From Escherichia coli (GTDB taxonomy: Bacteria > Pseudomonadota > Gammaproteobacteria > Enterobacterales > Enterobacteriaceae), in the NCBI GenBank assembly GCA_002099625.1, contig GCA_002099625.1_4857.1: a stretch of 64,000 nt of DNA. One strand, written 5' to 3'. Position numbers and translations under genes: made by a program. The stretch's first letter is position 1. Every line of letters begins with the position of its first letter. Of the stretch, positions 1 through 64,000 are shown in pieces. A model generated the notes under the pieces. That model was not told the origin of the DNA. It saw only the letters and a program-made list of their open reading frames with translations, and ran no database searches.

Positions 1-611
1 GTGATTGCGCGGTTGTAAGCCCAATCGGTAGTGAACTGTTTTTGCAGTTCAGTCCAATCGTAACCATACGCCACATACTCAGCCTGTGGTTTACTAGCAA
101 CCACGAACGGCGCGATGATTGCGCTGAGGTCAACATCCGTCACCACATCCGCCAAGTTCGGGAAGAACTTCGCAAAGCGTAAACGGAAACCACCTTGCCA
201 GGCCAAGCAACCAGGCTTAATAGTCACATCGATTAACCAGCTTTCTCCCAAATCTTTTACTGACTGGTCAACGATATCGTCGGCAACTAAAGACAAGCCG
301 TATTTCGCATTCAGAAACGGCAACAACTCAGAGAGTTTATTTACCGGGTCGGCAACGACTACCGGTATTACGTTCCTGAACAGAATTTCCATTTCGATAC
401 GGTCGTATTCGAGCGTAACGTTGCCTTTGTAGCCCTTGCCGTTCAACCCGTATAAGAGCACACGCGTATTCCGGTCAGCGCCAGGCGTTTGGACAGACTC
501 AGGGAAGCCAGTTGCAACCTGCTCCCATGTGAGTGGATTGGCCGTTAATCCGTTCTGTCGGTTAATAGCATCTAACAACATCTCTTTCGAGGGCTTATCG
601 TAAATAGACAC
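1..611 (-). CDS. hypothetical protein, 3' end beyond window edge
   Basis: Minus frame open from GTG at 611-609 to position 1, checked codon by codon. SD AGGAGG lies 5 nt upstream and overlaps the stop of the upstream gene. Absent from ORF track because no stop lies in the window. Confidence 0.5.
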   Translation of the reverse strand, partial: MSIYDKPSKEMLLDAINRQNGLTANPLTWEQVATGFPESVQTPGADRNTRVLLYGLNGKGYKGNVTLEYDRIEMEILFRNVIPVVVADPVNKLSELLPFLNAKYGLSLVADDIVDQSVKDLGESWLIDVTIKPGCLAWQGGFRLRFAKFFPNLADVVTDVDLSAIIAPFVVASKPQAEYVAYGYDWTELQKQFTTDWAYNRAI

Positions 612-621
612 CTATACCCTC

Positions 622-1419
622 CTAGTTGTTAAAGTGTAGGTTGAGGGTGCCCTGGAAGTTCGTACATTTATCGGTCAGTTGCACTGACACGACTTTCGCG
701 AACGCCGTATTTGCTCCCGGCAAGTCTGCAGGTACGCCGTCGAATACGACAGTGGCACCACGCAGGTTATACGGGGATGGGGTATCTTCAGCTACCCAAA
801 TCTCAGGAACACATTTGTTGAGTTCGATTGCCAACGCCGTGTCATCTACCTCGATACCGACCGCTAAGAGGCTCAGGAAACGAGAGATGTGGCTACAATC
901 GATGTCACGCGAATAGATATACGCCTGACCCAACTGGATGTCCTGGTGATCCGGGTACAGAAGACCGCTCAACTCTGTATTGGTTACTACTTCTGCCAGA
1001 GGTGTAGCAGGTTTCAGCTCGATGACCGCTTGACTTCGCCACTCGTGGGAAGTTTCAACAGCAACGACTGTGTGCGTCTGTCCATCAATGGGGTTATCTT
1101 CGATATCCTCAGGTAAGATAGACAGATTAAAACGCTCGTTAATCGCCGCGAGTAAGTCGTGCGTGGTTTGCACGTCCTCGTCTCCAAAGGCAACATCGCC
1201 TTTAAGGTAGTCCTCTAATGGACGACGATGGTAGTCCACAATCACTTGCGTACCTTCATCACCGCGCATCTTCGAGGTAAGGACTACCTCCGAATCACGA
1301 CCGTCTACTGACACAACCTCCGGCAGTCCGATATCAACATCGTCAAAGGTAAGCGGTGGGCTTATCTTATTCTCTTCGTTGATGAGTTTTAGCAGATTCT
1401 GTTTTGAAGTAAAAGACAT
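622..1419 (-). CDS. hypothetical protein
   Basis: 265-aa ORF; stop TAG overlaps SD of next gene (coupled). Confidence 0.6.
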   Translation of the reverse strand: MSFTSKQNLLKLINEENKISPPLTFDDVDIGLPEVVSVDGRDSEVVLTSKMRGDEGTQVIVDYHRRPLEDYLKGDVAFGDEDVQTTHDLLAAINERFNLSILPEDIEDNPIDGQTHTVVAVETSHEWRSQAVIELKPATPLAEVVTNTELSGLLYPDHQDIQLGQAYIYSRDIDCSHISRFLSLLAVGIEVDDTALAIELNKCVPEIWVAEDTPSPYNLRGATVVFDGVPADLPGANTAFAKVVSVQLTDKCTNFQGTLNLHFNN

Positions 1420-1540
1420 CGCGTTAACTCGAGTTAAGGGATTATTGAGGTCGTAAGATTTTTAGACCCCCTGCCAGCATATTAAAAGCGTAGTGCGTAC
1501 CAGAATCCGAACAAGAGCAAACAAAAAAAGAAAAGGAAAC

Positions 1541-1575
1541 AAAAAAGAAGGGGAGCCGAAGCTCCCTTTTCTTCA
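1541..1575 (-). terminator. intrinsic terminator hairpin
   Basis: Stem gggagc/gctccc with cgaa loop, T-run follows on minus strand; sits after stop of 1573..2004. Confidence 0.55.
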
Positions 1576-2004
1576 CGACTTCGACTGCTCCCATTCAGGA
1601 TAGACGAAGTTTCCATTGTGTTCTTTGTAGTGTTTGTAGAGTTCCTGGACAAGATCAGAAATCTTATCCCCGCAATCATGAAACCAACTATCCCAGCAAA
1701 AGTGCGGGAAGTCGTTCCACGAATAAGATACCTTGTCATTGAAAGCTTCCCAACTGACATACCACCAATAGCCCTTCTGCAGTTCATAGGCATCCCAGAA
1801 CTTATACCCACTAGACGTTTCGTATACCACGATAATCCATTTGACATCGTTCGTCCCTTCGTCGCAGATACCGAAAGCGTGGTCAGTGGTGTCGAACGTG
1901 TAGTCCGTCTTATAGGGTTTGTTTTTGTTGTTTATCCGAATACGTGCACCCTTCGGCATCAGAGCATGGAAAGTATCGCCGTTCAGCTTTTTGATTACGT
2001 TCAC
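1573..2004 (-). CDS. hypothetical protein
   Basis: 143-aa ORF, W/Y-rich; the overlapping 1482..1847 and plus-strand 1618..2379 ORFs are judged spurious. Confidence 0.55.
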   Translation of the reverse strand: MNVIKKLNGDTFHALMPKGARIRINNKNKPYKTDYTFDTTDHAFGICDEGTNDVKWIIVVYETSSGYKFWDAYELQKGYWWYVSWEAFNDKVSYSWNDFPHFCWDSWFHDCGDKISDLVQELYKHYKEHNGNFVYPEWEQSKS

Positions 2005-2025
2005 GACTTTATCCTCAATCGTCGA

Positions 2026-2244
2026 TTAACAGACCCACACAAGGCCGTTATTCTTTGGGCGGTCTTTAACACCGTAGGTTACTTCAACGTTGTCAATCAT
2101 TTTATCGCCGTCTTTCATTGTTTTCATGAAAGCTTTGGCTTCTGCTGCAGACATTTTCAGCAGCAGGTCAATCATGTCAGGCTTACGTTTGGCGGTGGTT
2201 TCAACAACAGGTTTGATTTCAGATTTGGAGAAGAGGTTGCGCAT
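2026..2244 (-). CDS. small hypothetical protein
   Basis: 72-aa ORF in minus operon. Confidence 0.45.
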   Translation of the reverse strand: MRNLFSKSEIKPVVETTAKRKPDMIDLLLKMSAAEAKAFMKTMKDGDKMIDNVEVTYGVKDRPKNNGLVWVC

Positions 2245-2305
2245 GGGATATTCCTTTTTTGTAGATTGCAGGTTGATTGGCGGGACTTTGCCCGCCGGGT
2301 TATTG

Positions 2306-2752
2306 TTAGTGTACTTCTTTTTCTAAACGCAGGCGATGCGTCGCTAAGGCGATTGCACGGTTTTCGAATTCAAGACTGAATGGGCTGATTTGTGCCATGT
2401 ATTTCTTTACGATGTCGTCAGAGACAACTTGACGACGATAATCACGAATCATTTCAGCAAAGCTGCTAGTAGGAAGTTCATCGTATTCGATTTCCATACC
2501 ACGTCTATTGATGTAGTACGAAGCAACCATGTCGTTAAACATTACATCGCCGGCTTCACCTAGAGGGAACTCGTCGCGAGTAGGTTCTGTGGTCTGGAAC
2601 GTGGCTTCTTTGGCGTTGGCGATAATCTCTTCGAAGTCCTCAGTAGTGAATTCGCTAGGGTCTTGTTTGTTGGCCGCCATCACGATTAGGAAAGAAATCA
2701 TAATCGGGTTTTTGCTAGCGTATTTAGTAAGTTCGTTATTCAGAATGTACAT
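2306..2752 (-). CDS. hypothetical protein, first gene after class A promoter
   Basis: 148-aa ORF; SD AAGGAG; class A promoter, hairpin and conserved leader lie about 50 nt upstream. Confidence 0.6.
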   Translation of the reverse strand: MYILNNELTKYASKNPIMISFLIVMAANKQDPSEFTTEDFEEIIANAKEATFQTTEPTRDEFPLGEAGDVMFNDMVASYYINRRGMEIEYDELPTSSFAEMIRDYRRQVVSDDIVKKYMAQISPFSLEFENRAIALATHRLRLEKEVH

Positions 2753-2805
2753 GTTAAAACTCCTTAAGATAATGGTCGATTAGATAAGAGTTAATTGTTA
2801 ACTCT

Positions 2806-2829
2806 CACCTAAGTAATATATATCTGAAA
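2806..2829 (-). promoter_or_regulatory. class A phage promoter-like motif
   Basis: Minus-strand TTTCAGATATATATTACTTAGGTG; near-identical copies at 24757, 54641 and 63146, each about 50 nt upstream of a minus gene start. Confidence 0.6.
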
Positions 2830-2849
2830 ATAATTGTAATCGGACTAGG

Positions 2850-2888
2850 CAAAAAAAGAAGAAACCCTACTCCCGAAGGAGTAGGGTA
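2850..2888 (-). terminator. intrinsic terminator
   Basis: Stem ccctactcc/ggagtaggg with cgaa loop, then T-run on minus strand; after stop of 2924..3352. Confidence 0.75.
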
Positions 2889-2923
2889 CTGCTTTATTCG
2901 CCACCCTTGGGATAAGCGTCATC

Positions 2924-3352
2924 CTAGTTGATGTGGAGTAGAGTGTCCTTCAACGCCTTCTGCTTTTCGTACGACTGACGACACAAGGAAGTCAGCGTCG
3001 AATACGCCGTGCCGGTACGCACCGGTAATTCGCCACCCGCTTCGGTGGGTTCTGTACGAACAAAAGACCCTTCTTCAAACGGCGGCGCTGCGTGTGGGAA
3101 GTTCTTTTTCATGTATCGCTTATACCAGCCGGCCACAACACGGATAACTTTTGGCATCTGAGATCGTCGGTCACGTACTTTCTTCCCGTGCATCTGATTC
3201 ATCTCGGAAGACATGCATAGCGAGGTGTACTGACTGAATCCGTCACTGACCCACTTACCGTCCTGGACCAGTAATTTCTTACCAACTGCTACAGCGATTC
3301 TCGGAGAGAAAATGACCGCACCATCTTTACGTTTCTTAGGCTTAAGCATCAT
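2924..3352 (-). CDS. hypothetical protein
   Basis: 142-aa ORF. Confidence 0.5.
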   Translation of the reverse strand: MMLKPKKRKDGAVIFSPRIAVAVGKKLLVQDGKWVSDGFSQYTSLCMSSEMNQMHGKKVRDRRSQMPKVIRVVAGWYKRYMKKNFPHAAPPFEEGSFVRTEPTEAGGELPVRTGTAYSTLTSLCRQSYEKQKALKDTLLHIN

Positions 3353-4145
3353 TATCGTCCTTGTATAGGGAGTCGTAAGGGCTGTTAGTGTTCATGTTAA
3401 ATTCTTGTTCTACTTCAGGATGTTGTGAAAGGGAATCCAGAAAGATCGGTTGATATCCACCCTCTGTACGTTTCTTTATCATTTCAAGGAACGACTTTCC
3501 ATCAGGAACATCAGGTGTTGATACTAACACCGTGTCAGAGACTGTCGGTAAACGCGTGCAGCCTTCAGTGTTCAGCTGTAGTACCGCGTCTGGTGCGATG
3601 TGTCTGATGTTAGGAAACTTCAACGCGATCTCTTCCATCTTCGCTTTCAATGCATCACCGTTTAGCAGCGGTACAGTCGGCGTCATATAAGCGAACTCAA
3701 CATCTCGATCGGCCACATAATCGCGTAAGTGTTTTCGGGCTGCTACTGTAGCAGAAACTTGCTCTTTATTAGCGTTTATGCCGATGCCATTAAAACGTTT
3801 TAGTTTGTCTAAGAAAACGTTAATGTTTTCCTTCGGCATAGGGCGTGGGAACTTACGCAGAAAATAAAGTTGTTCGCGGCCAGGCACCCAGCTGAGCACC
3901 CAGCACGCTTTTAGTGTACGGAAGATATCACGATAGGGTTTCTTCTCTTGAAAGAAATCCCCTTTTAACTGGCAACGGTCTTCAACCATTGCCTGGAGTT
4001 GGGTGGCTACGTTGGCCATTGCCGACCAGGTGATAAGACGACTACGGTGTTTACCCACGTAGAGACGTCCACCTGTAATACGACGAGACTGTGGATGTAC
4101 TATTTTGACAAACTGTAATCTTTTCTGCTTGCGTGGTTTTAACAT
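3342..4145 (-). CDS. hypothetical protein
   Basis: 267-aa ORF; SD AAGGAG upstream. Confidence 0.55.
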   Translation of the reverse strand: MLKPRKQKRLQFVKIVHPQSRRITGGRLYVGKHRSRLITWSAMANVATQLQAMVEDRCQLKGDFFQEKKPYRDIFRTLKACWVLSWVPGREQLYFLRKFPRPMPKENINVFLDKLKRFNGIGINANKEQVSATVAARKHLRDYVADRDVEFAYMTPTVPLLNGDALKAKMEEIALKFPNIRHIAPDAVLQLNTEGCTRLPTVSDTVLVSTPDVPDGKSFLEMIKKRTEGGYQPIFLDSLSQHPEVEQEFNMNTNSPYDSLYKDDNDA

Positions 4146-4190
4146 TTGAATACTCCTTAAGGTCGTATCTAATTTGAAACTGTTGTTTTT

Positions 4191-4562
4191 TTAAGGATTA
4201 ACGAACAGTCTGCCAACCTCGTAAGATGGCGGTGCCTCGGTACTTTTGCGTTCGGGGCTAATGGGGAAATCGAACACAGGTGTTTCCATAATGTCCGGCG
4301 GCATAACCCCGTCGTTCATTTCCAGAACTCGTCTGCGTACCTTGTCCCTGAACTCGGTATCCTCGCCTTGCCACAATACGGTCAGGATTTCCTCCCGTGT
4401 AAAATCCTTACGAAGCATGTATTCTAGCGCTGCATAAATGAACACTTTTTCTTCATGTAACTGTGCTTCGTATTCTTTCCTGGCAGACAACGCTTGTTTA
4501 TAAAGTTCGCGCTCCTCATGCCCAAAGAACAGACGCCGCCACCACACCATTAATTTACTCAT
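4191..4562 (-). CDS. hypothetical protein
   Basis: 123-aa ORF. Confidence 0.5.
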   Translation of the reverse strand: MSKLMVWWRRLFFGHEERELYKQALSARKEYEAQLHEEKVFIYAALEYMLRKDFTREEILTVLWQGEDTEFRDKVRRRVLEMNDGVMPPDIMETPVFDFPISPERKSTEAPPSYEVGRLFVNP

Positions 4563-4971
4563 CTTTTACCTCGTATCCATGACTACGAAAATACTCGATG
4601 GCCGCAGAACGTTTACCTACACAGGAGAGTTTTTCATAGAGTAACTCAAGGAGTGTCTTTGGTTCCCAACGCCGCTCTATGAAATAGATTAGGGCACCCA
4701 GGTTCCATCCTAACATCTTGTCACGCAGATCCGCATCTCGTCGGGCATCCCGTAGCTCATCTTCGAGTTTCCGGTTCTTAGACTGTTCCTCAGAAAGTAG
4801 TCGTGTAAGCTTACGGCGTTCTTCGAAAGATTCATCAAGATTTCTCTTCCACGCTTCTTTCGAAATTTCTAACTCAGTCTTTGATAGGCTGAGTTCCAAT
4901 TCCAGTATTTCTAATTGGCGGCGCAATTGTTTTTTCTCCTGAAACAGGCCGAACATGTTTTCTCCTTGCAA
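4555..4971 (-). CDS. hypothetical coiled-coil protein
   Basis: 138-aa ORF, E/K/R/L-rich heptad-like sequence. Confidence 0.5.
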   Translation of the reverse strand: MQGENMFGLFQEKKQLRRQLEILELELSLSKTELEISKEAWKRNLDESFEERRKLTRLLSEEQSKNRKLEDELRDARRDADLRDKMLGWNLGALIYFIERRWEPKTLLELLYEKLSCVGKRSAAIEYFRSHGYEVKDE

Positions 4972-5021
4972 TAGCCCTATCGATTCTGTTACGAACTTCT
5001 GCTAACGATAACGTTTCCCAC

Positions 5022-5342
5022 TTAAAATCCATTGCGACCTCCCTGTGCGATGTATAACGCACATTTCGCATTGAGTGCTTCGATATTAGCGATAAGTATC
5101 ATCACGCCGCCGAGTGTTCGTGGTACGCGAACTGCTTCGTACTCGCGACTTTGTGTACGGACACAATATTCATCGCCCAGGAACGCGATTTCGTAATACT
5201 CAGCACGTAACGGCACAAATGACTGTAGCAACATATCTGCGGTTTGATAGTCGTCAGTCAGTTTTCCGCCCTCGAGTAAATATTTCTGAATCTCGTGAAT
5301 GGTCAATCCCTGTAATGAAATAGACACCAGCTTCTCCTTCAT
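5022..5342 (-). CDS. hypothetical protein, start uncertain
   Basis: ORF track 106 aa. Leader motif TAATCGACCAT spans the ATG at 5342; AAGGAG plus 6 nt then GTG at 5327 is an alternative start. Confidence 0.45.
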   Translation of the reverse strand: MKEKLVSISLQGLTIHEIQKYLLEGGKLTDDYQTADMLLQSFVPLRAEYYEIAFLGDEYCVRTQSREYEAVRVPRTLGGVMILIANIEALNAKCALYIAQGGRNGF

Positions 5343-5679
5343 GGTCGATTAATAACAGTTCAGGTGGCACGTCATAGTCGATGGGTGCGGACTCCTCCAT
5401 CACGCTATACAATCGCTGATAGAACTCTCTGGAGGTTTCCAGGTGCCCTCTTGACACGTGTCTGACATGCGGTGTATTAGGATGATAAAACTCGCCGTAG
5501 GTTATCGCTAACTCGACAAACCATAGACATAGTTCTCTTGGCCCGTACCGGTTATAAAACTTTATCACCCCAACATCAAACATCTTGTTGTAATGCGGTA
5601 AATCACGATAACGAAGTTTTAGTGTACCTACACCGATGCGTTGAAGCTCGATAGAGATAGCTACGTCTATGGTTACCAT
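5254..5679 (-). CDS. hypothetical protein
   Basis: 141-aa ORF; 3' end overlaps next gene by 74-89 nt in another frame. Confidence 0.5.
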   Translation of the reverse strand: MVTIDVAISIELQRIGVGTLKLRYRDLPHYNKMFDVGVIKFYNRYGPRELCLWFVELAITYGEFYHPNTPHVRHVSRGHLETSREFYQRLYSVMEESAPIDYDVPPELLLIDHEGEAGVYFITGIDHSRDSEIFTRGRKTD

Positions 5680-5702
5680 TCACAATCACCCTTATCCGCA
5701 GA

Positions 5703-6086
5703 TCATTTAAATCCGCTGTATTCGTCAATGGTGCCGTCTTTGATGTACACGCCCGGCGTCAGTGCGACTTTACGCGGATCTTTATCAGCACGCTCGCCGT
5801 TACACTGGACATTCCATTCGTTGGTTAAACGTTCCATTTCACGACTTGCATACAGCCGCACATTCGTAACTAACTCGCTGGCTTCGCCCAGGTGCGACGC
5901 ATGAAGCACGCTGTTTTCCAGCCCGTAAAGTTTAGCGAGTAGAATCTTGTTAAGTTCTAACGCTGCTTTTGCAACGAGCGCATACCCTTGACGTTGCCCT
6001 TCTGTGCCTGCATTCAGTAACGTCAGCTGATGGTTTTTCATGTGTTCGATTGCCAGTGCTAAGTCGGTGTTCGTTGGCATTTCCAT
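5703..6086 (-). CDS. hypothetical protein
   Basis: 127-aa ORF. Confidence 0.5.
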   Translation of the reverse strand: MEMPTNTDLALAIEHMKNHQLTLLNAGTEGQRQGYALVAKAALELNKILLAKLYGLENSVLHASHLGEASELVTNVRLYASREMERLTNEWNVQCNGERADKDPRKVALTPGVYIKDGTIDEYSGFK

Positions 6087-6406
6087 TAGTATTTATCCTC
6101 ACGTTTGCTAAACTCTTCTAACATCTCGTCGTACGCATTCCTGGTATCTTTTAATCCCTGGACGGCCGCGTCATAGACGCGACGCGCAGGAGACGTAAGA
6201 TGGTAGTGTCCAATACGTTCGATGATATCGTGGCAGCGGCTAATGTGCGTGCAAAGCCTACTCGCGTTAACACCTAGTTTCGCGAGGTCGTGTCTTAACT
6301 GCAAGTTATCGGCCTGTACACGACGGATAGCGGCAGCTAATTCTCGATTTTCTTCGTACAGTTGTTTTTGTCGCTTGTTAATCAGCGCAAGTAACCAGTT
6401 CAACAT
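6086..6406 (-). CDS. hypothetical protein
   Basis: 106-aa ORF; start overlaps upstream stop. Confidence 0.5.
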   Translation of the reverse strand: MLNWLLALINKRQKQLYEENRELAAAIRRVQADNLQLRHDLAKLGVNASRLCTHISRCHDIIERIGHYHLTSPARRVYDAAVQGLKDTRNAYDEMLEEFSKREDKY

Positions 6407-6416
6407 CCTGTCCCCC

Positions 6417-6935
6417 TTAACGCTTCAGATAGATAACGTTATGGTTTTCGTACTTCGCGTCTACCCAGGAAAATTCCCAGTAGTGGCGAGGACGATCGGC
6501 GATTTTCATGTCCAGTTCCAGTATACCGTCTAAAGGTACCTGTCTGAGCACCTCTACGATGCTCTGCAGCTCGTTACGAGGCCGGTCGTGGATTAGCTCC
6601 AGATAACGCTCCAAACGCGCAGGCGTCGCTACAGTGCGAATATGAGTACGTTTATCATCGTCGTGCAGGTAAAGGAAGTTTGGTGTGCGTGGAACGTACC
6701 AGTGCCAGGTACCGATGTACGGGCCAGGCTGATAATCAGACAGTTGCTTGATTGCATTTAATACCGACGAACAACGGAAATACCAGATGTCCCATTCATC
6801 ACGAGGGAACAGTTCCGCGACTTTCACTTTCAGTGGGTCGATACTAATATCCCCCGCAGCCAATACTTCTGGGGCAACGCCAGATTCTAAAACGTTACGT
6901 TCCCGTTTGGTGTACAGGTTCATGATAATATTCAC
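6417..6935 (-). CDS. hypothetical protein
   Basis: 172-aa ORF. Confidence 0.5.
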   Translation of the reverse strand: MNIIMNLYTKRERNVLESGVAPEVLAAGDISIDPLKVKVAELFPRDEWDIWYFRCSSVLNAIKQLSDYQPGPYIGTWHWYVPRTPNFLYLHDDDKRTHIRTVATPARLERYLELIHDRPRNELQSIVEVLRQVPLDGILELDMKIADRPRHYWEFSWVDAKYENHNVIYLKR

Positions 6936-6962
6936 TTAATGCTCCTTAGGATTTAAACTAGC

Positions 6963-7316
6963 TTACTGTTTAGCCCAGTATTCGGCCAACGTTTGGTCAC
7001 CTTTACCGATGCGAGCATGAATGCCCATTTTACGCAACCGGTACAGTTCAAGGGACATGGTGTTTAGTTTGATAAGATTTACGTCCGTTGGACTCTTAAG
7101 GCAATCGTCTAATACATTAACGAATTTATCCAGCGCCTCTTGCGGAACTTTACCTTCTGGGTAGTCGTACAGTGTTATCACTTTAAAGGTGTAACCGTCG
7201 ATATTCGACAACTGTTTTACAGCTTCACTGATATCACGATTTATCATTGGTGTCCTATTGAGACGCATTGGTCTGGCAACACCGACTACTCTACTCATTG
7301 ACCACCCCCAAACCAC
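6963..7316 (-). CDS. hypothetical protein
   Basis: 117-aa ORF. Confidence 0.5.
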   Translation of the reverse strand: MVWGWSMSRVVGVARPMRLNRTPMINRDISEAVKQLSNIDGYTFKVITLYDYPEGKVPQEALDKFVNVLDDCLKSPTDVNLIKLNTMSLELYRLRKMGIHARIGKGDQTLAEYWAKQ

Positions 7317-7623
7317 TTACAGTGGATGCTGCGGGGACATCCAGGTTATTCATCCATAACGACAGCTTGTTCATCTTCGCTGCGGTCTCTGGGCTAGGGT
7401 TATTGCGCAATTCACTTAAAGCCATCGCATACTGGGTTGCCAGTATTTGACTGCCGTAGAAAGCACCACGGCTTACAGGCAACGCTTCGAAGCGTGCATC
7501 GAAATTGTTTGCTTGGTTAAGTTCTTTAACAGTGCTCAGAATGGCTTCCTGCATTCGAAGTTCACCGTCACCTTCAAGGTCAGTTGCCTGACGCAATACC
7601 GCTATGTGATAGACTTTGGACAT
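7291..7623 (-). CDS. hypothetical protein
   Basis: 110-aa ORF; SD TAAGGAG; class B promoter about 60 nt upstream. Confidence 0.5.
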   Translation of the reverse strand: MSKVYHIAVLRQATDLEGDGELRMQEAILSTVKELNQANNFDARFEALPVSRGAFYGSQILATQYAMALSELRNNPSPETAAKMNKLSLWMNNLDVPAASTVSGLGVVNE

Positions 7624-7682
7624 TTTAATTGCTCCTTAATACATGACATAAGTTCTGATTGAAACGTAAATTTCAGAGGTTC

Positions 7683-7706
7683 ACTGAGATAACATCTATC
7701 TGAAAT
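7683..7706 (-). promoter_or_regulatory. class B phage promoter-like motif
   Basis: Minus-strand TTTCAGATAGATGTTATCTCAGTG; related copies at 18184, 26453, 46767 and 47567. Confidence 0.55.
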
Positions 7707-7745
7707 AAAATAAAGCGTACCAGCCACCCCGAAGGATAGCTGGTA
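7704..7745 (-). terminator. intrinsic terminator
   Basis: Stem accagc/gctggt around ccccgaagg, T-run on minus strand; after stop of 7751..10768. Confidence 0.6.
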
Positions 7746-7750
7746 TACAC

Positions 7751-10700
7751 TTAGTTAGTTTCGAGTGGATCGTCTGGAATAGTAAACGTTATATCAAGTG
7801 AAGCTGTTGTGTGGTCGGGGATTGCCAAGTCGTGATAGATATCATGCCCTGCACCATGTTCTTTATAGAGGAGATACAAGCCGATTGCACGCATCGCTTC
7901 CCCGGTATAAAACCCAAAGGCTTGACCGTTATCCGTAGTAGGGTTTGCCCACGGAGACCAGGCACCGTTAATGGCTTTTCCTGGAATGTCTGTGACGGTG
8001 AAGTTGTCACCCATCTCTTTCATCCCCATATCCATAATACGGCTCAACCCTTCCACTGTACAGCCAGCCATTGCTGCATAAGCGCTGCCTGCTATCCAGA
8101 GCGCACACATATGTGCTGTGAAATCGTTCTCTACCCACACCGGTTTATTTGGTGCCGTAGGGAATTCATTCGGCGTGTGGTTGTCAAAGCGGTCTAAGAA
8201 CCCTACGAGCCACTTAGCCCAATTTTCAACGTACACTACTAGCTCAGGTGGAACCTCTTTACCACGCACAACTAATTCGTACCAACAACGCGCAGCGGCG
8301 TTATACGCGCGCGGCTGATAACCTGCCCACGGATGTCCATCTCCCCAATGGAACGTTGTCCACGTATCTGCCGGGCCGTAAGAGTAATTATCCCAACGGT
8401 TCCAAATATACGCCGCACAACCTGGACCTAACTCACCTATCTGCTTTTGGTAGTTGGTTTGTGAATCGTGCATAAACCGAATCTGATTTAAGAGCCAGTC
8501 TTTGTAGCGATCATCGGTGTGTATGGTGTACATAAACGGATACTGATAGCCAGGATACGGCATCCCGTGCCATGCACCTAGCTGATACGTTCCTTCCGAA
8601 TAGATGTTCGAGAACGGTATCGTTCCTGGGCAATACGCGAGCGAGTCAAGACGGTAATCTTTTATCGTACAATCGCCCACTTTACCCGTAAATGCAGAAC
8701 CTCCCCGAATTACAATACGGAACGTTAATGTCCAGCCATCGTCTGCATTAAACAGTGGCGGAACATCGTTTACGCAATACCAGCTAAAGTGCGCATTCTC
8801 CACAGCCGAATCGGGCAGTATGGTTACCTGATCGATAGTTGTATAGTTTGGCGCAGCCGGTTTTGGTTCGACGTCGGTATCGTGGTCAGGTTGATAGCCC
8901 GAGAGTGTTGCGTCTTCAGGGCGAATAATAACCTGTTTCCATTCCCCGTTAGTCGCGGGCAACATCCACCACCAACGCCACTTGTCGGTATCTTCGAAAC
9001 GGAAGTTGAAATCAGCATCAGCACGATAGACAATTGACTGTGGGGGTGCAACTCCGGCATCGGTTAACCAGAAGCCGATAATGAAACCCGCATCGTCGTT
9101 CGGGAATAACGCTTCTACGATTGTGCCTGAACGACCATCGTAAATGTTGTTCTCAAACTTCTCCTGCCACGTACACCCACCGTAGTCCGAACATGCTCGC
9201 GCATCGGCAATGATGTAATCTTCGCCGTTGGCCGGATTGGTCATTCTGGCCAGATGCCCTAAATCGATGTCATGCTGTTCTACTTCCATCGATGTTGATC
9301 CCGGAAGCGTACAGCCGTACCAGTTTACTTCTTCAGTATCCGCTTTGACGGGGTTAATATCCACCATCACTTTACACGCAAGTGCATCACCGTTGTCGCA
9401 AACACCGCCATACGTCACACGTAACTTCGATTGACTGTTTATCCTGAAACGCACGGCTTGCTGTTCCATAAAGTTCTGCACAGCTTTCTCAGAACGGAAC
9501 ACAATATCACCATTTTCATCACGACTGTAAGCGACCTCAACAGTGCTGGGGTATTTATAGTCGTACGAGATACCGTCTGTAAATGGTGTTTCGGCTAGCT
9601 TAGAACGTCGGAAAAACTTGTCCTTCGCATCGATATACGTGTATTCGTGCGCTGTATAGAACACAGAGTCTAGTGCGGCTTTATAGCGCGCTTCACCTGT
9701 GATACGCCAGAGCAGATAGCAGGCATCAATAAACCACACTTCCGCATCTGCCGCGTTACCCATCTGGTTAACAGACCCTTTTAACGGGGTATGAACCGGA
9801 CGGTTGTGCCACGGCTCATTGCGGTCAAACAAATAACCGCCGTGCTCTACAGGTACCTGGGAAGCGTAGTTAATCAAATATACACCGTTAATACTGGTGT
9901 CCTTTAATTGTACGGTTCCTTTCTGGGCATCAGGTAAACCGGATTCGATGACATCGCCGTCTTGAACCTTCTCACCCGTCCACACAACAAACCAGTCAGG
10001 TTCGTACCGCGGACCTTTCGAGGTAGAACCGCCCCACATTGGTGTATATCCGGTTGGGTCGTTTAACATCCTGTTCCAGTCCACCCATGCTTTTACATCG
10101 TAAGGTTTCTCTGGATTGGTGATTAAGTAATCAGGGACTTTAGACCAGTCAATTAACCCGTTTTCCGATTCCTTAATTTTCTGTACGTCGGCATTAACCG
10201 CACCCCAGGTAGGATGGCCACGGTGCGCAGAAAAGAAATTGTTCAGATACTCACCAAAGAATGGTGCGCCTTGGGGTATCTGGCAACGCCCGTTCGTAAA
10301 CGTTACCGGTACACACTTGTAACCACCGTGGGTTGGCTCGGTCGGATGCACTGGATAGTCTGCCAGCACCGGTTCTTTACCGTTAACTAGCCAGTTACAA
10401 ATCCATCGTTGCGGTGAATCGGGAATGGCCTGACCTGCGTAATAGTAGGTAGCGTACGCTTCCCATGCATGAATCGCCGCATCTAACCACATCTGGTTTT
10501 TGGTAGCAATGTACATGTGACAGTAGCCAATAATCAGCAACGATTGACCTTCTGTGGTGGCGTCACCATTAGGTTGATACACTGCCATGGAGTCAGCAAT
10601 GAAATGCCGGTTATTAGATAGCACCCCTTCTGGGTTAATCAGATAATGGTCATTGTGGGCGTCGTTAGTTAAGCCGGTGTTTCGACGAACAAAGTCCTGA

Positions 10701-10768
10701 TGTCCGTAAGCCAGCGACAGTGCGTAGTTCAGCGCATGTCGTTTAGCAGAGATTTTAAATTTGCGCAT
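7751..10768 (-). CDS. large multidomain protein, glycoside-hydrolase-like (alpha/alpha toroid) candidate
   Basis: 1005-aa ORF, W/Y/G-rich with repeated aromatic motifs typical of six-hairpin glycosidases; fold assignment by eye only. Confidence 0.6.
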   Translation of the reverse strand: MRKFKISAKRHALNYALSLAYGHQDFVRRNTGLTNDAHNDHYLINPEGVLSNNRHFIADSMAVYQPNGDATTEGQSLLIIGYCHMYIATKNQMWLDAAIHAWEAYATYYYAGQAIPDSPQRWICNWLVNGKEPVLADYPVHPTEPTHGGYKCVPVTFTNGRCQIPQGAPFFGEYLNNFFSAHRGHPTWGAVNADVQKIKESENGLIDWSKVPDYLITNPEKPYDVKAWVDWNRMLNDPTGYTPMWGGSTSKGPRYEPDWFVVWTGEKVQDGDVIESGLPDAQKGTVQLKDTSINGVYLINYASQVPVEHGGYLFDRNEPWHNRPVHTPLKGSVNQMGNAADAEVWFIDACYLLWRITGEARYKAALDSVFYTAHEYTYIDAKDKFFRRSKLAETPFTDGISYDYKYPSTVEVAYSRDENGDIVFRSEKAVQNFMEQQAVRFRINSQSKLRVTYGGVCDNGDALACKVMVDINPVKADTEEVNWYGCTLPGSTSMEVEQHDIDLGHLARMTNPANGEDYIIADARACSDYGGCTWQEKFENNIYDGRSGTIVEALFPNDDAGFIIGFWLTDAGVAPPQSIVYRADADFNFRFEDTDKWRWWWMLPATNGEWKQVIIRPEDATLSGYQPDHDTDVEPKPAAPNYTTIDQVTILPDSAVENAHFSWYCVNDVPPLFNADDGWTLTFRIVIRGGSAFTGKVGDCTIKDYRLDSLAYCPGTIPFSNIYSEGTYQLGAWHGMPYPGYQYPFMYTIHTDDRYKDWLLNQIRFMHDSQTNYQKQIGELGPGCAAYIWNRWDNYSYGPADTWTTFHWGDGHPWAGYQPRAYNAAARCWYELVVRGKEVPPELVVYVENWAKWLVGFLDRFDNHTPNEFPTAPNKPVWVENDFTAHMCALWIAGSAYAAMAGCTVEGLSRIMDMGMKEMGDNFTVTDIPGKAINGAWSPWANPTTDNGQAFGFYTGEAMRAIGLYLLYKEHGAGHDIYHDLAIPDHTTASLDITFTIPDDPLETN

Positions 10769-10771
10769 GGC

Positions 10772-11245
10772 CTAGTATCCTGTTCCGCAAATGGCCCCTT
10801 TCCAGGTTGTACCGCCATCCGTAGATGACAAAGACAACACATCCTCGGCGTCCAGCTTGTACGATAACGGAGGTTCTGCACCGTTAGGCCATTTAACCGA
10901 AGTCGGCCAGGTGATTTTGTTTGCACCGGTACCCTGACGTAGCGTCAGTAATAATTCATATCGCGTACCCGGAACCGGGTCGGTAATAGGTGTGATAGAA
11001 AGCGCAGTGGTGGGGTCACCTAAACGGATGATGAAGTCGTCCGCAACATTGGGATCTATTTCAACGATACCGTCAGCACCGGATAAGTTTTGGATAGGGT
11101 TTGCGTCTGCCCCACCACCGCCGATTTCACTGAGGGGAAGTTTGTACTCCTTTTCATCAACGCTGATAAGCGCTACTGCGCTCGACTTATCGCCGTTGTA
11201 AGAATCGAGTTCATGCAAACGTTTCTTTTTGACTACAGTTGCCAT
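10772..11245 (-). CDS. hypothetical protein, possible small adhesin or Ig-like structural protein
   Basis: 157-aa ORF, G/T/P-rich; start overlaps stop of upstream gene. Confidence 0.5.
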   Translation of the reverse strand: MATVVKKKRLHELDSYNGDKSSAVALISVDEKEYKLPLSEIGGGGADANPIQNLSGADGIVEIDPNVADDFIIRLGDPTTALSITPITDPVPGTRYELLLTLRQGTGANKITWPTSVKWPNGAEPPLSYKLDAEDVLSLSSTDGGTTWKGAICGTGY

Positions 11246-13194
11246 TATGCATCGTCTCCGTAGGTTAACACTGCATCATCACCGATGCATAAAACAGTTT
11301 CTTCATCCAGACTTGCCACAGCTTCTTTTTCATTAAACGCCGTGAATGTAAAGGTAGCCGTCCATGCCGGCGAATCGTCACTCATCGGTGCAATCAACGG
11401 CTCGTTTGTTGGTGTAATAACCCCTGTCGAGATGTCTTCACGTGACAAGTTTAAACCGCACAACTGGTTTACAACTGTCGCTAAATCAGCATAGGTGTCG
11501 CCGGGAGCTACAGTAACTAGTATCGGTCCTTGCGGGTCGATAATTTTATTAGCGACTAGACGGTCGTAATAGACGGTAACCTTCTTGCCGTTAGGTTTAC
11601 GTGCTTTTGCAATGTACGCTTGCGTGGTACGGGCACTTTCAACACCTAAGTCGATAGGCCCCACTCCGCTTATTACAATCTCGTCAGGCGATAATGACAA
11701 TCCGTTATCGTGATTAATTAACGCCACAACGAGGCCCTTGGAGTCTAATCTAAGGTCAGGTGTAAAACGATTAGGGGGACTGTATTTTGCATTCAGTGCA
11801 GGTTTATCAACTAACCAAAAGCCGCTTGGTACGCAGGCCAAAATCACCCAGGCGGTATTTGTTGTCGACGGCCAATTAGGTAAAGTGTCGTAAGTTGGGT
11901 CATCGCACGAATCGCGATAACCGTGTTCACCCAGGAGAACATCGATATTATTAATTAGTTCAATTGCCCTAGTATCGTTCCCTAATTGTCTTTCAAATAA
12001 GGCAACACCGGCAGTTCCTTCAACCCAAACGCCGTCGACCGCAGTCGGATAACCCAATTCAACCTTATAAGGTGTGTAACCGCTGCATTCGGACGTTACT
12101 GCTCGAAACTTTTCCATGTAGCTGTGACACTGCGAAGCCAGCTCCGGTTTGAACTTAGCGATAAACAATCCACCCCAGCTTGACTGGTCTAAAGCGGCAG
12201 CGTCGTCATCGACATCGGCTCTAACGCCTTGACGCAATCGACCCTCTTCTTCTATCCAAAACTTGTCTAAAATTAGATTGCCTAACTCTATCGCCTTCGC
12301 GGCGTAGCTATCAAATCCAACCCTTCCCAATATCTCGAATAAAAACCACAAATCAACACAATGTTCCAAGGCCGAGAACGGTGCTACATAATTTTCATCG
12401 AACGTTTGCGTACCATCGGGGTTTGTAATAAAGCGGCCTTTACCCCCGAGATATAAGCCGTATCTCCTATCGTTTACATCGCTAACACGGAATCCTTCAA
12501 CCCAACTGAGCGAAAGAGTGAGCTTACTCCTAACTTGACCAACTAAGGTGCCGTTTGGATATTTCTCTAGGTAAAAAGCAAGGGCGTATAATACCCATGC
12601 CACATTGCCCATCCGATAATAGTTACGTGGAGACTTGGCAGACAAACGATTTACATAAAACTTAATACCACCGTCTGTGTCCACTAAAGCACAAAGCCCT
12701 TTAACATATTTCTCAACGGCTCCGTGATCTATAGCCATTAGTGCTAAAGCTGCCACCGCCTGATCGTACGTGTAACATCGATCTTTCATTACCTTGATAA
12801 CATCAGGTTCGGCGTCGCTGGGCATTAAGTAACTGCGTATACATAGAGGAAATTCCAGGGTTGTAATCCACTCTCCAGTTGATATATTGATTAGTCTAAA
12901 CTGTTTAGCACCGGCCCACGTACGTTTAAAAGAAAACGCCCCTGAGGCATCAAGAGGGGCTTCACCTAGCAAATACTCCCCGGTGGTGTAAGCATACATT
13001 ACCACTTTGTGGTTTGTGGGGTTGGTAACGTTGCTTTTTCCCGTCACGACCCCGATATAATCGTAGTCTACATTCTGATCTACGGACAGACTTACACTCG
13101 GGTCGTAGACCTCAGGAAGATCCAAGGTTAGCATTGTCTCTGTAGTATATTCGACCAACTCAGCAAAGTTGCGGATTATAGGTTTCGTCGTCAC
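11245..13194 (-). CDS. glycosidase-like (alpha/alpha)6 toroid protein candidate
   Basis: Start reassigned to GTG at 13194 (SD GGAGG 5 nt upstream); the ORF track start at 13290 would read through the terminator at 13223..13250. Contains YDQAVAALAL-like motifs. Confidence 0.55.
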   Translation of the reverse strand: MTTKPIIRNFAELVEYTTETMLTLDLPEVYDPSVSLSVDQNVDYDYIGVVTGKSNVTNPTNHKVVMYAYTTGEYLLGEAPLDASGAFSFKRTWAGAKQFRLINISTGEWITTLEFPLCIRSYLMPSDAEPDVIKVMKDRCYTYDQAVAALALMAIDHGAVEKYVKGLCALVDTDGGIKFYVNRLSAKSPRNYYRMGNVAWVLYALAFYLEKYPNGTLVGQVRSKLTLSLSWVEGFRVSDVNDRRYGLYLGGKGRFITNPDGTQTFDENYVAPFSALEHCVDLWFLFEILGRVGFDSYAAKAIELGNLILDKFWIEEEGRLRQGVRADVDDDAAALDQSSWGGLFIAKFKPELASQCHSYMEKFRAVTSECSGYTPYKVELGYPTAVDGVWVEGTAGVALFERQLGNDTRAIELINNIDVLLGEHGYRDSCDDPTYDTLPNWPSTTNTAWVILACVPSGFWLVDKPALNAKYSPPNRFTPDLRLDSKGLVVALINHDNGLSLSPDEIVISGVGPIDLGVESARTTQAYIAKARKPNGKKVTVYYDRLVANKIIDPQGPILVTVAPGDTYADLATVVNQLCGLNLSREDISTGVITPTNEPLIAPMSDDSPAWTATFTFTAFNEKEAVASLDEETVLCIGDDAVLTYGDDA

Positions 13195-13207
13195 AATTTC
13201 CTCCAGA

Positions 13208-13252
13208 AACAAAAAAAAATAAGCTACCACACATATGATCGTGTGGTAGCCT
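13208..13252 (-). terminator. intrinsic terminator
   Basis: Stem gctaccacac/gtgtggtagc, T-run on minus strand; after stop of 13265..13660. Confidence 0.7.
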
Positions 13253-13264
13253 ACTCGTACGCTG

Positions 13265-13660
13265 TTAGTGCAGTGTAGCACTGTGCACAACAGTTAACCC
13301 GCGACGTTTGATCTCATCCGCGATGGATTGCAACAGCTTATCGTAACCCACCTTTACAAATTCAGGTAAGCCACGGTCAACCATCTCCATCTCGGTGATT
13401 TCTTCACGGAAAACTTGACAACAGCCTTCTAAATAACGTTTAGCTTCTGTCACGTCATCGACATACCGCGCATAACTCAGGGCGATCGCGTAACCTTCTG
13501 CAATAAACGCATACTTCATGAAGACTTCTGGGTCGAGTTCTTCAACTGCCACGTCTAGACGTGAAGCGGTCTGACGTACAGAGTTACGTAATGATTCAGA
13601 AAACAGTGTAGTCGTAACCATATCCTGATTAGGAACGGTTTTAGGCATAATCAATTTCAC
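13265..13660 (-). CDS. hypothetical protein
   Basis: 131-aa ORF. Confidence 0.5.
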   Translation of the reverse strand: MKLIMPKTVPNQDMVTTTLFSESLRNSVRQTASRLDVAVEELDPEVFMKYAFIAEGYAIALSYARYVDDVTEAKRYLEGCCQVFREEITEMEMVDRGLPEFVKVGYDKLLQSIADEIKRRGLTVVHSATLH

Positions 13661-13671
13661 GAGGACTCTCC

Positions 13672-14055
13672 TTACGATAACTCGCCCATGTAAATTACTT
13701 CATAACCGAACCACTCACCGATTTCAATAAGGTAAGAAACTAGCAAGTGGCGATGACAGAATTTCCCCGGTGGGCAATAGCACATTAGTACGACCTCGCC
13801 CCGGCGGAGAATCTCTATCAGCTTATCAGTGTCTTCATCAAACAACCGACTAAGTTTCTGCAGGTAGCGTTTGGTATACGCAGCTTCTGCGTCGGGGCCT
13901 TTGTCAGACTTCTTGTAGTCCATCAGAAAGTCCCAGTCGGGTGCCAAATATTTCAGCCCCGACTTAACCGTTATATCCAGCTTTGGCAAATTCCGTTTTT
14001 CAGCTATCCGCCACTTCGCCAGTTGGAGCGTCCACAGCTTTACTTGCTTTGGCAT
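13672..14055 (-). CDS. DUF488-like protein
   Basis: Motif VVLMCYCPPGKFCHRHLL (C..C....CHR) and LAPDW region resemble the DUF488/YeaO family; start taken at ATG 14055 (MPKQ); overlaps 3' end of upstream gene. Confidence 0.45.
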   Translation of the reverse strand: MPKQVKLWTLQLAKWRIAEKRNLPKLDITVKSGLKYLAPDWDFLMDYKKSDKGPDAEAAYTKRYLQKLSRLFDEDTDKLIEILRRGEVVLMCYCPPGKFCHRHLLVSYLIEIGEWFGYEVIYMGELS

Positions 14056-15007
14056 TATTCGCTCTCTCTTTTTCTTTCTCCTGAAGCGCTTTAAAATGCG
14101 GTGCATATTCGCACCACTCTTCTGCTGTAAATGACGTGATAAACAGTCTTTCGGTATCTTCAGTTACCGTAAAGGTTGTGTGATTTCTTTTCGGGTCCTT
14201 AAAGTTAGCAAAAGTCGGTACGTCCAAACCCATAGCAGAAATAGCACCACCAAGAGCAGAGCACCATACCCGTCTGTAAGCATCGTTGATTTTAATCTCC
14301 CATCCCACAGACGGTGTAATACCAAGACTACGATAATTCTGCGACTTTGCCGACGGATGGGCATAAACGATGAGCATGTTATTCTCACGGTCTATCGCGA
14401 ATTCGTAGTTGTTGTAGTTACTGACCTGCACCAATCTACGAATGTCTTCCGGCAACTCCTGCCACATTTCCAGTTTCTCTTTATCCCACGCAGGTGTTAG
14501 AAGCGGTGGAACGCGGCCGGCATGATCTTGGAAATACATCAGTTCGCTATAAAGGTTCTTTAAGCGAGCGTACTCGTCTAATGTCCAATCTCCCAGCTCT
14601 AGACTATTCTCCAACGCATCTAACTTATTCCAGCCAACAACTGCATAGGCGTGGTGCTGTTTGCGTGTAATGTCGCACATCAGTTTAGCGAGGCCGTTAA
14701 CAACATTGCCTTGCTGAACCAGAGGCGACCAGCCGTTAGCGTAGCCGGCGCTAACGACAGGCGGAAAGTTCTCTTCCCCGAGCACCGCCCATGTAACACG
14801 ATCGGTTTGTGCGTGGTATCTGTCCATTAACCGTTCAACAATGGCCACACTACAAAGAATTTCCATGAAGTTCGCGTTACCTCCATTCCACATGGAGAAA
14901 TATGCAGGACGGACATGTCGTGCTTCATTGGCCGGTGCTTTGCACAACAGCTGATACATTATCCAGGTGGAATCCAACCCTGCTGAAAACGAAACGAGCT
15001 TCGTCAT
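14000..15007 (-). CDS. PP-loop ATP pyrophosphatase superfamily protein
   Basis: N-terminal SFSAGLDST matches the PP-loop SGGxDS motif (QueC, PAPS reductase, asparagine synthase class); 335 aa. Confidence 0.5.
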   Translation of the reverse strand: MTKLVSFSAGLDSTWIMYQLLCKAPANEARHVRPAYFSMWNGGNANFMEILCSVAIVERLMDRYHAQTDRVTWAVLGEENFPPVVSAGYANGWSPLVQQGNVVNGLAKLMCDITRKQHHAYAVVGWNKLDALENSLELGDWTLDEYARLKNLYSELMYFQDHAGRVPPLLTPAWDKEKLEMWQELPEDIRRLVQVSNYNNYEFAIDRENNMLIVYAHPSAKSQNYRSLGITPSVGWEIKINDAYRRVWCSALGGAISAMGLDVPTFANFKDPKRNHTTFTVTEDTERLFITSFTAEEWCEYAPHFKALQEKEKERANNAKASKAVDAPTGEVADS

Positions 15008-15015
15008 CCTTTACC

Positions 15016-15348
15016 TCACTTTTGTTTCTGTTTTTCTTCACGCATCAACTTAGCGTTCAGGTCGACCATGTAACCCGGTTTTTCCATCACCTGCACTTCT
15101 TCCCAGTTGCTTCCCACCGCCATTTTGAGGGTTCCTTGACGTACCGCGATTTCTTTTGCAGTGTCACGGCAGACCTCTAACGCTTCGTCCAAATCGTTAA
15201 AAGTTGTCTTCTGTGGTCCGTTAAAGGTTTTAGCGCATTCCAGGAATACACGTTCGTAAACATCCTGGTCGAGTAAGAGTGGTTTGTCCGCAGCGTGGGC
15301 AACCATAGGCGCAACGAGTGCGCCTAACAGAACTAAAACTTTCTTCAT
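15016..15348 (-). CDS. secreted small protein with Sec signal peptide
   Basis: Start at ATG 15348 (MKKVLVLLGALVAPMVAHA-AD, AXA cleavage site); ATGA overlap with upstream stop. Confidence 0.5.
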   Translation of the reverse strand: MKKVLVLLGALVAPMVAHAADKPLLLDQDVYERVFLECAKTFNGPQKTTFNDLDEALEVCRDTAKEIAVRQGTLKMAVGSNWEEVQVMEKPGYMVDLNAKLMREEKQKQK

Positions 15349-15830
15349 TGTTTCACCGTACGTAGAAATTGATAACGTGGGGTTTCTTCTGCCACAACAT
15401 CGAAAGATGGGATGCAAACAATCTTCCCATATCCATCGAGTTCTATACGTGGAGAAATCGTGATGGTGCCTGCACGCATCACTTCAATCGCTAACGCTTT
15501 GAGTGGGCCGTATGGTGTGAATTCACCGCGGAGTTGAAAGTAACCATCGACAACGCCATAGCAGACATTCGATACATAACCGCAAACGCGTACGAGTTCA
15601 ATACAACGTATCCGATCAATGGCGGCCTTTACTTCCCCGAACGATTGACACGGTTTAATCACAGGCGCGTCGAATTCACAGAAAACGTGTCCGCGACGTA
15701 ATGCTAACGATATCGTTTCGTCGGGACGGGCCGAGTCTTTAAATTCGTCGCACGGTATAGACAGTAGCAGTCCACTCGCGGATGCCACGGTTTGTGCGGG
15801 TATTTCCTTAACCTCGGTTTGTAGTTTCAT
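15345..15830 (-). CDS. hypothetical protein
   Basis: 161-aa ORF. Confidence 0.5.
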   Translation of the reverse strand: MKLQTEVKEIPAQTVASASGLLLSIPCDEFKDSARPDETISLALRRGHVFCEFDAPVIKPCQSFGEVKAAIDRIRCIELVRVCGYVSNVCYGVVDGYFQLRGEFTPYGPLKALAIEVMRAGTITISPRIELDGYGKIVCIPSFDVVAEETPRYQFLRTVKQ

Positions 15831-15920
15831 TTATTCACTCGATAATTAATGGGGTTAAAATCAAATCCATGTAACCTAGGGTCAATAGCGCCACTATCTC
15901 AATCGGCGTTAAATTCTCCA

Positions 15921-16130
15921 TTAATTTTCCTCTTTGAGTATCATGGCAACCGCTTTACGACACGCATCCACCGCATCAGGATAAGTGTCACTGTTCGGGT
16001 CCACACGGTCAATGCACATCCTAAACGTGCTGGTTGCGGTCTCTCGACGTTCCGCAGTACGAGTGCTGGTACTGATTGCGATATAAATACAAAACAGCAC
16101 CGCCGCGGCGATAGGCCAACGTAAGTTCAT
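15921..16130 (-). CDS. small membrane protein
   Basis: 69-aa ORF with N-terminal hydrophobic segment WPIAAAVLFCIYIAIS; coupled to upstream stop. Confidence 0.45.
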   Translation of the reverse strand: MNLRWPIAAAVLFCIYIAISTSTRTAERRETATSTFRMCIDRVDPNSDTYPDAVDACRKAVAMILKEEN

Positions 16131-16828
16131 CAGTAATCCCCCGTTGCCCCTATCGCAGTCGCTACTTTACTGGCAACCTCGTCAACCGGAAGCACCACCT
16201 CGTCTTTCTTGCTCACAATCTCTGGCACTTCTTTGACATGTTCAACGGTCACGTCAAATTTCCGAGTATAACCAACAAGTAACTTTGCCATATCTGCACG
16301 ACTAACGAACTGTTGTTCTTCTGACAGATGCAACGACGTATCAAGTAGTCCGGAATGCATGAAGTTTTCAATGAGTTGGTCTTCTTCTGCTTTGAAGTCG
16401 TACCGCTCGTTCGGTGCAGCCACAAATGCATAACCGAAATACTTCCCCTCTTCCTGTTCAGGGCGTAACGATTTAACTAACTCCTCAGCGTGTTCACAGA
16501 AGTCCGCCAAAGTATAATCGTCAAGTGTGGCAACTGCGGTTTCTGTTACAATTTCACCGCTGTCGAGTTCGGTGAGGTGCATCACCCACAGGTGCCATGG
16601 GCGCGGTTGGTCGAACAATCCGCCGACTAACATGTCTGTGGCGATAGCACGAATACGTGGACTTGCTGTAAAGTGAAAACCGCGGCCCGCGTACGGGCCG
16701 AGACGGCGAATGGAGCTGCCAATAAAGGTGATGCGGTTCAGCGCGTTTTCAGCGATGGTGTGCGCTGTACGCTCTGTAGCAGCTTTTGGGTTATACTTTT
16801 TGTTACGGGGTTTCTTTTGCTTAGCCAT
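16130..16828 (-). CDS. hypothetical protein
   Basis: 232-aa ORF. Confidence 0.5.
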   Translation of the reverse strand: MAKQKKPRNKKYNPKAATERTAHTIAENALNRITFIGSSIRRLGPYAGRGFHFTASPRIRAIATDMLVGGLFDQPRPWHLWVMHLTELDSGEIVTETAVATLDDYTLADFCEHAEELVKSLRPEQEEGKYFGYAFVAAPNERYDFKAEEDQLIENFMHSGLLDTSLHLSEEQQFVSRADMAKLLVGYTRKFDVTVEHVKEVPEIVSKKDEVVLPVDEVASKVATAIGATGDY

Positions 16829-17298
16829 TACTTAAAAACCTTTTTACAGACAGTGTGGAATACTTTACGAATTTCGCGAAGAGTTTGTTCGGTATGCAGA
16901 TGCCGATACGTTATTTTCCATGCGTTATACGTGTTCTTCAGGGTGATCTCGCTGAGGTCGTAGACGAAATCCTCATCAGGGTACAAGAGTCTCGCCATGC
17001 ACAAATCCCACAGTGGCGGAATATCCGCTTTCATTAACTCAGCGACAAGCTCATGTGCTTTGTGTTCAAAGCCGATGCCAAGAACGAACACCACATGAAA
17101 TTCCCCCGGTGTGTTCTTTTTAGAATATGGTCCGTGTCCATGACACGACCACATTGTCGTGGCACCAGGATAACTACAAATGACCTCACACGCATCCCGT
17201 ACGCCTTTCTCAACCCAACCGTTTACGAGCGCCTTAGACGTTCGTAGTTTAAACCGACCCAGAACATCCAGGTCCACGCCACCGTATAAAACTGGCAT
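16828..17298 (-). CDS. hypothetical protein
   Basis: 156-aa ORF. Confidence 0.5.
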   Translation of the reverse strand: MPVLYGGVDLDVLGRFKLRTSKALVNGWVEKGVRDACEVICSYPGATTMWSCHGHGPYSKKNTPGEFHVVFVLGIGFEHKAHELVAELMKADIPPLWDLCMARLLYPDEDFVYDLSEITLKNTYNAWKITYRHLHTEQTLREIRKVFHTVCKKVFK

Positions 17299-17326
17299 CT
17301 TTAATTCTCCTTAAGGGTGTCTTCAT

Positions 17327-17779
17327 TTAATGGTTATGTTCTGTAAAAATTGCGAGTGCGAGCCAGTGCTCCATCACTCTTTCCATCACATCCGGGTCAG
17401 GTCGATAGTTGAGTCTAAACGTCCAGCTTGGATAACAGAGGTTCGCGTTGCCTTCTTGACGCAGCCAAGTAAAGTTTAACTGAAAACGTTTCCCGTATTC
17501 GTGCGGCTGCCATCCTTCTAATAAATGATTAATGTCTTTAAGACCCGCCTCGGTTGCCACAAATGTTAAGCTGTGGTGTCTACGTGTACGAAGCTTGTCT
17601 CCGTCTTTGCGAACTTCTCCCGTGAATGCCCAAACGGTTGCGATATTCGGCCATTCGCTAAATGCCCTAATGATTGCACGCGTTTTAACATCGACTGGTT
17701 TTTCAGCATCCAGCGCCCGGATTGTGCGCTGCTTGTACGCGGCCAATTCCGCATCATTGACGACTGAACATTGAAACAT
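17327..17779 (-). CDS. hypothetical protein
   Basis: 150-aa ORF. Confidence 0.5.
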   Translation of the reverse strand: MFQCSVVNDAELAAYKQRTIRALDAEKPVDVKTRAIIRAFSEWPNIATVWAFTGEVRKDGDKLRTRRHHSLTFVATEAGLKDINHLLEGWQPHEYGKRFQLNFTWLRQEGNANLCYPSWTFRLNYRPDPDVMERVMEHWLALAIFTEHNH

Positions 17780-17799
17780 GGTATACCCCCCAAAGGGTT

Positions 17800-17840
17800 A
17801 AAAATAAAAAGAACCCTACCTAACCGAAGTTAGGTAGGGG
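17800..17840 (-). terminator. intrinsic terminator
   Basis: Stem ccctacctaa/ttaggtaggg with ccgaag loop, T-run on minus strand. Confidence 0.7.
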
Positions 17841-17845
17841 ACTAT

Positions 17846-18151
17846 TTAAGCGACAACGCGTTTGCGTTTATCGACGACTTTCTTGGTTGCTTTCGCTACC
17901 TTCTTAGTGGCAGGGATGGTATCAACCGGGGTGTCGGCTACCAAGGCACGTTCTACGCCGTCTGCGCGGAGAACACGCAGATTCTTCGCCTGTGGTAAAC
18001 CTTTGAAAGTGATGGTCAAACCCGCGCGGAGACCTTGATACAGAAACCCTTGCAGGTTCAGTTTCTTGGTGGTTGCAGTGCTCTCACAACCTTTCTCCAC
18101 GTACAGCAGAGTCGTACCTGCACGTTTGACAATTGTGTATTGTTTAGCCAT
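17846..18151 (-). CDS. small basic protein, possible nucleic-acid binding
   Basis: 101-aa ORF with K/R-rich C-terminus; class B promoter 33 nt upstream. Confidence 0.5.
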   Translation of the reverse strand: MAKQYTIVKRAGTTLLYVEKGCESTATTKKLNLQGFLYQGLRAGLTITFKGLPQAKNLRVLRADGVERALVADTPVDTIPATKKVAKATKKVVDKRKRVVA

Positions 18152-18183
18152 CTACTTTTTCCTTTCTTTACAGTTAGGTTCAG

Positions 18184-18205
18184 TAAAATAACATCTATCT
18201 GAAAA
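18184..18205 (-). promoter_or_regulatory. class B phage promoter-like motif
   Basis: Minus-strand TTTTCAGATAGATGTTATTTTA. Confidence 0.5.
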
Positions 18206-18213
18206 GTCGTGCG

Positions 18214-18528
18214 TTAAACCACCATCTCTAAGCGCACATACTCCTTACGGCTAGGATGTACCTGCGCCCTAATCCGATGATGCACACGGTCGATGAGTAG
18301 CGTTTCGTTTACGCGCGGAATAAACCGAAATACGTTTAACAGTAACGTGAACTCAACACCCGTCACAATATTAGACAGTGTCATTAGTTCTTCGCCGATA
18401 CCTTTAACTTCTGCAACCACGGAACGATCGTGTACCTCACCACCTAACGGGGGTGTGAACGCCCGAATAAAACGGACGTGCAGTTCCTGGTGCGTCAGTG
18501 TGGGCTCAATGGGGTTTAGGTTCGACAT
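18214..18528 (-). CDS. hypothetical protein
   Basis: Start reassigned to ATG 18528 (MSNLNP); the longer ORF track version overlaps the next gene in another frame. Confidence 0.45.
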   Translation of the reverse strand: MSNLNPIEPTLTHQELHVRFIRAFTPPLGGEVHDRSVVAEVKGIGEELMTLSNIVTGVEFTLLLNVFRFIPRVNETLLIDRVHHRIRAQVHPSRKEYVRLEMVV

Positions 18529-18823
18529 GAAGCTGTCCTGGGGCATACGCGGTACCTTTTTCATTGGTTGTGTTAGCAACGCACCACATCCACTGTTTAG
18601 TTTCTTTGTCTTGCCAAGAAAACAAGATAGAACCCTCGCGGATTTCAGACGCATCAACTTCGGGATGGAATAACATGAATTCGTTTTCATCGTTGTCCAC
18701 CACGACATACTGCCCTTCTTCCATACGGTCGAAGTTAGCGACACCAACGGTAATCGGTTCCGCATCGACAGAAAGGGTCACTTCACGTTTTGGCAGGTCA
18801 CGATGAATAGCACTTAACCACAT
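18506..18823 (-). CDS. hypothetical protein
   Basis: 105-aa ORF. Confidence 0.5.
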   Translation of the reverse strand: MWLSAIHRDLPKREVTLSVDAEPITVGVANFDRMEEGQYVVVDNDENEFMLFHPEVDASEIREGSILFSWQDKETKQWMWCVANTTNEKGTAYAPGQLHVEPKPH

Positions 18824-18875
18824 TCTCTTAATTCCTCTTTACGTGGGTTGTTTCACATAAGTTAGTGGACTGATG

Positions 18876-18918
18876 TAAATAAAAAGGGACCTCCTCACCC
18901 GTGGGCAAGGAGGCGGGC
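18876..18918 (-). terminator. GC-rich hairpin, probable terminator
   Basis: Hairpin cctcc...ggagg preceded on plus strand by A-run; after stop of 18920..19414. Confidence 0.45.
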
Positions 18919-18919
18919 C

Positions 18920-19414
18920 TTACAGTTGGTTTTCTTCACGGTCGTCTGTCAGGACGGCAGCACAGATAAAGCGTGCGAGTTTCAATTTCGCAGCTGCAGT
19001 CTCCTCTGCAGACGGATTCGGGTCAACCGGCGCAGCCAAATCGACATCTGCCAGCTCTTCCGCGTATTTCTCAGCAGCTTCATCGAAGCCTGCACGGATA
19101 CCTGCCAGAAGGTCTTGTACTTCATCACTTGGCACAGGACCATCGATAAGAATCTTCTGAGCATCTGATGGCTCTACATCGGCAAAGTTCATTTCGTTCA
19201 ACATGCCAATGCGTTCTGCGTTAGAGGTGATGAGTTGTGCCAACAGTTTTTCAAAACGGTTGATATGTTCATCGTCCAACGGTTGACCGGTCAGTAGCTC
19301 GTAGTAGCGGGCCATAAGTGTGTTCGCGTCGGCCCCTTCCTCATGACGCACGCCTAAATCAAAATCGTGCTGAGGGAGCTGACCTAATTCGATCATATCC
19401 ATAGTTAACCTCAA
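18920..19414 (-). CDS. acidic hypothetical protein
   Basis: 164-aa ORF, D/E-rich. Confidence 0.5.
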   Translation of the reverse strand: MRLTMDMIELGQLPQHDFDLGVRHEEGADANTLMARYYELLTGQPLDDEHINRFEKLLAQLITSNAERIGMLNEMNFADVEPSDAQKILIDGPVPSDEVQDLLAGIRAGFDEAAEKYAEELADVDLAAPVDPNPSAEETAAAKLKLARFICAAVLTDDREENQL

Positions 19415-19442
19415 CGGTGTTTAAGGGTCATACAATGACGAA

Positions 19443-19733
19443 TTACGCCGTTACCGGAACAGGGGTGATTAACAGCTCCCCTTCCACCTCACGTAACTGA
19501 TAACCGTGCATAACGTTGTAGGATTTAATGCCGTCGCGTTGTTTGGCTTTCGCGACGAGTTTTTCCAACACGCGGCTATGTGCACGAGTCATCTCTTCTT
19601 TCGAATAAACAACTTGGAGTACGTGCTGTTCGTCAATAACGGCACGGAACTGCAGTACATCACCGTCTTCAACGTTGTAAACGACTTCTTTAGACTTCGA
19701 CACTGTACGATTAATTTGCATTATTTTCTCCAT
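19443..19733 (-). CDS. hypothetical protein
   Basis: 96-aa ORF. Confidence 0.5.
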   Translation of the reverse strand: MEKIMQINRTVSKSKEVVYNVEDGDVLQFRAVIDEQHVLQVVYSKEEMTRAHSRVLEKLVAKAKQRDGIKSYNVMHGYQLREVEGELLITPVPVTA

Positions 19734-20523
19734 TAGTAGTTTTCAGGGCACGTCCGTAGACATAACTTTCGGGTAGCCAACCGTTTTCTAATAACCACAT
19801 TGCGGCAGGCCCCCCAGTATATTGGTGGTAGGTGTAAATCAGTTCATCCCCCACCGGTATTTCAGACTGGATACAGTGCATCAACAGCCCGAACTCCTCT
19901 CGGCTTAGAGTAACCACCCCTTCTGCGGTAAACCATCCACCGATAACCCAGCGATGCCCACGGTGCGAAAGCACTGTCAACTTGTAGCTATCAGCGTTTC
20001 GCCACGACATCAGCCTCCCGCCCGTAACGAGCGTTGAGTAGATAGAGCTTGTACCGTAAAGCATTCTAACCCAATCCAAGAACGCTTTCTTACTATCGAA
20101 CAACGAACTGACATCCCCACAGAAATCCTCATCGTGGCTAGGCACCGATGAATTAATTTTGCGGTAGTTTATCGTTTCGCAACAAAAGCCCATGCGAGCA
20201 TATTCGTCCCCTTCCGAACGAGTAAAATGCATCGCGTAGTTACACCCCGCTGAGCGGAGTAAAGCATCCGCAAGCGAGGTTAACTGGGCGTCTAAAGCAC
20301 GAACCATGTTGATAACTTCTAACATGTATCCGTGGTCCAGACAGAGCACGATCGCGTCAGGCGCAACCGTGTCCCGACTGAATACTTCAAAGATTCGGTA
20401 GTAAAGACGGCGTTCATCTTGTAACGTGGAAGGATCGATATCATTTAACAACGATAACGCTTTACGGTCTTCCAACCACGTTCGGTCCAGAATCCTCTCC
20501 GTGCGTTCGATAACTCTCAGCAT
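19711..20523 (-). CDS. hypothetical protein
   Basis: 270-aa ORF. Confidence 0.5.
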   Translation of the reverse strand: MLRVIERTERILDRTWLEDRKALSLLNDIDPSTLQDERRLYYRIFEVFSRDTVAPDAIVLCLDHGYMLEVINMVRALDAQLTSLADALLRSAGCNYAMHFTRSEGDEYARMGFCCETINYRKINSSVPSHDEDFCGDVSSLFDSKKAFLDWVRMLYGTSSIYSTLVTGGRLMSWRNADSYKLTVLSHRGHRWVIGGWFTAEGVVTLSREEFGLLMHCIQSEIPVGDELIYTYHQYTGGPAAMWLLENGWLPESYVYGRALKTTNGENNAN

Positions 20524-20532
20524 ATTCTCTCC

Positions 20533-21336
20533 TTACGCAAGGGTGTAGTGATGTGTGATTACACGATACTCCAACCCTTCGATAGAAGGAAACTCGTGCT
20601 CTATCGCAACGCCCATGTTGACCTTTTTACCTTTCTGTCCCGCCAAATGCAAAATAGCGTGGTAGTGTTTTAGAAACTCTACCGAGTAAGCAACCGGGTC
20701 AAAAGTTTGGCAGCAGAATTGCTCAGTAATGATGCTCTTCGGGAATTCCTTATAAAGCATTAATGAAAACGGTTTCTGGCCGTGCAACCCCACGAACGCA
20801 GAGACAAAACCATTTGCTAATTCACCCAACATCTCACGCGTTCCTGCGTCTTTTAGCGTAGGTCGCATTAGATAGCAAACATCCTGGGTTTGTTCTAATG
20901 ACAATGTCTCCAACGGGACAACCGATGGGTCTGACGTAAAACCGTATTTCGGACTGACAGTAATCTCCACACGCTTCGTTACAGCTTCGAACCCCAGGCG
21001 CTGGTATAGTGCTGCGTGCTCAGTGTCGTGCGGAAAGCAGGTAATATCGAGCATCTGCACTTCCAGGAGTCGCGTTAAACGCTTCCACTCGTGGAACAGG
21101 GGCTCGGAGAGCACGTGAAGCTCGTAGATGTAGTAAACAATACCTGAACGACATCCACGAAAATACATTTGCGCACGACCGCTATTGCTCAACACTAACC
21201 AATGATCGTCTTCTTGGTCTGCGACGGGTCGCAAATCTTGAATCCGTTCGCGGAGTTGCCCCAAGGTGGTCAACCGACCACTAAACTCTACGGTCAGGTC
21301 GTTTTTGTCCATACCGTATAGATTAAATAGTTGCAT
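20533..21336 (-). CDS. hypothetical protein, possible N-terminal acetyltransferase-like domain
   Basis: 267-aa ORF; weak GNAT-like C-terminal motif HAALYQRLGFE, no clear motif A. Confidence 0.4.
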   Translation of the reverse strand: MQLFNLYGMDKNDLTVEFSGRLTTLGQLRERIQDLRPVADQEDDHWLVLSNSGRAQMYFRGCRSGIVYYIYELHVLSEPLFHEWKRLTRLLEVQMLDITCFPHDTEHAALYQRLGFEAVTKRVEITVSPKYGFTSDPSVVPLETLSLEQTQDVCYLMRPTLKDAGTREMLGELANGFVSAFVGLHGQKPFSLMLYKEFPKSIITEQFCCQTFDPVAYSVEFLKHYHAILHLAGQKGKKVNMGVAIEHEFPSIEGLEYRVITHHYTLA

Positions 21337-21345
21337 GTTGGTACC

Positions 21346-22164
21346 TTATAAGGTGCCGATTAGCTCCGTCACCGCTTTACGCTTATTCGCATCCGCAGAC
21401 ATATATCGACCTACTTGAACTTCGCGCCAAGTAAAGCCGTAATAAATATCGCGTGTGAGTAACGTATCTGCGTTTGACAGAACGACCTTATTGCCATCGG
21501 CAGCTTGTTGTTTTAAAAGTTTCGCTAACTCGCGGTGGTCAGCTTGTGAAAATTCTTTGCTGTGATACTGCGCGTGTTTAGCCGTATCCGAAAGTGGGAT
21601 GTAGGGCGGGTCGGCGTATATCACAGCGTTAGATGGGCACTTATTTAGGATGTCGCGGAAGTCCGCGCAGAGCAGCTCGACGTTGGTTTCCGAACAACGT
21701 TTTGCCCACGCCAGAATTTCCTCTTCAGGGAAATAGACACCGTTCGGGTGTTGACCATAGGGCACGTTAAACCCACCCGACTGATTGTATCTGCACAAAC
21801 CATTGTAACCATGACGTGTAAGATACAGGAACATCGCGGCGCGCTGGAGATTAGGTTTCCCCGTGGTTGCTTCGCTGTTAAATCCCTCGCGTCGTTCCAT
21901 GTAGAGACCGCGGTCCGTCCCATTTGCAAAGAGCGCCTTTGCTTCCAGAATCAGCGCTTCCGGACGATCGCGCGCCATGGTCAGTAACTCGATTAAGTCC
22001 GGGTTCGTGTCGCCGAGAATATAGTTCGGGTATTTAGTGTTTAAAAACACTGACCCTGCGCCCACAAAAGGTTCAACGAAATACTCAGCATCCGGAAACA
22101 CCTGTAGCAGCTCGGGCAGTACACGACTCTTACCACCCATCCATTTTAAAATTGGTTTTATCAC
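21346..22164 (-). CDS. dam: DNA adenine methyltransferase (Dam-like, GATC-type)
   Basis: Motifs FVGAGSVFLNT (SAM binding), LYLTRHGYNGLCRYN and DPPY catalytic motif; 272 aa. Confidence 0.85.
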   Translation of the reverse strand: MIKPILKWMGGKSRVLPELLQVFPDAEYFVEPFVGAGSVFLNTKYPNYILGDTNPDLIELLTMARDRPEALILEAKALFANGTDRGLYMERREGFNSEATTGKPNLQRAAMFLYLTRHGYNGLCRYNQSGGFNVPYGQHPNGVYFPEEEILAWAKRCSETNVELLCADFRDILNKCPSNAVIYADPPYIPLSDTAKHAQYHSKEFSQADHRELAKLLKQQAADGNKVVLSNADTLLTRDIYYGFTWREVQVGRYMSADANKRKAVTELIGTL

Positions 22165-22167
22165 CCG

Positions 22168-23169
22168 TTAACATCCTCTCATGCCAGATTGAAACATATC
22201 ACTGATAGTCAGCCTGGTTGTAGTCTCCACCGGAATGCTAGGTTCTTCTTTCAGCACTCGATCGGCGCGGTTCCCATTCACCCGTTTCCAGCTAATAAGT
22301 TCAGGATCGCGTTTCAACGTTAGTGTACGCAGTACCTGCTTGCAACGTAAGATGTTACCGTACAGGTGATTTGCTGGATTATTATCAGCAGCTGTTTCAA
22401 TATAGACTTGGTCGGAATGACGTTGTGCGAAATCGAATAGCGCGCCCATTAGCCGGCGGCCAATGCCACGTTTACGGTGCGTGGGTGCAACGGTTAAACC
22501 AGAAAGTTCAACGACGCCTGGTGTAACCAAGCGCATCTGGGCAATACCGACGATATCATGGCCGTCTCGCCAAATTGCAGTCTCCACATTAGCGTGCTGA
22601 ATTCTTGCTATTACTGTTTCTGCTAACGGACCAATGTGTGTATAGTAGCCACGCATATCGTATTCTAGCTCTTCGCAAATTGCACCGCTAATCAAATTCA
22701 GGATAACGTCTTTATCTTCCTTGGTAAGTTCTGCGTATGCATCACCAGAAATAATCTTGATTTCTGATGCGGTGATTACTTTGTCAAACAGTTTAGAATG
22801 ACATGCCCAAACGATATCTGAAAGAACAAACCCTTTTTCGACCAGTTTTTGTTCAACATCGTCAGTAGGTGCTGGGCACGACATATATTCGAATCCGGTA
22901 TGGTCGAGCACAAGGGCCAAACCAACTTTATCGAATGCCCCAGGTACAAACTCCTCAAAATAGTGACAGGTTAGCGTAGGGTCACCGTGTCGATAGGTGG
23001 CCACTAAATAACCCTCCCAGGTTTCTTTATTCTTCACCACGTAAACAGAATAAGTCTCGTCCTTTAGAAACTCTTTTAGGCGGCGTGCTCGTACAGTATC
23101 GCTACCGACGTTATTTCGGAACTCGGCAGTGCGGATGCTGGTGCGAAACAATTTAGCCACAGTTTTCAT
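22168..23169 (-). CDS. GNAT-family acetyltransferase domain protein
   Basis: C-terminal motif A HRKRGIGRRLMGALFDF; start set at ATG 23169 (MKTVAKLF) so the ORF does not run through the terminator at 23221..23255. Confidence 0.5.
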   Translation of the reverse strand: MKTVAKLFRTSIRTAEFRNNVGSDTVRARRLKEFLKDETYSVYVVKNKETWEGYLVATYRHGDPTLTCHYFEEFVPGAFDKVGLALVLDHTGFEYMSCPAPTDDVEQKLVEKGFVLSDIVWACHSKLFDKVITASEIKIISGDAYAELTKEDKDVILNLISGAICEELEYDMRGYYTHIGPLAETVIARIQHANVETAIWRDGHDIVGIAQMRLVTPGVVELSGLTVAPTHRKRGIGRRLMGALFDFAQRHSDQVYIETAADNNPANHLYGNILRCKQVLRTLTLKRDPELISWKRVNGNRADRVLKEEPSIPVETTTRLTISDMFQSGMRGC

Positions 23170-23220
23170 TGTAATGCCCTCAAAAGGTATTGCTGTCACA
23201 ACATGAGGATAATGCGTAAA

Positions 23221-23255
23221 AAGACAAAAAATTAAGGGGTCCGAAGACCCCTTAA
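23221..23255 (-). terminator. intrinsic terminator
   Basis: Stem aaggggtc/gacccctt with cgaa loop, T-run on minus strand. Confidence 0.7.
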
Positions 23256-23258
23256 TGA

Positions 23259-23915
23259 TTACAGTTCCGGTTTGGAGACAAGCGTCGTCCAAGTTTCGGA
23301 ATGTTTGACACTGACGTGTGCTAGGCGATTCACCATGAACGCAAATTTGTCCATATGTTTCTGCACTTCGTTATCAGTCAGATTGCCAGCGATAACTTTA
23401 CCGTCTTTGGTCAGCACGATATAGCCGTGGTTGTTGTCTACCGTAGTGAACGCCACATCAATCGTAACCGGGTAAAGTTTCACCAGCGTCGGCAGAATGT
23501 GGCCAACACGATCGGCCATACCCGCAAGCTGGCCACAAAGGTCGGCTTTATCCTGCATGAACAAACGCAACATCGCTACTGCAAACACCGGATAGATGTT
23601 TTCGATTTGCGTGTCGTAACGAGACAGGCCGATAACTTCATCACCGCGGGTTAGCACCATGTTGTTCAGATGCGCTCCTTTATAGATGGTAAAGCGTACG
23701 TCGCTACCAAGGTTAACCGAAACGATTTCCTGACCAAGGTCAATCGGAAATTCACGTTCGATGTGAATCGTTTTCAGACGCTCACTGATCGGTACAATCA
23801 CATCCGGCTTCGGAATGCTAGATGTACGCGTGGATTCAGTAGTGCGCGTTTTTGTGGATTTAACCGCGCTGCTTGCCATTGAATCTTTTGCTACAGTTTT
23901 AGGGGCCTTCGCCAT
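23259..23915 (-). CDS. hypothetical protein
   Basis: 218-aa ORF with S/T-rich N-terminus. Confidence 0.5.
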   Translation of the reverse strand: MAKAPKTVAKDSMASSAVKSTKTRTTESTRTSSIPKPDVIVPISERLKTIHIEREFPIDLGQEIVSVNLGSDVRFTIYKGAHLNNMVLTRGDEVIGLSRYDTQIENIYPVFAVAMLRLFMQDKADLCGQLAGMADRVGHILPTLVKLYPVTIDVAFTTVDNNHGYIVLTKDGKVIAGNLTDNEVQKHMDKFAFMVNRLAHVSVKHSETWTTLVSKPEL

Positions 23916-23941
23916 GGTATACTCCTTAAGGTTTACACTAG

Positions 23942-24328
23942 TTAATCCCAGAAAGCTGCTTCTGGAAAGTCGTGTTCAAATGCCCGACGGTCATTCTCTA
24001 CACGGTTTAAATGTGTCGGTAAAGACACGCAGTTATTACAGATACAAAGTTCTTTATCCCCTTGACTGGGGTCAAAGTCGTACCATTTCCATTCAACGGT
24101 ATCTCGTTTCGGGAAGGTACCTTTGCAGTCGTCGCAGACCACTTCTTCAGCTGCAATTTCAGCCTGCAGTTTTTCCCAGCAGTTCTCGCACATGTAGTAC
24201 GTTTCGCGGCCCCATGGGTCGCACTCTGCCGTATAACGTGGAGCTATAGAGCCCACTTTAAGATGTTTACATCGTTCATCCTCTTCCGTCATCACGCGAC
24301 GGGTGATACCATTTACAAACCAATTCAT
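23942..24328 (-). CDS. Cys-rich putative zinc-binding protein
   Basis: Several CxxC pairs (CENCW, CDDCK, CICNNC) in 128 aa. Confidence 0.5.
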   Translation of the reverse strand: MNWFVNGITRRVMTEEDERCKHLKVGSIAPRYTAECDPWGRETYYMCENCWEKLQAEIAAEEVVCDDCKGTFPKRDTVEWKWYDFDPSQGDKELCICNNCVSLPTHLNRVENDRRAFEHDFPEAAFWD

Positions 24329-24339
24329 ACGTTTGCTCC

Positions 24340-24705
24340 CTACATCACTGCAGAAGGTTTACGTGCCATGACTTTAAGTCCCGTATCTCGTACCCGGATA
24401 GGACAATTATTCATGTAATCAATGCAGGATTCAATTTTGAAGCTGTGTCGACATTTACCGTTGATGGAACGGTAGACGATTTCGTAATTCAGGCGCAGTG
24501 TATCGGCAACCCGCATTAACGTTTCAATAGTCACGGCCTTCTCACGTTCATTTTTAATCGCAGATATTTGTGACGGCGAGCAACCTACTAATAACGCAAC
24601 GTCTTTCTGCGTAACGTCCTTCGCAGTAACACGTGTAATAATGTAAGAAAGACGAACCAAAAACGCTTTCTTTGCCAACACAACTGTTTGATGTTTAAAA
24701 CGCAT
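24340..24705 (-). CDS. HTH (XRE/Cro-like) transcriptional regulator
   Basis: Helix-turn-helix signature TQKDVALLVGCSPSQISAIKN; first gene after class A promoter. Confidence 0.55.
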   Translation of the reverse strand: MRFKHQTVVLAKKAFLVRLSYIITRVTAKDVTQKDVALLVGCSPSQISAIKNEREKAVTIETLMRVADTLRLNYEIVYRSINGKCRHSFKIESCIDYMNNCPIRVRDTGLKVMARKPSAVM

Positions 24706-24756
24706 TAGAATACTCCTTTAGATTAATAGTCGATTAGAGAGTTTAGTAGTAACTCT

Positions 24757-24780
24757 CACCTAGGTAATATATATCTGAAA
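24757..24780 (-). promoter_or_regulatory. class A phage promoter-like motif
   Basis: Minus-strand TTTCAGATATATATTACCTAGGTG, followed by hairpin GAGAGTT/AACTCTC and leader TAATCGAC. Confidence 0.6.
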
Positions 24781-24821
24781 TTTAGTGGACTGGAAGCAAA
24801 AAAGCATAAGACTGTTCTGAT

Positions 24822-24866
24822 CTGTAAAAAAGGCAATACCCTCTTACCCGAAGGTAAGAGGGGGTA
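24822..24866 (-). terminator. intrinsic terminator
   Basis: Stem accctcttacc/ggtaagagggggt with cgaagg loop, T-run on minus strand. Confidence 0.75.
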
Positions 24867-24869
24867 CAA

Positions 24870-25493
24870 CTAACCTGCCAAAATTCGTTCAACGATACGG
24901 GCGGCCTGTAACGCCATATCGTCGTCTGCTGCGATTCGCATCAGTGGGAATTTATCACCACCGTCTGTAGTGATGTGGAACGCAAAACGGTAATGGTCGC
25001 GTAATGCGTCCCAATCGGTCTGTGAGCGCAGATACTTCGCTGTCAGTACCTCATCATCCCAGTTCTTACCTTGTGCTTCTACGCGCTTCTTAAAGCGTTC
25101 TGTGGCGGTTTCGTAAGATACATCGGTTGCCACGTAAAGCTTTGGTGCGTTAATGTGGTCTAATACCCGCGAACGGAAAACTTCCCCTTTACCATCTACG
25201 CCCTGGTAGACAATGGTCGATTGACAAAAACGGTCAAAAATAACGACATCGTGCTCTGGTACAACGAAGTCCATTGTATATTGGAAATCCAGACACATCG
25301 CTTTGGCAATACGTTCACTAGAGGCGTGCTGGATAACCAGAGAGCGTGCACTAATACCGGCTTCAGTGGTATTCGTCGGGTGATTGACGATGATGGCATT
25401 AACGCCAGCGGAGCGCAACATCGCTTGAATCATTTTAGCGAGTGTTGATTTGCCAGAAAAATCTGGACCATCCAGCGCCACTGAGTTTAACAT
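24870..25493 (-). CDS. tmk: thymidylate (dTMP) kinase-like P-loop kinase
   Basis: P-loop GPDFSGKST and DRF...YQG motif; start at ATG 25493. Confidence 0.6.
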   Translation of the reverse strand: MLNSVALDGPDFSGKSTLAKMIQAMLRSAGVNAIIVNHPTNTTEAGISARSLVIQHASSERIAKAMCLDFQYTMDFVVPEHDVVIFDRFCQSTIVYQGVDGKGEVFRSRVLDHINAPKLYVATDVSYETATERFKKRVEAQGKNWDDEVLTAKYLRSQTDWDALRDHYRFAFHITTDGGDKFPLMRIAADDDMALQAARIVERILAG

Positions 25494-25549
25494 TTTATTC
25501 TTCCCCAAAAGTTTAATTAATTGTAGTGGTGTCACAATATAGCGACCAG

Positions 25550-25594
25550 ACGTAAAGAAAAAAAATAAAACAGGCACCCCGAAGGATGCCTGAC
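25550..25594 (-). terminator. intrinsic terminator
   Basis: Hairpin caggca..ccccgaagg..tgcctg with long A-run on plus strand (T-run on minus). Confidence 0.6.
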
Positions 25595-25605
25595 ATTAGA
25601 TGTTA

Positions 25606-26364
25606 TTACTCGATAGCCTTGTGGTTCTTCATTTCTGGTGTCCAGGTGTGCTCAATCCATGCTTCGATGACCGGCTTGATGCCCGGACTTTTGAAGAATG
25701 CATTTAATGACGGCCATTCCCCTAACGCGTACTTGTTAGTGAAATTGAGCGACATTACACTGAAGCCTTCGCGTTTGTTAAACAACGCAGAAGGGGCCAA
25801 GGAATAAGACAACATGGCCTGCGGCGTATCCGATTCGGGACGCAGCAGTGTCATGCGGCGGGTGACACGCAGTTCAATATCGTTGAAGTTAGCCCGGAGG
25901 TCTTCTTTAAATTTGACACTGCGGAAGAAACGATTTCCTGTTTCGGATGCTTTATTTACCAATCGCTCGGTTTGCATCACGTCTTTAAAATACGCATTGA
26001 TACATTCTTCAATGAAGACATAGCGTGGTGCAGCTTCACGCAGTGCTTCTAAGTCGAACTCTTTCCACGCGGGTATGAGTTCAGGCTTACGAGCGATGTG
26101 TTTAAAGAACATCCTGGCTGAGACTTCACGCAGTGCTTTCAGCAACCCGCGAATAACATCTTCCCGCGTTGCGTTAGTTGCGAAGAACTCAGTCGTGCCG
26201 TGTACAAAGGTAGCGCCAGTTTTAGCGCTGATGAGCTTATGCTCTATCATAATCGGCATCCCGCCCTTACCGATCATCTCTTCGTTATACAAAAACACAT
26301 AACGATATTCGCCACAGGCAGTGGGGACGGACAGGAACTCTTTCTTCGTAGTATTAACAGTCAT
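25606..26364 (-). CDS. hypothetical protein
   Basis: 252-aa ORF; class B promoter about 90 nt upstream. Confidence 0.5.
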   Translation of the reverse strand: MTVNTTKKEFLSVPTACGEYRYVFLYNEEMIGKGGMPIMIEHKLISAKTGATFVHGTTEFFATNATREDVIRGLLKALREVSARMFFKHIARKPELIPAWKEFDLEALREAAPRYVFIEECINAYFKDVMQTERLVNKASETGNRFFRSVKFKEDLRANFNDIELRVTRRMTLLRPESDTPQAMLSYSLAPSALFNKREGFSVMSLNFTNKYALGEWPSLNAFFKSPGIKPVIEAWIEHTWTPEMKNHKAIE

Positions 26365-26452
26365 GGTATTTCTCTCTTAGTTTAAGTTGGTGAGTTTTAA
26401 CCGACTCACAACGGCTTCTAGCATATGCTAAGGATGAAACGTAAATTTTGCA

Positions 26453-26482
26453 CGTCTCCCTAAGATAATATCTATCCGAAAA
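26453..26482 (-). promoter_or_regulatory. class B phage promoter-like motif
   Basis: Minus-strand TTTTCGGATAGATATTATCTTAGGGAGACGTG. Confidence 0.5.
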
Positions 26483-26518
26483 ACAATAGAGTCGACCCAC
26501 TCCCGAAGGAGTGGGTAT
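26478..26518 (-). terminator. intrinsic terminator
   Basis: Stem acccactcc/ggagtgggt with cgaa loop. Confidence 0.6.
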
Positions 26519-26521
26519 AAC

Positions 26522-27121
26522 TCACTGATGATCAACTTTCGGTTCAGACCACTCGGGGACTGGCGGAAGTTTAATATCAGTTGCGTATTCTGAAGGCACC
26601 GCGAGTGTGGTAAAGCCACGACACGCTAAATAGTGCTGCATTCGTGCTGCCTGATTCGCTGTATCGGTGATCACCAAATGGGTCTTACGCATAAGCGCGA
26701 GTACCGCCTGTCCTTCTTGCGGCGTGGGTGTACGTGGATGCTTACTGATAATACTCATTAACCAGTCACGTGCAATACCACCCACATTACAACTGGCCTC
26801 GCGCAAATCAACCACACCTTCACCCTCGCCCACCACCTGTTTGGTAGAGTTAGGATAAAAGCGATACGGTGCACGACGACGCTTACGACGTACTTCTGAA
26901 ATAGCACGTCCAAGTATCATCTGTGCGTGTTTAACGCTACAGCCGTCCACCGGTCTACGCATGTTCGTTACTAAACAGGCAATTTCTAACACCTTACCGA
27001 TTTGATAGCGACGCTTAAAGCCATGACGACTTATGTCTACGTATTCTGGAAGATTGCCGTTTTTATTGATGTTTGCAACCGTAATCAAAAACAGCGAATC
27101 GAGAATCATCTCAGACATCAC
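26522..27121 (-). CDS. hypothetical protein
   Basis: 199-aa ORF. Confidence 0.5.
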   Translation of the reverse strand: MMSEMILDSLFLITVANINKNGNLPEYVDISRHGFKRRYQIGKVLEIACLVTNMRRPVDGCSVKHAQMILGRAISEVRRKRRRAPYRFYPNSTKQVVGEGEGVVDLREASCNVGGIARDWLMSIISKHPRTPTPQEGQAVLALMRKTHLVITDTANQAARMQHYLACRGFTTLAVPSEYATDIKLPPVPEWSEPKVDHQ

Positions 27122-27130
27122 AGTTTCCCC

Positions 27131-27502
27131 TTAAAACCCCGCAACGACTGCAGACATAAAGTCATGAACGACTTTACGTTGTTCTGCAAGCGGGTAGCCA
27201 AATTTAGTAATGTCGTGCATCCACCGAACCCGGTGAGTCCGACCATCGTGACTGAATGTGGAGCGCAGTACCAGGAAATAATCCGCACTGACTCGGAAAT
27301 GTAACGAGCAGCTGCCATGTTTGGCTCGCACGGTCAACTGAATACGCTTTACGCCGTCGCCTAAATATTTAGCGTCGATGTCGACCTGGTCAACCTCCGG
27401 CACAGCCCGTAAGGCTTGCGCGACGTCTTCCAGGTCCCCGTTCTTGCTCACATTAGCGCCATGGAGCGCTGCGGTACAGAGTTGAAGCTCTCGATAGAAC
27501 AT
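27131..27502 (-). CDS. hypothetical protein
   Basis: 123-aa ORF. Confidence 0.45.
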   Translation of the reverse strand: MFYRELQLCTAALHGANVSKNGDLEDVAQALRAVPEVDQVDIDAKYLGDGVKRIQLTVRAKHGSCSLHFRVSADYFLVLRSTFSHDGRTHRVRWMHDITKFGYPLAEQRKVVHDFMSAVVAGF

Positions 27503-28056
27503 CCTTCTAGTCTCCTGTCCCTCCCATAGTTCAAGGGATTTTTATAATACCAATCTTCATGCACAGGAGTCACGCGGATATACCGGCTGTAAAACAACAA
27601 GTATTTGTAGAAGGTATCAATACTGACGTCTTTGTCTACCGATAAAAAGTAGTTTAAAGACGGGTCGTCTGGGAACGACACAAAGATACCGGTGAAGTAC
27701 GCATCGGCATAGGGGCCATTAAACGGCGTCACTTCACACTTCAGGCAAGGTAAGCCAACCTGAAACGCGTTCTGTCCTGTCCAGTAAATTCCACGTGTGG
27801 TTGCATCGCGTGTTTTCCCATCGGGACGACAAACAACCCCTGCCATAAAACTGGACCGTTGACTTGGGTCAGCCGCATTTAAGAACTGGGCTATTCTGTC
27901 TACTGAAAAATATTTTAACGTGCCGGGCGGTAATTGCCAGAACTGTCCCATCGCACGTACCACCTTCCAACCAGGGCGATTTCTTGCCCCAAAACGCTTT
28001 ACACAAAAAGTATATCGCGAGCCAGTCTGATGTGGCACGCTGCGGACAGCTACCAT
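27448..28056 (-). CDS. hypothetical protein
   Basis: 202-aa ORF; 3' end overlaps next gene. Confidence 0.5.
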   Translation of the reverse strand: MVAVRSVPHQTGSRYTFCVKRFGARNRPGWKVVRAMGQFWQLPPGTLKYFSVDRIAQFLNAADPSQRSSFMAGVVCRPDGKTRDATTRGIYWTGQNAFQVGLPCLKCEVTPFNGPYADAYFTGIFVSFPDDPSLNYFLSVDKDVSIDTFYKYLLFYSRYIRVTPVHEDWYYKNPLNYGRDRRLEGCSIESFNSVPQRSMALM

Positions 28057-28057
28057 G

Positions 28058-28534
28058 TTAAAGCTCCTTTACCATATCCTGGTATTCAGTTCGGAATCCG
28101 AAACGTTCATAAAACGCAATAGCACGGTCGTTATTACCGAGCACGTTAAGCTGCATCCATGCGCAGCCTTTTGATTTGCCATAGTTCTCTACGGCTTCGA
28201 TCAGTTCATGGCCAACGCCTTGTGAACGAACCGATTCATCTACAAAAAAGTTATATACCCAGAGGAAACGTTGTCCCTTTTTGGTGTAGCCAAAGGTGAT
28301 GAAGCCAACAGCCACACCACGGTCATCAACGGCGCAAGCGCACAGCGTACCTTCACCCCAAACCTCCTCCAGTTTTGAGATTTGATTAAACCCTTCACGA
28401 CCGTTTAAGTCGGCGAGTTTTATTTTCTGATCGTCGTATAACTTGTTGTGTAGTCCTAACAAATCCGCGTAGTATTTCTTTCCATACGGGGAGTTGGGCT
28501 TGGTGACAAAAACGATTTTCATCACACCCTCCAA
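28058..28534 (-). CDS. GNAT-family N-acetyltransferase
   Basis: Motif A RSQGVGHELIEAV and motif B AIAFYERFGF; 158 aa. Confidence 0.65.
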   Translation of the reverse strand: MEGVMKIVFVTKPNSPYGKKYYADLLGLHNKLYDDQKIKLADLNGREGFNQISKLEEVWGEGTLCACAVDDRGVAVGFITFGYTKKGQRFLWVYNFFVDESVRSQGVGHELIEAVENYGKSKGCAWMQLNVLGNNDRAIAFYERFGFRTEYQDMVKEL

Positions 28535-29016
28535 TACATCTGGTAAGCACCTACCTTAAAGCCAGCTTTGTCGTAGAGCGACTTCGCGGCAGCGTTACCG
28601 GCGTTCACGGACAGGTGAACAACTGTACACCCTTTTTCCGTTGCGGATTTCTTTACCGCATCCATCAACGCGGTGCCGTAACCTTTACCACGTGCGCTGC
28701 TGCTAACGACCAGTGAGGATACCGACATCATCGTCACACCCTCTTCAGTCATCGTGCGGTATTGCGCAAAGCCATACAAGACACCGTCGTCCACGACCGC
28801 CAGTAAACGACCCCGGAAGCGCTCGGCTAACGATTTAGCCGGCGTAAAACGGACATTAATACCCGTCTCTTTTCGATAGCTTTCTATTTCGCTTTTGTCC
28901 AGCTCGTTATAAAGCGCGAGGATATCTGTGGAATATTTCCTGCCGTTAGCCGTGTCTGGCCCCACTATGGTAATAATCTTCATCAGTTCACCTCGGCCAG
29001 CGATTGCTTCGTCCAC
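28522..29016 (-). CDS. GNAT-family N-acetyltransferase
   Basis: Motif A ARGKGYGTALMDAV and motif B KSLYDKAGF; 164 aa; tandem with 28058..28534. Confidence 0.65.
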   Translation of the reverse strand: MDEAIAGRGELMKIITIVGPDTANGRKYSTDILALYNELDKSEIESYRKETGINVRFTPAKSLAERFRGRLLAVVDDGVLYGFAQYRTMTEEGVTMMSVSSLVVSSSARGKGYGTALMDAVKKSATEKGCTVVHLSVNAGNAAAKSLYDKAGFKVGAYQMYWRV

Positions 29017-30116
29017 TCCATTAGACCCTCCGCCACGCGTACCAACGCCGTGGTGAATGCGTCTTCCATCGCCATTGCATTACGGTAACGTAACGTGGCC
29101 TCCTTCAGCTCATCCCCTTCTAGGTTCTTAAGCTCGGACTTCATCGCTTCCACTTCTTCGTAAATGCCGGTGTAGCCCACAACACGGTTCTTTGTTCCAC
29201 GTGCAGCAATAGATTTGATAAGTGCTTCCACAGCCTCTATTGCTTTCCCACACTGATGCATATCCAGCGATTTAATGGTTTCACCATACTCACCGTCACG
29301 CGCAATTGCCCAACTGACCTTACCACTATGGTGCTCAACCACAACGATATTTCCAGGGACAGGAAAAGCTTCCACCTTTTTAAAGGGATCGATGATGCCA
29401 AGCAACCCAGCAGCACGCTTAACTGCCCAGTTCGTGGACTTGCTGATTTGTTTTAAGCCTGGCCCTTCGAATGCTTTGCTTTTCTTCAGAGCGGTGCGTG
29501 TGTAAACCGTGTACTTTTGCACGACGCCTTCGTACGCATTTGTTTGTTTAGAAAACTTAACACACGCTTCAAAATCGGGTCGATCTTCAAAGCAAACTTT
29601 AGACGTCCAGCTGCTCGTGTGAACGTCGACCGCAGCGAGTGTTTTGTGGTCATCCAATAACGACATTCGTGCTTTGAGCTTATTGAGCTTACGCTCCATG
29701 AAAGCAGCTTTCGAAGTTATTTCTTTCAAACGGTCGGCTTGTTCTTTCGCTAGCGCTTCCGCGAAATCGTAAAAGCGTAATGCGAGCTTTTTCGAAAGTT
29801 TACCCGCGCCCTTTGCGGTTGCGCCTAGTCCAGCACCCACTAACTTTCCAGTACCTTTAACAGCTTTCGCAGTAATGCGCCCTGCTGCGCGATGGATGCC
29901 AGCCCGCGGGTCAGTATCAGTCATAAACTGAGCACGCTCCATCGCTTCGCGCGATTCACGAGCAACCAACATATCTTCACCGTCGTCGGTTAAGCACCAA
30001 CGCTGACGAATCGCGCAAACCGCAGGGAAGTCGGGCTTAACTCCCAGACCTTCGAGTGCGACCAGGCGATCGTAGTCGTCAGTCAGGACTTCTAAATCTA
30101 AATCGAGCGTCGACAT
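28983..30116 (-). CDS. hypothetical protein
   Basis: 377-aa ORF with K/A/G-rich segment. Confidence 0.5.
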   Translation of the reverse strand: MSTLDLDLEVLTDDYDRLVALEGLGVKPDFPAVCAIRQRWCLTDDGEDMLVARESREAMERAQFMTDTDPRAGIHRAAGRITAKAVKGTGKLVGAGLGATAKGAGKLSKKLALRFYDFAEALAKEQADRLKEITSKAAFMERKLNKLKARMSLLDDHKTLAAVDVHTSSWTSKVCFEDRPDFEACVKFSKQTNAYEGVVQKYTVYTRTALKKSKAFEGPGLKQISKSTNWAVKRAAGLLGIIDPFKKVEAFPVPGNIVVVEHHSGKVSWAIARDGEYGETIKSLDMHQCGKAIEAVEALIKSIAARGTKNRVVGYTGIYEEVEAMKSELKNLEGDELKEATLRYRNAMAMEDAFTTALVRVAEGLMEWTKQSLAEVN

Positions 30117-30126
30117 CCCCTGCTCC

Positions 30127-30399
30127 TTACATCCGCGTCAAAGTATAGTAGTAGTTGCGATGTGGCCATCGAACACACAAGGCAAATATCTCTCCCGTAT
30201 CCGGCGTGGTGTAAACTGTCTGAATTGGGTCATTTTCTTGTGGTGCGACTTTCGAATCAAAACCGTGATGTTCCAGGTAATCGAAGAACTCATCTTCAGT
30301 GCCTGGGAACAGACGAAGGCTGGTCACCTTCTTAATCGGTTTTGACGGCGTAGGGAAGAATGCTTCCCACAAACGACGAGCTAAACTGGTAGTTTGCAT
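30127..30399 (-). CDS. hypothetical protein
   Basis: 90-aa ORF. Confidence 0.45.
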   Translation of the reverse strand: MQTTSLARRLWEAFFPTPSKPIKKVTSLRLFPGTEDEFFDYLEHHGFDSKVAPQENDPIQTVYTTPDTGEIFALCVRWPHRNYYYTLTRM

Positions 30400-30429
30400 A
30401 ATAGCGACCTCTGATTAAAGGCAACGTGG

Positions 30430-31029
30430 TCATAATAAGCACAAGCTCTCAAGCCACAGATGTCCTTCAAGCGCATGGTGGTAACAAGGAATACCACACT
30501 GCTTAGCGTATTTCACGCCCATGGCAGTACCGCCGGTCGGATTACCTTGTTTATCTAAAGGCGCAGAGTAATAAACTGCGTCTACAGGCGTTGCTAAATC
30601 ATCGCCCATAATTATATTCAGATTACGGCCATGAAGCGCCCAGGCGAACTCCTGGAGCTTTTCTGGCGCGGGATGAAGCTTACCTACTATCTCACGATAG
30701 CGGTCATCCTGAGGGATTACACGGAACTCTACGTTGGGATTCTGTTTCTTGAGCCAGAGCTTTTTCTCATCGGGTAGGTAACAAATGAACTCATCATCCC
30801 ACACCACTTTCTTGCCGGTATCTTGGTCGATTGTATTCGCCCACTGTCGGGCAAATCGGAATTGCAATTGGTCTGGACCACACCAGCAGCCGCCAGAAGA
30901 AAAATGAATCGTGTAATCCTTGGCGTGCAGCGCATTAAACCCACGTAACAATCGCATGTACATTTCAGACATGGTATCTTCATCAGTCTTCCGAGAACCG
31001 ATTACCGCAATTTTATAAATCTTTTTCAT
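30430..31029 (-). CDS. SLOG/DprA/LOG-like Rossmann-fold protein
   Basis: IAVIGSRK...HFSSGGCWCGPD pattern (GSR plus SGGxxG) typical of DprA/Smf, LOG and SLOG families; 199 aa. Confidence 0.45.
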   Translation of the reverse strand: MKKIYKIAVIGSRKTDEDTMSEMYMRLLRGFNALHAKDYTIHFSSGGCWCGPDQLQFRFARQWANTIDQDTGKKVVWDDEFICYLPDEKKLWLKKQNPNVEFRVIPQDDRYREIVGKLHPAPEKLQEFAWALHGRNLNIIMGDDLATPVDAVYYSAPLDKQGNPTGGTAMGVKYAKQCGIPCYHHALEGHLWLESLCLL

Positions 31030-31062
31030 GGACTTACCTCCTATACGGAGTGGACGATTCGT

Positions 31063-31106
31063 AAGAAAAAAATAAATACCTACCCTCGCTAAACGGGCGA
31101 GGGTAG
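31063..31106 (-). terminator. intrinsic terminator
   Basis: Stem taccctcgc/gcgagggta, A-run on plus strand upstream. Confidence 0.7.
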
Positions 31107-31110
31107 TGTC

Positions 31111-31761
31111 TTAAACAAACACACGATAACGAAAACCGCTAAGCTTCGAGATAGTCACTTCTTCTAACAGCTTACGCCCCCAGAAACCAGCCAAGTCGTA
31201 TTCCAGACCAGGCAGCGTTGTCTTGGTTAAGTCTTGGCCGATATGGTACGGTAGCGTAATACGTGTGCGCGATTCGTAAACAAACGATTCACATTCATAG
31301 ACGAGGATGTATCGATCGGTCAGGATGTCGTACTCTACGTGGCATTGCGCGGGGTTTTCCCACGCCTTACTTACAACGATGCCACGTTCTGCACACGCCG
31401 ATTCAAAACTGGCCATTGCAGGTTCAGACCATACGCGCAAATCGGCCGGTTTACCTTTCGACAAATCAAACCACGTGAGATGATCAGGTCCCAATGTGAT
31501 TATATCATTTAAGCTCAATTTGCGGTAACGCACAACCACATAGTCATCTGGCTTACTCTTATTAGTCAGCAAAGCACTTACACGACCGTCCGGTTCCGGT
31601 GGACCATAACTCTCCACACGGATACGTTCTGTGTTCAGGGGCGTATAAACGGTTTCAGCATTAAAAGCATTGACTAAATCGAGCAAGGTTTGACTATGAT
31701 GGTGGTTAAAGTCAATAACAAAAGACATGCCTCGCTCCTGGTATTTGATTAAGGGGGTCAT
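31111..31761 (-). CDS. hypothetical protein
   Basis: 216-aa ORF. Confidence 0.5.
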   Translation of the reverse strand: MTPLIKYQERGMSFVIDFNHHHSQTLLDLVNAFNAETVYTPLNTERIRVESYGPPEPDGRVSALLTNKSKPDDYVVVRYRKLSLNDIITLGPDHLTWFDLSKGKPADLRVWSEPAMASFESACAERGIVVSKAWENPAQCHVEYDILTDRYILVYECESFVYESRTRITLPYHIGQDLTKTTLPGLEYDLAGFWGRKLLEEVTISKLSGFRYRVFV

Positions 31762-31818
31762 AATACTTCACAGGAAAATAATAAACAGTATAGGGGCCGA
31801 AGCCCCTATACGCTGTGT

Positions 31819-32208
31819 TTAATAATCGTACAAAGGATACCGTGCGGAAATTTCTTTACCTACCCAAAAAGTTAACTGGTGGGTATTAACGCTGCGGTGT
31901 GTTCGTACTGACGGGACAATTTTCGCTTTAACTTTCGGCGAACATGTACCGGCATCTATTGGCTGGTACGTCTTGCGCTTTGTGTTAACGAGATAAAAGC
32001 CACCGCCCGGACACAGTTCAGAACGCCCGTAGTTGACCACGGCAAACTCACCCTTCTCCACTGTCACGACTGGTTCATCTTTGTCGCTAAATTTTACAGG
32101 TGCGTCGGTTTCCCACATCGGTTTATACTGCGGGAAGTCCTGAATGGTAAAGGCGTTTACTGGCGCAGTAACGCAGAGTATAAACACAGCTAATACAGCA
32201 CGCATCAT
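31819..32208 (-). CDS. secreted protein with Sec signal peptide
   Basis: N-terminus MMRAVLAVFILCVTAPVNA-F; 129 aa. Confidence 0.5.
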   Translation of the reverse strand: MMRAVLAVFILCVTAPVNAFTIQDFPQYKPMWETDAPVKFSDKDEPVVTVEKGEFAVVNYGRSELCPGGGFYLVNTKRKTYQPIDAGTCSPKVKAKIVPSVRTHRSVNTHQLTFWVGKEISARYPLYDY

Positions 32209-32210
32209 AT

Positions 32211-32687
32211 CTAGTCCTCTTCCAGATAGGGTAGAAGCCAGTCCATTTTCTCCAAACGGTGAATCATGTTGCGAGTGTTTGGCGATACCTGTAAGGCATC
32301 ATGGAACTGTTTTTTGAAGTGATGCCAGTGATAAGAGAAAGGTTTTGTTGGATAGCCCGCTTCCTTGAGAACTTCTTCCCACTCCAACCTCTGGATAAGG
32401 TGCTCGTCGACCAAAACCTCAACTAAAGCCTTCCAGGCACTCCGACGAAAATGCCGGGACAACCGACGTTTTAAATCGGCATAACTTTTTCTTTTACTGG
32501 ACCGTATTGCTGGTGATGTCTTACTGTGATGAAAAGAACGTCTCGTAAGATTCAGAATCTTAACAGGAGTGCCCCTAAGCGAACTGTCTGCAATATTCAG
32601 TTCATGCTGAGGAACAAGCTCCACACGGCGGATGACGTTTATACGGGTTCCATCCGTATCTCGTGTTTCGTAAGCAACACGTATCAT
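32211..32687 (-). CDS. basic hypothetical protein
   Basis: 158-aa ORF, R/K/H-rich. Confidence 0.5.
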   Translation of the reverse strand: MIRVAYETRDTDGTRINVIRRVELVPQHELNIADSSLRGTPVKILNLTRRSFHHSKTSPAIRSSKRKSYADLKRRLSRHFRRSAWKALVEVLVDEHLIQRLEWEEVLKEAGYPTKPFSYHWHHFKKQFHDALQVSPNTRNMIHRLEKMDWLLPYLEED

Positions 32688-32704
32688 TATACACTCTCGC
32701 TCGT

Positions 32705-33190
32705 TTAGACGAAATGACCTTCTGCCATCGAAAGAAAAATGGGAACGCTTTCGGCGTAATGTGTTAAAAGCTTTTCCTCCGGTGGCGTGTGTGACGAAAT
32801 AACATTGTAGTTCGTCATACGAAAATACCGTTGGCCGTCAGCAGCAATATACCATCGGTCAATCTGGAAGCCTTGTTGGTGAAAGAATCCTAGCGCGGGA
32901 ATGTTGGTCGGGTGAACACGACAGCTGACGTGTTTACGATCGGAGTTCTGCTGAAGATACTTAAGCATAAATCTGCCGACACCGCCCCGGCGCGATTCTT
33001 CGGGCACAACCATATAGACCAAATGGCCAGGTTCCCATGCCATGATTCCCCGCACGATATCATCCTCAACAAACATCGTGAGTTTAATAGGCTCCTCACG
33101 GATACTGTTTAAGTCGCGCACCCATTCAACCAGTTCAGGATAAACATTCGCGGGAATCTTATCCTCGACCACATTAATAACAAGCATCAC
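32705..33190 (-). CDS. GNAT-family N-acetyltransferase
   Basis: Motif A SRRGGVGRFMLKYL and motif B ALGFFHQQGF. Confidence 0.55.
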   Translation of the reverse strand: MMLVINVVEDKIPANVYPELVEWVRDLNSIREEPIKLTMFVEDDIVRGIMAWEPGHLVYMVVPEESRRGGVGRFMLKYLQQNSDRKHVSCRVHPTNIPALGFFHQQGFQIDRWYIAADGQRYFRMTNYNVISSHTPPEEKLLTHYAESVPIFLSMAEGHFV

Positions 33191-33825
33191 TTCTCTCCAC
33201 TAAGCAGGTATCTGGCTTCTGCCAATGACAGGGACGGTTTTAACAGCATGTGTAGCGGCAGGATTGTTGAACGGTGAAACTGTGCCGGTGTTTTTGCCAG
33301 GTGTTCCAGATAGCGATTGACCGACATTTCTTGCCAATCGATAGTAGGACGAACCCAACTTATCTGTAACCATTTCCCCAATGAGACGTCACGCTTACCG
33401 CGTGGCATAATTATACTTAACTTGTACCCGTGGTCAAACTGTCGCGGTGGATGACCCGGCACCCAAGGAACCTCGGGACCTAGCACATCTGTGAGAAACC
33501 CTTCTTTAATTAACACATTTCTGATGGTAGCGAATATCCGTCCTCGTTGCACGGTGATCTCTTTGACATGCGCCATGGCATTTAGTTTACGTTTGGTAAT
33601 CGCAGTAGAGAGTGCACTAACAAACTGCCCTTCAACATACGGCGCGTTCAAACAGCTACGAAACGGCACGACGTAAAACGCTTCCCACAACACTTCTTCA
33701 ACCGCCGACAATAACAACGCTTCTTTCTCAGCTGCAGTAAAATCCACAGACAACATTTTGGTAAACGAACCTAATATAGTGCTAAACGGTAGTAGTACAG
33801 ACCGTTGACGAAATTGTAATTGCAT
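33187..33825 (-). CDS. hypothetical protein
   Basis: 212-aa ORF. Confidence 0.5.
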   Translation of the reverse strand: MQLQFRQRSVLLPFSTILGSFTKMLSVDFTAAEKEALLLSAVEEVLWEAFYVVPFRSCLNAPYVEGQFVSALSTAITKRKLNAMAHVKEITVQRGRIFATIRNVLIKEGFLTDVLGPEVPWVPGHPPRQFDHGYKLSIIMPRGKRDVSLGKWLQISWVRPTIDWQEMSVNRYLEHLAKTPAQFHRSTILPLHMLLKPSLSLAEARYLLSGEK

Positions 33826-33871
33826 TTTTATATTCCTTTTGGTCTTGCTTACACAGTAATTTACGTAGACG

Positions 33872-33917
33872 TAATAAAAAAAATAAGAAGCCTCTTCTCC
33901 CGGAGGAGAAGAGGGCT
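33872..33917 (-). terminator. intrinsic terminator
   Basis: Stem gcctcttctcc/ggagaagagggc, long A-run on plus strand upstream. Confidence 0.75.
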
Positions 33918-33920
33918 TAA

Positions 33921-34493
33921 TTACTCTTTAGGTGCGGTAGTCTGTTGCTTCGCGTTGCTCTTATTCAGCTTATACTCAACGACTTTGGCACCAATGGCCA
34001 TCGAATTGTAAGCAAGCGTCTTAATCGGCCATGTAAAGAACACGGCCTGAGCAAACAAAGGTAAGAGCGCCACAATCAACACATCCGTCAATTCTTGCGG
34101 ATAGTGCAGGTGTGTATCCCAGGCCATTGCTGCGGAGACCAGTACGGTGGTAAGCACCAGTAAAGCGATAAGGACTTTCTGAGGACCTTTTAAATTCGGC
34201 CACAGGGTCAATAACGTTTCTTTGGCGAGCTTTTCATCCATACTCTCCACAGCTGCTTTCGCCTGCGATTCAAACGTCTTCGCCATATTCCCAACCTGTT
34301 CAAGAATCAGGGGGCGCAATGACGTAAGAATCACGTTAGCGGGTTTAGTAACATCAATTTCGACATCACTTCCCAAAGCGGTCTGAGCGGCTGCTTTTAG
34401 TCGGGTGCTCTCTTCCAGGCTTAATTTATTGGTGCCCGCCTGGATAAGAACATCCAACACATCCGTCGAGGCTTCTTGCAAAGACTGCGACAT
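33921..34493 (-). CDS. membrane protein with two predicted TM helices
   Basis: Hydrophobic segments LIALLVLTTVLVSAAMAW and VLIVALLPLFAQAVFFTW. Confidence 0.5.
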   Translation of the reverse strand: MSQSLQEASTDVLDVLIQAGTNKLSLEESTRLKAAAQTALGSDVEIDVTKPANVILTSLRPLILEQVGNMAKTFESQAKAAVESMDEKLAKETLLTLWPNLKGPQKVLIALLVLTTVLVSAAMAWDTHLHYPQELTDVLIVALLPLFAQAVFFTWPIKTLAYNSMAIGAKVVEYKLNKSNAKQQTTAPKE

Positions 34494-34495
34494 CG

Positions 34496-35146
34496 CTATT
34501 TCCTCCGGCGTCTTCCTTTCTGCTTACCGGCCTTAGCTTTAGGAACTTTAACCTTGGGCGGAAGGAGACTATTTAGGTTTAATAAGTTGACCCTGACGAA
34601 GATATTACCCACCGCCACGGCATCGATACTGTGTTCATCCAATACCGATAAGTCGCACCGGGTATGGTTCGCGTAGAGTTTGGTCACCGCTTGTTGCATA
34701 TGCGATTTATCTGTACCCTTTGCTTCCACACCAACGTACGACTTCACAATAATAGGATTAAACCCATGGAGATATTTTTCGGGAAACACGTCCCAAAGCG
34801 TTCGCCGCAACATCAGTTGCAATTCCACCCCAGATTCGTACGCTGAGAGCTTAGCTCTTCGCATGAACGGAGTTTCGGTAGCGACAAAAGTCGGCCTTGC
34901 CAGTTTTAAAAACTCACGAAAGCGTTCTTCTAATTCTACCAAACGCGCATCGCGTTTCCCTACGCACTCACCAAAAGAGCCATTGTGCGTAGGGTCCGCA
35001 ACATGAGCCGTGCCCGCCCAGACAACTTCACCTTGAGGTTGGCCAAATTCCCAGTCGATAACCGCCATCCCAAGATGGGCAGTACCGGGGTCAACAGCCG
35101 CAATCCTCACCATACTGTCGGGTAACCTCGGCTCAGGAATCAGCAT
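34496..35146 (-). CDS. RuvC-like Holliday junction resolvase
   Basis: IAAVDPGTAHLGMAV (catalytic Asp region), ATETPF and DAVAVG motifs; basic C-terminal tail; start may be ATG 35113. Confidence 0.55.
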   Translation of the reverse strand: MLIPEPRLPDSMVRIAAVDPGTAHLGMAVIDWEFGQPQGEVVWAGTAHVADPTHNGSFGECVGKRDARLVELEERFREFLKLARPTFVATETPFMRRAKLSAYESGVELQLMLRRTLWDVFPEKYLHGFNPIIVKSYVGVEAKGTDKSHMQQAVTKLYANHTRCDLSVLDEHSIDAVAVGNIFVRVNLLNLNSLLPPKVKVPKAKAGKQKGRRRRK

Positions 35147-36033
35147 CAGTTAGCTGTCCCTAAAAACCACGGTGCCGGCTGGCCGATACGGATGGTCAGT
35201 GACAGACGATCGTTGGTCTGTGCCAGGTTAGTGAACAGGGAGATGTAGTACAACGCCTGCACACCGATAGCTTCGTCGTAGCTGAACTGTGAACCGGTAG
35301 CCGACTCACCCGTTTCAGGGGTATCAACGCCAGAGCACAGCGCAATTTCAGAGATAATCGAACTGCGTGGCGTACCACGTAGAATCGCCGTCACGTTCAT
35401 GTATTCCTGAACATCAAACTCAGTCCATGGAATCACCAGGTCCGCGCCCGATTCAACATAACGACCGTCGGGGATCTCTACAGTGCCGTCATCGTCGTAA
35501 TCGTAGTCTGGGAGTTCTTTCGGTACCGGGTTCAGTTCCGCATCGGTATAGACGAAATCTTTGACGGTTTCAACACCGTTTTCGCGAGTGATATCCAGGT
35601 CAGTGGTCTTCACTGCGCGCATGTCGATACGTTTCAGATAATACGCCCAGTAATCCCGCGCGCCGATAGTTTCACGAGTACGGAAAGCGTACTGTTTACG
35701 TTGCTCATCAGATAAGTCATTATCCAATGTACGCAGTACCAATGGAACGCGCGAGAACATCCCTGACGTAATCGGGGATTTCGCGACAGGAACAACGTCT
35801 GCCACAACATCAGACTGATCAACGATGTGACCACGGTTACCCACGCACATGTATCCTAAATGCGGACGTGTAGCGCCATCGGGAACTTTCGAGGTCATGA
35901 GTTTATAAAACTCGTTCATCGTGGATTTCTGTGGGTACTGCACGTCAGCACCTGTCAATAACGCGGTCGTAAGTCGCATCGCGTTAAGAGTCACTGTTGA
36001 CAGTTTACCGTCGTAAACTTTGGTGTTAGCCAT
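35146..36033 (-). CDS. hypothetical protein, possible virion protein
   Basis: 295-aa ORF. Confidence 0.5.
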   Translation of the reverse strand: MANTKVYDGKLSTVTLNAMRLTTALLTGADVQYPQKSTMNEFYKLMTSKVPDGATRPHLGYMCVGNRGHIVDQSDVVADVVPVAKSPITSGMFSRVPLVLRTLDNDLSDEQRKQYAFRTRETIGARDYWAYYLKRIDMRAVKTTDLDITRENGVETVKDFVYTDAELNPVPKELPDYDYDDDGTVEIPDGRYVESGADLVIPWTEFDVQEYMNVTAILRGTPRSSIISEIALCSGVDTPETGESATGSQFSYDEAIGVQALYYISLFTNLAQTNDRLSLTIRIGQPAPWFLGTAN

Positions 36034-36553
36034 TTAAAAATTCTCCTGGGCGAAACCCGTCGAGTGCCCGTTTAGTTACCAGCTGCGCCAGCTTACGGGG
36101 AGTTGGGTCAACAAAAGTAATCGCAATCGTGCCTTTGAAAGATAGATGGTGCGGGATTAAGCGCGCCTCATACGATTCCATTTCCGGGGTAATCGGTTCA
36201 ACCATGATATCGTAGGTGTCAAGCTGGAGACCCAGCTCATCGACAATATACGGAACTAATTCATGGCTCCATTCTGCCGCACCCTTCGGGACTTCAACCG
36301 TTACGTCTTTAAGTAACTTGTTTAAGTCCGCACGAGTCAGGTAAAACTCTTGGGTGCCGTGTACCCCATTTACAAAGCGCGCCGCAACTTTAGACTCCAC
36401 ACCTTTAGCGCGTCGCTCTGCTTGGGTTAACGGCCACACCCCACGTGGGTTAAACTCGTAGTTATTTTCACTATACGATAACTTAAAAACGTAATTGATT
36501 CTCTCAACCAGAATCTGTTTCGGGGTTTTTGATAAATCTATACGGTATCCCAT
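36026..36553 (-). CDS. hypothetical protein
   Basis: 175-aa ORF. Confidence 0.5.
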   Translation of the reverse strand: MGYRIDLSKTPKQILVERINYVFKLSYSENNYEFNPRGVWPLTQAERRAKGVESKVAARFVNGVHGTQEFYLTRADLNKLLKDVTVEVPKGAAEWSHELVPYIVDELGLQLDTYDIMVEPITPEMESYEARLIPHHLSFKGTIAITFVDPTPRKLAQLVTKRALDGFRPGEFLNG

Positions 36554-36560
36554 AAGTCTC

Positions 36561-38744
36561 TCACTTTGGTAATTGGTCTAGCCGGAAGCCATCCATGTCA
36601 CGGTCGGCCACGCGCTCGGCAAGCGTCCACTCCTCAAATGACGTCCGCACACGGATAACATCAATAGGCGGCTGTACCATATCGATCACAACATCCTGCT
36701 CGACCTTCACGCGGATACCAGGGTAGACATTCATCCGCAACTTAATACGTTGCGGGATTGCCATTTCCTTTATCACGGGAGCGACAGGGATGGGCTTATC
36801 CGTCGTCATGAATGAACTACGGCTCACACGCTGCACGTCTGTCAGAGGGTAAATGATATTTGTTGTATCGGCAGCCTCTGCGAGAATATCATCCAGAATC
36901 GGGATGACTGGGTCGGTGACATCGTAGGTGTCAGAACCCATACGTGCGGCAAAATGGACAGTGTACGACGAGAGTTTCGTCATTAACCGCACCATCGCGC
37001 GTTGTATTTCAGCTTGTGAGACAGACGCACGTGTTTCCAGATTAGTGGCCACGTTTAAAGCGTCGGTGGCGATGTCCTGCCAGGTTTCCGCGGAGACTAA
37101 CTCGTAATCAAAACCAAACGTTTTGAAGAACTCGTCGTAATCGCGGTAAGGTAGGTCAAGATCGCACTTATAGTCACGGTAATGGTAGGTAAACAGCATT
37201 GTGCCGGCAGCACGGTCGGCTAGCTTGTGTCGATTATACGAGTAACGGTAACGACGACGCTTCTGCACCATGATTTCGCTGATTTCATCGTACAGCTCAT
37301 CTGCAGACATCAAATTGCCGATAACTTCATGATGCGTGTCCGTGTAATAGTTAATCAACGCATTAAAACGGCCGGGCCATGAGCTTGGCAGATGCTGCTC
37401 CATCTCATCAAAACCAACCCAGCGTTTGATTAGCACACCAAACACGTTCCACACCGGGATTTTATCCAGTGCTACACCCGAATAACCTTTGAAGCTCGCA
37501 TACAAGAACAGTGCCAGCAGCTCTTTTGAAGTGAGCTTTAGCGTGTCCCCGTTCGTTGGGTTAAGAATTTCGTGGTAAATGTTGTACTGTCCACGTGCCA
37601 CGATATGCATCCACTCGTTGAACAAGCCATGCATAAATTCCCAACGTTCGATGGCCTCTGGGTCAATCGCCGTTACCTCAACTAACTTCGTTGGCAGGTT
37701 CGGATACTGCGTCAAGCTCAAACGCCGATCGAGGTCTTCCTGATAGTCAGGTTCGTGCACTGGGTTATTGTACGCCAGATTGATTTCTTTCTGGATGATG
37801 TCAGTTGTGCTAACAATGTCCAGGTCACGACCCGAGTCACGTTCAGTATAGTTAAGCGATGACTGGTAGCCGATCGGGAGAGGTGTCAGGTCATCATCAC
37901 TGCCCGTCGTCGGGTCGTGAATCTGCTGGGCGACCTTATATCCAACAGCAGGCATACCCCAACCCGTCAGCAGGGTGTCAATCATCCAGGTAAAGATTTC
38001 TTCCTTACCAGAGTTACGTTCCCAGTAACGGATGTTGCGATACAGTGTGAATTTCTGCTTGAGGGTCAGGTACGGCATGAACTCGTGCAGTTCTTGGTGC
38101 GAAGCCAAGAACTCGGTCACGTAGTAGGAGTGCGTTTCGGTCGTAAACTGTAACCGTTTGCGGATGTACATGATAAGCCCCGGCCACACCGGGTACTGCT
38201 GCATGTAAAAGGCCAGTACGAAACAGTCGTTGTGAACTTTCCAGCCATCGGCCATGAACCGCACATGTGCCGCACGAATAAAGTTCTCAATATGTGTAAT
38301 TAACGACGTCTCCTGCGGTTCAACTAAAGCAGGATCGTAATACAAAATTGAGCAGTCATCGACACGTATCGCGTATGCAATATCAATCGGATTGAAAGTG
38401 CCTCGAATATATACTGCGTAGTCCGGATACTCGGCGATTAAGTCGTCGATATACTCCGGGTTAGAACGATATACGTTTGAGGTCTTTTTATGACGGGAGA
38501 GGTTCTGCGTCGTTAACTCTATCTGCTCTTGCGTGTCGAGTGACGTAATGTATATCGGCTTGTCGATTGCATGTCGTTTACCTGCTAAGTGTAGGTAATA
38601 CCGCCACGTCTCACGGTTCTCGGAAACGAAACCGCCGTTTTTGGTTATTGCCAGGTTCATCTGTTGTGCGATGCTCTCTGATTTGACAATCAGGGATTTC
38701 GCTAACTGGATAGCCTGGTCACGAAAAATGTTAAATCTCTGCAT
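36561..38744 (-). CDS. large hypothetical protein, possible virion protein
   Basis: Start at ATG 38744 (MQRFNIF); head-to-head with plus gene starting at 38756. Confidence 0.55.
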   Translation of the reverse strand: MQRFNIFRDQAIQLAKSLIVKSESIAQQMNLAITKNGGFVSENRETWRYYLHLAGKRHAIDKPIYITSLDTQEQIELTTQNLSRHKKTSNVYRSNPEYIDDLIAEYPDYAVYIRGTFNPIDIAYAIRVDDCSILYYDPALVEPQETSLITHIENFIRAAHVRFMADGWKVHNDCFVLAFYMQQYPVWPGLIMYIRKRLQFTTETHSYYVTEFLASHQELHEFMPYLTLKQKFTLYRNIRYWERNSGKEEIFTWMIDTLLTGWGMPAVGYKVAQQIHDPTTGSDDDLTPLPIGYQSSLNYTERDSGRDLDIVSTTDIIQKEINLAYNNPVHEPDYQEDLDRRLSLTQYPNLPTKLVEVTAIDPEAIERWEFMHGLFNEWMHIVARGQYNIYHEILNPTNGDTLKLTSKELLALFLYASFKGYSGVALDKIPVWNVFGVLIKRWVGFDEMEQHLPSSWPGRFNALINYYTDTHHEVIGNLMSADELYDEISEIMVQKRRRYRYSYNRHKLADRAAGTMLFTYHYRDYKCDLDLPYRDYDEFFKTFGFDYELVSAETWQDIATDALNVATNLETRASVSQAEIQRAMVRLMTKLSSYTVHFAARMGSDTYDVTDPVIPILDDILAEAADTTNIIYPLTDVQRVSRSSFMTTDKPIPVAPVIKEMAIPQRIKLRMNVYPGIRVKVEQDVVIDMVQPPIDVIRVRTSFEEWTLAERVADRDMDGFRLDQLPK

Positions 38745-38755
38745 CGGAGACCCCA

Positions 38756-41500
38756 ATGGAAGATATTAGTAAATTAACGGGCGACCCCGCGGTAGCTGCC
38801 ATACTGCGTAAGTCCACGAGCCCGTCGGCTCAGCAGCAACGCGGTAAGCGTGAAGATGGCGGCGTTACACCAACCCGTACAGAACTCACGGGCATTGCGA
38901 GTAGCCGCATTCGCACCGTTAAAAATGCCGAACGTATCTTTGATGCGCTCCCTGAGTTAGAGGTCATTGTTACCATCGCGACCTCCTCACTCCTGTCCAC
39001 AAAAGATTTGATTAACACCACGCTGATTTACGACAACGTGGCTGATATCCCGATCGACCTGCGTCAACAGTTGTTGGAACCTGTGCGTGAATTCCATGAC
39101 CACACGCGCCAGTTACCCAACAAACTGTATCAGTGGATTTACGATGCACTGAAATCCAAAGGCGCGAGCCCGGTGTTGCTGATTTCAGATACCGGATTCG
39201 ATGAACTCTTCGGCTTAAAGCCGTCTGTTGCAACCGAATCGTTGCGCCGTAGCCAATCTGACTTCTTTGAACGTCAGTTGGGTATCCTGGGCAAGATTGG
39301 CGGTGAAAACAAACCGAAGGTTGGTGTAGAAAGTATTCTGGGCCGTGCACGTGGCGCTGACAAGCCCACCAAGCCACAAACCATTAAACTTAACTTTGCA
39401 GCAGCCCCTAACAGTCCGTTTAAAGCAGACGGTATGTTAGCTTCCCTGGATATCGTTATCACCGACAACCCGCGTATTACCCTGCTACCAGAGGCTTATC
39501 GCCGTGTGGCACAGGAGAATGCTCGCACCGGCCTGTTCGGTCAGTTAGAGCAGTACGCATATGAACAACCTTCTACGCCGACAGGTGCGTCAGAGTATAA
39601 CGCTGACCAGTTCACAGACAGTGAACAAGAGAAGGCAAAACTCGGTTTAATCAACATCGGCGACCTCAACGAAGCGTACCAGAAAACGCCTGAGCAAAAG
39701 CTTTACGGCGAAGTACCGAAGATGAGTTTCTCCGATGCCAACAAAATCGAATACACGGAACGATTACTGCCAGCAGAGTCCACACTCCCGCTCGTTATCG
39801 GCGACGATGTTCGTAACCCCATAGGTTATCTGGCCATCGTTGACGAAATGGGTAACTTCATTAACTCGCGCTCCACACTTTACGGTGATGCGAACTTCAT
39901 GAACTACCTGAACAACGACGGTATGGTGGATTCAACAATCAACCGTGCGAATCTGGGGATGGGCAACACAACCCGAATCACACCAGACATTGCTAACCGC
40001 TTAACAGCGCGTTATGGTGAAATTGCTGAAGACCAGCTAACCAAAGCTCTGGGTGAGGCGTTGGGTGGTGCTGAGATTAGCATGACAGTAACCGAAACGT
40101 TCAGCCGTATCATGCTGGCGCGCCATCTGGCAAAACGTCATACGCAGGTTATCTATATTCCTGCGGAAAACCTTTGCTATTTTGCCACGGACTTTGATGA
40201 AGATGGTATCGGTGTATCTATTACCGAACGCTCGTTCGTTATCTCTACTGTCCGTATGGCGCTGTTGTTCGCTACCATGAACTCTGCGGTGTTGAACTCT
40301 GCACGTCACATGCAGTACGACATTGAGTTGGCACCAGATGACATGAACGGTCAGAAAACAATTGACCAGCTGAAAACAGACATCATGAACTCCTATAACC
40401 GTCGTCAACCGATGTGGGGGGACATGAACGACACCTGGGCAATGACGACAAACGCAGGTATTGCGTTTAACGTTATTGGTAACGACTACTACGGTAGTAC
40501 CAAAGTGTCTGTGTCGGACACTACGCCGGATTATAAATACCCGGATAAGGATTTCGACGAAGGTCTGTTACGACGTACTTGTCACATCGCAGGTGTTGAC
40601 CCTGACCTGGTAATGACCCCCGAGAACATCGAGTTTGCTTCACAGATCTTCTCTAAATCGTTACTGGTCACCCAGCAGGTTGTTAAGAAGCAAGAGATTC
40701 TCTCTAAGCCACTGACACGTTACGTAGTTAATGGGATGTTGGCCTCTCCGTCGTTGCAATCAGCGATGATTAAAATCATTGCAGAGTACATCAATGCTAA
40801 CGGCAATGGGATGACTACTGACCAGATTACGAAAAAGGTCTCTGAGTATCTGGCTGCGTTTATCAACGGTATGAAAGTAACCTTACCACCGCCAGACACC
40901 TCTGCAGCAGCTTCGCAGATGGAGCTGTTCGATAAACGTACGGAGTTCTTTGAGAAGCTGGCTGATCTGGTTGTAACGGATGACATTGCTGCGCAACTCC
41001 AGCAAGAAGGTATCTCGATGGACCCGAACGATCTGAAGACGATGATCAAATCCTTCTATACGCGCAACTGGCTGCGTAAACAAGGTATTGAAACCGACTT
41101 CTTCGATCTGGTTTACGACGATGATTCTCGTCAGGACAACATCACCATGATGACTGATGAAGCGATGGCTGCTTCGAAAACGCTGATTCAATTGGCGAAA
41201 CGTTTCACCGGGCGACTGGAAACGTTAGCGAAGAATGCCGACCTTGATCCTAACGATGCTTCCGGCGGATTCGGTGGTGGTTTTGATGCGGGCGGTGACA
41301 CCGGCGGTGGTGATGGGGATCTCGGCGGTGGGGGTGACGATGATTTAGACCTCGATCTCGATACGGATAACGGCACCGGTGGTGATAGTACAGAGGAAAC
41401 TACTGAGTCGACCGAAACCACGGAAACAACTACCGAGGGAACGGAAGGCACAGAAGGCGGTGAAGGAACTACCGACGACAACCCAGACAACGTCCTCTAA
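38756..41500 (+). CDS. large virion-associated protein, portal-like candidate
   Basis: Continuous 914-aa plus-strand ORF while minus frames are fragmented; C-terminal Gly/Asp/Thr/Glu low-complexity tail; portal assignment is speculative. Confidence 0.55.
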   Translation: MEDISKLTGDPAVAAILRKSTSPSAQQQRGKREDGGVTPTRTELTGIASSRIRTVKNAERIFDALPELEVIVTIATSSLLSTKDLINTTLIYDNVADIPIDLRQQLLEPVREFHDHTRQLPNKLYQWIYDALKSKGASPVLLISDTGFDELFGLKPSVATESLRRSQSDFFERQLGILGKIGGENKPKVGVESILGRARGADKPTKPQTIKLNFAAAPNSPFKADGMLASLDIVITDNPRITLLPEAYRRVAQENARTGLFGQLEQYAYEQPSTPTGASEYNADQFTDSEQEKAKLGLINIGDLNEAYQKTPEQKLYGEVPKMSFSDANKIEYTERLLPAESTLPLVIGDDVRNPIGYLAIVDEMGNFINSRSTLYGDANFMNYLNNDGMVDSTINRANLGMGNTTRITPDIANRLTARYGEIAEDQLTKALGEALGGAEISMTVTETFSRIMLARHLAKRHTQVIYIPAENLCYFATDFDEDGIGVSITERSFVISTVRMALLFATMNSAVLNSARHMQYDIELAPDDMNGQKTIDQLKTDIMNSYNRRQPMWGDMNDTWAMTTNAGIAFNVIGNDYYGSTKVSVSDTTPDYKYPDKDFDEGLLRRTCHIAGVDPDLVMTPENIEFASQIFSKSLLVTQQVVKKQEILSKPLTRYVVNGMLASPSLQSAMIKIIAEYINANGNGMTTDQITKKVSEYLAAFINGMKVTLPPPDTSAAASQMELFDKRTEFFEKLADLVVTDDIAAQLQQEGISMDPNDLKTMIKSFYTRNWLRKQGIETDFFDLVYDDDSRQDNITMMTDEAMAASKTLIQLAKRFTGRLETLAKNADLDPNDASGGFGGGFDAGGDTGGGDGDLGGGGDDDLDLDLDTDNGTGGDSTEETTESTETTETTTEGTEGTEGGEGTTDDNPDNVL

Positions 41501-41565
41501 ACAAAAAAGAAAAAGAAATAAGGTTTACCTCTCCCTTCGGGGAGAGGTACCTTTTCTTTTTTAAT
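41500..41565. terminator. bidirectional intrinsic terminator
   Basis: Stem tacctctccc/gggagaggta with ttcg loop, flanked by A-run upstream and T-run downstream; sits between convergent genes. Confidence 0.75.
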
Positions 41566-41863
41566 CTTCTGTAGCAGCTTTGGGTTTATTAACCAGTTCG
41601 TCGAGCATGATACCAATCGCCAGAGGGTCGTTCTGGAAAGGTTCTAGCTTTTCCAATACCTTTGTATCCTTTGCTGCTTTTAACGCCTTCAGGAGGCCTT
41701 TACGGGCGTTATAGAAGATTTGCCAGCGACGTCCATGACTGATCGCTGTTTTGGCTTTGTGGAAGTCGGCTAAGAAAGCTTCAGTCGCTTTGTTTTCAGG
41801 TAACTCAAAGCGAAAACGCACACTACGCTCAAAATCCATGTTGACAACAATGAACTTTACCAT
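41561..41863 (-). CDS. hypothetical protein
   Basis: 100-aa ORF. Confidence 0.5.
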   Translation of the reverse strand: MVKFIVVNMDFERSVRFRFELPENKATEAFLADFHKAKTAISHGRRWQIFYNARKGLLKALKAAKDTKVLEKLEPFQNDPLAIGIMLDELVNKPKAATED

Positions 41864-41897
41864 GCTCGAACCTCATTATAGAGCTACTCTATAATAA

Positions 41898-42182
41898 TTA
41901 CGCCAGCGTAATGTGGTACTTATCAATGTCAGGGAATCGCTCTTTGATCATCCCGCAGAACATATCTAGCACCGGATCAGTTTTTGCGGCCTTCTCCATC
42001 TCAGGAAAAACGCTACGCAGTGGCACGCCAGGGTTCTGCCCTGCCGTTTTCTTAAGCTCTTCTTTATACTTTGCCAACAGAGATTTAACCCCTGTTGTCT
42101 TCGGGAAGCCACACCCTGCGACCCCATCGTTTTCAAAATAGATTACTGCTTCAACACTAGACATTTTAATACTCCATTTCAC
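41898..42182 (-). CDS. hypothetical protein
   Basis: 94-aa ORF. Confidence 0.45.
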   Translation of the reverse strand: MKWSIKMSSVEAVIYFENDGVAGCGFPKTTGVKSLLAKYKEELKKTAGQNPGVPLRSVFPEMEKAAKTDPVLDMFCGMIKERFPDIDKYHITLA

Positions 42183-42187
42183 GGTAG

Positions 42188-42224
42188 AATAAAAAATAAT
42201 AATAGGAGACCCGAAGGTCTCCGT
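42188..42224 (-). terminator. intrinsic terminator
   Basis: Stem ggagac/gtctcc with ccgaag loop; A-run on plus strand. Confidence 0.7.
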
Positions 42225-42229
42225 ATTAC

Positions 42230-43906
42230 TTAGTACAACACTGGTGCAGTTTTCTCACCATTGCTCAGAAGCAGATAGGTGTGCTGCGGCAGCTGCATCA
42301 ATACAATTGCATGTGGCACGTTTTCCTGCACAGCTTCGTAGATAGATACAACAGGGTCTGCGGTATTGCCCAAAGACGCTACCGTAACCACATCATGCTT
42401 ATCAACGGAATGGTACATGCCTGGAATTACAATAGTGAACTGGCTCTGAATCAGATTAACTACTTTGCCGGAATCGCTCAGCTTAATAGTCAGTTTGCGC
42501 AGAGAGTTCGCCACCATCAAGAACAGGTCACGGAACCAGTCTTCATATTCACTGACGCCGTTGTCGCCAGCGGTTGCAGTGAACAGATCTTTTACGAAGA
42601 AATCAATATCGCTGATTTTGCGTTCGAAATCGATGGCTTTGAACTTCGGCACATCTTTACCGCGCTTAGTGCCCAGCGACAGCGCATTGTGTACCAAGAA
42701 CGTGATGTTCGCCAGGTACGCATTAGCAAAGCGAGAAATCTCACTGATAACCACTTCTGCTTCGCTGCTGTTCGCAATCGCATAATCGTGCAGTTCTTTC
42801 GTGTTCTTACGCAGTTCATCGATCGTACGTTTCACCTTAGCCATGATAGTTTCAACATCTTCTACCAGCGCCAGGCTGTCGAGATCGGATTTCAACGCGT
42901 CGTGCTTAGCAACAAATTGCTTCATGCGTTCGCACATATCAGTGTTAACACCGACCAGATACGCGCGATAACTATCCCGTGCACGCACAATCAGGTCAGC
43001 CCCGTCGTAGAAAACAACCTCTTCATTACCGTTAAAGATATCTTGCAACGGTGTAGCCCAATCACGCGTTTCCGCGTAAACAGATTGCTTAATGCGACTG
43101 TTAGCTTCCTTCGCTGGAATCGACATTTTAAGCTCGGGGGTTTTCAGCTCGTGAAGTGCGTAGTCTTCCATCAAATCAATCTCCTGCAGAATGTTGTTAA
43201 TTGGGCCATTGGTAGTGTCCTTCTCGGTTTCTTCTGTTGCGCCGAGTGGGGAAAGCACTGGGTTATTAACTGTAGCATTAGACACCGGCATTGGTTGTAC
43301 AGGCACCTGTGCTGGTTCAGGCTGGGGCTGTTGTGCTGTGGCTGGGACTACTTGCGCCGGTTGTGGGTTCAGGATAGGATCACTAACCAGGTTAAGACCT
43401 GCACCGCCAGCAATCACGGTTAGTGCCGCATCCGTGTTACCAATCTTAACGCCACCGGATGGCGCAGAAGACATGGTCAAGCCATCAGTAACACGCACAC
43501 CGCCAGAACTGTTACCGCCCAGTAACCCGCCTGCGTTGCTACCACCACCTAAACCACCACTGCCACCCAAACCGCCGGACTGCTGAGAACGAATTTCGGC
43601 AAGAATCTTACCGACTTGTTCCCAAGCATTAACCAGTTTGGTGTGACGATCGTCGTTATACGCGTCGCCTGCGTTATGCACCTGCTGATAGGCAGCTGCT
43701 TTATACGCATCGACTGCATATGCGATAACCTGTGCTTCACTACCCCCTTTGGATGCTGCCCATGCCGCAACATACGTCGCAATCTTTAACGCCTGATCTG
43801 GCGGAATGCTACGACTACGCATCACGTTATTCAACTGCGACAGTACCGCGTCCTGATCGAGGTGTTTAACGATGACGTTTTTGATTTGTTCAACAGTAAT
43901 GCTCAT
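42230..43906 (-). CDS. hypothetical protein with Gly-rich and Pro/Gln-rich low-complexity regions
   Basis: 558-aa ORF; the antisense 380-aa plus ORF is judged spurious. Confidence 0.55.
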   Translation of the reverse strand: MSITVEQIKNVIVKHLDQDAVLSQLNNVMRSRSIPPDQALKIATYVAAWAASKGGSEAQVIAYAVDAYKAAAYQQVHNAGDAYNDDRHTKLVNAWEQVGKILAEIRSQQSGGLGGSGGLGGGSNAGGLLGGNSSGGVRVTDGLTMSSAPSGGVKIGNTDAALTVIAGGAGLNLVSDPILNPQPAQVVPATAQQPQPEPAQVPVQPMPVSNATVNNPVLSPLGATEETEKDTTNGPINNILQEIDLMEDYALHELKTPELKMSIPAKEANSRIKQSVYAETRDWATPLQDIFNGNEEVVFYDGADLIVRARDSYRAYLVGVNTDMCERMKQFVAKHDALKSDLDSLALVEDVETIMAKVKRTIDELRKNTKELHDYAIANSSEAEVVISEISRFANAYLANITFLVHNALSLGTKRGKDVPKFKAIDFERKISDIDFFVKDLFTATAGDNGVSEYEDWFRDLFLMVANSLRKLTIKLSDSGKVVNLIQSQFTIVIPGMYHSVDKHDVVTVASLGNTADPVVSIYEAVQENVPHAIVLMQLPQHTYLLLSNGEKTAPVLY

Positions 43907-43937
43907 TGTAAATAATACTCCTTAAGAGATGTAATAA

Positions 43938-45716
43938 TTAGCGGCCGATTTTAGCAATGTCTTCTTCGGTCGGTCTGATGTACGGGTCCAGTTTAGGATT
44001 CCGCATCATTACCAAACTTGGGTTGGTCTTCATGTACGGGTTGAGGATGTTCGCCTTAAACGGTGCCGACTTAGGAATATAATAGACGTTACCACATTCC
44101 AGATGCGACGCGGATGCGTGCTTAGTACGGTCGTTCAAGTTAACGGTCTTGCCTCCTTTCTTCGAACGCTTAGCATCGGTTTCGGTTTGACCGATGGCGT
44201 GCGTAGACACTGCCAATACCATTGATTCTGTAGAGGCATTGAAGAAACTGATACCGCCGTTGCTCGTAATGGTGCGCATCACCAGATTGAGCACGATCTG
44301 TTTGTTCAGTGCGTCTCGAATAGACTTCGCCGCTGTCTCTGGAGTCCGATGTTCCAACTGCCCCAGCTTCCAACGTATTTTCGAGATCGTTGTGGTAAAG
44401 CCACGTTGGCCCAACAGTAAGTAATCGGTTACCGTGAGACGTTTTCCGTACATAGACGGAATATCATCTTGTTTGGTAAGACGAGTACGCACCATCAGCT
44501 GCGTGGTATACCAGAGGAAATCAAACATATCCAAATCATCAGGGATGGACGGATCGTTTGCCATCAGCTCACCACGGAAGGTGCTGTTGACATAGCGTTC
44601 ACATTCCTGGAAGTGGCTGTCCATACTGCGACTCAGTTCGATATCCGAAGGCTTCAGTCCGCGAATACTGCGGCCCAACACTTCACGCCAAGACGCTGCA
44701 GAGTTGAGGTTTGCAATATCTTCGTCCATTGCCATTTCATTAATCTGTGTAAACAGCCCCGGCAGTGTTGGTGCACGACCGTTCTTACTGTTCTGTTTAC
44801 CTGCGTAATAGTGCGCCGCTTTGAAGAATGCGGCAGTCGCTACCAGCAACAGATGTTCGTTTTGATCCCAACGCCCTGCATCGGTGTTAGGCATATCTTC
44901 ACGTTTAACCAACAGCACGTACTGGATGGTCTTCGCGAGTTGTGGCTCACCGGATTGAATCACCACATACTTCGTTAAGTCCACATCACGTACTTTAATT
45001 GCTGGCCAAATCGCCACATCAACGCCCGCATAACGCTTCACGGCTTGTTTAAAGCCATAACGCCCAAAGAGCCAATACATCAGTGGCTTCTCATCGGTGT
45101 CGTGTCCAATCTGTCCGGTTGAGACAAACAGATTCGATGTACCTGGCAAGAACAGCTGCTCAGGGCGACCATTCACCAGAATCTTCGTTGGTTTCTTACA
45201 GAACTTGATCGACACCTTGCGAGTGAAGTCAAAGTTAATAAAGATACCACCATGCTCACGACATATACCAGGTTGATGGATTACAGGTGCTACGTGGTAC
45301 GTTGTACCATAGTAGTTCATTAAGCCGCCACGACGAATAAACGGCAGGCTCATTGGTCGTTGTACCGGGCGAGGATCACCTGGAACTCGGAACGAGGCCA
45401 TTACCATATACGTGTCAGTGGATGAGATGTTAATAATTGACCGGCCACGATTATTTCGTGAATTGTTATCCGACTTCGATAACTTAAAGATAAAAGCTTC
45501 AAACGGCGACATTTGGCGACAACCTAGTACCGTTAACCCTTCTGGTAATTTCGGGTTATCGATTTCATCATACGTCAACTCACGACGTAGAATGGTTGCC
45601 ACACGATCATGTATCCCATCTTTAGCTTGTGTGTACCCAACTCCTTCTGCAATTGCACGATTAAAAGGCACTATTTCGCCTGCCTCTTTAATCTTCCTAA
45701 TCGCATCTTTAAACAC
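43938..45716 (-). CDS. large hypothetical protein, possible virion protein
   Basis: 592-aa ORF. Confidence 0.55.
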   Translation of the reverse strand: MFKDAIRKIKEAGEIVPFNRAIAEGVGYTQAKDGIHDRVATILRRELTYDEIDNPKLPEGLTVLGCRQMSPFEAFIFKLSKSDNNSRNNRGRSIINISSTDTYMVMASFRVPGDPRPVQRPMSLPFIRRGGLMNYYGTTYHVAPVIHQPGICREHGGIFINFDFTRKVSIKFCKKPTKILVNGRPEQLFLPGTSNLFVSTGQIGHDTDEKPLMYWLFGRYGFKQAVKRYAGVDVAIWPAIKVRDVDLTKYVVIQSGEPQLAKTIQYVLLVKREDMPNTDAGRWDQNEHLLLVATAAFFKAAHYYAGKQNSKNGRAPTLPGLFTQINEMAMDEDIANLNSAASWREVLGRSIRGLKPSDIELSRSMDSHFQECERYVNSTFRGELMANDPSIPDDLDMFDFLWYTTQLMVRTRLTKQDDIPSMYGKRLTVTDYLLLGQRGFTTTISKIRWKLGQLEHRTPETAAKSIRDALNKQIVLNLVMRTITSNGGISFFNASTESMVLAVSTHAIGQTETDAKRSKKGGKTVNLNDRTKHASASHLECGNVYYIPKSAPFKANILNPYMKTNPSLVMMRNPKLDPYIRPTEEDIAKIGR

Positions 45717-45727
45717 ACCGGCCTCCC

Positions 45728-46732
45728 TCAGAGAATCATCCCAACGAGTGCTACCCCTGCAGCCAAATACGCGGGAATGGATTTCAAGAACTCCGAGCTA
45801 TCTTTTCGCTGATAAGCTCGGGACTCGTATTGGTCTTTACGAACATCGGAACGCAACTTAAGCTCATTCGTCTGGATTGCGTTAAGGGTGTTAATCCTCT
45901 CCTTCTCCAGCGCCAGATTATTAAGTTGCGTACGATAATCGAGGTCTTGCCGATTCTTTTTCTCATCGAGATCTTGCAACTTGGCCTGATACGTGGCTTC
46001 CAGCTTCGCACGAACATCTCGCAACTCTGGAATGTTATCGAGCCACCGATAACGCCTCGCTTCATCTTCAGATGCAAACGCCCGGAACGGGGACATCGGG
46101 TCATCGAAAGCGTACATTATCATCTTACCCCCTTCGACACACTCCGCACCACCGATTACCATGTAAATACCCTCGTCGTAATACTTCGATCGAATCGGTT
46201 CGACTTCCAACATCGTTGTATAGAACCTCAGCCACTTTAAAGGTGCTGGGTCTTCGTACTTCTGCACAACTACCACGCCCAAGGCAAATTCTTTACGATC
46301 CCCTCCAGGCTTACCAATAACCTCAGAATCGAGTTTTACTGGTTGGGTAGAGAAAGCCATTCCTAGCTTCTTCAACACCACCAAGTCGCCTCGCATTAAT
46401 GCACCGATATCATCAACTACATACATCAGCGTTGTTTCGCCGTTCGTAGTTAATTCCTTACATATCTGCGCATACTGCTTTGGCGAATGTGCGTCGCGCA
46501 AACCAGATAGGTTAGCACCGTTCGCAAACACCGTATAGGTCACGTAAATAACAATCCCAAATTCCGCCGCTGTGGTGGACGACGGGGCTAAAACAAAATG
46601 CCCGCCACTGAGTTCAGTGACGTAAATGGGAAACCCGGTATTATTTTCGTACGTGATAGTCTTCGACACGGCACCACGGTGCATGGGCCGCTGGGTTAGC
46701 GTTGGCTGAACGTCTAAATCATAACGGTTCAT
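45728..46732 (-). CDS. hypothetical protein with C-terminal TM anchor
   Basis: Start at ATG 46732 (MNRYDL); C-terminus IPAYLAAGVALVGMIL; class B promoter 35 nt upstream. Confidence 0.5.
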   Translation of the reverse strand: MNRYDLDVQPTLTQRPMHRGAVSKTITYENNTGFPIYVTELSGGHFVLAPSSTTAAEFGIVIYVTYTVFANGANLSGLRDAHSPKQYAQICKELTTNGETTLMYVVDDIGALMRGDLVVLKKLGMAFSTQPVKLDSEVIGKPGGDRKEFALGVVVVQKYEDPAPLKWLRFYTTMLEVEPIRSKYYDEGIYMVIGGAECVEGGKMIMYAFDDPMSPFRAFASEDEARRYRWLDNIPELRDVRAKLEATYQAKLQDLDEKKNRQDLDYRTQLNNLALEKERINTLNAIQTNELKLRSDVRKDQYESRAYQRKDSSEFLKSIPAYLAAGVALVGMIL

Positions 46733-46766
46733 TGAGCATCCCAGTAATAATACCAAAAGAATTATT

Positions 46767-46790
46767 CACGTAGATAATATCTATCTCAGA
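46767..46790 (-). promoter_or_regulatory. class B phage promoter-like motif
   Basis: Minus-strand TCTGAGATAGATATTATCTACGTG. Confidence 0.5.
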
Positions 46791-46837
46791 TTACTTTGGG
46801 CACGGGTTCATACCCAGTGCCCGTAACGTAAAAAACT

Positions 46838-47536
46838 TTAGGGTATTAGGCGTTGGGCTATTTCGCGGAGTTGGTCGCGGGTTAAATCAGCCAACTTCTG
46901 GTCGCCGAAGCCCAACTTCAGACCCAGCTCGTATCCAGCTTGCGGATACGTGTTCGTGTTTGCTACTGAGAGGAGTGCATCGGCTATCTTTACCATCGTT
47001 AACTCGAGAGACGCATACGGGGCGGGGATCGGCTGATTCACGATTTGGTAATTATAACGCACTGCGGCGTTATCGTAGTCAAACTCCATCCTTCTGCCGA
47101 GAACGTTAAACGACTCCGCAGAATAACTACCAAATGGGTGATTGGCTTTTTCCCACAAATCTTTCCGTTCAGTAAACCCAGTCGCGAAGTTCTGACGTAT
47201 GGTGTCGAATATTTGCGTTGCCTGGCTAGGGTGTATATTTTTCAGCTCATTGTAGTCGTAGTCGGCGATGGAATATAGAGTGAACACAACACCGTTTATA
47301 TTTAACTGCGGATAATCCATCCGCAGACTATCATCACCTTGTAAATGAAGTTCCCACATCCTCACCCACTGCAATATCGCACTTACCGCATCGTGACTGA
47401 GATAAAAATTAGTAGGTTCTTCAGAATTTTCACGGAAGGGAACAGAGCATTCCGATGCAAAAAAGCCGGCTGCCATAAATCCTCTGCCGTCGAACATAGG
47501 CGCAACTAATCTTGATTTTTCTAAATTGATTACCAT
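46838..47536 (-). CDS. hypothetical protein
   Basis: 232-aa ORF; SD TAAGGAG; class B promoter 30 nt upstream. Confidence 0.55.
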   Translation of the reverse strand: MVINLEKSRLVAPMFDGRGFMAAGFFASECSVPFRENSEEPTNFYLSHDAVSAILQWVRMWELHLQGDDSLRMDYPQLNINGVVFTLYSIADYDYNELKNIHPSQATQIFDTIRQNFATGFTERKDLWEKANHPFGSYSAESFNVLGRRMEFDYDNAAVRYNYQIVNQPIPAPYASLELTMVKIADALLSVANTNTYPQAGYELGLKLGFGDQKLADLTRDQLREIAQRLIP

Positions 47537-47566
47537 TACTGTCTCCTTAAGTTAAAACCGAACGAC

Positions 47567-47595
47567 TCTCTCCCTAAGATAATATCTATCTATAA
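47567..47595 (-). promoter_or_regulatory. class B phage promoter-like motif
   Basis: Minus-strand TTTATAGATAGATATTATCTTAGGGAGAG. Confidence 0.55.
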
Positions 47596-47599
47596 ATTT

Positions 47600-47642
47600 T
47601 TAGAAAAAAAGAAAAAGCTTACTCCCCGAAGGGAGTAAGCTA
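47600..47642 (-). terminator. intrinsic terminator
   Basis: Stem gcttactccc/gggagtaagc with cgaa loop; T-run on minus strand. Confidence 0.75.
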
Positions 47643-47671
47643 ATCTTAGGCAACGTAATCCTTACGGATTA

Positions 47672-49969
47672 TTAGCCGCCAGCGCCTTCACCGCCAGTAC
47701 CTGGCTGGGTACCGCCGCCAACATCACCAGCATTACCACCGTCAGTACCGCCGGTACCGTTGGAAGTAGTAGTGACGTTGAACGCCAGTTTCTCTTCCAC
47801 GAACTTGGTGATACCTTTAATCCAGATCAGACCAGTGATCGGGCAGTGGCAGATGTGCGCGTTACGAGGCTGTACTGCCAGCTCTTTGCTGGTAGCGCCG
47901 TTACGCTGGATGTTGATGTTGGTTACCATGATCGGAGACCAGAAGTGGTTACCCCAGTTCAGAACACAGTAAGAACCATCATCAGCGGTTGGAACTTTCA
48001 GAACCCACTGCAGGCGGCGAGTCCAGCTGCCGTCAGCTTCGTTCTTCACACGCCAGCGGTCATCGTTGGTGGTGATAACTTCGTACTCGTAGCGATCGCC
48101 CAGCAGACGCTGGTCACCCTGAACCAGCAGCAGCATTGCAGCAGTCGGTTCGTCAGTTGCGATAACAACTTTCGGCAGTGCGTTCGGGTCCGCAGTCAGC
48201 AGGCGCAGAGCCGGCATGAAGCGAGAGTCCTGGATAGCACGAGTTACCTGGTCACCGATACGCTGTACCAGACCCTGACGGGCGTTGATGAGCGCATCTT
48301 TGGTATCCAGAGACTGGATCACTTTGTCCACTTCGTAGTCGCTTTCGCTGTACCACGGAGCAACCCAGTGACGGCCCAGGCCGCGGATAGCAGGTTTGTC
48401 CCACGGAGTGATCATGGACGCAGCTGCGTTCTTAACCGCTTCGGTGTAAGACAGAGTCTGAGTGATAGCCAGCATTTCGTTACGGATGTTAACCGCAGAA
48501 ACGAGGTCGTCCAGACGTTCGGTGTCGTCGTATTCAACGCCAACCGGAGATTTGGTCATGATCGGAGAACCGTACTGCAGTTTGTAGTTCTCTTGTTCCC
48601 AAATCGGGTCGAGCAGAAGGCCCTGGGTTCTCCGGTTCTCGTTGGTACGAGTACCGTCGAAGCGCCAGCCCAGCAGCTCCAGTTTCAGGTTGTCGATGAT
48701 CACTTTACCGGTGCCGCTTTCGATATCAACAGCAGTACCAGTTGCGTCGTACAGACCTTCGATTTCCAGAGACGGTGCAGTCACGTCAACACGACCAGAG
48801 AACTGACCGTTGGTGAACAGAGACATGCTGATGTTCATGGAATAACGAATGGTGTAATCGTTCTGTGCCAGAGCGGCCAGTGCCGGGATTTCAGCACCTT
48901 TCCAGTCCAGAGACTTGGCGTTCAGGGAGAACACGGTGCGACGGAACTGCAGGACCAGCTCACGGCCATCACCTTCAGGAGGACGCTGGAAAGTAGCGAA
49001 CTGCATGTCGCGTACGTTCAGTTTGATCAGCGCACCATCTTTCGCTTCTTCGGTCGGCTTACGCACAGACAGCAGCAGGCTACCCAGCGCCGCACCCGGT
49101 GCGATTTCGTCGGTTTCATCGTAACCTTCCTGCACGATACCCGGATGGGCAGACAGCTGGAACAGGTTCAGACGACGTTCAGAGAAGCTCAGGTAGTTGG
49201 TCGGATACGCCGGCACACGACCCAGCTGAACGTTTTCGTTTTCGATGATGTCTTCGGATACGAAGAACTTCGCGTTCTCGCCGGTTTCCATCACGTAAGG
49301 AACGATACGGATAGCATCGTCCTGCAGGACTTTGTGGTTAGACAGCGCGTTATGCAGCGGCTGACGGTTGTCTTCAACCACGTCTTTGGTCAGCAGGGCG
49401 TTCAGGATACCACGAGTTACAGTAGTAACTTTGGTACGAACGGTGATGCCGACGTCGTTGGTGTCCACAGTGATGGTCGGGAACAGGGTTTCTGCAAACT
49501 TGGATTGAGTTTCCAGAGCACGCACGTTCAGCGTCCAGGTCAGACCCAGGTTTTTGTCCAGGTCTTTGTTGGTGTAGTATTCGGTTGCGACCAGCGGAGT
49601 TTTACCGTAGTCAGCAGCCAGAGATGCTGCACCGGAAATAGCGATCGGCATGTAGCTGGCATATTCCGGCTTCGCGCTCTCAGCAGCAACACGGGTCATG
49701 AAGTCATCTTCGTGACCGGCAGCAGCCAGAATCATCGCAGAAGCAACCTGAGCAGCGTGGCTCATGGTTTTGCCAGGGTTTACAGCTTCGTAGTGCTGCT
49801 GAGCAGTGTCACGCAGGTTGGTGAAGCCGGCAGCATTTTTACGTACAGATTCGCCAACGGCTACGGTTTGCCATACGTCATTAGCGGAAGAGCCTGCCTT
49901 GGCAGCAGCGACCAGAGCATTGCCCTGCTGAACCAGCTGGTCCAGACTAGCGATACGGGTATCTTTCAT
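47672..49969 (-). CDS. abundant large structural protein, major capsid or sheath candidate
   Basis: 765-aa ORF with strongly biased codon usage, strong downstream terminator, Gly-rich C-terminal tail; the antisense 715-aa plus ORF has R/V/F/Q-rich junk-like composition. Confidence 0.55.
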   Translation of the reverse strand: MKDTRIASLDQLVQQGNALVAAAKAGSSANDVWQTVAVGESVRKNAAGFTNLRDTAQQHYEAVNPGKTMSHAAQVASAMILAAAGHEDDFMTRVAAESAKPEYASYMPIAISGAASLAADYGKTPLVATEYYTNKDLDKNLGLTWTLNVRALETQSKFAETLFPTITVDTNDVGITVRTKVTTVTRGILNALLTKDVVEDNRQPLHNALSNHKVLQDDAIRIVPYVMETGENAKFFVSEDIIENENVQLGRVPAYPTNYLSFSERRLNLFQLSAHPGIVQEGYDETDEIAPGAALGSLLLSVRKPTEEAKDGALIKLNVRDMQFATFQRPPEGDGRELVLQFRRTVFSLNAKSLDWKGAEIPALAALAQNDYTIRYSMNISMSLFTNGQFSGRVDVTAPSLEIEGLYDATGTAVDIESGTGKVIIDNLKLELLGWRFDGTRTNENRRTQGLLLDPIWEQENYKLQYGSPIMTKSPVGVEYDDTERLDDLVSAVNIRNEMLAITQTLSYTEAVKNAAASMITPWDKPAIRGLGRHWVAPWYSESDYEVDKVIQSLDTKDALINARQGLVQRIGDQVTRAIQDSRFMPALRLLTADPNALPKVVIATDEPTAAMLLLVQGDQRLLGDRYEYEVITTNDDRWRVKNEADGSWTRRLQWVLKVPTADDGSYCVLNWGNHFWSPIMVTNINIQRNGATSKELAVQPRNAHICHCPITGLIWIKGITKFVEEKLAFNVTTTSNGTGGTDGGNAGDVGGGTQPGTGGEGAGG

Positions 49970-49981
49970 TTCAAGTTTACC

Positions 49982-50506
49982 TTATTTAGATAAATGACAT
50001 GCGTACAACTGCGTCAGCACTTCGTGCGCAGCAAACTGCGTCGACGTACTGAACGTATCATCCACGACACGAGTCTTGGGACGCATATATTTAAAAAGTT
50101 CTGCGCAGAACATCTTTTTCGCAGCGTGGTCTTCACTTAAAGAAAAACCCGGTCCGGATTTAGCTTCTGCAAAAGACGCCACAACAACATCGCCACGTTG
50201 TGAGAACACCCAACGTAAACGACCGTCGAATGATTCCCCATATAAATCAGCAAGGGTTTCATTCGTACCTTTCTCAACCAGGTTTAAGACCTGGTCATAA
50301 TAAAGAGTCGGAAGTGCAGGTGGTGCCATAATCGATTTATAAATCGAAATAGGGTCACTCACTGGCAGTATGATGGAACTAAAGCCCGACGAGCAGTCAT
50401 ATAACCAGTTAAAGAAGCTTGCTTGGAGTTCCTCCAACTTTTTAACGCCAGCCCCTTTATCTATGTTAGATTGAACTTCCCACGGTGGACTAAAACGAAT
50501 TTGCAT
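49982..50506 (-). CDS. hypothetical protein
   Basis: Start at ATG 50506 (MQIRFSPPW), 15 nt from the divergent plus-strand start. Confidence 0.5.
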   Translation of the reverse strand: MQIRFSPPWEVQSNIDKGAGVKKLEELQASFFNWLYDCSSGFSSIILPVSDPISIYKSIMAPPALPTLYYDQVLNLVEKGTNETLADLYGESFDGRLRWVFSQRGDVVVASFAEAKSGPGFSLSEDHAAKKMFCAELFKYMRPKTRVVDDTFSTSTQFAAHEVLTQLYACHLSK

Positions 50507-50520
50507 TTTAAGGATGCTCC

Positions 50521-52083
50521 ATGAATAGTAAAATGATGTTGATAACCGCCTTAGCCGCACTGTATACAGAATCTATGCTGACGGACCCTAGCAAGGATCA
50601 TGATGTCATAAGAAAAGTTCTGATGCAGATCAAGCTTCCGGAATATGCGGAAGATGGCGAAGAGCGCTTTGCACTCATCGAGATCAAGGACATTATCACA
50701 TCTATCATAGACGGCGGCATGGAATACGACCACGCGAGCGTTATGAAGCGCTTGAAGCTGGCCACCACTCAAGTACGTCCTCTATACGATACGATTACCA
50801 AATTCCTCGAAGACGATTTGCCCGAGGAAGAAGACAAACGTACCGAGCATCTTAATCGACAACTGTCTCAATATTATTTCCAATTACGTCAATGTTTACA
50901 GAGCGTCGAACTCAAAACAAAAATGGGTCGCGCGTTCGGAGCATTGAATGGAACTGAGACACGTGTTGATCTGAACACCGCAGTGCTCGAACTCAAAGAG
51001 GCGCTATCTACGTTCGGTGAACGCTCTCATAATAAGATTCCATCACTGGTTGGTGAGCTGGTTACGGATAATCGTGCTCCGTTTGTTAAAGTGTTCGACT
51101 CGATTAACAAGAAAGCAGCAGGTAATGGTTTGCAGACGGGCTGGAAAGCCATTAACCAAATGCTCGGTTGTAACAAAGGGATTACCGAAGAACTGTGGCT
51201 AATGCCGGCGTTACCTTTTAACTGTAAGTCTTTGTTCAGTCTCTTACTGAGCTTGTCGATTCCTATCTTCAACACGCCTGAGAAAGTAATGGCGGATGTG
51301 AAGGGCACACTGCAACCAATTATTCTTGACTTGAGTTTAGAAAACGAACTCGACGTTAACTTAGCTTACGGCTATCAAGCACTGTACGGTCATTTTGAAG
51401 GACAAGTTCCACAGATGACCATTGCCCAAGATGCGACCGCTGAAGAGAAGTTAGCACACACAACAGCAATGTCTGATTACCTCTGTGGTAAGATTCGCGC
51501 AAACGGTTGGGACTACGTTTTCCAAAAGCACACCAACTCCGATTTTAAAGTGCACTACATCAACGACCTTATTCTCGACTTACGTCGTCGCGGTTATCAT
51601 GTTGTTGGCATTCGCGCAGACTACTTAGGCACAATCAGCAAAGCAGGACACGGCAACGGTATTGCCGGGAGTGATATCAAAGAAATTTATCGTATTGCTC
51701 GTAACATCCAAGTGGTACGCAACCGTGGGTTCTTAATTGCCCCACACCAGATTTCCCCAGAAGGTAAGCGCTTAAAAGCGTTAGACCCGGTAGGTTTCTG
51801 TAAGAACTTACCTGGTCGTGGTCTTTACGATAGTTGTTCGAGCCTTGATAACGAGGCCGATGGTGAAATGTATTTTAACAAGCGTGTGGTCAACGGCCAT
51901 AGCTTCTTAGAAGTTCAACGCGGTAAGCACCGCACCATTATCGATACTAAAGAATCTTATCACTACACAGTGATACCTTTCCAGGATGTTGGCATCCTGC
52001 CTTGGGATTGTGATAAAGAAGAAACCGTAACAGCGTCGTCTATCAACTTCTTCACCGGTGGAATGGGTGATGATTTGTTCTAA
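50521..52083 (+). CDS. hypothetical protein, plus-strand
   Basis: Continuous 520-aa plus ORF with SD AAGGA; minus frames fragmented. Confidence 0.55.
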   Translation: MNSKMMLITALAALYTESMLTDPSKDHDVIRKVLMQIKLPEYAEDGEERFALIEIKDIITSIIDGGMEYDHASVMKRLKLATTQVRPLYDTITKFLEDDLPEEEDKRTEHLNRQLSQYYFQLRQCLQSVELKTKMGRAFGALNGTETRVDLNTAVLELKEALSTFGERSHNKIPSLVGELVTDNRAPFVKVFDSINKKAAGNGLQTGWKAINQMLGCNKGITEELWLMPALPFNCKSLFSLLLSLSIPIFNTPEKVMADVKGTLQPIILDLSLENELDVNLAYGYQALYGHFEGQVPQMTIAQDATAEEKLAHTTAMSDYLCGKIRANGWDYVFQKHTNSDFKVHYINDLILDLRRRGYHVVGIRADYLGTISKAGHGNGIAGSDIKEIYRIARNIQVVRNRGFLIAPHQISPEGKRLKALDPVGFCKNLPGRGLYDSCSSLDNEADGEMYFNKRVVNGHSFLEVQRGKHRTIIDTKESYHYTVIPFQDVGILPWDCDKEETVTASSINFFTGGMGDDLF

Positions 52084-52216
52084 CGAACACTGGGGAGCTT
52101 AGGCTCCCCTACGGGCAGTTTATGCGTCCTGCCAAGATCAAAAAAAAATACGACGAACTATTTATATGCATGGAATTACCCGAGTGTTCCAGCACTCGGG
52201 TAAGAGTTATTTCATG

Positions 52217-52363
52217 TTAACTTTTGTTTAGTAGTATTTCACCTCCTAAACCCTTGATACGACGAACAGTGTTCTGCTTGGGCGCAGTCAACTGTTGTAC
52301 ACGTTGGTTGAATTGGGTTTGCTTAACGTAATAGTTAAGTATTTGCGAACGTAGTTGTTCCAT
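52217..52363 (-). CDS. micro-protein, paralog A (48 aa)
   Basis: ATG 52363 with SD AAGGAGG; ends IKGLGGEILLNKS; paralog of 52476..52622. Confidence 0.5.
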   Translation of the reverse strand: MEQLRSQILNYYVKQTQFNQRVQQLTAPKQNTVRRIKGLGGEILLNKS

Positions 52364-52379
52364 GTAGTGCCTCCTTAGG

Positions 52380-52400
52380 CAGGTTGTTAATATATCGCTG
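52380..52400 (-). promoter_or_regulatory. class A-like promoter variant
   Basis: Minus-strand CAGCGATATATTAACAACCTG shares the ATATATTA core; low confidence. Confidence 0.3.
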
Positions 52401-52439
52401 CGCTGTGGTGGTACACAATGCACCGATATACTGTCACGG

Positions 52440-52468
52440 GAGTTAAAAGGGGTGCTCGAACACCCCTG
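52440..52468 (-). terminator. intrinsic terminator
   Basis: Stem aggggtg/cacccct; T-run on minus strand; after stop of micro-ORF B. Confidence 0.6.
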
Positions 52469-52475
52469 GTTAGTG

Positions 52476-52622
52476 TTACTTCTTATTGAAGATGATGTCA
52501 CCTCCTAGTCCTTTAATGGTACGGGTGGAAGTCTGCGTTGGGCGGCTAACCTCTTGCAGACGTTGTTGAAAAGCGACTTGTTTCAGCTGTTGCTGACGCA
52601 GTTGTTGCATAAAGGTATTCAT
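52476..52622 (-). CDS. micro-protein, paralog B (48 aa)
   Basis: ATG 52622 with SD AGAGG; ends IKGLGGDIIFNKK; below the 60-aa cutoff of the ORF track. Confidence 0.5.
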   Translation of the reverse strand: MNTFMQQLRQQQLKQVAFQQRLQEVSRPTQTSTRTIKGLGGDIIFNKK

Positions 52623-52648
52623 GTTAACCTCTAAGTGGATGTGAATAA

Positions 52649-52690
52649 GCTCTCTCCTTCGGGAGAGAGCGCCTTTTATTTTCTTTTCGG
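52649..52690 (+). terminator. hairpin with plus-strand T-run
   Basis: Stem gctctctcc/ggagagagc with ttcg loop followed by ttttattttcttttc on plus strand; also lies in the 5' UTR of micro-ORF B. Confidence 0.4.
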
Positions 52691-52731
52691 AAAATAAATA
52701 TAAAACCCTCTTACCCGAAGGTAAGAGGGGT
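52690..52731 (-). terminator. intrinsic terminator
   Basis: Stem ccctcttac/gtaagaggg with ccgaagg loop; A-run on plus strand. Confidence 0.7.
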
Positions 52732-52735
52732 ACTA

Positions 52736-53596
52736 CTACGGTTTATAATCAACTTCGTTGATCTTGCCGCAAGCCGGACAAGCAATGTTCATTGTCTGCG
52801 AAGTATAGCGATGGGTTCTCGGTACTGTAGCGACATGGTTGCGGTTACAGCCGGAACACGTCCAGCCAACCACTGGTGCCTTCGATTGTTTCTGGGCAGG
52901 TGTGTCTTCTTTTAACAATGCGACTACCGCGTGAAATTTACGAAGCTCTGCGTTAACATGCGCTTCCCAGTCGGCGTCCAAACGCGCCGTGAACCAACGT
53001 TGAATCTTCTGGCCAAGTCCGTCTTGATTTTCTTCTTCATGGGACATCACAAACTTGAGATTTGCACGACCCCATTGCACGACGTTCTCTACTTTAATCC
53101 CGTCTACGGTGTCGCTGATTGGCGTATAGTTAAAAGTTGGATAGGTGAGATAACAAGCTTCAGCTGTTGCAAAGACAGTATTGCCTTCAAACAGTGCCAT
53201 GGCCTCATCGCCCTTAGCATCCTTCTGTGCGGCTTCCAATCGTGGGCAATGGAAACCTTCAAGTTGCTGGATTTTGGTCGTTAGCACATTGATACCCTGT
53301 AGCACGGCAATGCGCTTTTTGCTGTCTGTGATCGTCGCCATTACCTTGCACAACGCGCGCGAGATAGCGCTATACATTGACGTTTTGCGGTTTTCATCGA
53401 GGAAACGCTCTTGCTGCTCCAGGTCGTAAGAAGACAGGCCGTAGCTCTGCCCTTCGACCAACACGACATAAGTACGACGTTTGTCGCGGTCCAGCTGGAC
53501 AATGGCCGCATCGGTTAACGGATCGCTAGCCAATACTTCGTGGTTGGGAGGTAGGGGGAAATCCGAACTTTTGATAAAATCAGTAATGCTGTACAT
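52736..53596 (-). CDS. hypothetical protein with C-terminal zinc ribbon
   Basis: 286-aa ORF; C-terminal CSGCN...CPACGK. Confidence 0.55.
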   Translation of the reverse strand: MYSITDFIKSSDFPLPPNHEVLASDPLTDAAIVQLDRDKRRTYVVLVEGQSYGLSSYDLEQQERFLDENRKTSMYSAISRALCKVMATITDSKKRIAVLQGINVLTTKIQQLEGFHCPRLEAAQKDAKGDEAMALFEGNTVFATAEACYLTYPTFNYTPISDTVDGIKVENVVQWGRANLKFVMSHEEENQDGLGQKIQRWFTARLDADWEAHVNAELRKFHAVVALLKEDTPAQKQSKAPVVGWTCSGCNRNHVATVPRTHRYTSQTMNIACPACGKINEVDYKP

Positions 53597-53599
53597 TTT

Positions 53600-54016
53600 T
53601 TAGTCCTTAAGAGAGTTAATAAAGTCATCTAAACTAATATCACGGAATGGGAAGTAAACACCTTCAAGCGGAATCGTGTAGTGTTCACTAATGGCACGTT
53701 GCCAATCCAGAACAGTTGCAGGGTAGTTCACAACCTCAAAGTTAGGATGCGTGATTGGCGGAATTGCGTTGTAAACATAGCCGTTAATATTTTTCGATGG
53801 GAACGCTGCACGGAACTTCGGCTCCATGTAGAACATTTCTTCTTTTACTTCCTGGCCTTCCCAGAAACGATAGCCACCCTTACCGTCAGGAATATAAATC
53901 GCCTTGTCACGGGGTATAGGGGAATCCTTGGATAGCGGAACAAATCGCCCGTACTGGTCAAGAACCATCCAGTCAGTGTCATTCTTTAAATACTTTTGGA
54001 GCTTCTCATTAATCAT
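53600..54016 (-). CDS. hypothetical protein
   Basis: Start probably ATG 54016 or 54022; the ORF track N-terminal extension runs through the terminator. Confidence 0.5.
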   Translation of the reverse strand: MINEKLQKYLKNDTDWMVLDQYGRFVPLSKDSPIPRDKAIYIPDGKGGYRFWEGQEVKEEMFYMEPKFRAAFPSKNINGYVYNAIPPITHPNFEVVNYPATVLDWQRAISEHYTIPLEGVYFPFRDISLDDFINSLKD

Positions 54017-54032
54017 TTTCATGTTCCTTAGG

Positions 54033-54062
54033 CAAAAAATAATACCACCCGTAGGTGGTATT
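54033..54062 (-). terminator. intrinsic terminator
   Basis: Stem accacc/ggtggt with cgta loop; A-run on plus strand. Confidence 0.6.
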
Positions 54063-54074
54063 AAATTATCTATA

Positions 54075-54263
54075 CTACTTCTTCCCGAGTTCCCCACGGA
54101 ACTTCGCCAGCTCTTCTTTCCAGTCCGGCTTCGGTAGTGCGCTTTTCGGCCCCACGATAAACGTACGTTCTGAGGTTTGCGGATTCACCTCTACTGTTTC
54201 GTTATCTTCCACTTCGCGAAGCACGATTCCGTTTTTACCATCGTAATTAACTAAAACGCCCAT
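54075..54263 (-). CDS. small hypothetical protein
   Basis: 62-aa ORF. Confidence 0.45.
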   Translation of the reverse strand: MGVLVNYDGKNGIVLREVEDNETVEVNPQTSERTFIVGPKSALPKPDWKEELAKFRGELGKK

Positions 54264-54445
54264 TAGTAAATCTCCTGCTGCATTGGAAACACATTACCTG
54301 TCGGTGAGACGAGTAAGACTTGCGCGGTAACGTGAACAATTTCTTCTTCGTCCTGATGACGAACACCGTTAGTGAGATTATCCCACTCACGTTTAACACG
54401 AGGGTGAGATAAGAACTCGGCAAACTGCGTATCAGAAAAGTCCAT
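54263..54445 (-). CDS. small hypothetical protein
   Basis: Start ATG 54445 overlaps stop of upstream micro-ORF (TAATG coupling). Confidence 0.45.
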   Translation of the reverse strand: MDFSDTQFAEFLSHPRVKREWDNLTNGVRHQDEEEIVHVTAQVLLVSPTGNVFPMQQEIY

Positions 54446-54588
54446 TAGCCGCGACCTGTGCACATGGCAACAGAGTTACCGTTATCGATGCATTTGTTGT
54501 AATCTTGAGTTACAGTGATAGACAGTACCGCGAAAGCAACAACAGCAACGATTGCGAAGATGGCACGTTTATGGTTACGAGTTAACAT
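54445..54588 (-). CDS. small membrane protein (47 aa)
   Basis: MLTRNHKRAIFAIVAVVAFAVLSITV...; single TM; first ORF after class A promoter; not in ORF track (under 60 aa). Confidence 0.45.
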   Translation of the reverse strand: MLTRNHKRAIFAIVAVVAFAVLSITVTQDYNKCIDNGNSVAMCTGRG

Positions 54589-54640
54589 GGTAATACTCCT
54601 TTAGCTTAATAGTCGATTGAGTTGATAGATTGTCTTCTAT

Positions 54641-54664
54641 CACCTAGGTAATATATATCTGAAA
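54641..54664 (-). promoter_or_regulatory. class A phage promoter-like motif
   Basis: Minus-strand TTTCAGATATATATTACCTAGGTG followed by hairpin GATAG/CTATC and leader. Confidence 0.6.
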
Positions 54665-54689
54665 TTATTTTTATTCAGAGTACACCCTC

Positions 54690-54795
54690 TATAACGCTCT
54701 CAAACGCGTTTTGAGAGCTTTTATCACTTTAGAGGGTCGTTCTACCGTTAGAGTGGCTTTAGAAGGTTGTGTGTGCGTTTAGAGGGCTAAAATAA
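54690..54795. repeat. intergenic palindrome plus four TTAGARKG direct repeats
   Basis: Inverted repeat gctctcaaa-cgcgt-tttgagagc at 54696..54718; repeats tttagaggg, gttagagtg, tttagaagg and tttagaggg follow over about 60 bp. Confidence 0.5.
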
Positions 54796-54824
54796 AGAGA
54801 CCTGGTCTCACAAGGAGACCAGGC
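54786..54824 (-). terminator. intrinsic terminator
   Basis: Stem cctggtctc/gagaccagg; A-run on plus strand upstream. Confidence 0.65.
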
Positions 54825-54830
54825 ACACTT

Positions 54831-55628
54831 TTACATCAAATCCAGGCTCTGAGAGACCGCAACTTCCGGTTCACTGATGCCGCTGGTCACTGACAATGTA
54901 AAGCGACGATCGTTAATCACTTCAACTGCCTCGCTCGCACGCAGTGAATACTTATCGGCGATTGGCAGTACACTGTTATCGTTCTGTGGCGGCAGAATCT
55001 GTGCCGGGAACGGAATGTACGAGTTGAAAGTGATATACGGACCGACTTGCATCATCGGGAACACTTCGTTCACGTTATTCGACATCCCTTCATCCGAAGA
55101 GATAACGGAGTGACGCAGACAGGCACGCAAGCCAACGGTGTACTCCGGATCGCGCGATTCGCCGATCAGTGCGAAACGGAACACGTTGAAATCGTAGTCG
55201 TCTGCAGCGAAGTGTTCTGGCAGGATACGCTGTACGTATTCAGGGTAAGTGGTCACGTCACCCGGAATAACATTCACGGCGAGTTTCTGTGCCAGGAAAT
55301 ACGCATTCGCGAAACCGTACTGCCCCGCCAGCGCAGCTGATATCGGTGCAGTGGTTACGCAGTGCAGGAACAAGTGATAACCCAGCCCGCCTTTATCTTC
55401 GATTGCCAGGTCCTTCTTACTCTGCACACCGTCAGCAGTATAAATAACTGCCACTGTTTTATCCAACGTTGATGCCATGACAAAATCCAACTGCACCTCA
55501 CCGCTTTGCGGCAGTACCTTAACCAGGCGATCCCAGAGCTTGGTCGGTTTGGTGAAGTTAGCGGCTTCGTACGCATCAATGTCGAGAACAGTTTGGCCGG
55601 TCATGCGAAAGGTGTGAATCGCTTTCAT
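54831..55628 (-). CDS. hypothetical protein, possible virion protein
   Basis: 265-aa ORF. Confidence 0.55.
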   Translation of the reverse strand: MKAIHTFRMTGQTVLDIDAYEAANFTKPTKLWDRLVKVLPQSGEVQLDFVMASTLDKTVAVIYTADGVQSKKDLAIEDKGGLGYHLFLHCVTTAPISAALAGQYGFANAYFLAQKLAVNVIPGDVTTYPEYVQRILPEHFAADDYDFNVFRFALIGESRDPEYTVGLRACLRHSVISSDEGMSNNVNEVFPMMQVGPYITFNSYIPFPAQILPPQNDNSVLPIADKYSLRASEAVEVINDRRFTLSVTSGISEPEVAVSQSLDLM

Positions 55629-55671
55629 TGCAATATTTTCCTTAAGGTTACTTACGGGTCATACTAGATGA

Positions 55672-56985
55672 CTAAGCTGTAAATTTTTCATCTTTGAGCC
55701 AAAGACTCAGTTGTGATTGGGTGTTATAGCGTCCTGATGCCATCGTTTGACCGTCGACAGCAGACTGGAACACTTCACCCACCAACGTGCCGTAGCGGGT
55801 ATAGACCCCATACTCGTTGGCAAAAACGTATTTTACTGGCATACCGGGATATAGGATGCCGTGCGTTGATCGGTTCCAGGTTGTTTGCACAATCGTACCC
55901 AGACCCATCTCCAGTTTAGACCGCTGTGGTTTATCGGTATCGCTAAAGTGCTTATCAGGATCGATTGGTGCGTTAACCACACCACCTGGATACGCAGCAG
56001 GGTCGGCCTGTGCCACAAATTTATCAGGTGTGGTCATACTGATGTCGCCAGGCGTAAATGAACTACTACGCCCATCCAACACACGTACAGACCCTACCCG
56101 GTAACCCGTACCCTGGTTAAGCGCGGCCTGGTCACGGTATTCCAAACTACTGGTGTCGCCGCCACAAATCAGATAGATAACATTACCCGCGATATCGGTG
56201 GTGCGGTCAATGTGAGCAGCCTGTTCACGAGGCAAGTTATAAATGACCAGTTTAGGCTTCGTTGTGTTATTAAACTTCAACGAGTCCCAAGGTCGATACA
56301 GATACCATCGTTGTAGGTATTGGAAGACCCCAATACCTTTGCTGTAAACACCGTAATGGTTCTGCAGATAATCAAACACGCTTAAGAAGTCTTCGGAGTC
56401 TGGTATAACGATGTCCCGATATGCCTGCTGTTCTTCTTCATCGTATTCAATCCCTTTCAACTGCCCCTCTGCAGCCACCCCTTCCGGCAACGTATCCGCC
56501 AATATCGAGCGAGCCACTGTTAACCCATCTGTTTCGTGGTAGATGCCGCCCACTTGACGATTACGCAGGAACCACATCGACTCATCCATCAGCTCCAATG
56601 TTACCAATGCGATAGATTTCTCATCAGACTGACTCAAGAACATCGTCGGTGATTCCGCGTTGTGGTCGCGGTTATTTATCACGATGCCGCGGTAGTTAAA
56701 GACCCCTGCGATTTTCTGTCCACGACGCAGTAACAGCTTTACCTTCAAATCCCCTTCTGCGGACGATGTGATCATTCGCATGTGGCTGTAGGGGATAGCC
56801 AAGGTGAGATGTGTCAATAAACAGATATCACGCGTAAAGTGACCGGTGTGAATGATAGACAGCATCTTCAACACCGTCACTGGGGCACCGTGCACCGTGA
56901 GGAATATCCCGTAGTCGATAGCCGGTAACCCCCGAGCATTAGCGATGTGACCGTTCGCCATCTGTTGTAACCGACCAAACGACAT
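55672..56985 (-). CDS. hypothetical protein, possible virion protein
   Basis: 437-aa ORF. Confidence 0.55.
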   Translation of the reverse strand: MSFGRLQQMANGHIANARGLPAIDYGIFLTVHGAPVTVLKMLSIIHTGHFTRDICLLTHLTLAIPYSHMRMITSSAEGDLKVKLLLRRGQKIAGVFNYRGIVINNRDHNAESPTMFLSQSDEKSIALVTLELMDESMWFLRNRQVGGIYHETDGLTVARSILADTLPEGVAAEGQLKGIEYDEEEQQAYRDIVIPDSEDFLSVFDYLQNHYGVYSKGIGVFQYLQRWYLYRPWDSLKFNNTTKPKLVIYNLPREQAAHIDRTTDIAGNVIYLICGGDTSSLEYRDQAALNQGTGYRVGSVRVLDGRSSSFTPGDISMTTPDKFVAQADPAAYPGGVVNAPIDPDKHFSDTDKPQRSKLEMGLGTIVQTTWNRSTHGILYPGMPVKYVFANEYGVYTRYGTLVGEVFQSAVDGQTMASGRYNTQSQLSLWLKDEKFTA

Positions 56986-57524
56986 TAGCGACCTCCTCGG
57001 GCTCTATAAGCGTACTCAATACGTTTCATAATCGTATCATTAAAACGGTGGAGTTTAGACTCCAGGCGGACCTGTCCAAATAACGACTGAACACAGTCCG
57101 CCATCGTTGCGGTGGGTTTCTTGAAATACCCGTAGCGGTTAGCCACAGGAAACAGTTTCGAAGCCAGCACATTGAACTGACGCAACCCTTCGATAGGGAC
57201 TTCCCGGTAAATCAGCGTCGGGTTCTCCAGATAGTTCAGCCAGTCCGCAAGGTGTTCCATAATCCACCCGTACACTTTAATCCCGTCATGCGGGTCGTGT
57301 ACATCCAACGCACCACCTGTCGCTAAATACTCGGCAGCTTCTGAGGGGTGCAGATAGATAGGCTTCATGTTCAGTAACAACGCTTGTCGTTTCTTCGGGT
57401 CTTCTGGCAAGAACAATCCGTGTTCCTGACTGGCGTAGGTTGTGATGGTTGCGTATTCCGGTACCCGGAAGAACACCCACGCTTTAAACAGCATAAATGC
57501 TGCACTGCGCTTCTTCTCCGACAT
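56985..57524 (-). CDS. hypothetical protein
   Basis: 179-aa ORF; coupled starts and stops. Confidence 0.5.
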   Translation of the reverse strand: MSEKKRSAAFMLFKAWVFFRVPEYATITTYASQEHGLFLPEDPKKRQALLLNMKPIYLHPSEAAEYLATGGALDVHDPHDGIKVYGWIMEHLADWLNYLENPTLIYREVPIEGLRQFNVLASKLFPVANRYGYFKKPTATMADCVQSLFGQVRLESKLHRFNDTIMKRIEYAYRARGGR

Positions 57525-57526
57525 TA

Positions 57527-58882
57527 CTACCTCGCGTATTTCAAAATCACGTAGACCATCGGGACGTAATAGAACTGACTGTCCTTCGGTAAAGCCAGCA
57601 CCAATTCTGCTAAACGCGCAGCCACTTCACTAGGTACTGGTTGTTTGTTCAGATACAGGTACAAACAATGCTCCAGAACCGAGCTATACGAGCCGCTATA
57701 GAACGTTTCGCTTAACAGGTAGGGTTTATACGTCAACGGCAGAAAAGCCACCATATCCTCGCCTGCGTTGCCCTGATACTCAGGGAACATAACCGGTTCG
57801 AATGCTTCGAACTCTGGCCACTCCCCATCGTACGTTGCCAACTGACGAATCTGTGATGTAAAGTAACGCGTTGAACTGAACTGTGACCATGCGATGGTGT
57901 TGCGGGTCTGCATCGTTCTGAACGTGCGCGGGTTAACTGCGCTGCATTCTTTCTCGACGTAAGGTAGCAGTTCTGGCTGTTGATTTAACAACACCGTGAA
58001 CAGCGTTTCGATATCTTGCACGGGTTTCGGCGGGTGCGGGTAAATACGGATATCTTTACCAACGGTTCGAAGACCGATACCCTTCACAAACATCGCCAAG
58101 AAGACGTCGTAGTAGCCGCCTGCCTTTAACCCGTCGAGTTTCCAGTCGCGTGGATAAGCAAGGGTTTCTAAACTGGTATCGTAGAAGCGACGGACAAACG
58201 TCGTCTCAATGTCCTTAATGCGGTCTCCCAGCTCCAGGAACGTACGATATTCGTTGGGGGTCAGTAAGGTATCACCACCGGTCCACGCACGCTCACGGAC
58301 GTAATGGAGCGTTCTGACGGTACACAGACGAATCGTCTCTGCAATCTGCGGCGTAATCTCGTACAACATCGTGTAACGTATTTGATACGTTGCAATTTTG
58401 TTGTTCGACATTCGGGTAACGGTAGTGATGTTAAACAGTCCGTGTCGATGATCACCTATTGGGGCAACGAAGAAGTCTCCTTCATTCGGTGTAATCGATG
58501 CTACCAAGGTCGACGTCCCGGTCAGTTCGAAAGTCTTACGTTGTTCGTCCTGCGTACGGTCGAGCGGTGCGTTAACACGTAATGACAGATTAACAATCTT
58601 AAGCAGCTGTTGCGTAGGGCTGTCATTCTGAGTATCGAACATCGTCTTCGGATCGTTACGACCCGACAACGCGTGATAAAAATCAACCGGCCATTCAGAA
58701 CCTTCGTTGTATTGCAGGAGATACTGTTTCGGAATCCTGTCGAAGTCCGTTACCGTGGTGCGGGTTGGAATCGTTACCAAGTTGCTGGCTTCTTTCACCC
58801 CGTCCTGCGGTTTATTGATAATCGGAATTTCAGGTTCAACAGGAACGAATTTAGTATCACCCCTCTTGTTCGCCTTGAGCAT
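57527..58882 (-). CDS. hypothetical protein, possible virion protein
   Basis: 451-aa ORF. Confidence 0.55.
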   Translation of the reverse strand: MLKANKRGDTKFVPVEPEIPIINKPQDGVKEASNLVTIPTRTTVTDFDRIPKQYLLQYNEGSEWPVDFYHALSGRNDPKTMFDTQNDSPTQQLLKIVNLSLRVNAPLDRTQDEQRKTFELTGTSTLVASITPNEGDFFVAPIGDHRHGLFNITTVTRMSNNKIATYQIRYTMLYEITPQIAETIRLCTVRTLHYVRERAWTGGDTLLTPNEYRTFLELGDRIKDIETTFVRRFYDTSLETLAYPRDWKLDGLKAGGYYDVFLAMFVKGIGLRTVGKDIRIYPHPPKPVQDIETLFTVLLNQQPELLPYVEKECSAVNPRTFRTMQTRNTIAWSQFSSTRYFTSQIRQLATYDGEWPEFEAFEPVMFPEYQGNAGEDMVAFLPLTYKPYLLSETFYSGSYSSVLEHCLYLYLNKQPVPSEVAARLAELVLALPKDSQFYYVPMVYVILKYAR

Positions 58883-60359
58883 TATCGGCTCCTCTGATGG
58901 CTATAATCGTGGTATTAAATTGCGTCAACAGGACACGGCGATAGAACTTCGTGATTTCATCAATCACACTTGGTGGTAACACAGGTTTATCCCACCACCA
59001 ATCCGGGCAATCCCAATCTGGGAATAACCACTCAATAAGCACTTTTGCCGCTTTTGGATAAAGATGCAGTGGCCATAAGTCCAGATTACGCCAGTCGTGT
59101 ATTGCCGACTCTGTTAAGTAGTACGCTTTCTCGACATGAACTTCACGGTTACGTAGCGAGAAGACACCGTTTTCCCAATGGTAGAAACGTGGTTCAATGA
59201 TTTGACCGTTCTCGAACAACTCCATACGGATAATGCCCGTCTGACCTGTCGGGTCTATCGTGCGGCAGTGTTCAATATAAGGAACCACCTCAGCGTTCCA
59301 AACATACGGCAGGTCGTCAATGCTACAAACTTCAGGATCGGTCATGTTTTCTTCACCGAATGCTACATCGGTGCCGAACACATGCAGAAGCTTTGCTTTT
59401 AGCGGCGAGTGTGTACGTTCAAACTGTTCTGTCGGTGACAGCAGATACGGTAGGCGTAAGAACTGGCGAGATTCATTAATCCACCAAGTACCGTCAAGGT
59501 TCTTTTGCTGTTGGTGACGTTGCACGCCCTCTTCATTACTCACAAACGGTGGGTCTATCTCAGGCCACCATTCATCAGGCAACGGTGTCTGGTTGATGAT
59601 GTACGGGTAGGTAATCACCACCTCTTCGGGTCGCTGATATGAGAAGCGTATAACGAAGCTGGTCTCGTAATGGTTTTCGTCGTTATCCCAGGTAGGAGAG
59701 ATAACATCGTAAACCGTCTCGATACGGGTTGGTGCGTAGCGTACCGCTAAGACATTCTGACCACCGGCGACATTACCTGTGGTGAAAACGTCTGGTGTGA
59801 AGTGCGCCTTTAGATAATCTTTAAAGTCGTCGTACTTCGGCACACGTGTCCCTGCGGCGATATAGCATTCGTTCAATAGCTTAAGCGCGGGCTTTGGAAT
59901 CAGGTAGTACGCTTCGGATTCCGTCATGGTCGAATAGCGACCCATGTCGATAAGTGAATCCAGGCGGTTCGCCCAACGTAACAATTCGTCGCGTGATGGG
60001 CCGACACGCCGGAGCGTGATGGTCACGTTATACATTACGCGGACAGGAGCAGCGCGTACTTGGTCTTCGGGATTATGGAAGAATGGAATCTCTGCCGCTA
60101 ACCCAACTTGACGGTTAATGCGTGCGCGTTCATCACGTTCTTCTTCCACTTCGACGTAGACACGGTTCGGTGCTGAATAGTCCACCGGTGTCTCATCGCC
60201 GAGCGTAGAGCCTGGCTGATGGGCGGTGTTGAAGCTATCCGTGAAAACAACACTGGCACGTTCAATACCAGATTCGTTTAGCACACGTTCTACGACGCCG
60301 TCGACCACAGCTTTGCGCATGGTCTTGTCCAACGACGGAATTTCAAAATACTGTTGCAT
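58857..60359 (-). CDS. hypothetical protein, possible virion protein
   Basis: 500-aa ORF. Confidence 0.55.
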   Translation of the reverse strand: MQQYFEIPSLDKTMRKAVVDGVVERVLNESGIERASVVFTDSFNTAHQPGSTLGDETPVDYSAPNRVYVEVEEERDERARINRQVGLAAEIPFFHNPEDQVRAAPVRVMYNVTITLRRVGPSRDELLRWANRLDSLIDMGRYSTMTESEAYYLIPKPALKLLNECYIAAGTRVPKYDDFKDYLKAHFTPDVFTTGNVAGGQNVLAVRYAPTRIETVYDVISPTWDNDENHYETSFVIRFSYQRPEEVVITYPYIINQTPLPDEWWPEIDPPFVSNEEGVQRHQQQKNLDGTWWINESRQFLRLPYLLSPTEQFERTHSPLKAKLLHVFGTDVAFGEENMTDPEVCSIDDLPYVWNAEVVPYIEHCRTIDPTGQTGIIRMELFENGQIIEPRFYHWENGVFSLRNREVHVEKAYYLTESAIHDWRNLDLWPLHLYPKAAKVLIEWLFPDWDCPDWWWDKPVLPPSVIDEITKFYRRVLLTQFNTTIIAIRGADNAQGEQEG

Positions 60360-60396
60360 TAGCTGTCCCTCGTTGTAGTCATATCACTGGCCTAAA

Positions 60397-60430
60397 ACGC
60401 AAAAAAAAGAAAGGGAGCCGAAACTCCCTT
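60397..60430 (-). terminator. intrinsic terminator
   Basis: Stem gggag/ctccc with ccgaaa loop, A-run on plus strand; nested in a larger imperfect inverted repeat. Confidence 0.6.
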
Positions 60431-60436
60431 CGTGTT

Positions 60437-60766
60437 TTAGTGGGCCAGCCAAGCTAGCTGCCACTTCTTACATTTTATTCCGCTGTGTCCAACCGGATTG
60501 CGGATAATGTCCATCGTTTTCCCGACAACGAATTCAATCATCTTGTCTGATAGCATTTTACCCATCGCGATAGAGAGGGCCGTAACCTGATCAGGGTCAT
60601 CGATGTACGCATAGACCGGCTCATTACTGCCGAAGATAAGATAGAAGGAACCCTCGCAGGCCACGATTGAGGTCAGTGGCACGATGCACCCGGTATACAC
60701 TCTCGCCAGTTCAGCCGCTTTTGGGGTTACTTCCATTACGTAACCCTTAACAGATTTCTTTTCCAC
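60437..60766 (-). CDS. hypothetical protein
   Basis: 109-aa ORF. Confidence 0.5.
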   Translation of the reverse strand: MEKKSVKGYVMEVTPKAAELARVYTGCIVPLTSIVACEGSFYLIFGSNEPVYAYIDDPDQVTALSIAMGKMLSDKMIEFVVGKTMDIIRNPVGHSGIKCKKWQLAWLAH

Positions 60767-60767
60767 T

Positions 60768-61319
60768 TTAAACTCCAGCGATACGATTTAAAATTTGATA
60801 CGTCCAACGGTGCGTGTGTTTCTGGCCGTCGGGTAAATGGGTCATGGTGTAGTCGACTTGAAAAACATCTCTGTCGATTTCTGGGAAGAAAGCATCGGCA
60901 CCTTCAACAGCGATGTCAATACGCGATAGATAGATACGATCCACTCGAGCGAGGGTTTGATGATAAATTGATGCGCCACCAATAATCATCACCTCTTGCT
61001 CTTTCCCGGTATCTTTCTCAATACGTTCCAGAGCTTTGATAGCTAAGTCAATACTCGTGTGATACGTCACCAAACGCATGTCCGTGTGTTCTTCCCGGCC
61101 ACTAATATAAGCTTCTGGGTTACGAGTAACGATTAAGTTACCGCGGTTAGGCAAAGGACGACAACCTAACGATTCCCAGGTCTTACTACCCATGATAACG
61201 TTCTTCCCTGTGGTAATTGCCTTAAAGTTAGCCAGGTCGGCAGGCAGACGCCACGGCAGTTCATTGTTTTTACCGATGGCATTGTTGCGGTCCATCGCGA
61301 CGATAATAGAGAGTTTCAC
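60768..61319 (-). CDS. dihydrofolate reductase
   Basis: Strong similarity to bacterial FolA signatures: IVAMDRNNAIGKNNELPW, LPADLANFK, VIMGSKTWESLG, MIIGGASIY; 183 aa. Confidence 0.85.
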   Translation of the reverse strand: MKLSIIVAMDRNNAIGKNNELPWRLPADLANFKAITTGKNVIMGSKTWESLGCRPLPNRGNLIVTRNPEAYISGREEHTDMRLVTYHTSIDLAIKALERIEKDTGKEQEVMIIGGASIYHQTLARVDRIYLSRIDIAVEGADAFFPEIDRDVFQVDYTMTHLPDGQKHTHRWTYQILNRIAGV

Positions 61320-61687
61320 GGTTTGCTCCTACGGGCTTTAGATAATTCTTTCATTGCGTGGCGTAAATGGCGACTAAATTCAAGACGGCTATACGAGAAT
61401 GTCACCGGATAGTCCAGAATCACCGACAGTGATACCGTTCTGGCATCCACATCGACCAACAGACTGTTCGTACAGCAACCTGCAAACATCCCACCACCAA
61501 CCAACGGCCTCTTAAGCCTAATAGTTAGCGTGCCAAGCCATTCCCTGTCGCCGAGCAGCAACAAGGCCTCTGCCAGGTCTTCTTCAACTATCGCTAGACA
61601 GTATTCGTCATCTCGTACACGGAGGCGAATCTGCGGTTCTACGTTTGCGGTTTCTGGCATCATCTCAAATTTAAATTTATCGGTCAT
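61316..61687 (-). CDS. hypothetical protein
   Basis: 123-aa ORF; 4-nt overlap with DHFR start. Confidence 0.5.
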   Translation of the reverse strand: MTDKFKFEMMPETANVEPQIRLRVRDDEYCLAIVEEDLAEALLLLGDREWLGTLTIRLKRPLVGGGMFAGCCTNSLLVDVDARTVSLSVILDYPVTFSYSRLEFSRHLRHAMKELSKARRSKP

Positions 61688-61696
61688 CTCACAATC

Positions 61697-61729
61697 CCAA
61701 AAAAGAAGGTGGCTTGTTAGGCCACCTTA
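61697..61729 (-). terminator. intrinsic terminator
   Basis: Stem aaggtggc/gccacctt; A-run on plus strand. Confidence 0.7.
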
Positions 61730-61734
61730 TTAAA

Positions 61735-62280
61735 TCATTGAACCATACGCTGCGCGTCGTAAGACGGTGCGAGGTTCACAACACGACCATGTAGAGTTTG
61801 CTCTGCTTCGTCTAACAGGTCATCGCGTACGAGCGTCTGGCGAATGTAAAGCGTTGCCCGTATCCCCTCAGCGCTGTAAGGCGCGGTGACCATTTTGGTC
61901 TGGTAACCTTCAATCGTCACCGGAACACGCTCGCCATTACGACGAACAAAATGCTCCAGCTTACCGTAATCGTGACTGCAGACTTTAGACATGTCAGACA
62001 ATCCCGCATCGATTAAGTATTTCCAAAGACTGACGATGCCTTCTGAGCAATGTTTGTTAAGTTCACCTTCGACGACAAACTCGTACCCACCGTACGTTAG
62101 AATGTGCGTGCCTGCTGAACGACGGTCACATTCTAAAATGAACACGCCCAGACCAATCATAACCGGACGTGGGATTGTCATGACACTGGTACTAAATTGC
62201 AGCGTAGTAACCTCATCCCAAAGGGGCGATGATTTGTCGTTGCTTACACTAATAACATCTTTGAGATTGACACGTTTCAT
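61735..62280 (-). CDS. hypothetical protein
   Basis: 181-aa ORF; conserved leader TAATCGACCATTA and SD AAGGAG upstream. Confidence 0.55.
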   Translation of the reverse strand: MKRVNLKDVISVSNDKSSPLWDEVTTLQFSTSVMTIPRPVMIGLGVFILECDRRSAGTHILTYGGYEFVVEGELNKHCSEGIVSLWKYLIDAGLSDMSKVCSHDYGKLEHFVRRNGERVPVTIEGYQTKMVTAPYSAEGIRATLYIRQTLVRDDLLDEAEQTLHGRVVNLAPSYDAQRMVQ

Positions 62281-62317
62281 TATAAATACTCCTTACGATT
62301 AATGGTCGATTACATAC

Positions 62318-62346
62318 GGTTTCAGGCTAACGTAATATTTACGCTG
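62318..62346 (-). promoter_or_regulatory. class A-like promoter variant
   Basis: Minus-strand CAGCGTAAATATTACGTTAGCCTGAAACC; overlaps the 3' end of 62339..63100. Confidence 0.4.
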
Positions 62347-63100
62347 CTGGTTCTTCAGCGGTTTTCACTTCAACTGGTTTCATCAACGAGTTCGCACAGT
62401 CGAAGATAGCATCCAGGAAACCACGGAACGGCTTCATGGCTTCACGCTGGGCGTTCTGACGTTCTTCTTCAATTGCTTCTTCTTGCGCCTGAATTTCTTC
62501 AGCAGTCAGCTCTGGGTGTTCCGTCATGCTTTCTGCCAGGGTCATCACTTTCGGCTGCGCATTCAGAATCGGAATACGGCGGATGACCTTGGTGATATTC
62601 CCGAGCTTCATGCCACCCAGCATGGTATCGAACAGCGTACCGAAATCTTGCAGTGGGTCTTCGCTGATTTCCAGTACCGCCGGAGTCGCAACCAGACCAA
62701 AGGCAATGACCAATTCAACGGCAGTGTCAGTGACGTGCGCAGCGAACGGGGTGTCTTCCATCTGCAGGTAATTGTTGCCATTATAGGTCACCGGAATGAA
62801 TTTGATTTCTTCCCCTTTCTTCAGTCGCAGTGTATCGACTGCGGCTTTGTACTGAACTTCGTACAGTTCCGGTTTAACACCGTCAACGTTATCCAGTGTA
62901 AAGAGCAGGTCACCAACCGCCATACGGCGCGGCAGTTTGCGTTTGTTGATTTCGCGCAGCCAGACTTGTAAGCCGGTGAATTGAATTGGGGACAGTCTAA
63001 TTTTAAAGCCGTTGGTTGCTTGCAGGATAGCACCGTCGTCTTCGCTACGTTCGATAGAGCCATTAGCCAGAGTAAGCAGATTGATAGTTTTCATTTTCAT
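62339..63100 (-). CDS. hypothetical protein
   Basis: 253-aa ORF, acidic C-terminus; first gene after class A promoter. Confidence 0.55.
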   Translation of the reverse strand: MKMKTINLLTLANGSIERSEDDGAILQATNGFKIRLSPIQFTGLQVWLREINKRKLPRRMAVGDLLFTLDNVDGVKPELYEVQYKAAVDTLRLKKGEEIKFIPVTYNGNNYLQMEDTPFAAHVTDTAVELVIAFGLVATPAVLEISEDPLQDFGTLFDTMLGGMKLGNITKVIRRIPILNAQPKVMTLAESMTEHPELTAEEIQAQEEAIEEERQNAQREAMKPFRGFLDAIFDCANSLMKPVEVKTAEEPAA

Positions 63101-63145
63101 ATTCCTTAAGTAATGGTCAGTTAGTAAAGCAAATCATTGTTTGCT

Positions 63146-63169
63146 CACCTAGGTAATATATATCTGAAA
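63146..63169 (-). promoter_or_regulatory. class A phage promoter-like motif
   Basis: Minus-strand TTTCAGATATATATTACCTAGGTG followed by hairpin GAGCAAA/TTTGCT. Confidence 0.6.
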
Positions 63170-63185
63170 ATTATTGTAATCGGAG

Positions 63186-63229
63186 ACAAAAAAAGAAGAG
63201 GTAAATCCCCCACCGAAGTGGGGGATTCG
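63186..63229 (-). terminator. intrinsic terminator
   Basis: Stem aatccccca/tgggggatt with ccgaag loop; T-run on minus strand. Confidence 0.75.
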
Positions 63230-63238
63230 CCAGTCTAA

Positions 63239-64000
63239 TTACTTAGACTTTTCATACGCACCGATACCAGCGCTGATGTAGCCGTTAACGCCGGCGATCA
63301 GGTTTTTCTGGCCAGTTGCAACGCAACGTTCGGTCCAGGAGATGTACTGGTTCGCAACGGTGATTGCACGACGCGCAACACGGACGTTGGAAGTCAGTTC
63401 AGCATTGTCATCGATCTTCACGCCGTCGATACGTTTCAGCAGCGCCTCAATAGCCCGCTCGTACGATTCTTGAGCCTGGTTATTTTTGTGGTACGCTTTC
63501 ACGTTCTCTTCGACTGCTTTACCCAGCTGGTTGAAGAACGCAACCAGAGAAGACAGCGTCTGAGCAGACGGAGTAGAAACAGATTTTTCTACGCTGCCTT
63601 CAGCATCGATAACGGTGAAGGAAGCTTCCAGGTCATCCCCGTTCACTTTCACGTCAGCTTTACCGATCTGGTTACCCAGCAGTTGAACTTCGCCCGCTTT
63701 GCCTGCAGTGGCTTTGTTAACCGCTGCTGCGAAGCCGCTGTTCAGTTTGCCGCCTTCAACTGCGCTGACCATGCTGGTTGCAGCTTTGACCACTGCATCC
63801 TGCTCGCCGTAGATGCTGCCGATAGTAGACAGAACACCTTTCAGTGCATTGATGTCGTCACCAACAAACTTACCACCGGTGGTCAGGTTCTTAATGAACC
63901 CACCGCTAATGGTGTCTTTCTTCTGCTTGCCCAGGCCACGCAGAGCCGCGTCATATTTCTTAGCGCGCGCCTGAATGGATTTACCCTGGTTGCTGAACTT
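63239..64000 (-). CDS. abundant-looking protein, 5' end beyond window edge
   Basis: Minus frame open from 64000 down to stop at 63239; the ORF track start at 63793 is only the first in-window GTG; biased codon usage and strong terminator. Confidence 0.55.
   Translation of the reverse strand, partial: KFSNQGKSIQARAKKYDAALRGLGKQKKDTISGGFIKNLTTGGKFVGDDINALKGVLSTIGSIYGEQDAVVKAATSMVSAVEGGKLNSGFAAAVNKATAGKAGEVQLLGNQIGKADVKVNGDDLEASFTVIDAEGSVEKSVSTPSAQTLSSLVAFFNQLGKAVEENVKAYHKNNQAQESYERAIEALLKRIDGVKIDDNAELTSNVRVARRAITVANQYISWTERCVATGQKNLIAGVNGYISAGIGAYEKSK

What the first reader, a model, noticed from the sequence alone, without database searches (positions are those of the whole stretch)
54263..54588. 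Translationally coupled micro membrane protein operon
A 47-aa single-TM protein (54445..54588), missed by the ORF track, is the first ORF after a class A promoter. Its stop overlaps the start of the next small gene (TAATG at 54445). Small membrane proteins expressed early are frequent host-takeover or exclusion effectors.
Basis: seen in the sequence. Interest (0 to 1): 0.45.

Follow-up and report, generated by a model that had tools for sequence, protein, structure and literature searches.

The report
Early jumbo-phage membrane micro-protein gene
The 47-codon reading frame is a real, conserved gene (gp66 of Salmonella giant phage SPN3US and its relatives) for a tiny membrane-anchored protein with an invariant two-cysteine tail that probably faces the periplasm; it is already annotated as "hypothetical protein" and its function is untested, so the finding is sound but fairly ordinary.

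Summary
The window is an SPN3US-like jumbo phage (Seoulvirus, 98.8% identical to Escherichia phage EC001). All the described features are present on the minus strand:
- a 25-nt promoter-like motif (4 copies in the window, 0 expected by chance)
- a 5' stem-loop
- a strong ribosome-binding site
- the 47-aa ORF (54445-54588)
- a TAATG stop/start overlap with a 60-aa ORF, and a second TAATG overlap with a 62-aa ORF
- a hairpin terminator

The ORF is SPN3US gp66 (PHROG 8574, unknown function), annotated in more than 50 GenBank records. It occurs only in jumbo phages of Enterobacterales, across four genera.

Its hydrophobic segment changes in sequence but stays hydrophobic (dN/dS 0.40). The last 15 residues, C-x-x-[NL]-G-[NH]-S-x-x-x-C-T-G-R-G, fit one motif in all 17 distinct sequences (tail dN/dS 0.11). 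Five homologues carry a lipobox-like pattern instead of a plain anchor, which argues that the tail is exported.

Only gp66 is hydrophobic; the two downstream proteins are soluble. gp66 also occurs without the 60-aa gene, and in many relatives it is not the first gene after the promoter.

There is no homology to MgrB, Hok, Imm/Sp or any Pfam or PDB entry. The most likely role is an early envelope-acting effector whose disulfide-closed tail binds a partner. This is inferred, not shown.

The parts
54800..54824 (-). Intrinsic-terminator-like hairpin (10 bp, then T-run) ending the upstream 265-aa gene (54831-55628). It insulates the small-gene unit from upstream transcription.
   Evidence: GCCTGGTCTCCTTGTGAGACCAGGT + CTCTTTATTT. 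The same hairpin position is seen in SPAsTU, pEa29 and Asesino.
54685..54709 (-). Conserved non-coding box ACGCGTTTGAGAGCGTTATAGAGGG, about 20-45 nt upstream of the promoter motif. Its function is unknown.
   Evidence: Unique in the window. Present at the syntenic place in Asesino, SPAsTU, pEa29, Caitlin, ChrisDB and phiEaH2 and in metagenomic jumbo phages L026, L027 and L031.
54640..54664 (-). Predicted early promoter for the virion RNA polymerase.
   Evidence: 4 copies in the window against 0 in shuffles. The 17-nt core is exact in relatives of four genera at this locus. The type of motif is described in PMC7598289. The transcription start site is not mapped.
54623..54642 (-). 7-bp stem-loop (UGAUAGA / UCUAUCA) at or near the predicted 5' end of the transcript.
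   Evidence: 9 of 11 distinct leaders after this motif have a stem of at least 6 bp here, with different sequences, against 8.4% of random window positions. On its own the fold is not unusual (z -0.67).
54607..54618 (-). Leader box AATCGACTATTA between the stem-loop and the ribosome-binding site.
   Evidence: It also precedes the gp66 ribosome-binding site in most relatives where gp66 is internal to the operon.
54596..54601 (-). Shine-Dalgarno AAGGAG, 7 nt before the ATG of gp66.
   Evidence: sequence read directly.
54445..54588 (-). gp66-family gene, 47 aa. It has a basic N-terminus, a hydrophobic anchor (residues 9-26) and a conserved tail DYNKCIDNGNSVAMCTGRG with Cys33 and Cys43.
   Evidence: (PHROG 8574, E 1.7e-28).
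54263..54445 (-). gp67-family gene, 60 aa, soluble and acidic. Its start overlaps the gp66 stop (TAATG), and only a weak SD-like AGGT lies upstream.
   Evidence: (PHROG 14868). The AlphaFold model has low confidence (pLDDT 65.9).
54075..54263 (-). gp68-family gene, 62 aa, soluble. Its start overlaps the gp67 stop (TAATG) and it has its own AGGAG.
   Evidence: (PHROG 16804).
54034..54063 (-). Intrinsic-terminator-like hairpin (10 bp) plus a T6 run, closing the three-gene unit.
   Evidence: (-15.9 kcal/mol, z -2.96, 1 of 200 shuffles folds as well).

Best explanation
The locus is a short, terminator-bounded early transcription unit of an SPN3US-like, nucleus-forming jumbo phage: promoter motif, 5' stem-loop, gp66, gp67, gp68, terminator.

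gp66 is a 47-residue bitopic envelope protein:
- The basic N-terminus stays in the cytoplasm.
- The hydrophobic segment anchors it in the inner membrane. In some relatives this segment is replaced by a lipoprotein-type anchor.
- The last ~19 residues are exposed in the periplasm. There they form a short helix / NGNS-turn / helix hairpin, probably closed by a Cys33-Cys43 disulfide.

The tail, not the anchor, is the working part. It most likely binds a conserved partner at the envelope soon after infection. My preferred reading is exclusion of further phage entry or protection of the infected envelope, analogous to T4 Imm/Sp or T5 Llp. Modulation of a host inner-membrane protein in the manner of MgrB is the close second.

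Shown: the gene is real and under purifying selection; tail invariance; promoter-motif and operon anatomy.
Inferred: early timing, topology, the disulfide, partner binding and the biological role.

The confidence given (0.45) is for the whole statement. The structural core (a real gene for a membrane-tethered protein with an exported functional tail) would rate about 0.8, and the specific exclusion role about 0.25.
For: - **Identity of the phage.** 98.8% identity to Escherichia phage EC001 / SPN3US. SPN3US and Asesino are reported as nucleus-forming Chimalliviridae with early transcription by an injected virion RNAP (PMC13282480).
- **Promoter.** The 25-mer occurs 4 times against 0 expected, is conserved across genera, and fits the ~10-nt AT-rich motif upstream of early operons (PMC7598289). 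The other copies drive a dihydrofolate reductase operon and a putative regulator.
- **Real gene.** 63 phage records. Only six 45-50 aa clusters in 1.84 billion representatives. 12 of 12 IMG/VR motif hits are true homologues on jumbo-sized contigs.
- **Selection.** The tail has pS 0.57 against pN 0.11 (dN/dS 0.11), with synonymous changes in the G, S, T, G, R and G codons. The anchor has dN/dS 0.40 with hydrophobicity retained.
- **Topology.** 2-3 K/R before the anchor, and a neutral or acidic tail. 5 of 17 distinct homologues have a lipobox-type pattern with Cys at position 20/21, which makes sense only if the C-terminal part is exported.
- **Structure.** AlphaFold2 gives helix 4-35, a turn, then helix 40-44, with mean pLDDT 85.5.
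- **Independence from gp67.** gp66 persists in Machinavirus without gp67.
Against: - No experiment or transcript data exist for this locus. No SPN3US RNA-seq or proteomic mention of gp66 was found.
- Topology, disulfide and anchoring were judged with simple rules only (hydropathy, charge, a pattern recalled from PROSITE). No SignalP, LipoP or TMHMM was available. AxA-like sites (AFA|V at 20/21) leave signal-peptide cleavage open.
- The AlphaFold model rests on 5 sequences.
- There is no homology to any exclusion protein, MgrB or Hok. The proposed role therefore rests on analogy.
- The invariant tail in phages of different hosts fits a phage-encoded or a conserved host target equally well.
Confidence: 0.45

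Rival explanations
1. MgrB/AcrZ-type modulator. gp66 inserts next to a host inner-membrane protein, such as a sensor kinase like PhoQ or a transporter, and changes its activity through its transmembrane segment plus disulfide-bonded periplasmic tail. This would reprogram the envelope early in infection.
For: The gross architecture matches E. coli MgrB as I recall it: 47 aa, basic N-terminus, one hydrophobic segment, and two periplasmic Cys 10-11 residues apart (with the MgrB sequence taken from memory). The host range is restricted to Enterobacterales. The tail is invariant.
Against: There is no sequence relationship. hhalign aligns only the hydrophobic segment (probability 3.8%), and no Pfam or NCBIfam hit was found at E<=1. 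The variable anchor sequence and the lipobox variants argue against a specific helix-helix contact in the membrane.
Confidence: 0.18
2. Membrane-damaging micro-toxin or lysis-timing protein (Hok/TisB-like, holin or antiholin-like). Here the hydrophobic helix oligomerises and depolarises or permeabilises the inner membrane.
For: The size and the anchor-plus-Cys-tail layout resemble Hok/Gef. In pEa29, Asesino and phiEaH2 the gene directly upstream is an 81-aa two-TM, holin-like protein with a basic C-terminus.
Against: The helix is the least conserved part and the tail the most. There is no similarity to Hok (probability 0.15%) or to any holin family. The predicted early promoter is an odd time for lysis functions. 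The 81-aa partner is absent from the window and from all Seoulvirus SPN3US-type genomes searched. No i-spanin-like neighbour exists, so it is not an o-spanin.
Confidence: 0.12
3. The hydrophobic segment is a cleaved signal peptide. The product would be a free (or, in some phages, lipid-anchored) periplasmic peptide of about 19-27 residues cyclised by a disulfide, rather than an inner-membrane protein.
For: There are AxA-like sites at the same alignment position in several homologues (AFA|V, ALS|V, AFG|S). A lipobox pattern occurs at that very position in 5 of 17 homologues, four of them with Ser at +2.
Against: The hydrophobic run is 18 residues (KD 2.2-3.0), longer than a typical signal-peptide core. 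AlphaFold predicts one continuous helix, 4-35. Several homologues lack any good cleavage site (Asesino, pEa11). This rival changes the anchoring, not the proposed mode of action.
Confidence: 0.2
4. gp66 is only a leader ORF whose translation serves to deliver ribosomes to gp67; the peptide itself has no function.
For: The TAATG overlap, and only a weak SD-like AGGT 9 nt before the gp67 ATG. The overlap or adjacency is kept in all 5 relatives that have gp67.
Against: There is strong amino-acid-level constraint with many synonymous changes. gp66 is retained, with its tail intact, where gp67 is absent (Huxley, pSal04, Caitlin, ChrisDB). The junction is unstructured, so the gp67 start is accessible without upstream translation.
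Confidence: 0.03
5. Chance ORF; not a gene.
For: Short ORFs are abundant: 49 ORFs of at least 20 aa overlap this 3-kb stretch.
Against: Conservation, dN/dS, the ribosome-binding site, the PHROG family and the annotation.
Confidence: 0.01

Closest known systems
SPN3US gp66 (SPN3US_0066, AEP83899 / YP_009153360); PHROG 8574
   Same: The window protein is 100% identical to SPN3US gp66 and matches the 47-position PHROG profile end to end (E 1.7e-28). Its neighbours gp65 to gp72 are the same as in SPN3US.
   Different: Nothing differs. It is the same gene in a close relative, and both the family and the PHROG are annotated 'unknown function'.
MgrB (47-aa inner-membrane inhibitor of the PhoQ sensor kinase in Enterobacterales; recalled from memory)
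   Same: Same length, basic N-terminus, single hydrophobic segment, and a short periplasmic tail with two cysteines about 10 residues apart.
   Different: No detectable homology. The tail sequence is unrelated. gp66 is phage-encoded and sits behind a phage-specific promoter motif. The partner is unknown.
Phage superinfection-exclusion envelope proteins: T4 Imm and Sp, T5 Llp, Cor (from general knowledge)
   Same: These are small, early-expressed phage proteins, anchored by a transmembrane segment or a lipid, that act from the periplasmic side. The mix of TM-type and lipobox-type anchors in the gp66 family recalls the Imm/Sp versus Llp/Cor styles.
   Different: No sequence or fold similarity was found. 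gp66 is much smaller: its exposed part is only about 19 residues. No exclusion phenotype is known for this phage group.
Hok/Gef type I toxins (from general knowledge)
   Same: About 50 aa, with an N-terminal transmembrane helix and a periplasmic tail containing Cys.
   Different: No homology. Here the helix is poorly conserved and the tail invariant. I did not look for an antisense RNA or an overlapping mok-like frame. The gene sits in a lytic-phage operon.
Early (virion-RNAP) promoters of phiKZ-related jumbo phages
   Same: A highly conserved AT-rich core (TATATATTAC), over-represented upstream of operons, on the coding strand and in intergenic regions, as the review PMC7598289 describes for every RNAP-encoding jumbo phage.
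   Different: The exact consensus is lineage-specific. For this lineage I found no published start-site mapping, so 'early' is inferred.

Membership tests
SPN3US gp66 family / PHROG 8574 | Full-length match to the family profile | tested here: met
   E 1.7e-28 over 1-47 of 47 profile positions; 100% identity to SPN3US gp66.
SPN3US gp66 family / PHROG 8574 | Syntenic position between the 265-aa gp65 homologue and the gp70 homologue | tested here: met
SPN3US gp66 family / PHROG 8574 | C-terminal motif C-x-x-[NL]-G-[NH]-S-x-x-x-C-T-G-R-G followed by the stop | tested here: met
   Present in 17 of 17 distinct sequences, including the window copy.
MgrB family | Sequence homology to MgrB | tested here: not met
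   No Pfam or NCBIfam hit at E<=1. hhalign probability 3.8%, covering the hydrophobic segment only (MgrB sequence from memory).
MgrB family | About 47 aa, N-in single TM, two periplasmic cysteines | tested here: met
   Met by hydropathy, charge and Cys positions only. The topology is predicted, not measured.
MgrB family | Binds and inhibits PhoQ | not testable with these tools
   Needs reporter or interaction assays.
Hok/Gef type I toxin | Sequence homology to Hok/Gef | tested here: not met
   No Pfam hit; hhalign probability 0.15% (Hok sequence from memory).
Hok/Gef type I toxin | Antisense RNA and overlapping leader ORF control | not tested
   No Rfam family was found in 53900-54900 at E<=1, but no specific search was made.
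Bacterial lipoprotein (lipobox) | [LVI..][AST..][GAS]-C pattern 15-35 residues from a basic N-terminus (PROSITE-like pattern, from memory) | tested here: not met
   The window protein has AFA-V at that place and no Cys. 5 of 17 homologues (Caitlin, ChrisDB, P0004, P0005, P0007) do match.
Two-component spanin (o-spanin) | Small outer-membrane lipoprotein gene embedded in or next to an i-spanin gene (N-terminal TM plus periplasmic coiled coil) | tested here: not met
   There is no lipobox in the window copy. Neighbours in the window and in lipobox-bearing relatives have no N-terminal TM (183-aa proteins KD18 0.84-1.57 near the C-terminus).
T4 Imm / Sp, T5 Llp / Cor exclusion proteins | Sequence or fold homology | tested here: not met
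   No Pfam, PHROG-function, PDB-sequence or Foldseek match.
T4 Imm / Sp, T5 Llp / Cor exclusion proteins | Blocks entry of superinfecting phage | not testable with these tools
   Needs plating-efficiency tests on cells expressing gp66.
Jumbo-phage early (virion RNAP) promoter | Conserved ~10-nt AT-rich motif over-represented upstream of operons | tested here: met
   description in PMC7598289.
Jumbo-phage early (virion RNAP) promoter | Transcript 5' end a few nt downstream, appearing early and rifampicin-resistant | not testable with these tools
   No transcript data for SPN3US-like phages were found in the library.

The most novel reading that the evidence does not exclude
gp66 is the first envelope-acting early effector of nucleus-forming (Chimalliviridae-type) jumbo phages of enterobacteria. 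On this reading it is a 19-residue, disulfide-stapled periplasmic 'finger', tethered by interchangeable anchors (TM helix or lipid), that binds a conserved machine. That machine would be either the ejection apparatus of an incoming sister phage (exclusion) or a conserved host envelope complex. The finger would be the minimal functional unit.
Probability: 0.15. Interest if true: 0.6.

Novelty: new member of a known kind. Interest (0 to 1): 0.3.

Why it matters
Very little is known about what nucleus-forming jumbo phages do at the cell envelope in the first minutes of infection. No superinfection-exclusion or envelope-takeover factor turned up for this group in the papers I searched.

gp66 is a compact and tractable candidate:
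- It is only 47 residues.
- Its 15-residue C-terminal motif is kept across four phage genera that infect Salmonella, E. coli, Proteus and Erwinia.
- The anchor type appears to have been swapped during evolution.

If the tail has a defined target, it would be a very small natural peptide ligand for an envelope component.

The promoter / 5' stem-loop / leader-box architecture seen here is also a ready-made definition of early transcription units in this lineage. As it stands, however, this is an annotated hypothetical gene of a familiar type.

Tried and rejected
- **Family libraries.** Pfam, NCBIfam and PHROG-function scans of gp66-gp70 gave only unknown-function PHROGs and sub-threshold noise (OapA_N, PDF2_C).
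- **PDB.** A PDB sequence search with the gp66 profile gave only one hit, at E 0.6.
- **Whole-library HMM search.** Beyond six 45-50 aa clusters, only two ankyrin-repeat proteins matched. Their 'DINKCRDNGASPL' repeats resemble the tail (E 2e-6 and 7e-4, from repeated short matches). I rejected these as short-motif resemblance, not homology.
- **Comparison with MgrB and Hok.** hhalign found no relationship.
- **Fold searches.**
  - The gp66 model against PDB gave nothing below E 6.9; thionin/crambin-type hairpins near E 8 are not significant.
  - The gp67 model is too poor (pLDDT 65.9), and its BFVD search gave nothing below E 0.37.
- **Bacterial genomes.**
  - A scan for relatives found none.
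  - A degenerate DNA pattern for the tail gave 4 hits, all with in-frame stops, so they are chance matches.
- **Spanin idea.** Prompted by the lipobox variants; rejected because no neighbour is i-spanin-like.
- **Structure-mediated translational coupling.** The junction is less folded than shuffles.
- **Sigma-70 promoter.** None was found on the coding strand near the unit.
- **Rfam.** No family in 53900-54900.
- **Literature.** Nothing on SPN3US gp66, on the promoter string, or on SPN3US transcriptomics. The phiKZ transcription paper (PMC4178840) is not held.

Full report
**What the window is**

The region 53600-54850 is 96-98.8% identical to some 35 genomes of SPN3US-like jumbo phages (Seoulvirus). 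The best matches are Escherichia phage vB_EcoM_EC001 and Salmonella phage SPLA1a, at 98.8%. All genes near the finding are on the minus strand.

In SPN3US numbering the order of transcription is:
- gp64, a virion structural protein
- gp65, 265 aa, at 54831-55628
- gp66, 47 aa, at 54445-54588
- gp67, 60 aa, at 54263-54445
- gp68, 62 aa, at 54075-54263
- gp69, 138 aa
- gp70, 286 aa
- gp71 and gp72, two 48-aa paralogues

SPN3US and the related Erwinia phage Asesino are reported to be nucleus-forming phages. Their early genes are transcribed by an injected virion RNA polymerase (PMC13282480; PMC7598289).

**Check of the observation**

The 47-aa ORF reads MLTRNHKRAIFAIVAVVAFAVLSITVTQDYNKCIDNGNSVAMCTGRG and has AAGGAG 7 nt before its ATG. 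Residues 9-26 have a Kyte-Doolittle mean of 2.86. The N-terminal flank has three K/R, and the 21-residue C-terminal flank is net neutral or acidic with two cysteines.

The stop shares its last A with the ATG of gp67 (GGC TAA TGG). A second TAATG joins gp67 to gp68.

The 'class A promoter' is a 25-nt motif, TTTCAGATATATATTACYTAGGTGA, at 54640-54664. It occurs four times in the window, always on the minus strand in front of a gene, against none in 100 shuffles.

The unit is bracketed by terminator-like hairpins:
- 54824-54800, after gp65
- 54063-54040, after gp68; this one is 10 bp plus T6, with z -2.96

Two corrections are needed. First, the ORF is not unannotated: it is SPN3US_0066 / YP_009153360 and is called in nearly all related records. 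Second, stop/start overlaps are frequent in this genome, so the overlap is not remarkable in itself.

**Is it a real gene?**

Yes.
- tblastn finds it in 63 phage records of four genera: Seoulvirus, Machinavirus, Erskinevirus and Wellingtonvirus. Their hosts are Salmonella, E. coli, Proteus and Erwinia, and identity goes down to 47%.
- It is PHROG 8574, of unknown function.
- A profile search of 1.84 billion representative proteins finds only six clusters of 45-50 aa.
- A degenerate DNA pattern for the tail finds 12 IMG/VR contigs. All of them encode true homologues and nearly all are 150-246 kb long. The 4 bacterial hits contain in-frame stops.

Across eight divergent orthologues the two parts evolve differently:
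- The last 19 codons have pS 0.57 and pN 0.11 (dN/dS about 0.11).
- The N-terminal and anchor part has dN/dS about 0.40.

There are synonymous differences in the invariant Gly, Ser, Thr, Gly, Arg and Gly codons.

All 17 distinct sequences end in C-x-x-[NL]-G-[NH]-S-x-x-x-C-T-G-R-G. The constraint is therefore on the peptide, and the tail is the conserved, presumably functional part. The anchor needs only to be hydrophobic.

**Topology and structure (inferred)**

The positive-inside rule puts the N-terminus in the cytoplasm and the tail outside.

Independent support comes from five homologues: Caitlin, ChrisDB, P0004, P0005 and P0007. At position 20/21 they carry a lipobox-type pattern (..ALAC..AAAC..VLGC; pattern recalled from PROSITE). 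Such a signal is meaningful only for an exported C-terminal part. The window protein has AFA|V at the same place, so signal-peptidase cleavage cannot be excluded.

AlphaFold2 (5 sequences, mean pLDDT 85.5) predicts one helix over residues 4-35, an NGNS turn and a short helix over 40-44. This is a hairpin in which Cys33 and Cys43 could form a disulfide. I could not measure the distance between them.

**Operon anatomy and its evolution**

The 17-nt promoter core is exact at this locus in relatives from all four genera and in uncultivated jumbo phages.

Two conserved features follow the promoter:
- Four to eight nucleotides after ...TTAC, 9 of 11 distinct leaders form a stem of at least 6 bp with different sequences. 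Only 8.4% of random positions in the window do so. If the AT-rich core is centred near -10, as described for this promoter type, the stem-loop sits at the 5' end of the mRNA. From general knowledge of E. coli mRNA decay, such a hairpin is likely to stabilise the transcript.
- A box, (A/T)TCGACYAT, lies between the stem-loop and the ribosome-binding site.

gp66 is the first gene after the promoter in the SPN3US type and in three metagenomic phages (L026, L027, L031). In SPAsTU, pEa29, Caitlin, ChrisDB, Asesino, Huxley, phiEaH2, pSal04 and pEa11, one to four other small genes lie between the promoter and gp66.

gp66 is the only constant small gene of this variable cassette. gp67 is present in 5 of 9 fetched relatives and gp68 in 4 of 9. 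Where gp67 is present, the junction is TAATG (3 cases) or TAAGATG (2 cases).

The junction RNA is unstructured (z +1.85), and gp67 has only a weak AGGT upstream. Coupling by termination-reinitiation is therefore plausible but neither required nor shown.

gp67 and gp68 are soluble, belong to unknown-function PHROGs, and gave no usable model.

**Comparison with known systems**

No library places gp66 in a characterised family:
- Pfam, NCBIfam, PDB sequences and Foldseek gave nothing.
- MgrB resembles it in architecture (47 aa, one TM, two periplasmic Cys; sequence from memory). The profile comparison aligns only the hydrophobic stretch, at 3.8% probability.
- Hok shows no relationship.
- An o-spanin reading fails because there is no i-spanin-like neighbour.
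- Holin-type readings are weakened by the predicted early promoter and by the poorly conserved helix. Three Erwinia phages do, however, place an 81-aa two-TM protein directly before gp66. That protein is absent here.

**Mechanism proposed**

gp66 is made early and inserts N-in/C-out in the inner membrane. In some lineages it may be lipid-anchored or cleaved instead. It displays a disulfide-closed 19-residue hairpin in the periplasm that binds a conserved partner.

The tail is identical in phages of hosts as different as Salmonella and Erwinia. The partner is therefore either a phage component or a strongly conserved host envelope protein:
- A phage component would be, for example, the entry apparatus of a superinfecting sister phage. 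This gives an exclusion role, as with T4 Imm/Sp or T5 Llp.
- A conserved host envelope protein would give an MgrB-like mode.

I favour the exclusion or envelope-protection reading only slightly. No result here discriminates between the two.

**Verdict**

Only one of the three products is a membrane protein, the coupling is unproven, and the function is untested.

It is an already annotated hypothetical gene of a familiar kind, with one distinctive feature: the invariant C-terminal disulfide loop combined with interchangeable anchors.

Noticed in passing
window 54623-54642(-), 24735-24755(-), 2782-2804(-), 63120-63144(-); loci L003-L009: Every copy of the promoter-like motif is followed within 4-8 nt by a stem-loop of 6-13 bp. 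Its sequence differs between copies but its position is fixed (9 of 11 leaders against 8.4% of random positions). It is probably a 5'-terminal hairpin of early transcripts.
   Followed up: partly
window 54607-54618(-), 24724-24735(-), 2770-2781(-), 62300-62311(-); upstream of gp66 in L003-L011: The box (A/T)TCGACYAT(TA) lies 4-12 nt before the Shine-Dalgarno of first genes of early-type leaders. In most relatives (not Caitlin) it also lies before gp66 where gp66 is internal to the operon. It might be a translation or RNA-processing signal. It is not explained.
   Followed up: partly
window 54685-54709(-): The conserved non-coding box ACGCGTTTGAGAGCG(TTATAGAGGG) is unique in the window but syntenic in all four genera and in metagenomic jumbo phages. 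In SPAsTU and pEa29 it sits just before the ATG of a 131-134 aa gene annotated 'putative DNA ligase', which is absent from the window. In the window it forms a perfect 9-bp inverted repeat (GCTCTCAAA/TTTGAGAGC).
   Followed up: partly
window 54685-54786: There is a local cluster of four CCYTCTAAA-like repeats: three direct on the minus strand and one inverted. Four of the window's 12 one-mismatch matches lie within about 100 bp, in the gp65-gp66 intergenic region.
   Followed up: partly
window 52476-52622(-) and 52217-52363(-): gp71 and gp72 are two tandem paralogous 48-aa, Gln- and Arg-rich proteins ending in ..IKGLGG[DE]I..NK. Each has flanking hairpins. A homologue (47 aa) is also present in Erwinia phage Huxley.
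   Followed up: no
window 52736-53596(-): gp70 (286 aa) ends in a CxxC...CxxC zinc-ribbon-like segment (residues ~246-282). It has a weak hit to PHROG 6417 'translational regulator' (E 0.002) and sub-threshold zinc-binding family hits.
   Followed up: no
L004 1189-1434, L007 1175-1420, L009 233-478 and 1205-1450: Erwinia phages pEa29, Asesino and phiEaH2 (two copies) carry an 81-aa two-TM protein with a basic C-terminus (LKAKFKK). It is the first gene after the promoter, directly upstream of gp66. It is found in only 6 phage records and is absent from the window.
   Followed up: yes
window 7681-7705(-), 26457-26481(-), 46766-46790(-): A second, related motif class (T[CT]T[CG][AG]GATAGAT[AG]TTATCT, with further differences downstream) has 5-6 differences from the class A motif. 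It may be a second promoter class.
   Followed up: no
proteins P0010, P0011 (not in the window): Ankyrin-repeat proteins with 'ADINKCRDNGASPL' repeats match the gp66 tail profile (DYNKC[IR]DNGNS). I judged this a short-motif resemblance rather than homology.
   Followed up: partly

What the first reader, a model, noticed from the sequence alone, without database searches (positions are those of the whole stretch)
54690..54795. Intergenic palindrome and four direct repeats next to a class A promoter
Between the terminator at 54786..54824 and the class A promoter at 54641..54664 lies a 9-bp inverted repeat with a 5-bp centre containing an ACGCGT palindrome (54696..54718). It is followed by four copies of TTAGA(G/A)(G/T)G at about 13-20 bp spacing (54729..54789). 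An iteron-like array beside a promoter suggests an operator for a phage regulator (for example the HTH protein at 24340..24705) or a replication or packaging cis-element.
Basis: seen in the sequence. Interest (0 to 1): 0.55.

Follow-up and report, generated by a model that had tools for sequence, protein, structure and literature searches.

The report
Shared phased repeat array before promoter
The palindrome and repeats are real, and their conserved core is a 30-bp array of three 10-bp-spaced units just upstream of an early promoter of a giant Salmonella phage; almost the same array also occurs in unrelated phages, plasmids and phage satellites of enteric bacteria, and what binds it is unknown.

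Summary
The window is a SPN3US-like jumbo phage (Seoulvirus). All local genes are on the minus strand.

In detail: a terminator, four TTAGARKG copies, a 9-12-bp-arm palindrome, then a 25-nt promoter motif repeated 4 times in the window. The four-copy cluster is far beyond chance.

The four copies are not the conserved part. Across four jumbo-phage genera, the only conserved block between terminator and promoter is a minus-strand array of three 10-bp-phased units at 54714..54685: TCAAAACGCG|TTTGAGAGCG|TTATAGAGGG. This is one palindrome arm plus an inverted TAGAGGG. The four reader copies are additional, oppositely oriented copies found in the SPN3US clade.

The array type has the consensus TTAGAAnGCG|TTWYAGAGCG|TTTTAGAGGG|TAT. 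It recurs once more in SPN3US. It also appears nearly unchanged in T5-like (injection-stop region), FelixO1-like and Seunavirus phages, IncX1 and tiny plasmids, and capsid-forming satellite islands.

Best reading, at moderate confidence: a curved, helically phased protein-binding platform upstream of the early promoter, probably bound by a host factor. I found no origin signature, no Rfam family, and no description in the searchable literature. Binder and effect remain untested.

The parts
54831..55628 (-). Upstream gene: homologue of SPN3US ACQ60_gp201 (265 aa, no Pfam family). It is the last gene of a block of virion structural genes.
   Evidence: ORF list. Annotation of SPN3US. 100% protein identity across the clade. 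No Pfam hit.
54787..54824 (-). Intrinsic terminator of the upstream operon: hairpin GCCTGGTCTC-cttgt-GAGACCAGGT followed by CTCTTTATTTT.
   Evidence: Terminator scan. The hairpin is conserved in all 10 relatives aligned.
54729..54786 (+). They are oriented antisense to the genes, with start spacings of 19, 11 and 20 nt. They are specific to the SPN3US clade.
   Evidence: clustering; the cores of copies 1, 3 and 4 are invariant in 6 clade genomes, while copy 2 varies; not conserved in other genera. Only single antisense copies are seen elsewhere, in pEa29 (CCCTATAAAC) and Machina (TCTCTAAAC).
54696..54718 (.). Palindrome GCTCTCAAA-cgcgt-TTTGAGAGC around an ACGCGT centre. The arm at 54696..54704 (which reads TTTGAGAGC on the gene-sense strand) belongs to conserved unit 2. 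The other arm (54710..54718) arose by substitutions in unit 1 (TTAGAAnGCG became TCAAAACGCG).
   Evidence: Comparison with relatives. In SPFM2 and SPFM16 one arm carries T to C without a compensating change. The scan also flags it as terminator-like on the + strand.
54685..54714 (-). Conserved core: three 10-bp-phased units, TCAAAACGCG|TTTGAGAGCG|TTATAGAGGG, on the gene-sense strand. It lies roughly -43 to -72 from the predicted start of the early transcript.
   Evidence: Phased-array scan scores 24/27, with none found in shuffles of the window. It is the only conserved block between terminator and promoter in 10 phages of 4 genera. The same consensus occurs in unrelated mobile elements.
54682..54740 (.). 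Extended hairpin or cruciform-capable segment: outer stem ACCCTCTA/TAGAGGGT enclosing the palindrome.
   Evidence: Inverted repeat I13. Fold at -14.2 kcal/mol, z = -5.7.
54640..54664 (-). The 'class A' promoter motif TTTCAGATATATATTACCTAGGTGA, taken to be an early promoter for the virion RNA polymerase.
   Evidence: 4 copies in the window and about 8 in SPN3US, all gene-sense and upstream of small-gene operons. The review states that such AT-rich motifs centred near -10 mark early promoters of RNAP-encoding jumbo phages (PMC7598289). No transcription start site (TSS) data were available.
54596..54641 (-). Conserved leader of class A units: hairpin GATAGA-agacaa-TCTATC (54641-54624), box AATCGACTATTA (54618-54607), and SD AGGAG (54600-54596).
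   Evidence: Comparison of the four units. Inverted repeat I7.
54445..54588 (-). First gene of the early operon: homologue of SPN3US ACQ60_gp200 (47 aa, hydrophobic).
   Evidence: No Pfam hit.

Best explanation
The flagged segment is a composite upstream element of an early promoter in a SPN3US-like jumbo phage.

Its functional core is a 30-bp array of three 10-bp units, one per helical turn, on the gene-sense strand (54714..54685). This array belongs to a sequence family with the consensus TTAGAAnGCG|TTWYAGAGCG|TTTTAGAGGG|TAT.

I propose that the array is an intrinsically curved platform on which several copies of one sequence-specific DNA-binding protein sit side by side on one face of the helix.

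The same array is carried by elements that share no genes, including a 2.9-kb plasmid annotated with only a replication gene and a relaxase gene. The binder is therefore most likely encoded by the enterobacterial host rather than by the phage.

In the SPN3US clade the site number was raised to seven:
- Substitutions turned unit 1 into a mirror image of unit 2, which created the palindrome.
- Four further copies in the opposite orientation fill the 95 nt back to the terminator, at spacings close to multiples of 10 bp.

The enlarged complex would bend or loop the DNA from about -43 to -145. It would thereby set the activity of the early promoter, or insulate it from the late structural operon that ends 100 nt upstream.

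Shown here: the sequence anatomy, clustering statistics, 10-bp phasing, conservation across genera, a second genomic copy, occurrence in unrelated mobile elements, and predicted curvature.

Inferred: that a protein binds, that it is host-encoded, and the direction of the effect on transcription.
For: (a) The window array scores 24/27 against the unit TTWNAGAGSG x3. SPN3US has exactly two such arrays, against 0.1 per genome in shuffles.

(b) In an alignment of 10 phages from Seoulvirus, Erskinevirus, Wellingtonvirus and Machinavirus, only three blocks are conserved: the terminator hairpin, the array and the promoter. The 65 nt between terminator and array are not conserved (raw sequences).

(c) A second locus lies in SPN3US at 137549-137578 (TTAGAGAGCG|TTACAGAGCG|TTTTAGAGGG). 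It is syntenic in Asesino and phiEaH2.

(d) Near-identical arrays occur in non-coding DNA of:
- T5-like saus132, in the left terminal repeat next to DnaA-type boxes;
- FelixO1 and Seunavirus SalP219;
- IncX1 plasmids, twice per plasmid;
- a 2.9-kb RepL/MobV plasmid;
- a satellite island with capsid and Dit-like genes, one array at each end of its operon.

(e) Counts: 283 phage records; 1,074 PLSDB plasmids, almost all from Enterobacterales genera among those listed; 231 E. coli genomes with at least 80% coverage of the 42-nt query, and 1,186 with any hit.

(f) The units are not equivalent. Unit 1 is TTAGAAnGCG in almost all elements, and the tail GGGTAT(T/A) is also shared. This argues for one defined nucleoprotein site rather than a simple repeat.

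(g) A wedge-model calculation puts the window array above the 99th percentile of curvature for the window. The canonical SPN3US locus 2 equals the maximum of the whole 64-kb window (the parameters came from my memory).

(h) The distance from unit 3 to the promoter core is 41 bp in five phages of two genera, although the intervening sequence has diverged. It is 32-33 bp in three others.

(i) Within the clade, the cores of copies 1, 3 and 4, the conserved palindrome arm (54696..54704) and the inverted copy are invariant in 6 genomes. Changes fall in copy 2 and in the spacers.
Against: - No binding protein is identified, and nothing here shows binding.
- SPN3US-like phages belong to the nucleus-forming group (own knowledge). 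Most host DNA-binding proteins would be excluded from the phage DNA except very early in infection.
- The second locus is followed by a terminator, not a promoter, so 'upstream promoter element' cannot be the whole story.
- At locus 2 the array drifts in phiEaH2 (TTAGAACGCT|TCCTAGGCGC|TTGTAGGGGG).
- Derbicusvirus phages (Phobos, CR5, Derbicus) lack the whole spacer and join the terminator directly to the promoter. The other three class A promoters in the window also have no array. The element is therefore dispensable for promoter function as such.
- The constant 41-bp spacing may only reflect common descent without insertions or deletions.
- The clade genomes are 96-99% identical, so invariance of the four extra copies has little statistical power.
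- The palindrome is not maintained by compensating changes.
- The curvature parameters were recalled from memory.
Confidence: 0.4

Rival explanations
1. Leftover plus local amplification without function. The spacer is the old 5' flank of a gene that SPN3US-type phages lost (gene X, an Nlig-Ia domain protein present in pEa29, SPAsTU and pEa6). The four extra copies and the palindrome arose by slippage or duplication and are neutral. Any effect is only that of bent DNA.
For: - In pEa29 and SPAsTU the array abuts the Shine-Dalgarno sequence (SD) and ATG of gene X. Unit 3 (TCTGGAGGCT) is the SD.
- In the window, the sequence after unit 3 matches what remains if gene X is removed from start to stop.
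- The four copies are absent outside the clade.
- A 30-nt two-copy pattern (CTTTAGAGGGTCGT / CTTTAGAAGGTTGT) suggests a duplication.
- Derbicusvirus phages do without the spacer.
Against: - The array itself is conserved across four genera and at a second locus.
- It recurs almost unchanged in unrelated elements. That is not expected for neutral DNA.
- Tandem Repeats Finder finds no tandem duplication.
- The extra copies carry the same motif as the conserved array and keep roughly helical spacing.
Confidence: 0.2
2. RNA-level element. On the gene-sense RNA, the spacer is a C-rich, G-poor stretch that acts as a Rho-loading (rut-like) back-up terminator behind the intrinsic terminator, or as a site for an RNA-binding protein or nuclease. 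Alternatively, the palindrome is a + strand terminator that blocks antisense transcription into the late operon.
For: - The sense strand from 54790 to 54705 is 31% C and 14% G, the 99.4th percentile of C-G excess.
- Arrays are gene-sense in nearly all contexts examined. At locus 2 the array lies inside a 3' UTR, just before the terminator.
- In pEa29 and SPAsTU it lies in the 5' leader of gene X.
- The palindrome plus TTTTATCACT meets the terminator consensus on the + strand.
- mRNA leaves the phage nucleus and is accessible to host factors (own knowledge).
Against: - No Rfam family matches.
- No conserved secondary structure exists. The palindrome is clade-specific and is broken without compensation in SPFM2 and SPFM16.
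- At locus 1 the array lies downstream of a strong intrinsic terminator, so little RNA should cover it.
- Host Rho acting on the phage's own polymerases is unproven.
- A strict 10-nt period and T-tracts are features of a DNA helix, not of RNA recognition.
Confidence: 0.12
3. Operator of a phage-encoded regulator. For example, the XRE-type HTH protein at 24340..24705 binds the palindrome, and perhaps the repeats, to shut off or tune the early operon.
For: - The palindrome has 9-12-bp arms next to a promoter.
- The HTH_3 protein is itself expressed from another class A promoter.
- The protein is present in every genus that has the array.
Against: - The palindrome centre lies about 65 bp upstream of the predicted start, not over the promoter.
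- The palindrome exists only in the SPN3US clade. The HTH protein is found from Salmonella to Aeromonas jumbo phages at 26-98% identity.
- The array consensus stays constant while the protein diverges to 35-40% identity.
- The same array occurs in elements without this protein.
- The other class A promoters have no such site.
Confidence: 0.12
4. Recombination or mobility module. The array marks junctions at which terminator-promoter-gene cassettes are exchanged within and between phages and plasmids, or it is part of a transfer-origin-like or multimer-resolution-like site that travels horizontally.
For: - The gp201-gp200 interval is the most variable spot of the region. Between zero and three extra genes sit there in different genera.
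- SPFM16 has its promoter and downstream genes swapped, and SPFM2 has its promoter duplicated.
- The block ATCATTTATCG upstream of the array is in opposite orientation in pEa29/SPAsTU compared with Machina.
- Near-identity of a 35-bp non-coding stretch across unrelated elements could reflect horizontal spread.
- In small plasmids the array lies between the replication origin and the mob gene.
- In the IncX1 plasmid it lies beyond DnaA boxes and a ColE1-like priming-site sequence (identification from memory).
Against: - No recombinase or relaxase is associated with the array in the phages.
- The breakpoints seen in SPFM16 and SPFM2 lie at the promoter, not at the array.
- No target-site duplications or terminal inverted repeats were seen.
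Confidence: 0.1
5. Replication origin (iterons plus an AT-rich region activated by the adjacent promoter) or a packaging signal.
For: - Repeats occur in both orientations next to an AT-rich stretch and a strong promoter.
- A DnaB-like helicase gene lies about 2.6 kb away.
- In other elements the array sits in replication-related non-coding regions: the IncX1 rep region, the T5 repeat region with DnaA boxes, and upstream of the satellite's replication module.
Against: - Cumulative GC skew tracks gene orientation only, with no inflection at 65 kb of SPN3US.
- The AT-rich stretch is the conserved upstream part of every class A promoter.
- There are two arrays per genome, 72 kb apart.
- The units are 10 bp, not 17-22 bp.
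- No initiator gene is adjacent.
- T5 origins are reported near the genome centre, not in the terminal repeat (10.1101/866236).
- A packaging role does not fit plasmids.
Confidence: 0.06

Closest known systems
Arrays of short, helically phased repeats bound cooperatively by small dimeric proteins. Examples recalled from memory: parC/ParR of plasmid R1 (11-bp repeats on both sides of the promoter); heptad arrays of the omega protein of pSM19035 (direct and inverted copies); Cox boxes of phage P2 and Apl sites of phage 186 (repeats one helical turn apart).
   Same: Short units spaced about one helical turn apart. There are several copies in direct and inverted orientation, placed just upstream of a promoter, and the DNA is predicted to be bent.
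   Different: In those systems the binding protein is encoded next to the array and the motif is private to one element. Here no binder gene is adjacent. The same 35-bp sequence is shared by elements with no genes in common. The three units are non-equivalent.
Upstream activating or curved DNA of strong bacterial promoters, such as phased A-tracts and Fis sites upstream of rrn P1 (own knowledge).
   Same: Phased T-tracts lie at about -45 to -75. Curvature is predicted to be high. A host architectural protein is the suspected partner.
   Different: The promoter here is presumably read by a phage virion RNA polymerase, not by the host sigma-70 enzyme. The non-T part of each unit (AGAGCG) is what is conserved, and curvature alone does not require that. 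By eye, the array does not fit the Fis, IHF, DnaA, OmpR, ArcA, PhoP or CpxR consensus sequences as I recall them.
The untranslated repeat regions of the phage T5 left terminal repeat (the injection-stop-signal region; Davison, bioRxiv 10.1101/866236).
   Same: T5-like phages carry the same array (TTAGAATGCG|TTACAGAGCG|TTTTAGAGCT) at the edge of these repeat regions, immediately followed by paired DnaA-type boxes. The paper stresses that these non-coding repeats are better conserved than the surrounding genes.
   Different: The section of the paper I read catalogues palindromes, inverted repeats and DnaA boxes, but does not single out this 10-bp array. The jumbo-phage locus has no DnaA boxes, and two-step injection is not known for these phages.
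Promoter-early stem-loop (PeSL) cassettes of T4-type phages (own knowledge).
   Same: In this phage, early promoters come as modules of terminator, promoter, leader hairpin and small gene. They flank a hypervariable set of small genes.
   Different: PeSL describes the promoter and hairpin module itself. The array is an extra element found at only one of about 8 such promoters.
Plasmid and phage iterons at replication origins.
   Same: Clustered repeats in both orientations lie near an AT-rich stretch. In plasmids the array lies in the replication region.
   Different: The unit length is 10 bp and the repeats are contiguous. No cognate initiator is present. There is no skew signal. The sequence is identical across replicons with different initiators (pir-type, RepL, an HTH_36 protein).

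Membership tests
Early (virion RNA polymerase) promoter family of RNAP-encoding jumbo phages (the 'class A promoter') | A highly conserved AT-rich motif of about 10 nt, repeated upstream of presumed early operons on the coding strand | tested here: met
   TTTCAGATATATATTACCTAGGTGA occurs 4 times in the window and about 8 times in SPN3US. All copies are gene-sense and upstream of small-gene operons. The definition comes from PMC7598289.
Early (virion RNA polymerase) promoter family of RNAP-encoding jumbo phages (the 'class A promoter') | A transcript 5' end about 10 nt downstream of the motif, early in infection | not testable with these tools
   No transcript data for SPN3US-like phages were found.
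Phased AGAGCG array (sequence family defined here; no published name found) | At least 2-3 contiguous units with an exact 10-bp period matching TTWNAGAGSG | tested here: met
   Window 54714..54685 scores 24/27, and units 2+3 score 18/18. No such array appeared in shuffles of the window.
Phased AGAGCG array (sequence family defined here; no published name found) | Non-equivalent units in fixed order (TTAGAAnGCG, then TTWYAGAGCG, then TTTTAGAGGG, then TAT) | tested here: inconclusive
   Units 2 and 3 fit (TTTGAGAGCG, TTATAGAGGG). Unit 1 is altered to TCAAAACGCG in the SPN3US clade, which creates the palindrome. The tail is TGT instead of TAT.
Phased AGAGCG array (sequence family defined here; no published name found) | Lies in non-coding DNA | tested here: met
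   It lies in the 242-nt intergenic spacer. All other instances examined are also in non-annotated DNA.
Iteron-type replication origin | Several 17-22-bp direct repeats that bind a cognate initiator encoded nearby | tested here: not met
   The units are 8-10 bp. No initiator gene adjoins the site. The flanking genes have no Pfam family.
Iteron-type replication origin | Strand-composition switch (a GC-skew extremum) at the site | tested here: not met
   Cumulative skew of SPN3US rises steadily through 65 kb and follows gene orientation. The extrema lie at 0.8 kb and 202 kb.
Iteron-type replication origin | Autonomous replication, or a copy-number peak, at the site | not testable with these tools
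   This needs marker-frequency sequencing or a replication assay.
Palindromic operator of a Cro/CI-type (XRE) repressor | An inverted repeat that overlaps or directly abuts the promoter core | tested here: not met
   The palindrome centre (54707) lies 43 bp upstream of the promoter motif edge (54664), about 65 bp from the predicted start.
Palindromic operator of a Cro/CI-type (XRE) repressor | The operator co-occurs with the regulator across relatives | tested here: not met
   The HTH protein is present in Seoulvirus, Erskinevirus and Machinavirus and in Klebsiella and Aeromonas jumbo phages. The palindrome occurs only in the SPN3US clade.
Palindromic operator of a Cro/CI-type (XRE) repressor | Specific binding by the regulator | not testable with these tools
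   This needs EMSA or footprinting.
Intrinsic terminator (palindrome read on the + strand) | A GC-containing hairpin followed by a T-run | tested here: met
   A 9-bp stem with 4 GC pairs, then TTTTATCACT.
Intrinsic terminator (palindrome read on the + strand) | Lies at the 3' end of a transcription unit on that strand | tested here: not met
   There is no + strand gene upstream within about 2.6 kb. The nearest is the DnaB-like helicase gene.
Known RNA families (Rfam 15) | A match to a covariance model at or near the gathering score | tested here: not met
   The best hits had E > 1 and were far below gathering scores. No hits fell on the arrays of other elements.
Intrinsically curved (phased A/T-tract) DNA | T-tracts repeated in phase with the helix, and high predicted curvature | tested here: met
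   The period is 10 bp. The window array exceeds the 99th percentile, and SPN3US locus 2 equals the window maximum. The wedge parameters were recalled from memory, and no gel assay exists.

The most novel reading that the evidence does not exclude
The 30-35-bp phased array (TTAGAAnGCG|TTWYAGAGCG|TTTTAGAGGG|TAT) is an undescribed cis-element that very different mobile elements of enteric bacteria all use to engage one and the same host protein. These elements include nucleus-forming jumbo phages, T5-like phages (inside the region thought to stop DNA injection), FelixO1-like and rV5-like phages, IncX1 and small mobilisable plasmids, and capsid-forming phage satellites. The window shows a lineage that expanded the site to seven copies beside an early promoter. 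If so, a single host factor would be a shared handle, or a shared vulnerability, for many unrelated phages and plasmids.
Probability: 0.3. Interest if true: 0.8.

Novelty: new variant of a known kind. Interest (0 to 1): 0.6.

Why it matters
Regulatory DNA of nucleus-forming jumbo phages is almost unknown beyond the early-promoter motif. This locus offers a defined, conserved upstream element that can be deleted or moved to test how early transcription is tuned.

The wider point is that the same short non-coding sequence sits in jumbo phages, T5-like phages (in the cis-acting injection-stop region), FelixO1-like and Seunavirus phages, more than 1,000 enterobacterial plasmids, and phage satellites.

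That is hard to explain unless they exploit a common host factor or a common physical property of the DNA. A 40-bp probe would be enough to fish for the factor, so the question is directly testable.

If the array proves to be only bent DNA or a neutral hitch-hiker, the finding is an ordinary intergenic repeat cluster.

Tried and rejected
- Tandem Repeats Finder found nothing at a minimum score of 30.
- Rfam found nothing, at E-value thresholds of 10 on the window and 1 on five other loci.
- The sigma-70 promoter scan found none in 54300-55100. By eye, the array does not give an acceptable -35/-10 pair on either strand.
- GC and AT skew of the full SPN3US genome show no origin-like inflection.
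- Literature: three searches for 17 different sub-strings of the array on both strands found only unrelated eukaryotic primers. 'SPN3US + promoter' gave no promoter mapping. The BF23 paper gives no nick consensus.
- An exact-pattern scan of one genome per species gave 8 hits. Several came from non-enteric MAGs or from Sporosarcina. Those made of two identical units may be chance tandem duplications, so I draw no conclusion about spread beyond Enterobacterales.
- The IMG/VR exact scan gave 11 hits, essentially the same phage groups and satellites.
- No common neighbouring gene was found around arrays in 11 loci.

Consensus sequences compared from memory and rejected:
- OmpR (GTTACA half-sites at a 10-bp period) fits unit 2 only. 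The invariant part is AGAGCG, not GTTACA.
- ArcA, PhoP and PmrA sites have an 11-bp period and a different core.
- CpxR, Fis, IHF, DnaA box, Lrp, MetJ, KorB, the integron core site, Xer/cer, and the R6K iteron (shares only TGAGAG) do not fit.
- The reverse strand of units reads CGCTCTnTAAC, 10/11 to E. coli boxA. However, it lies antisense to the genes in almost every context, so I rejected an antitermination role.
- The block ATTTATCG upstream of many arrays resembles the H-NS high-affinity motif TCGATAAATT in either orientation. I noted this as a lead but did not test it.
- Similarity of GTTTTAGAGCTAT (T5-like version) to the Streptococcus Cas9 repeat is judged coincidental.
- The permissive repeat-cluster test (at most 2 mismatches) was uninformative: 83 loci against 54 in shuffles. 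I replaced it with the stricter test.
Full report
**What the window is.** The region 53600-56000 is 97-99% identical to Salmonella phage SPN3US and about 30 close relatives (Seoulvirus, 240-kb jumbo phages with their own multisubunit RNA polymerases). All genes around the finding lie on the minus strand. On that strand the order is:
- the stop of a 265-aa protein (homologue of SPN3US ACQ60_gp201), the last gene of a run of virion structural genes;
- an intrinsic terminator (54824-54787);
- the palindrome;
- an AT-rich stretch and the 25-nt 'class A' motif TTTCAGATATATATTACCTAGGTGA (54664-54640);
- a leader with a hairpin, the box AATCGACTATTA and a Shine-Dalgarno sequence;
- the ATG (54588) of a 47-aa hydrophobic protein, which opens a run of small genes.

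**The promoter.** The 25-nt motif occurs four times in the window (2805, 24756, 54640, 63145) and about eight times in SPN3US. It is always on the gene-sense strand in front of small-gene operons. A review of these phages states that such AT-rich motifs, centred near -10, mark early promoters read by the virion RNA polymerase (PMC7598289). No transcript mapping for SPN3US was found, so the start site near 54640-54645 is a prediction. At the other three promoters in the window the preceding terminator lies only about 25 nt upstream. At this one, about 115 extra nucleotides are inserted. Those extra nucleotides are the finding.

**Check of the observation.** Every feature is present where stated.
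- TTAGARKG is not enriched in the window as a whole (10 matches against 5.9 expected), but four of the ten lie within 58 bp.
- In the whole SPN3US genome there are 28 matches, and this is the only cluster of four.
Two loci in the window qualify against 0.05 in shuffles. Two qualify in SPN3US against 0.25.
- The palindrome extends to 12-nt arms.
- With the outer pair ACCCTCTA/TAGAGGGT it forms a 57-nt hairpin-capable segment (-14.2 kcal/mol as DNA, z = -5.7).

**Which part is conserved.** I compared the homologous interval in relatives of decreasing similarity.
- Within the SPN3US clade (six genomes aligned) the segment is nearly invariant. Changes fall in copy 2, in the spacers, and at one position of one palindrome arm (T to C in SPFM2 and SPFM16), without compensation. 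At 96-99% identity this says little.
- In pEa_SNUABM_29 and SPAsTU (same genus; gp201 protein 79% identical) and in Erskinevirus, Wellingtonvirus and Machinavirus phages, the four repeats are absent or unrecognisable.
- In a ten-phage alignment only three blocks are conserved: the terminator hairpin, the promoter, and a block that reads AAAGCGC TTAGAAnGCG TTTGAGAGCG TTTTAgGGG on the gene-sense strand.
- This block is a run of 10-nt units, for example:
  - Caitlin: GTAGAGAGCG|TTATAGAGCG|TTTTAGAGGG
  - Asesino: TTAGAACGCG|TTACAGCGCG|TTTGAGAGCG|TTTTTAGGGG
  - window: TCAAAACGCG|TTTGAGAGCG|TTATAGAGGG (54714-54685)
- The palindrome arm at 54696-54704 and the inverted TAGAGGG are therefore units 2 and 3 of an old array. 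The other arm (54710-54718) arose when unit 1 changed from TTAGAAnGCG to TCAAAACGCG.
- Derbicusvirus phages (Phobos, CR5, Derbicus) lack the whole spacer.

**A second copy in the genome.** I scanned the complete SPN3US genome (fetched) for three phased units matching TTWNAGAGSG. The scan finds exactly two arrays, against 0.1 per genome in shuffles. One is this locus. The other is at 137549-137578 (TTAGAGAGCG|TTACAGAGCG|TTTTAGAGGG), between a gene downstream of the tail assembly chaperone and a bidirectional terminator. It lies outside the window. It is syntenic in Asesino and, in a more degenerate form, in phiEaH2.

**The same array in unrelated elements.** A 111-nt query around SPN3US locus 2 hit 283 phage records. 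Most matched only the 28-nt array, at about 93% identity, in unannotated DNA. I read several of these and related hits:
- a T5-like phage, in the left terminal repeat: CGCG TTAGAATGCG TTACAGAGCG TTTTAGAGCT, followed by paired DnaA-type boxes;
- FelixO1: TTATAGAGCG TTATAGAGCG TTTTAGTGGT;
- the Seunavirus SalP219: GCGC TTAGAAAGCG TTTTAGAGCG TTTTAGAGGG TATTACAT;
- T5-like contigs, which carry two arrays, each next to DnaA-type boxes.

These lie in the untranslated repeat regions that Davison describes as better conserved than the genes around them and as candidates for the injection stop signal (10.1101/866236).

A 42-nt consensus query gave these counts:
- matches in 1,186 of 5,426 complete E. 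coli genomes (231 with at least 80% coverage), with 1,305 places on plasmids and 971 on chromosomes, none annotated among the 30 hits listed;
- 1,074 PLSDB plasmids, almost all from Enterobacterales genera among those listed.

Examples examined:
- IncX1 plasmids carry two arrays between the replication gene and the stbDE-type toxin-antitoxin genes.
- A 2.9-kb plasmid is annotated with only RepL and a MobV relaxase.
- An island beside tRNA-Thr, and its relatives in IMG/VR, encode two integrases, a replication-type HTH protein, a major capsid protein and a Dit-like tail protein. Arrays in convergent orientation sit at both ends of that operon.

The units are not interchangeable. Unit 1 is TTAGAAnGCG and the tail is GGGTAT(T/A) in most elements. 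No paper in the searchable library contains the sequence, and no Rfam family matches.

**How it probably works.**
- An exact 10-bp period with a T-tract in each unit places the AGAGCG cores on one face of the helix.
- A wedge-model calculation (parameters recalled from memory) predicts strong curvature. The window array is above the 99th percentile of the window, and the canonical locus-2 array equals the window maximum.
- In the window the conserved units lie about 43-72 bp upstream of the predicted start. The extra copies lie about 87-144 bp upstream, with start spacings of 19, 11 and 20 nt.
- In five phages of two genera the distance from unit 3 to the promoter core is exactly 41 bp, although the sequence between has diverged. 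In three others it is 32-33 bp. This could reflect either constraint or shared descent.
- Elements that share no genes carry the same site, and the smallest is annotated with only a replication gene and a relaxase gene. A host-encoded binder is therefore the simplest assumption.

I therefore favour a curved, multi-site protein-binding platform that modulates or insulates the early promoter. This lineage expanded it to seven sites in two orientations, able to form a larger wrapped or looped complex. Binding, the identity of the protein, and the sign of the effect are inferences.

**Weak points.**
- Locus 2 has no downstream promoter.
- Other class A promoters and a whole genus do without the array.
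- Nucleus-forming phages shield their DNA from most host proteins after the first minutes (own knowledge).

**Rivals.**
- *Neutral leftover.* In pEa29, SPAsTU and pEa6 the array directly precedes a 131-137-aa Nlig-Ia domain protein, and unit 3 doubles as its ribosome-binding site. The window sequence looks like that arrangement with the gene removed. This explains the position of the array but not its conservation elsewhere.
- *RNA-level role.* The gene-sense spacer is C-rich and G-poor (99.4th percentile). Arrays are gene-sense in nearly all contexts examined. The palindrome is terminator-like on the + strand. However, no structure is conserved, and at this locus the array follows a strong terminator.
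- *Phage HTH operator.* The XRE-type protein at 24340-24705 cannot account for arrays outside jumbo phages. The palindrome is clade-specific and lies far from the promoter core.
- *Origin or packaging site.* This rival lacks any skew signal and the expected architecture.
- *Recombination or mobility module.* It is suggested by the hypervariable gene content of this interval, by the promoter swap in SPFM16 and the promoter duplication in SPFM2, and by an upstream block found in either orientation. No recombinase is linked to the array, and the breakpoints lie at the promoter.

**Verdict.** However, the four repeats are the young, lineage-specific part. The suggested regulator, origin and packaging roles find no support.

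The conserved core belongs to a short phased array shared by unrelated phages, plasmids and satellites of enteric bacteria, for which I found no description. I rate it a new variant of a known kind (phased repeat arrays upstream of promoters), with interest 0.6.

Noticed in passing
window 2805-2829, 24756-24782, 54640-54664, 63145-63169 (minus strand) and their leaders; also 24709-24735 and 62285-62311: Each class A promoter is followed by a hairpin that starts in the last bases of the motif. Then come a conserved box AATCGACYATTA and the Shine-Dalgarno sequence. The box plus SD also occurs at 62285-62311, where only a degenerate promoter core (GTAATATTTA, 62332-62341) lies nearby. Three of the four promoters sit about 25 nt after an intrinsic terminator. 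This gives terminator-promoter-leader cassettes in front of small genes.
   Followed up: partly
SPN3US NC_027402 137515-137625 (L018 37515-37625); outside the window: A second, canonical copy of the array (TTAGAGAGCG|TTACAGAGCG|TTTTAGAGGG) lies between a gene downstream of the tail assembly chaperone and a bidirectional terminator. It is preceded by the block ATTTATCATCT. It is syntenic in Asesino and phiEaH2.
   Followed up: yes
L021 1198-1320 (T5-like saus132 left terminal repeat); L036, L038 (T5-like IMG/VR contigs): T5-like phages carry the array twice in the terminal-repeat region. Each copy is immediately followed by paired DnaA-type boxes, at the edge of the repeat regions proposed as the injection stop signal.
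   Followed up: partly
L044 3164-3190 and 10550-10590; L037; L025 4001-4045: Integrase-bearing islands with a capsid gene and a Dit-like tail gene (capsid-forming satellite type) have one array at each end of their main operon, in convergent orientation.
   Followed up: partly
L002 850-880 (SPFM2); L003 960-1030 (SPFM16): SPFM2 has a 27-nt tandem duplication of the promoter core. In SPFM16 the promoter and the downstream small genes are replaced by a different promoter variant (TAGATAGATATTATCTTAGGGAGAG) and another gene. The breakpoint lies at the AT-rich edge of the promoter.
   Followed up: partly
Interval between the gp201 and gp200 homologues in L004-L012: Gene content here is hypervariable among genera. 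Between zero and three extra genes are present, including a 131-137-aa protein consisting of a DNA ligase N-terminal Ia-like domain (Pfam Nlig-Ia) whose ribosome-binding site is unit 3 of the array.
   Followed up: partly
L004 2515-2545 versus L011 2370-2400: The block ATCATTTATCGTTTAT..AATAAAAA upstream of the array lies on the antisense strand in pEa29 and SPAsTU but on the sense strand in Machina, ChrisDB, Caitlin and pEa6. It resembles, in either orientation, the H-NS high-affinity motif TCGATAAATT (recalled from memory).
   Followed up: no
window 41272-41330: This is the only other locus in the window where an 8-mer (CGGTGGTG) has at least three further near-identical same-strand copies within 62 nt. 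It is probably a coding repeat.
   Followed up: no
SPN3US NC_027402 about 143975, in the 540-nt intergenic region 143745-144285; outside the window: This is the only other such repeat cluster in the whole SPN3US genome (AGAACAGC, at least four copies), in an unusually long non-coding stretch.
   Followed up: no
window 54705-54790, minus strand: The gene-sense strand of the spacer is 31% C and 14% G, the 99.4th percentile of C-over-G excess in the window. This composition is typical of Rho-loading sites.
   Followed up: partly
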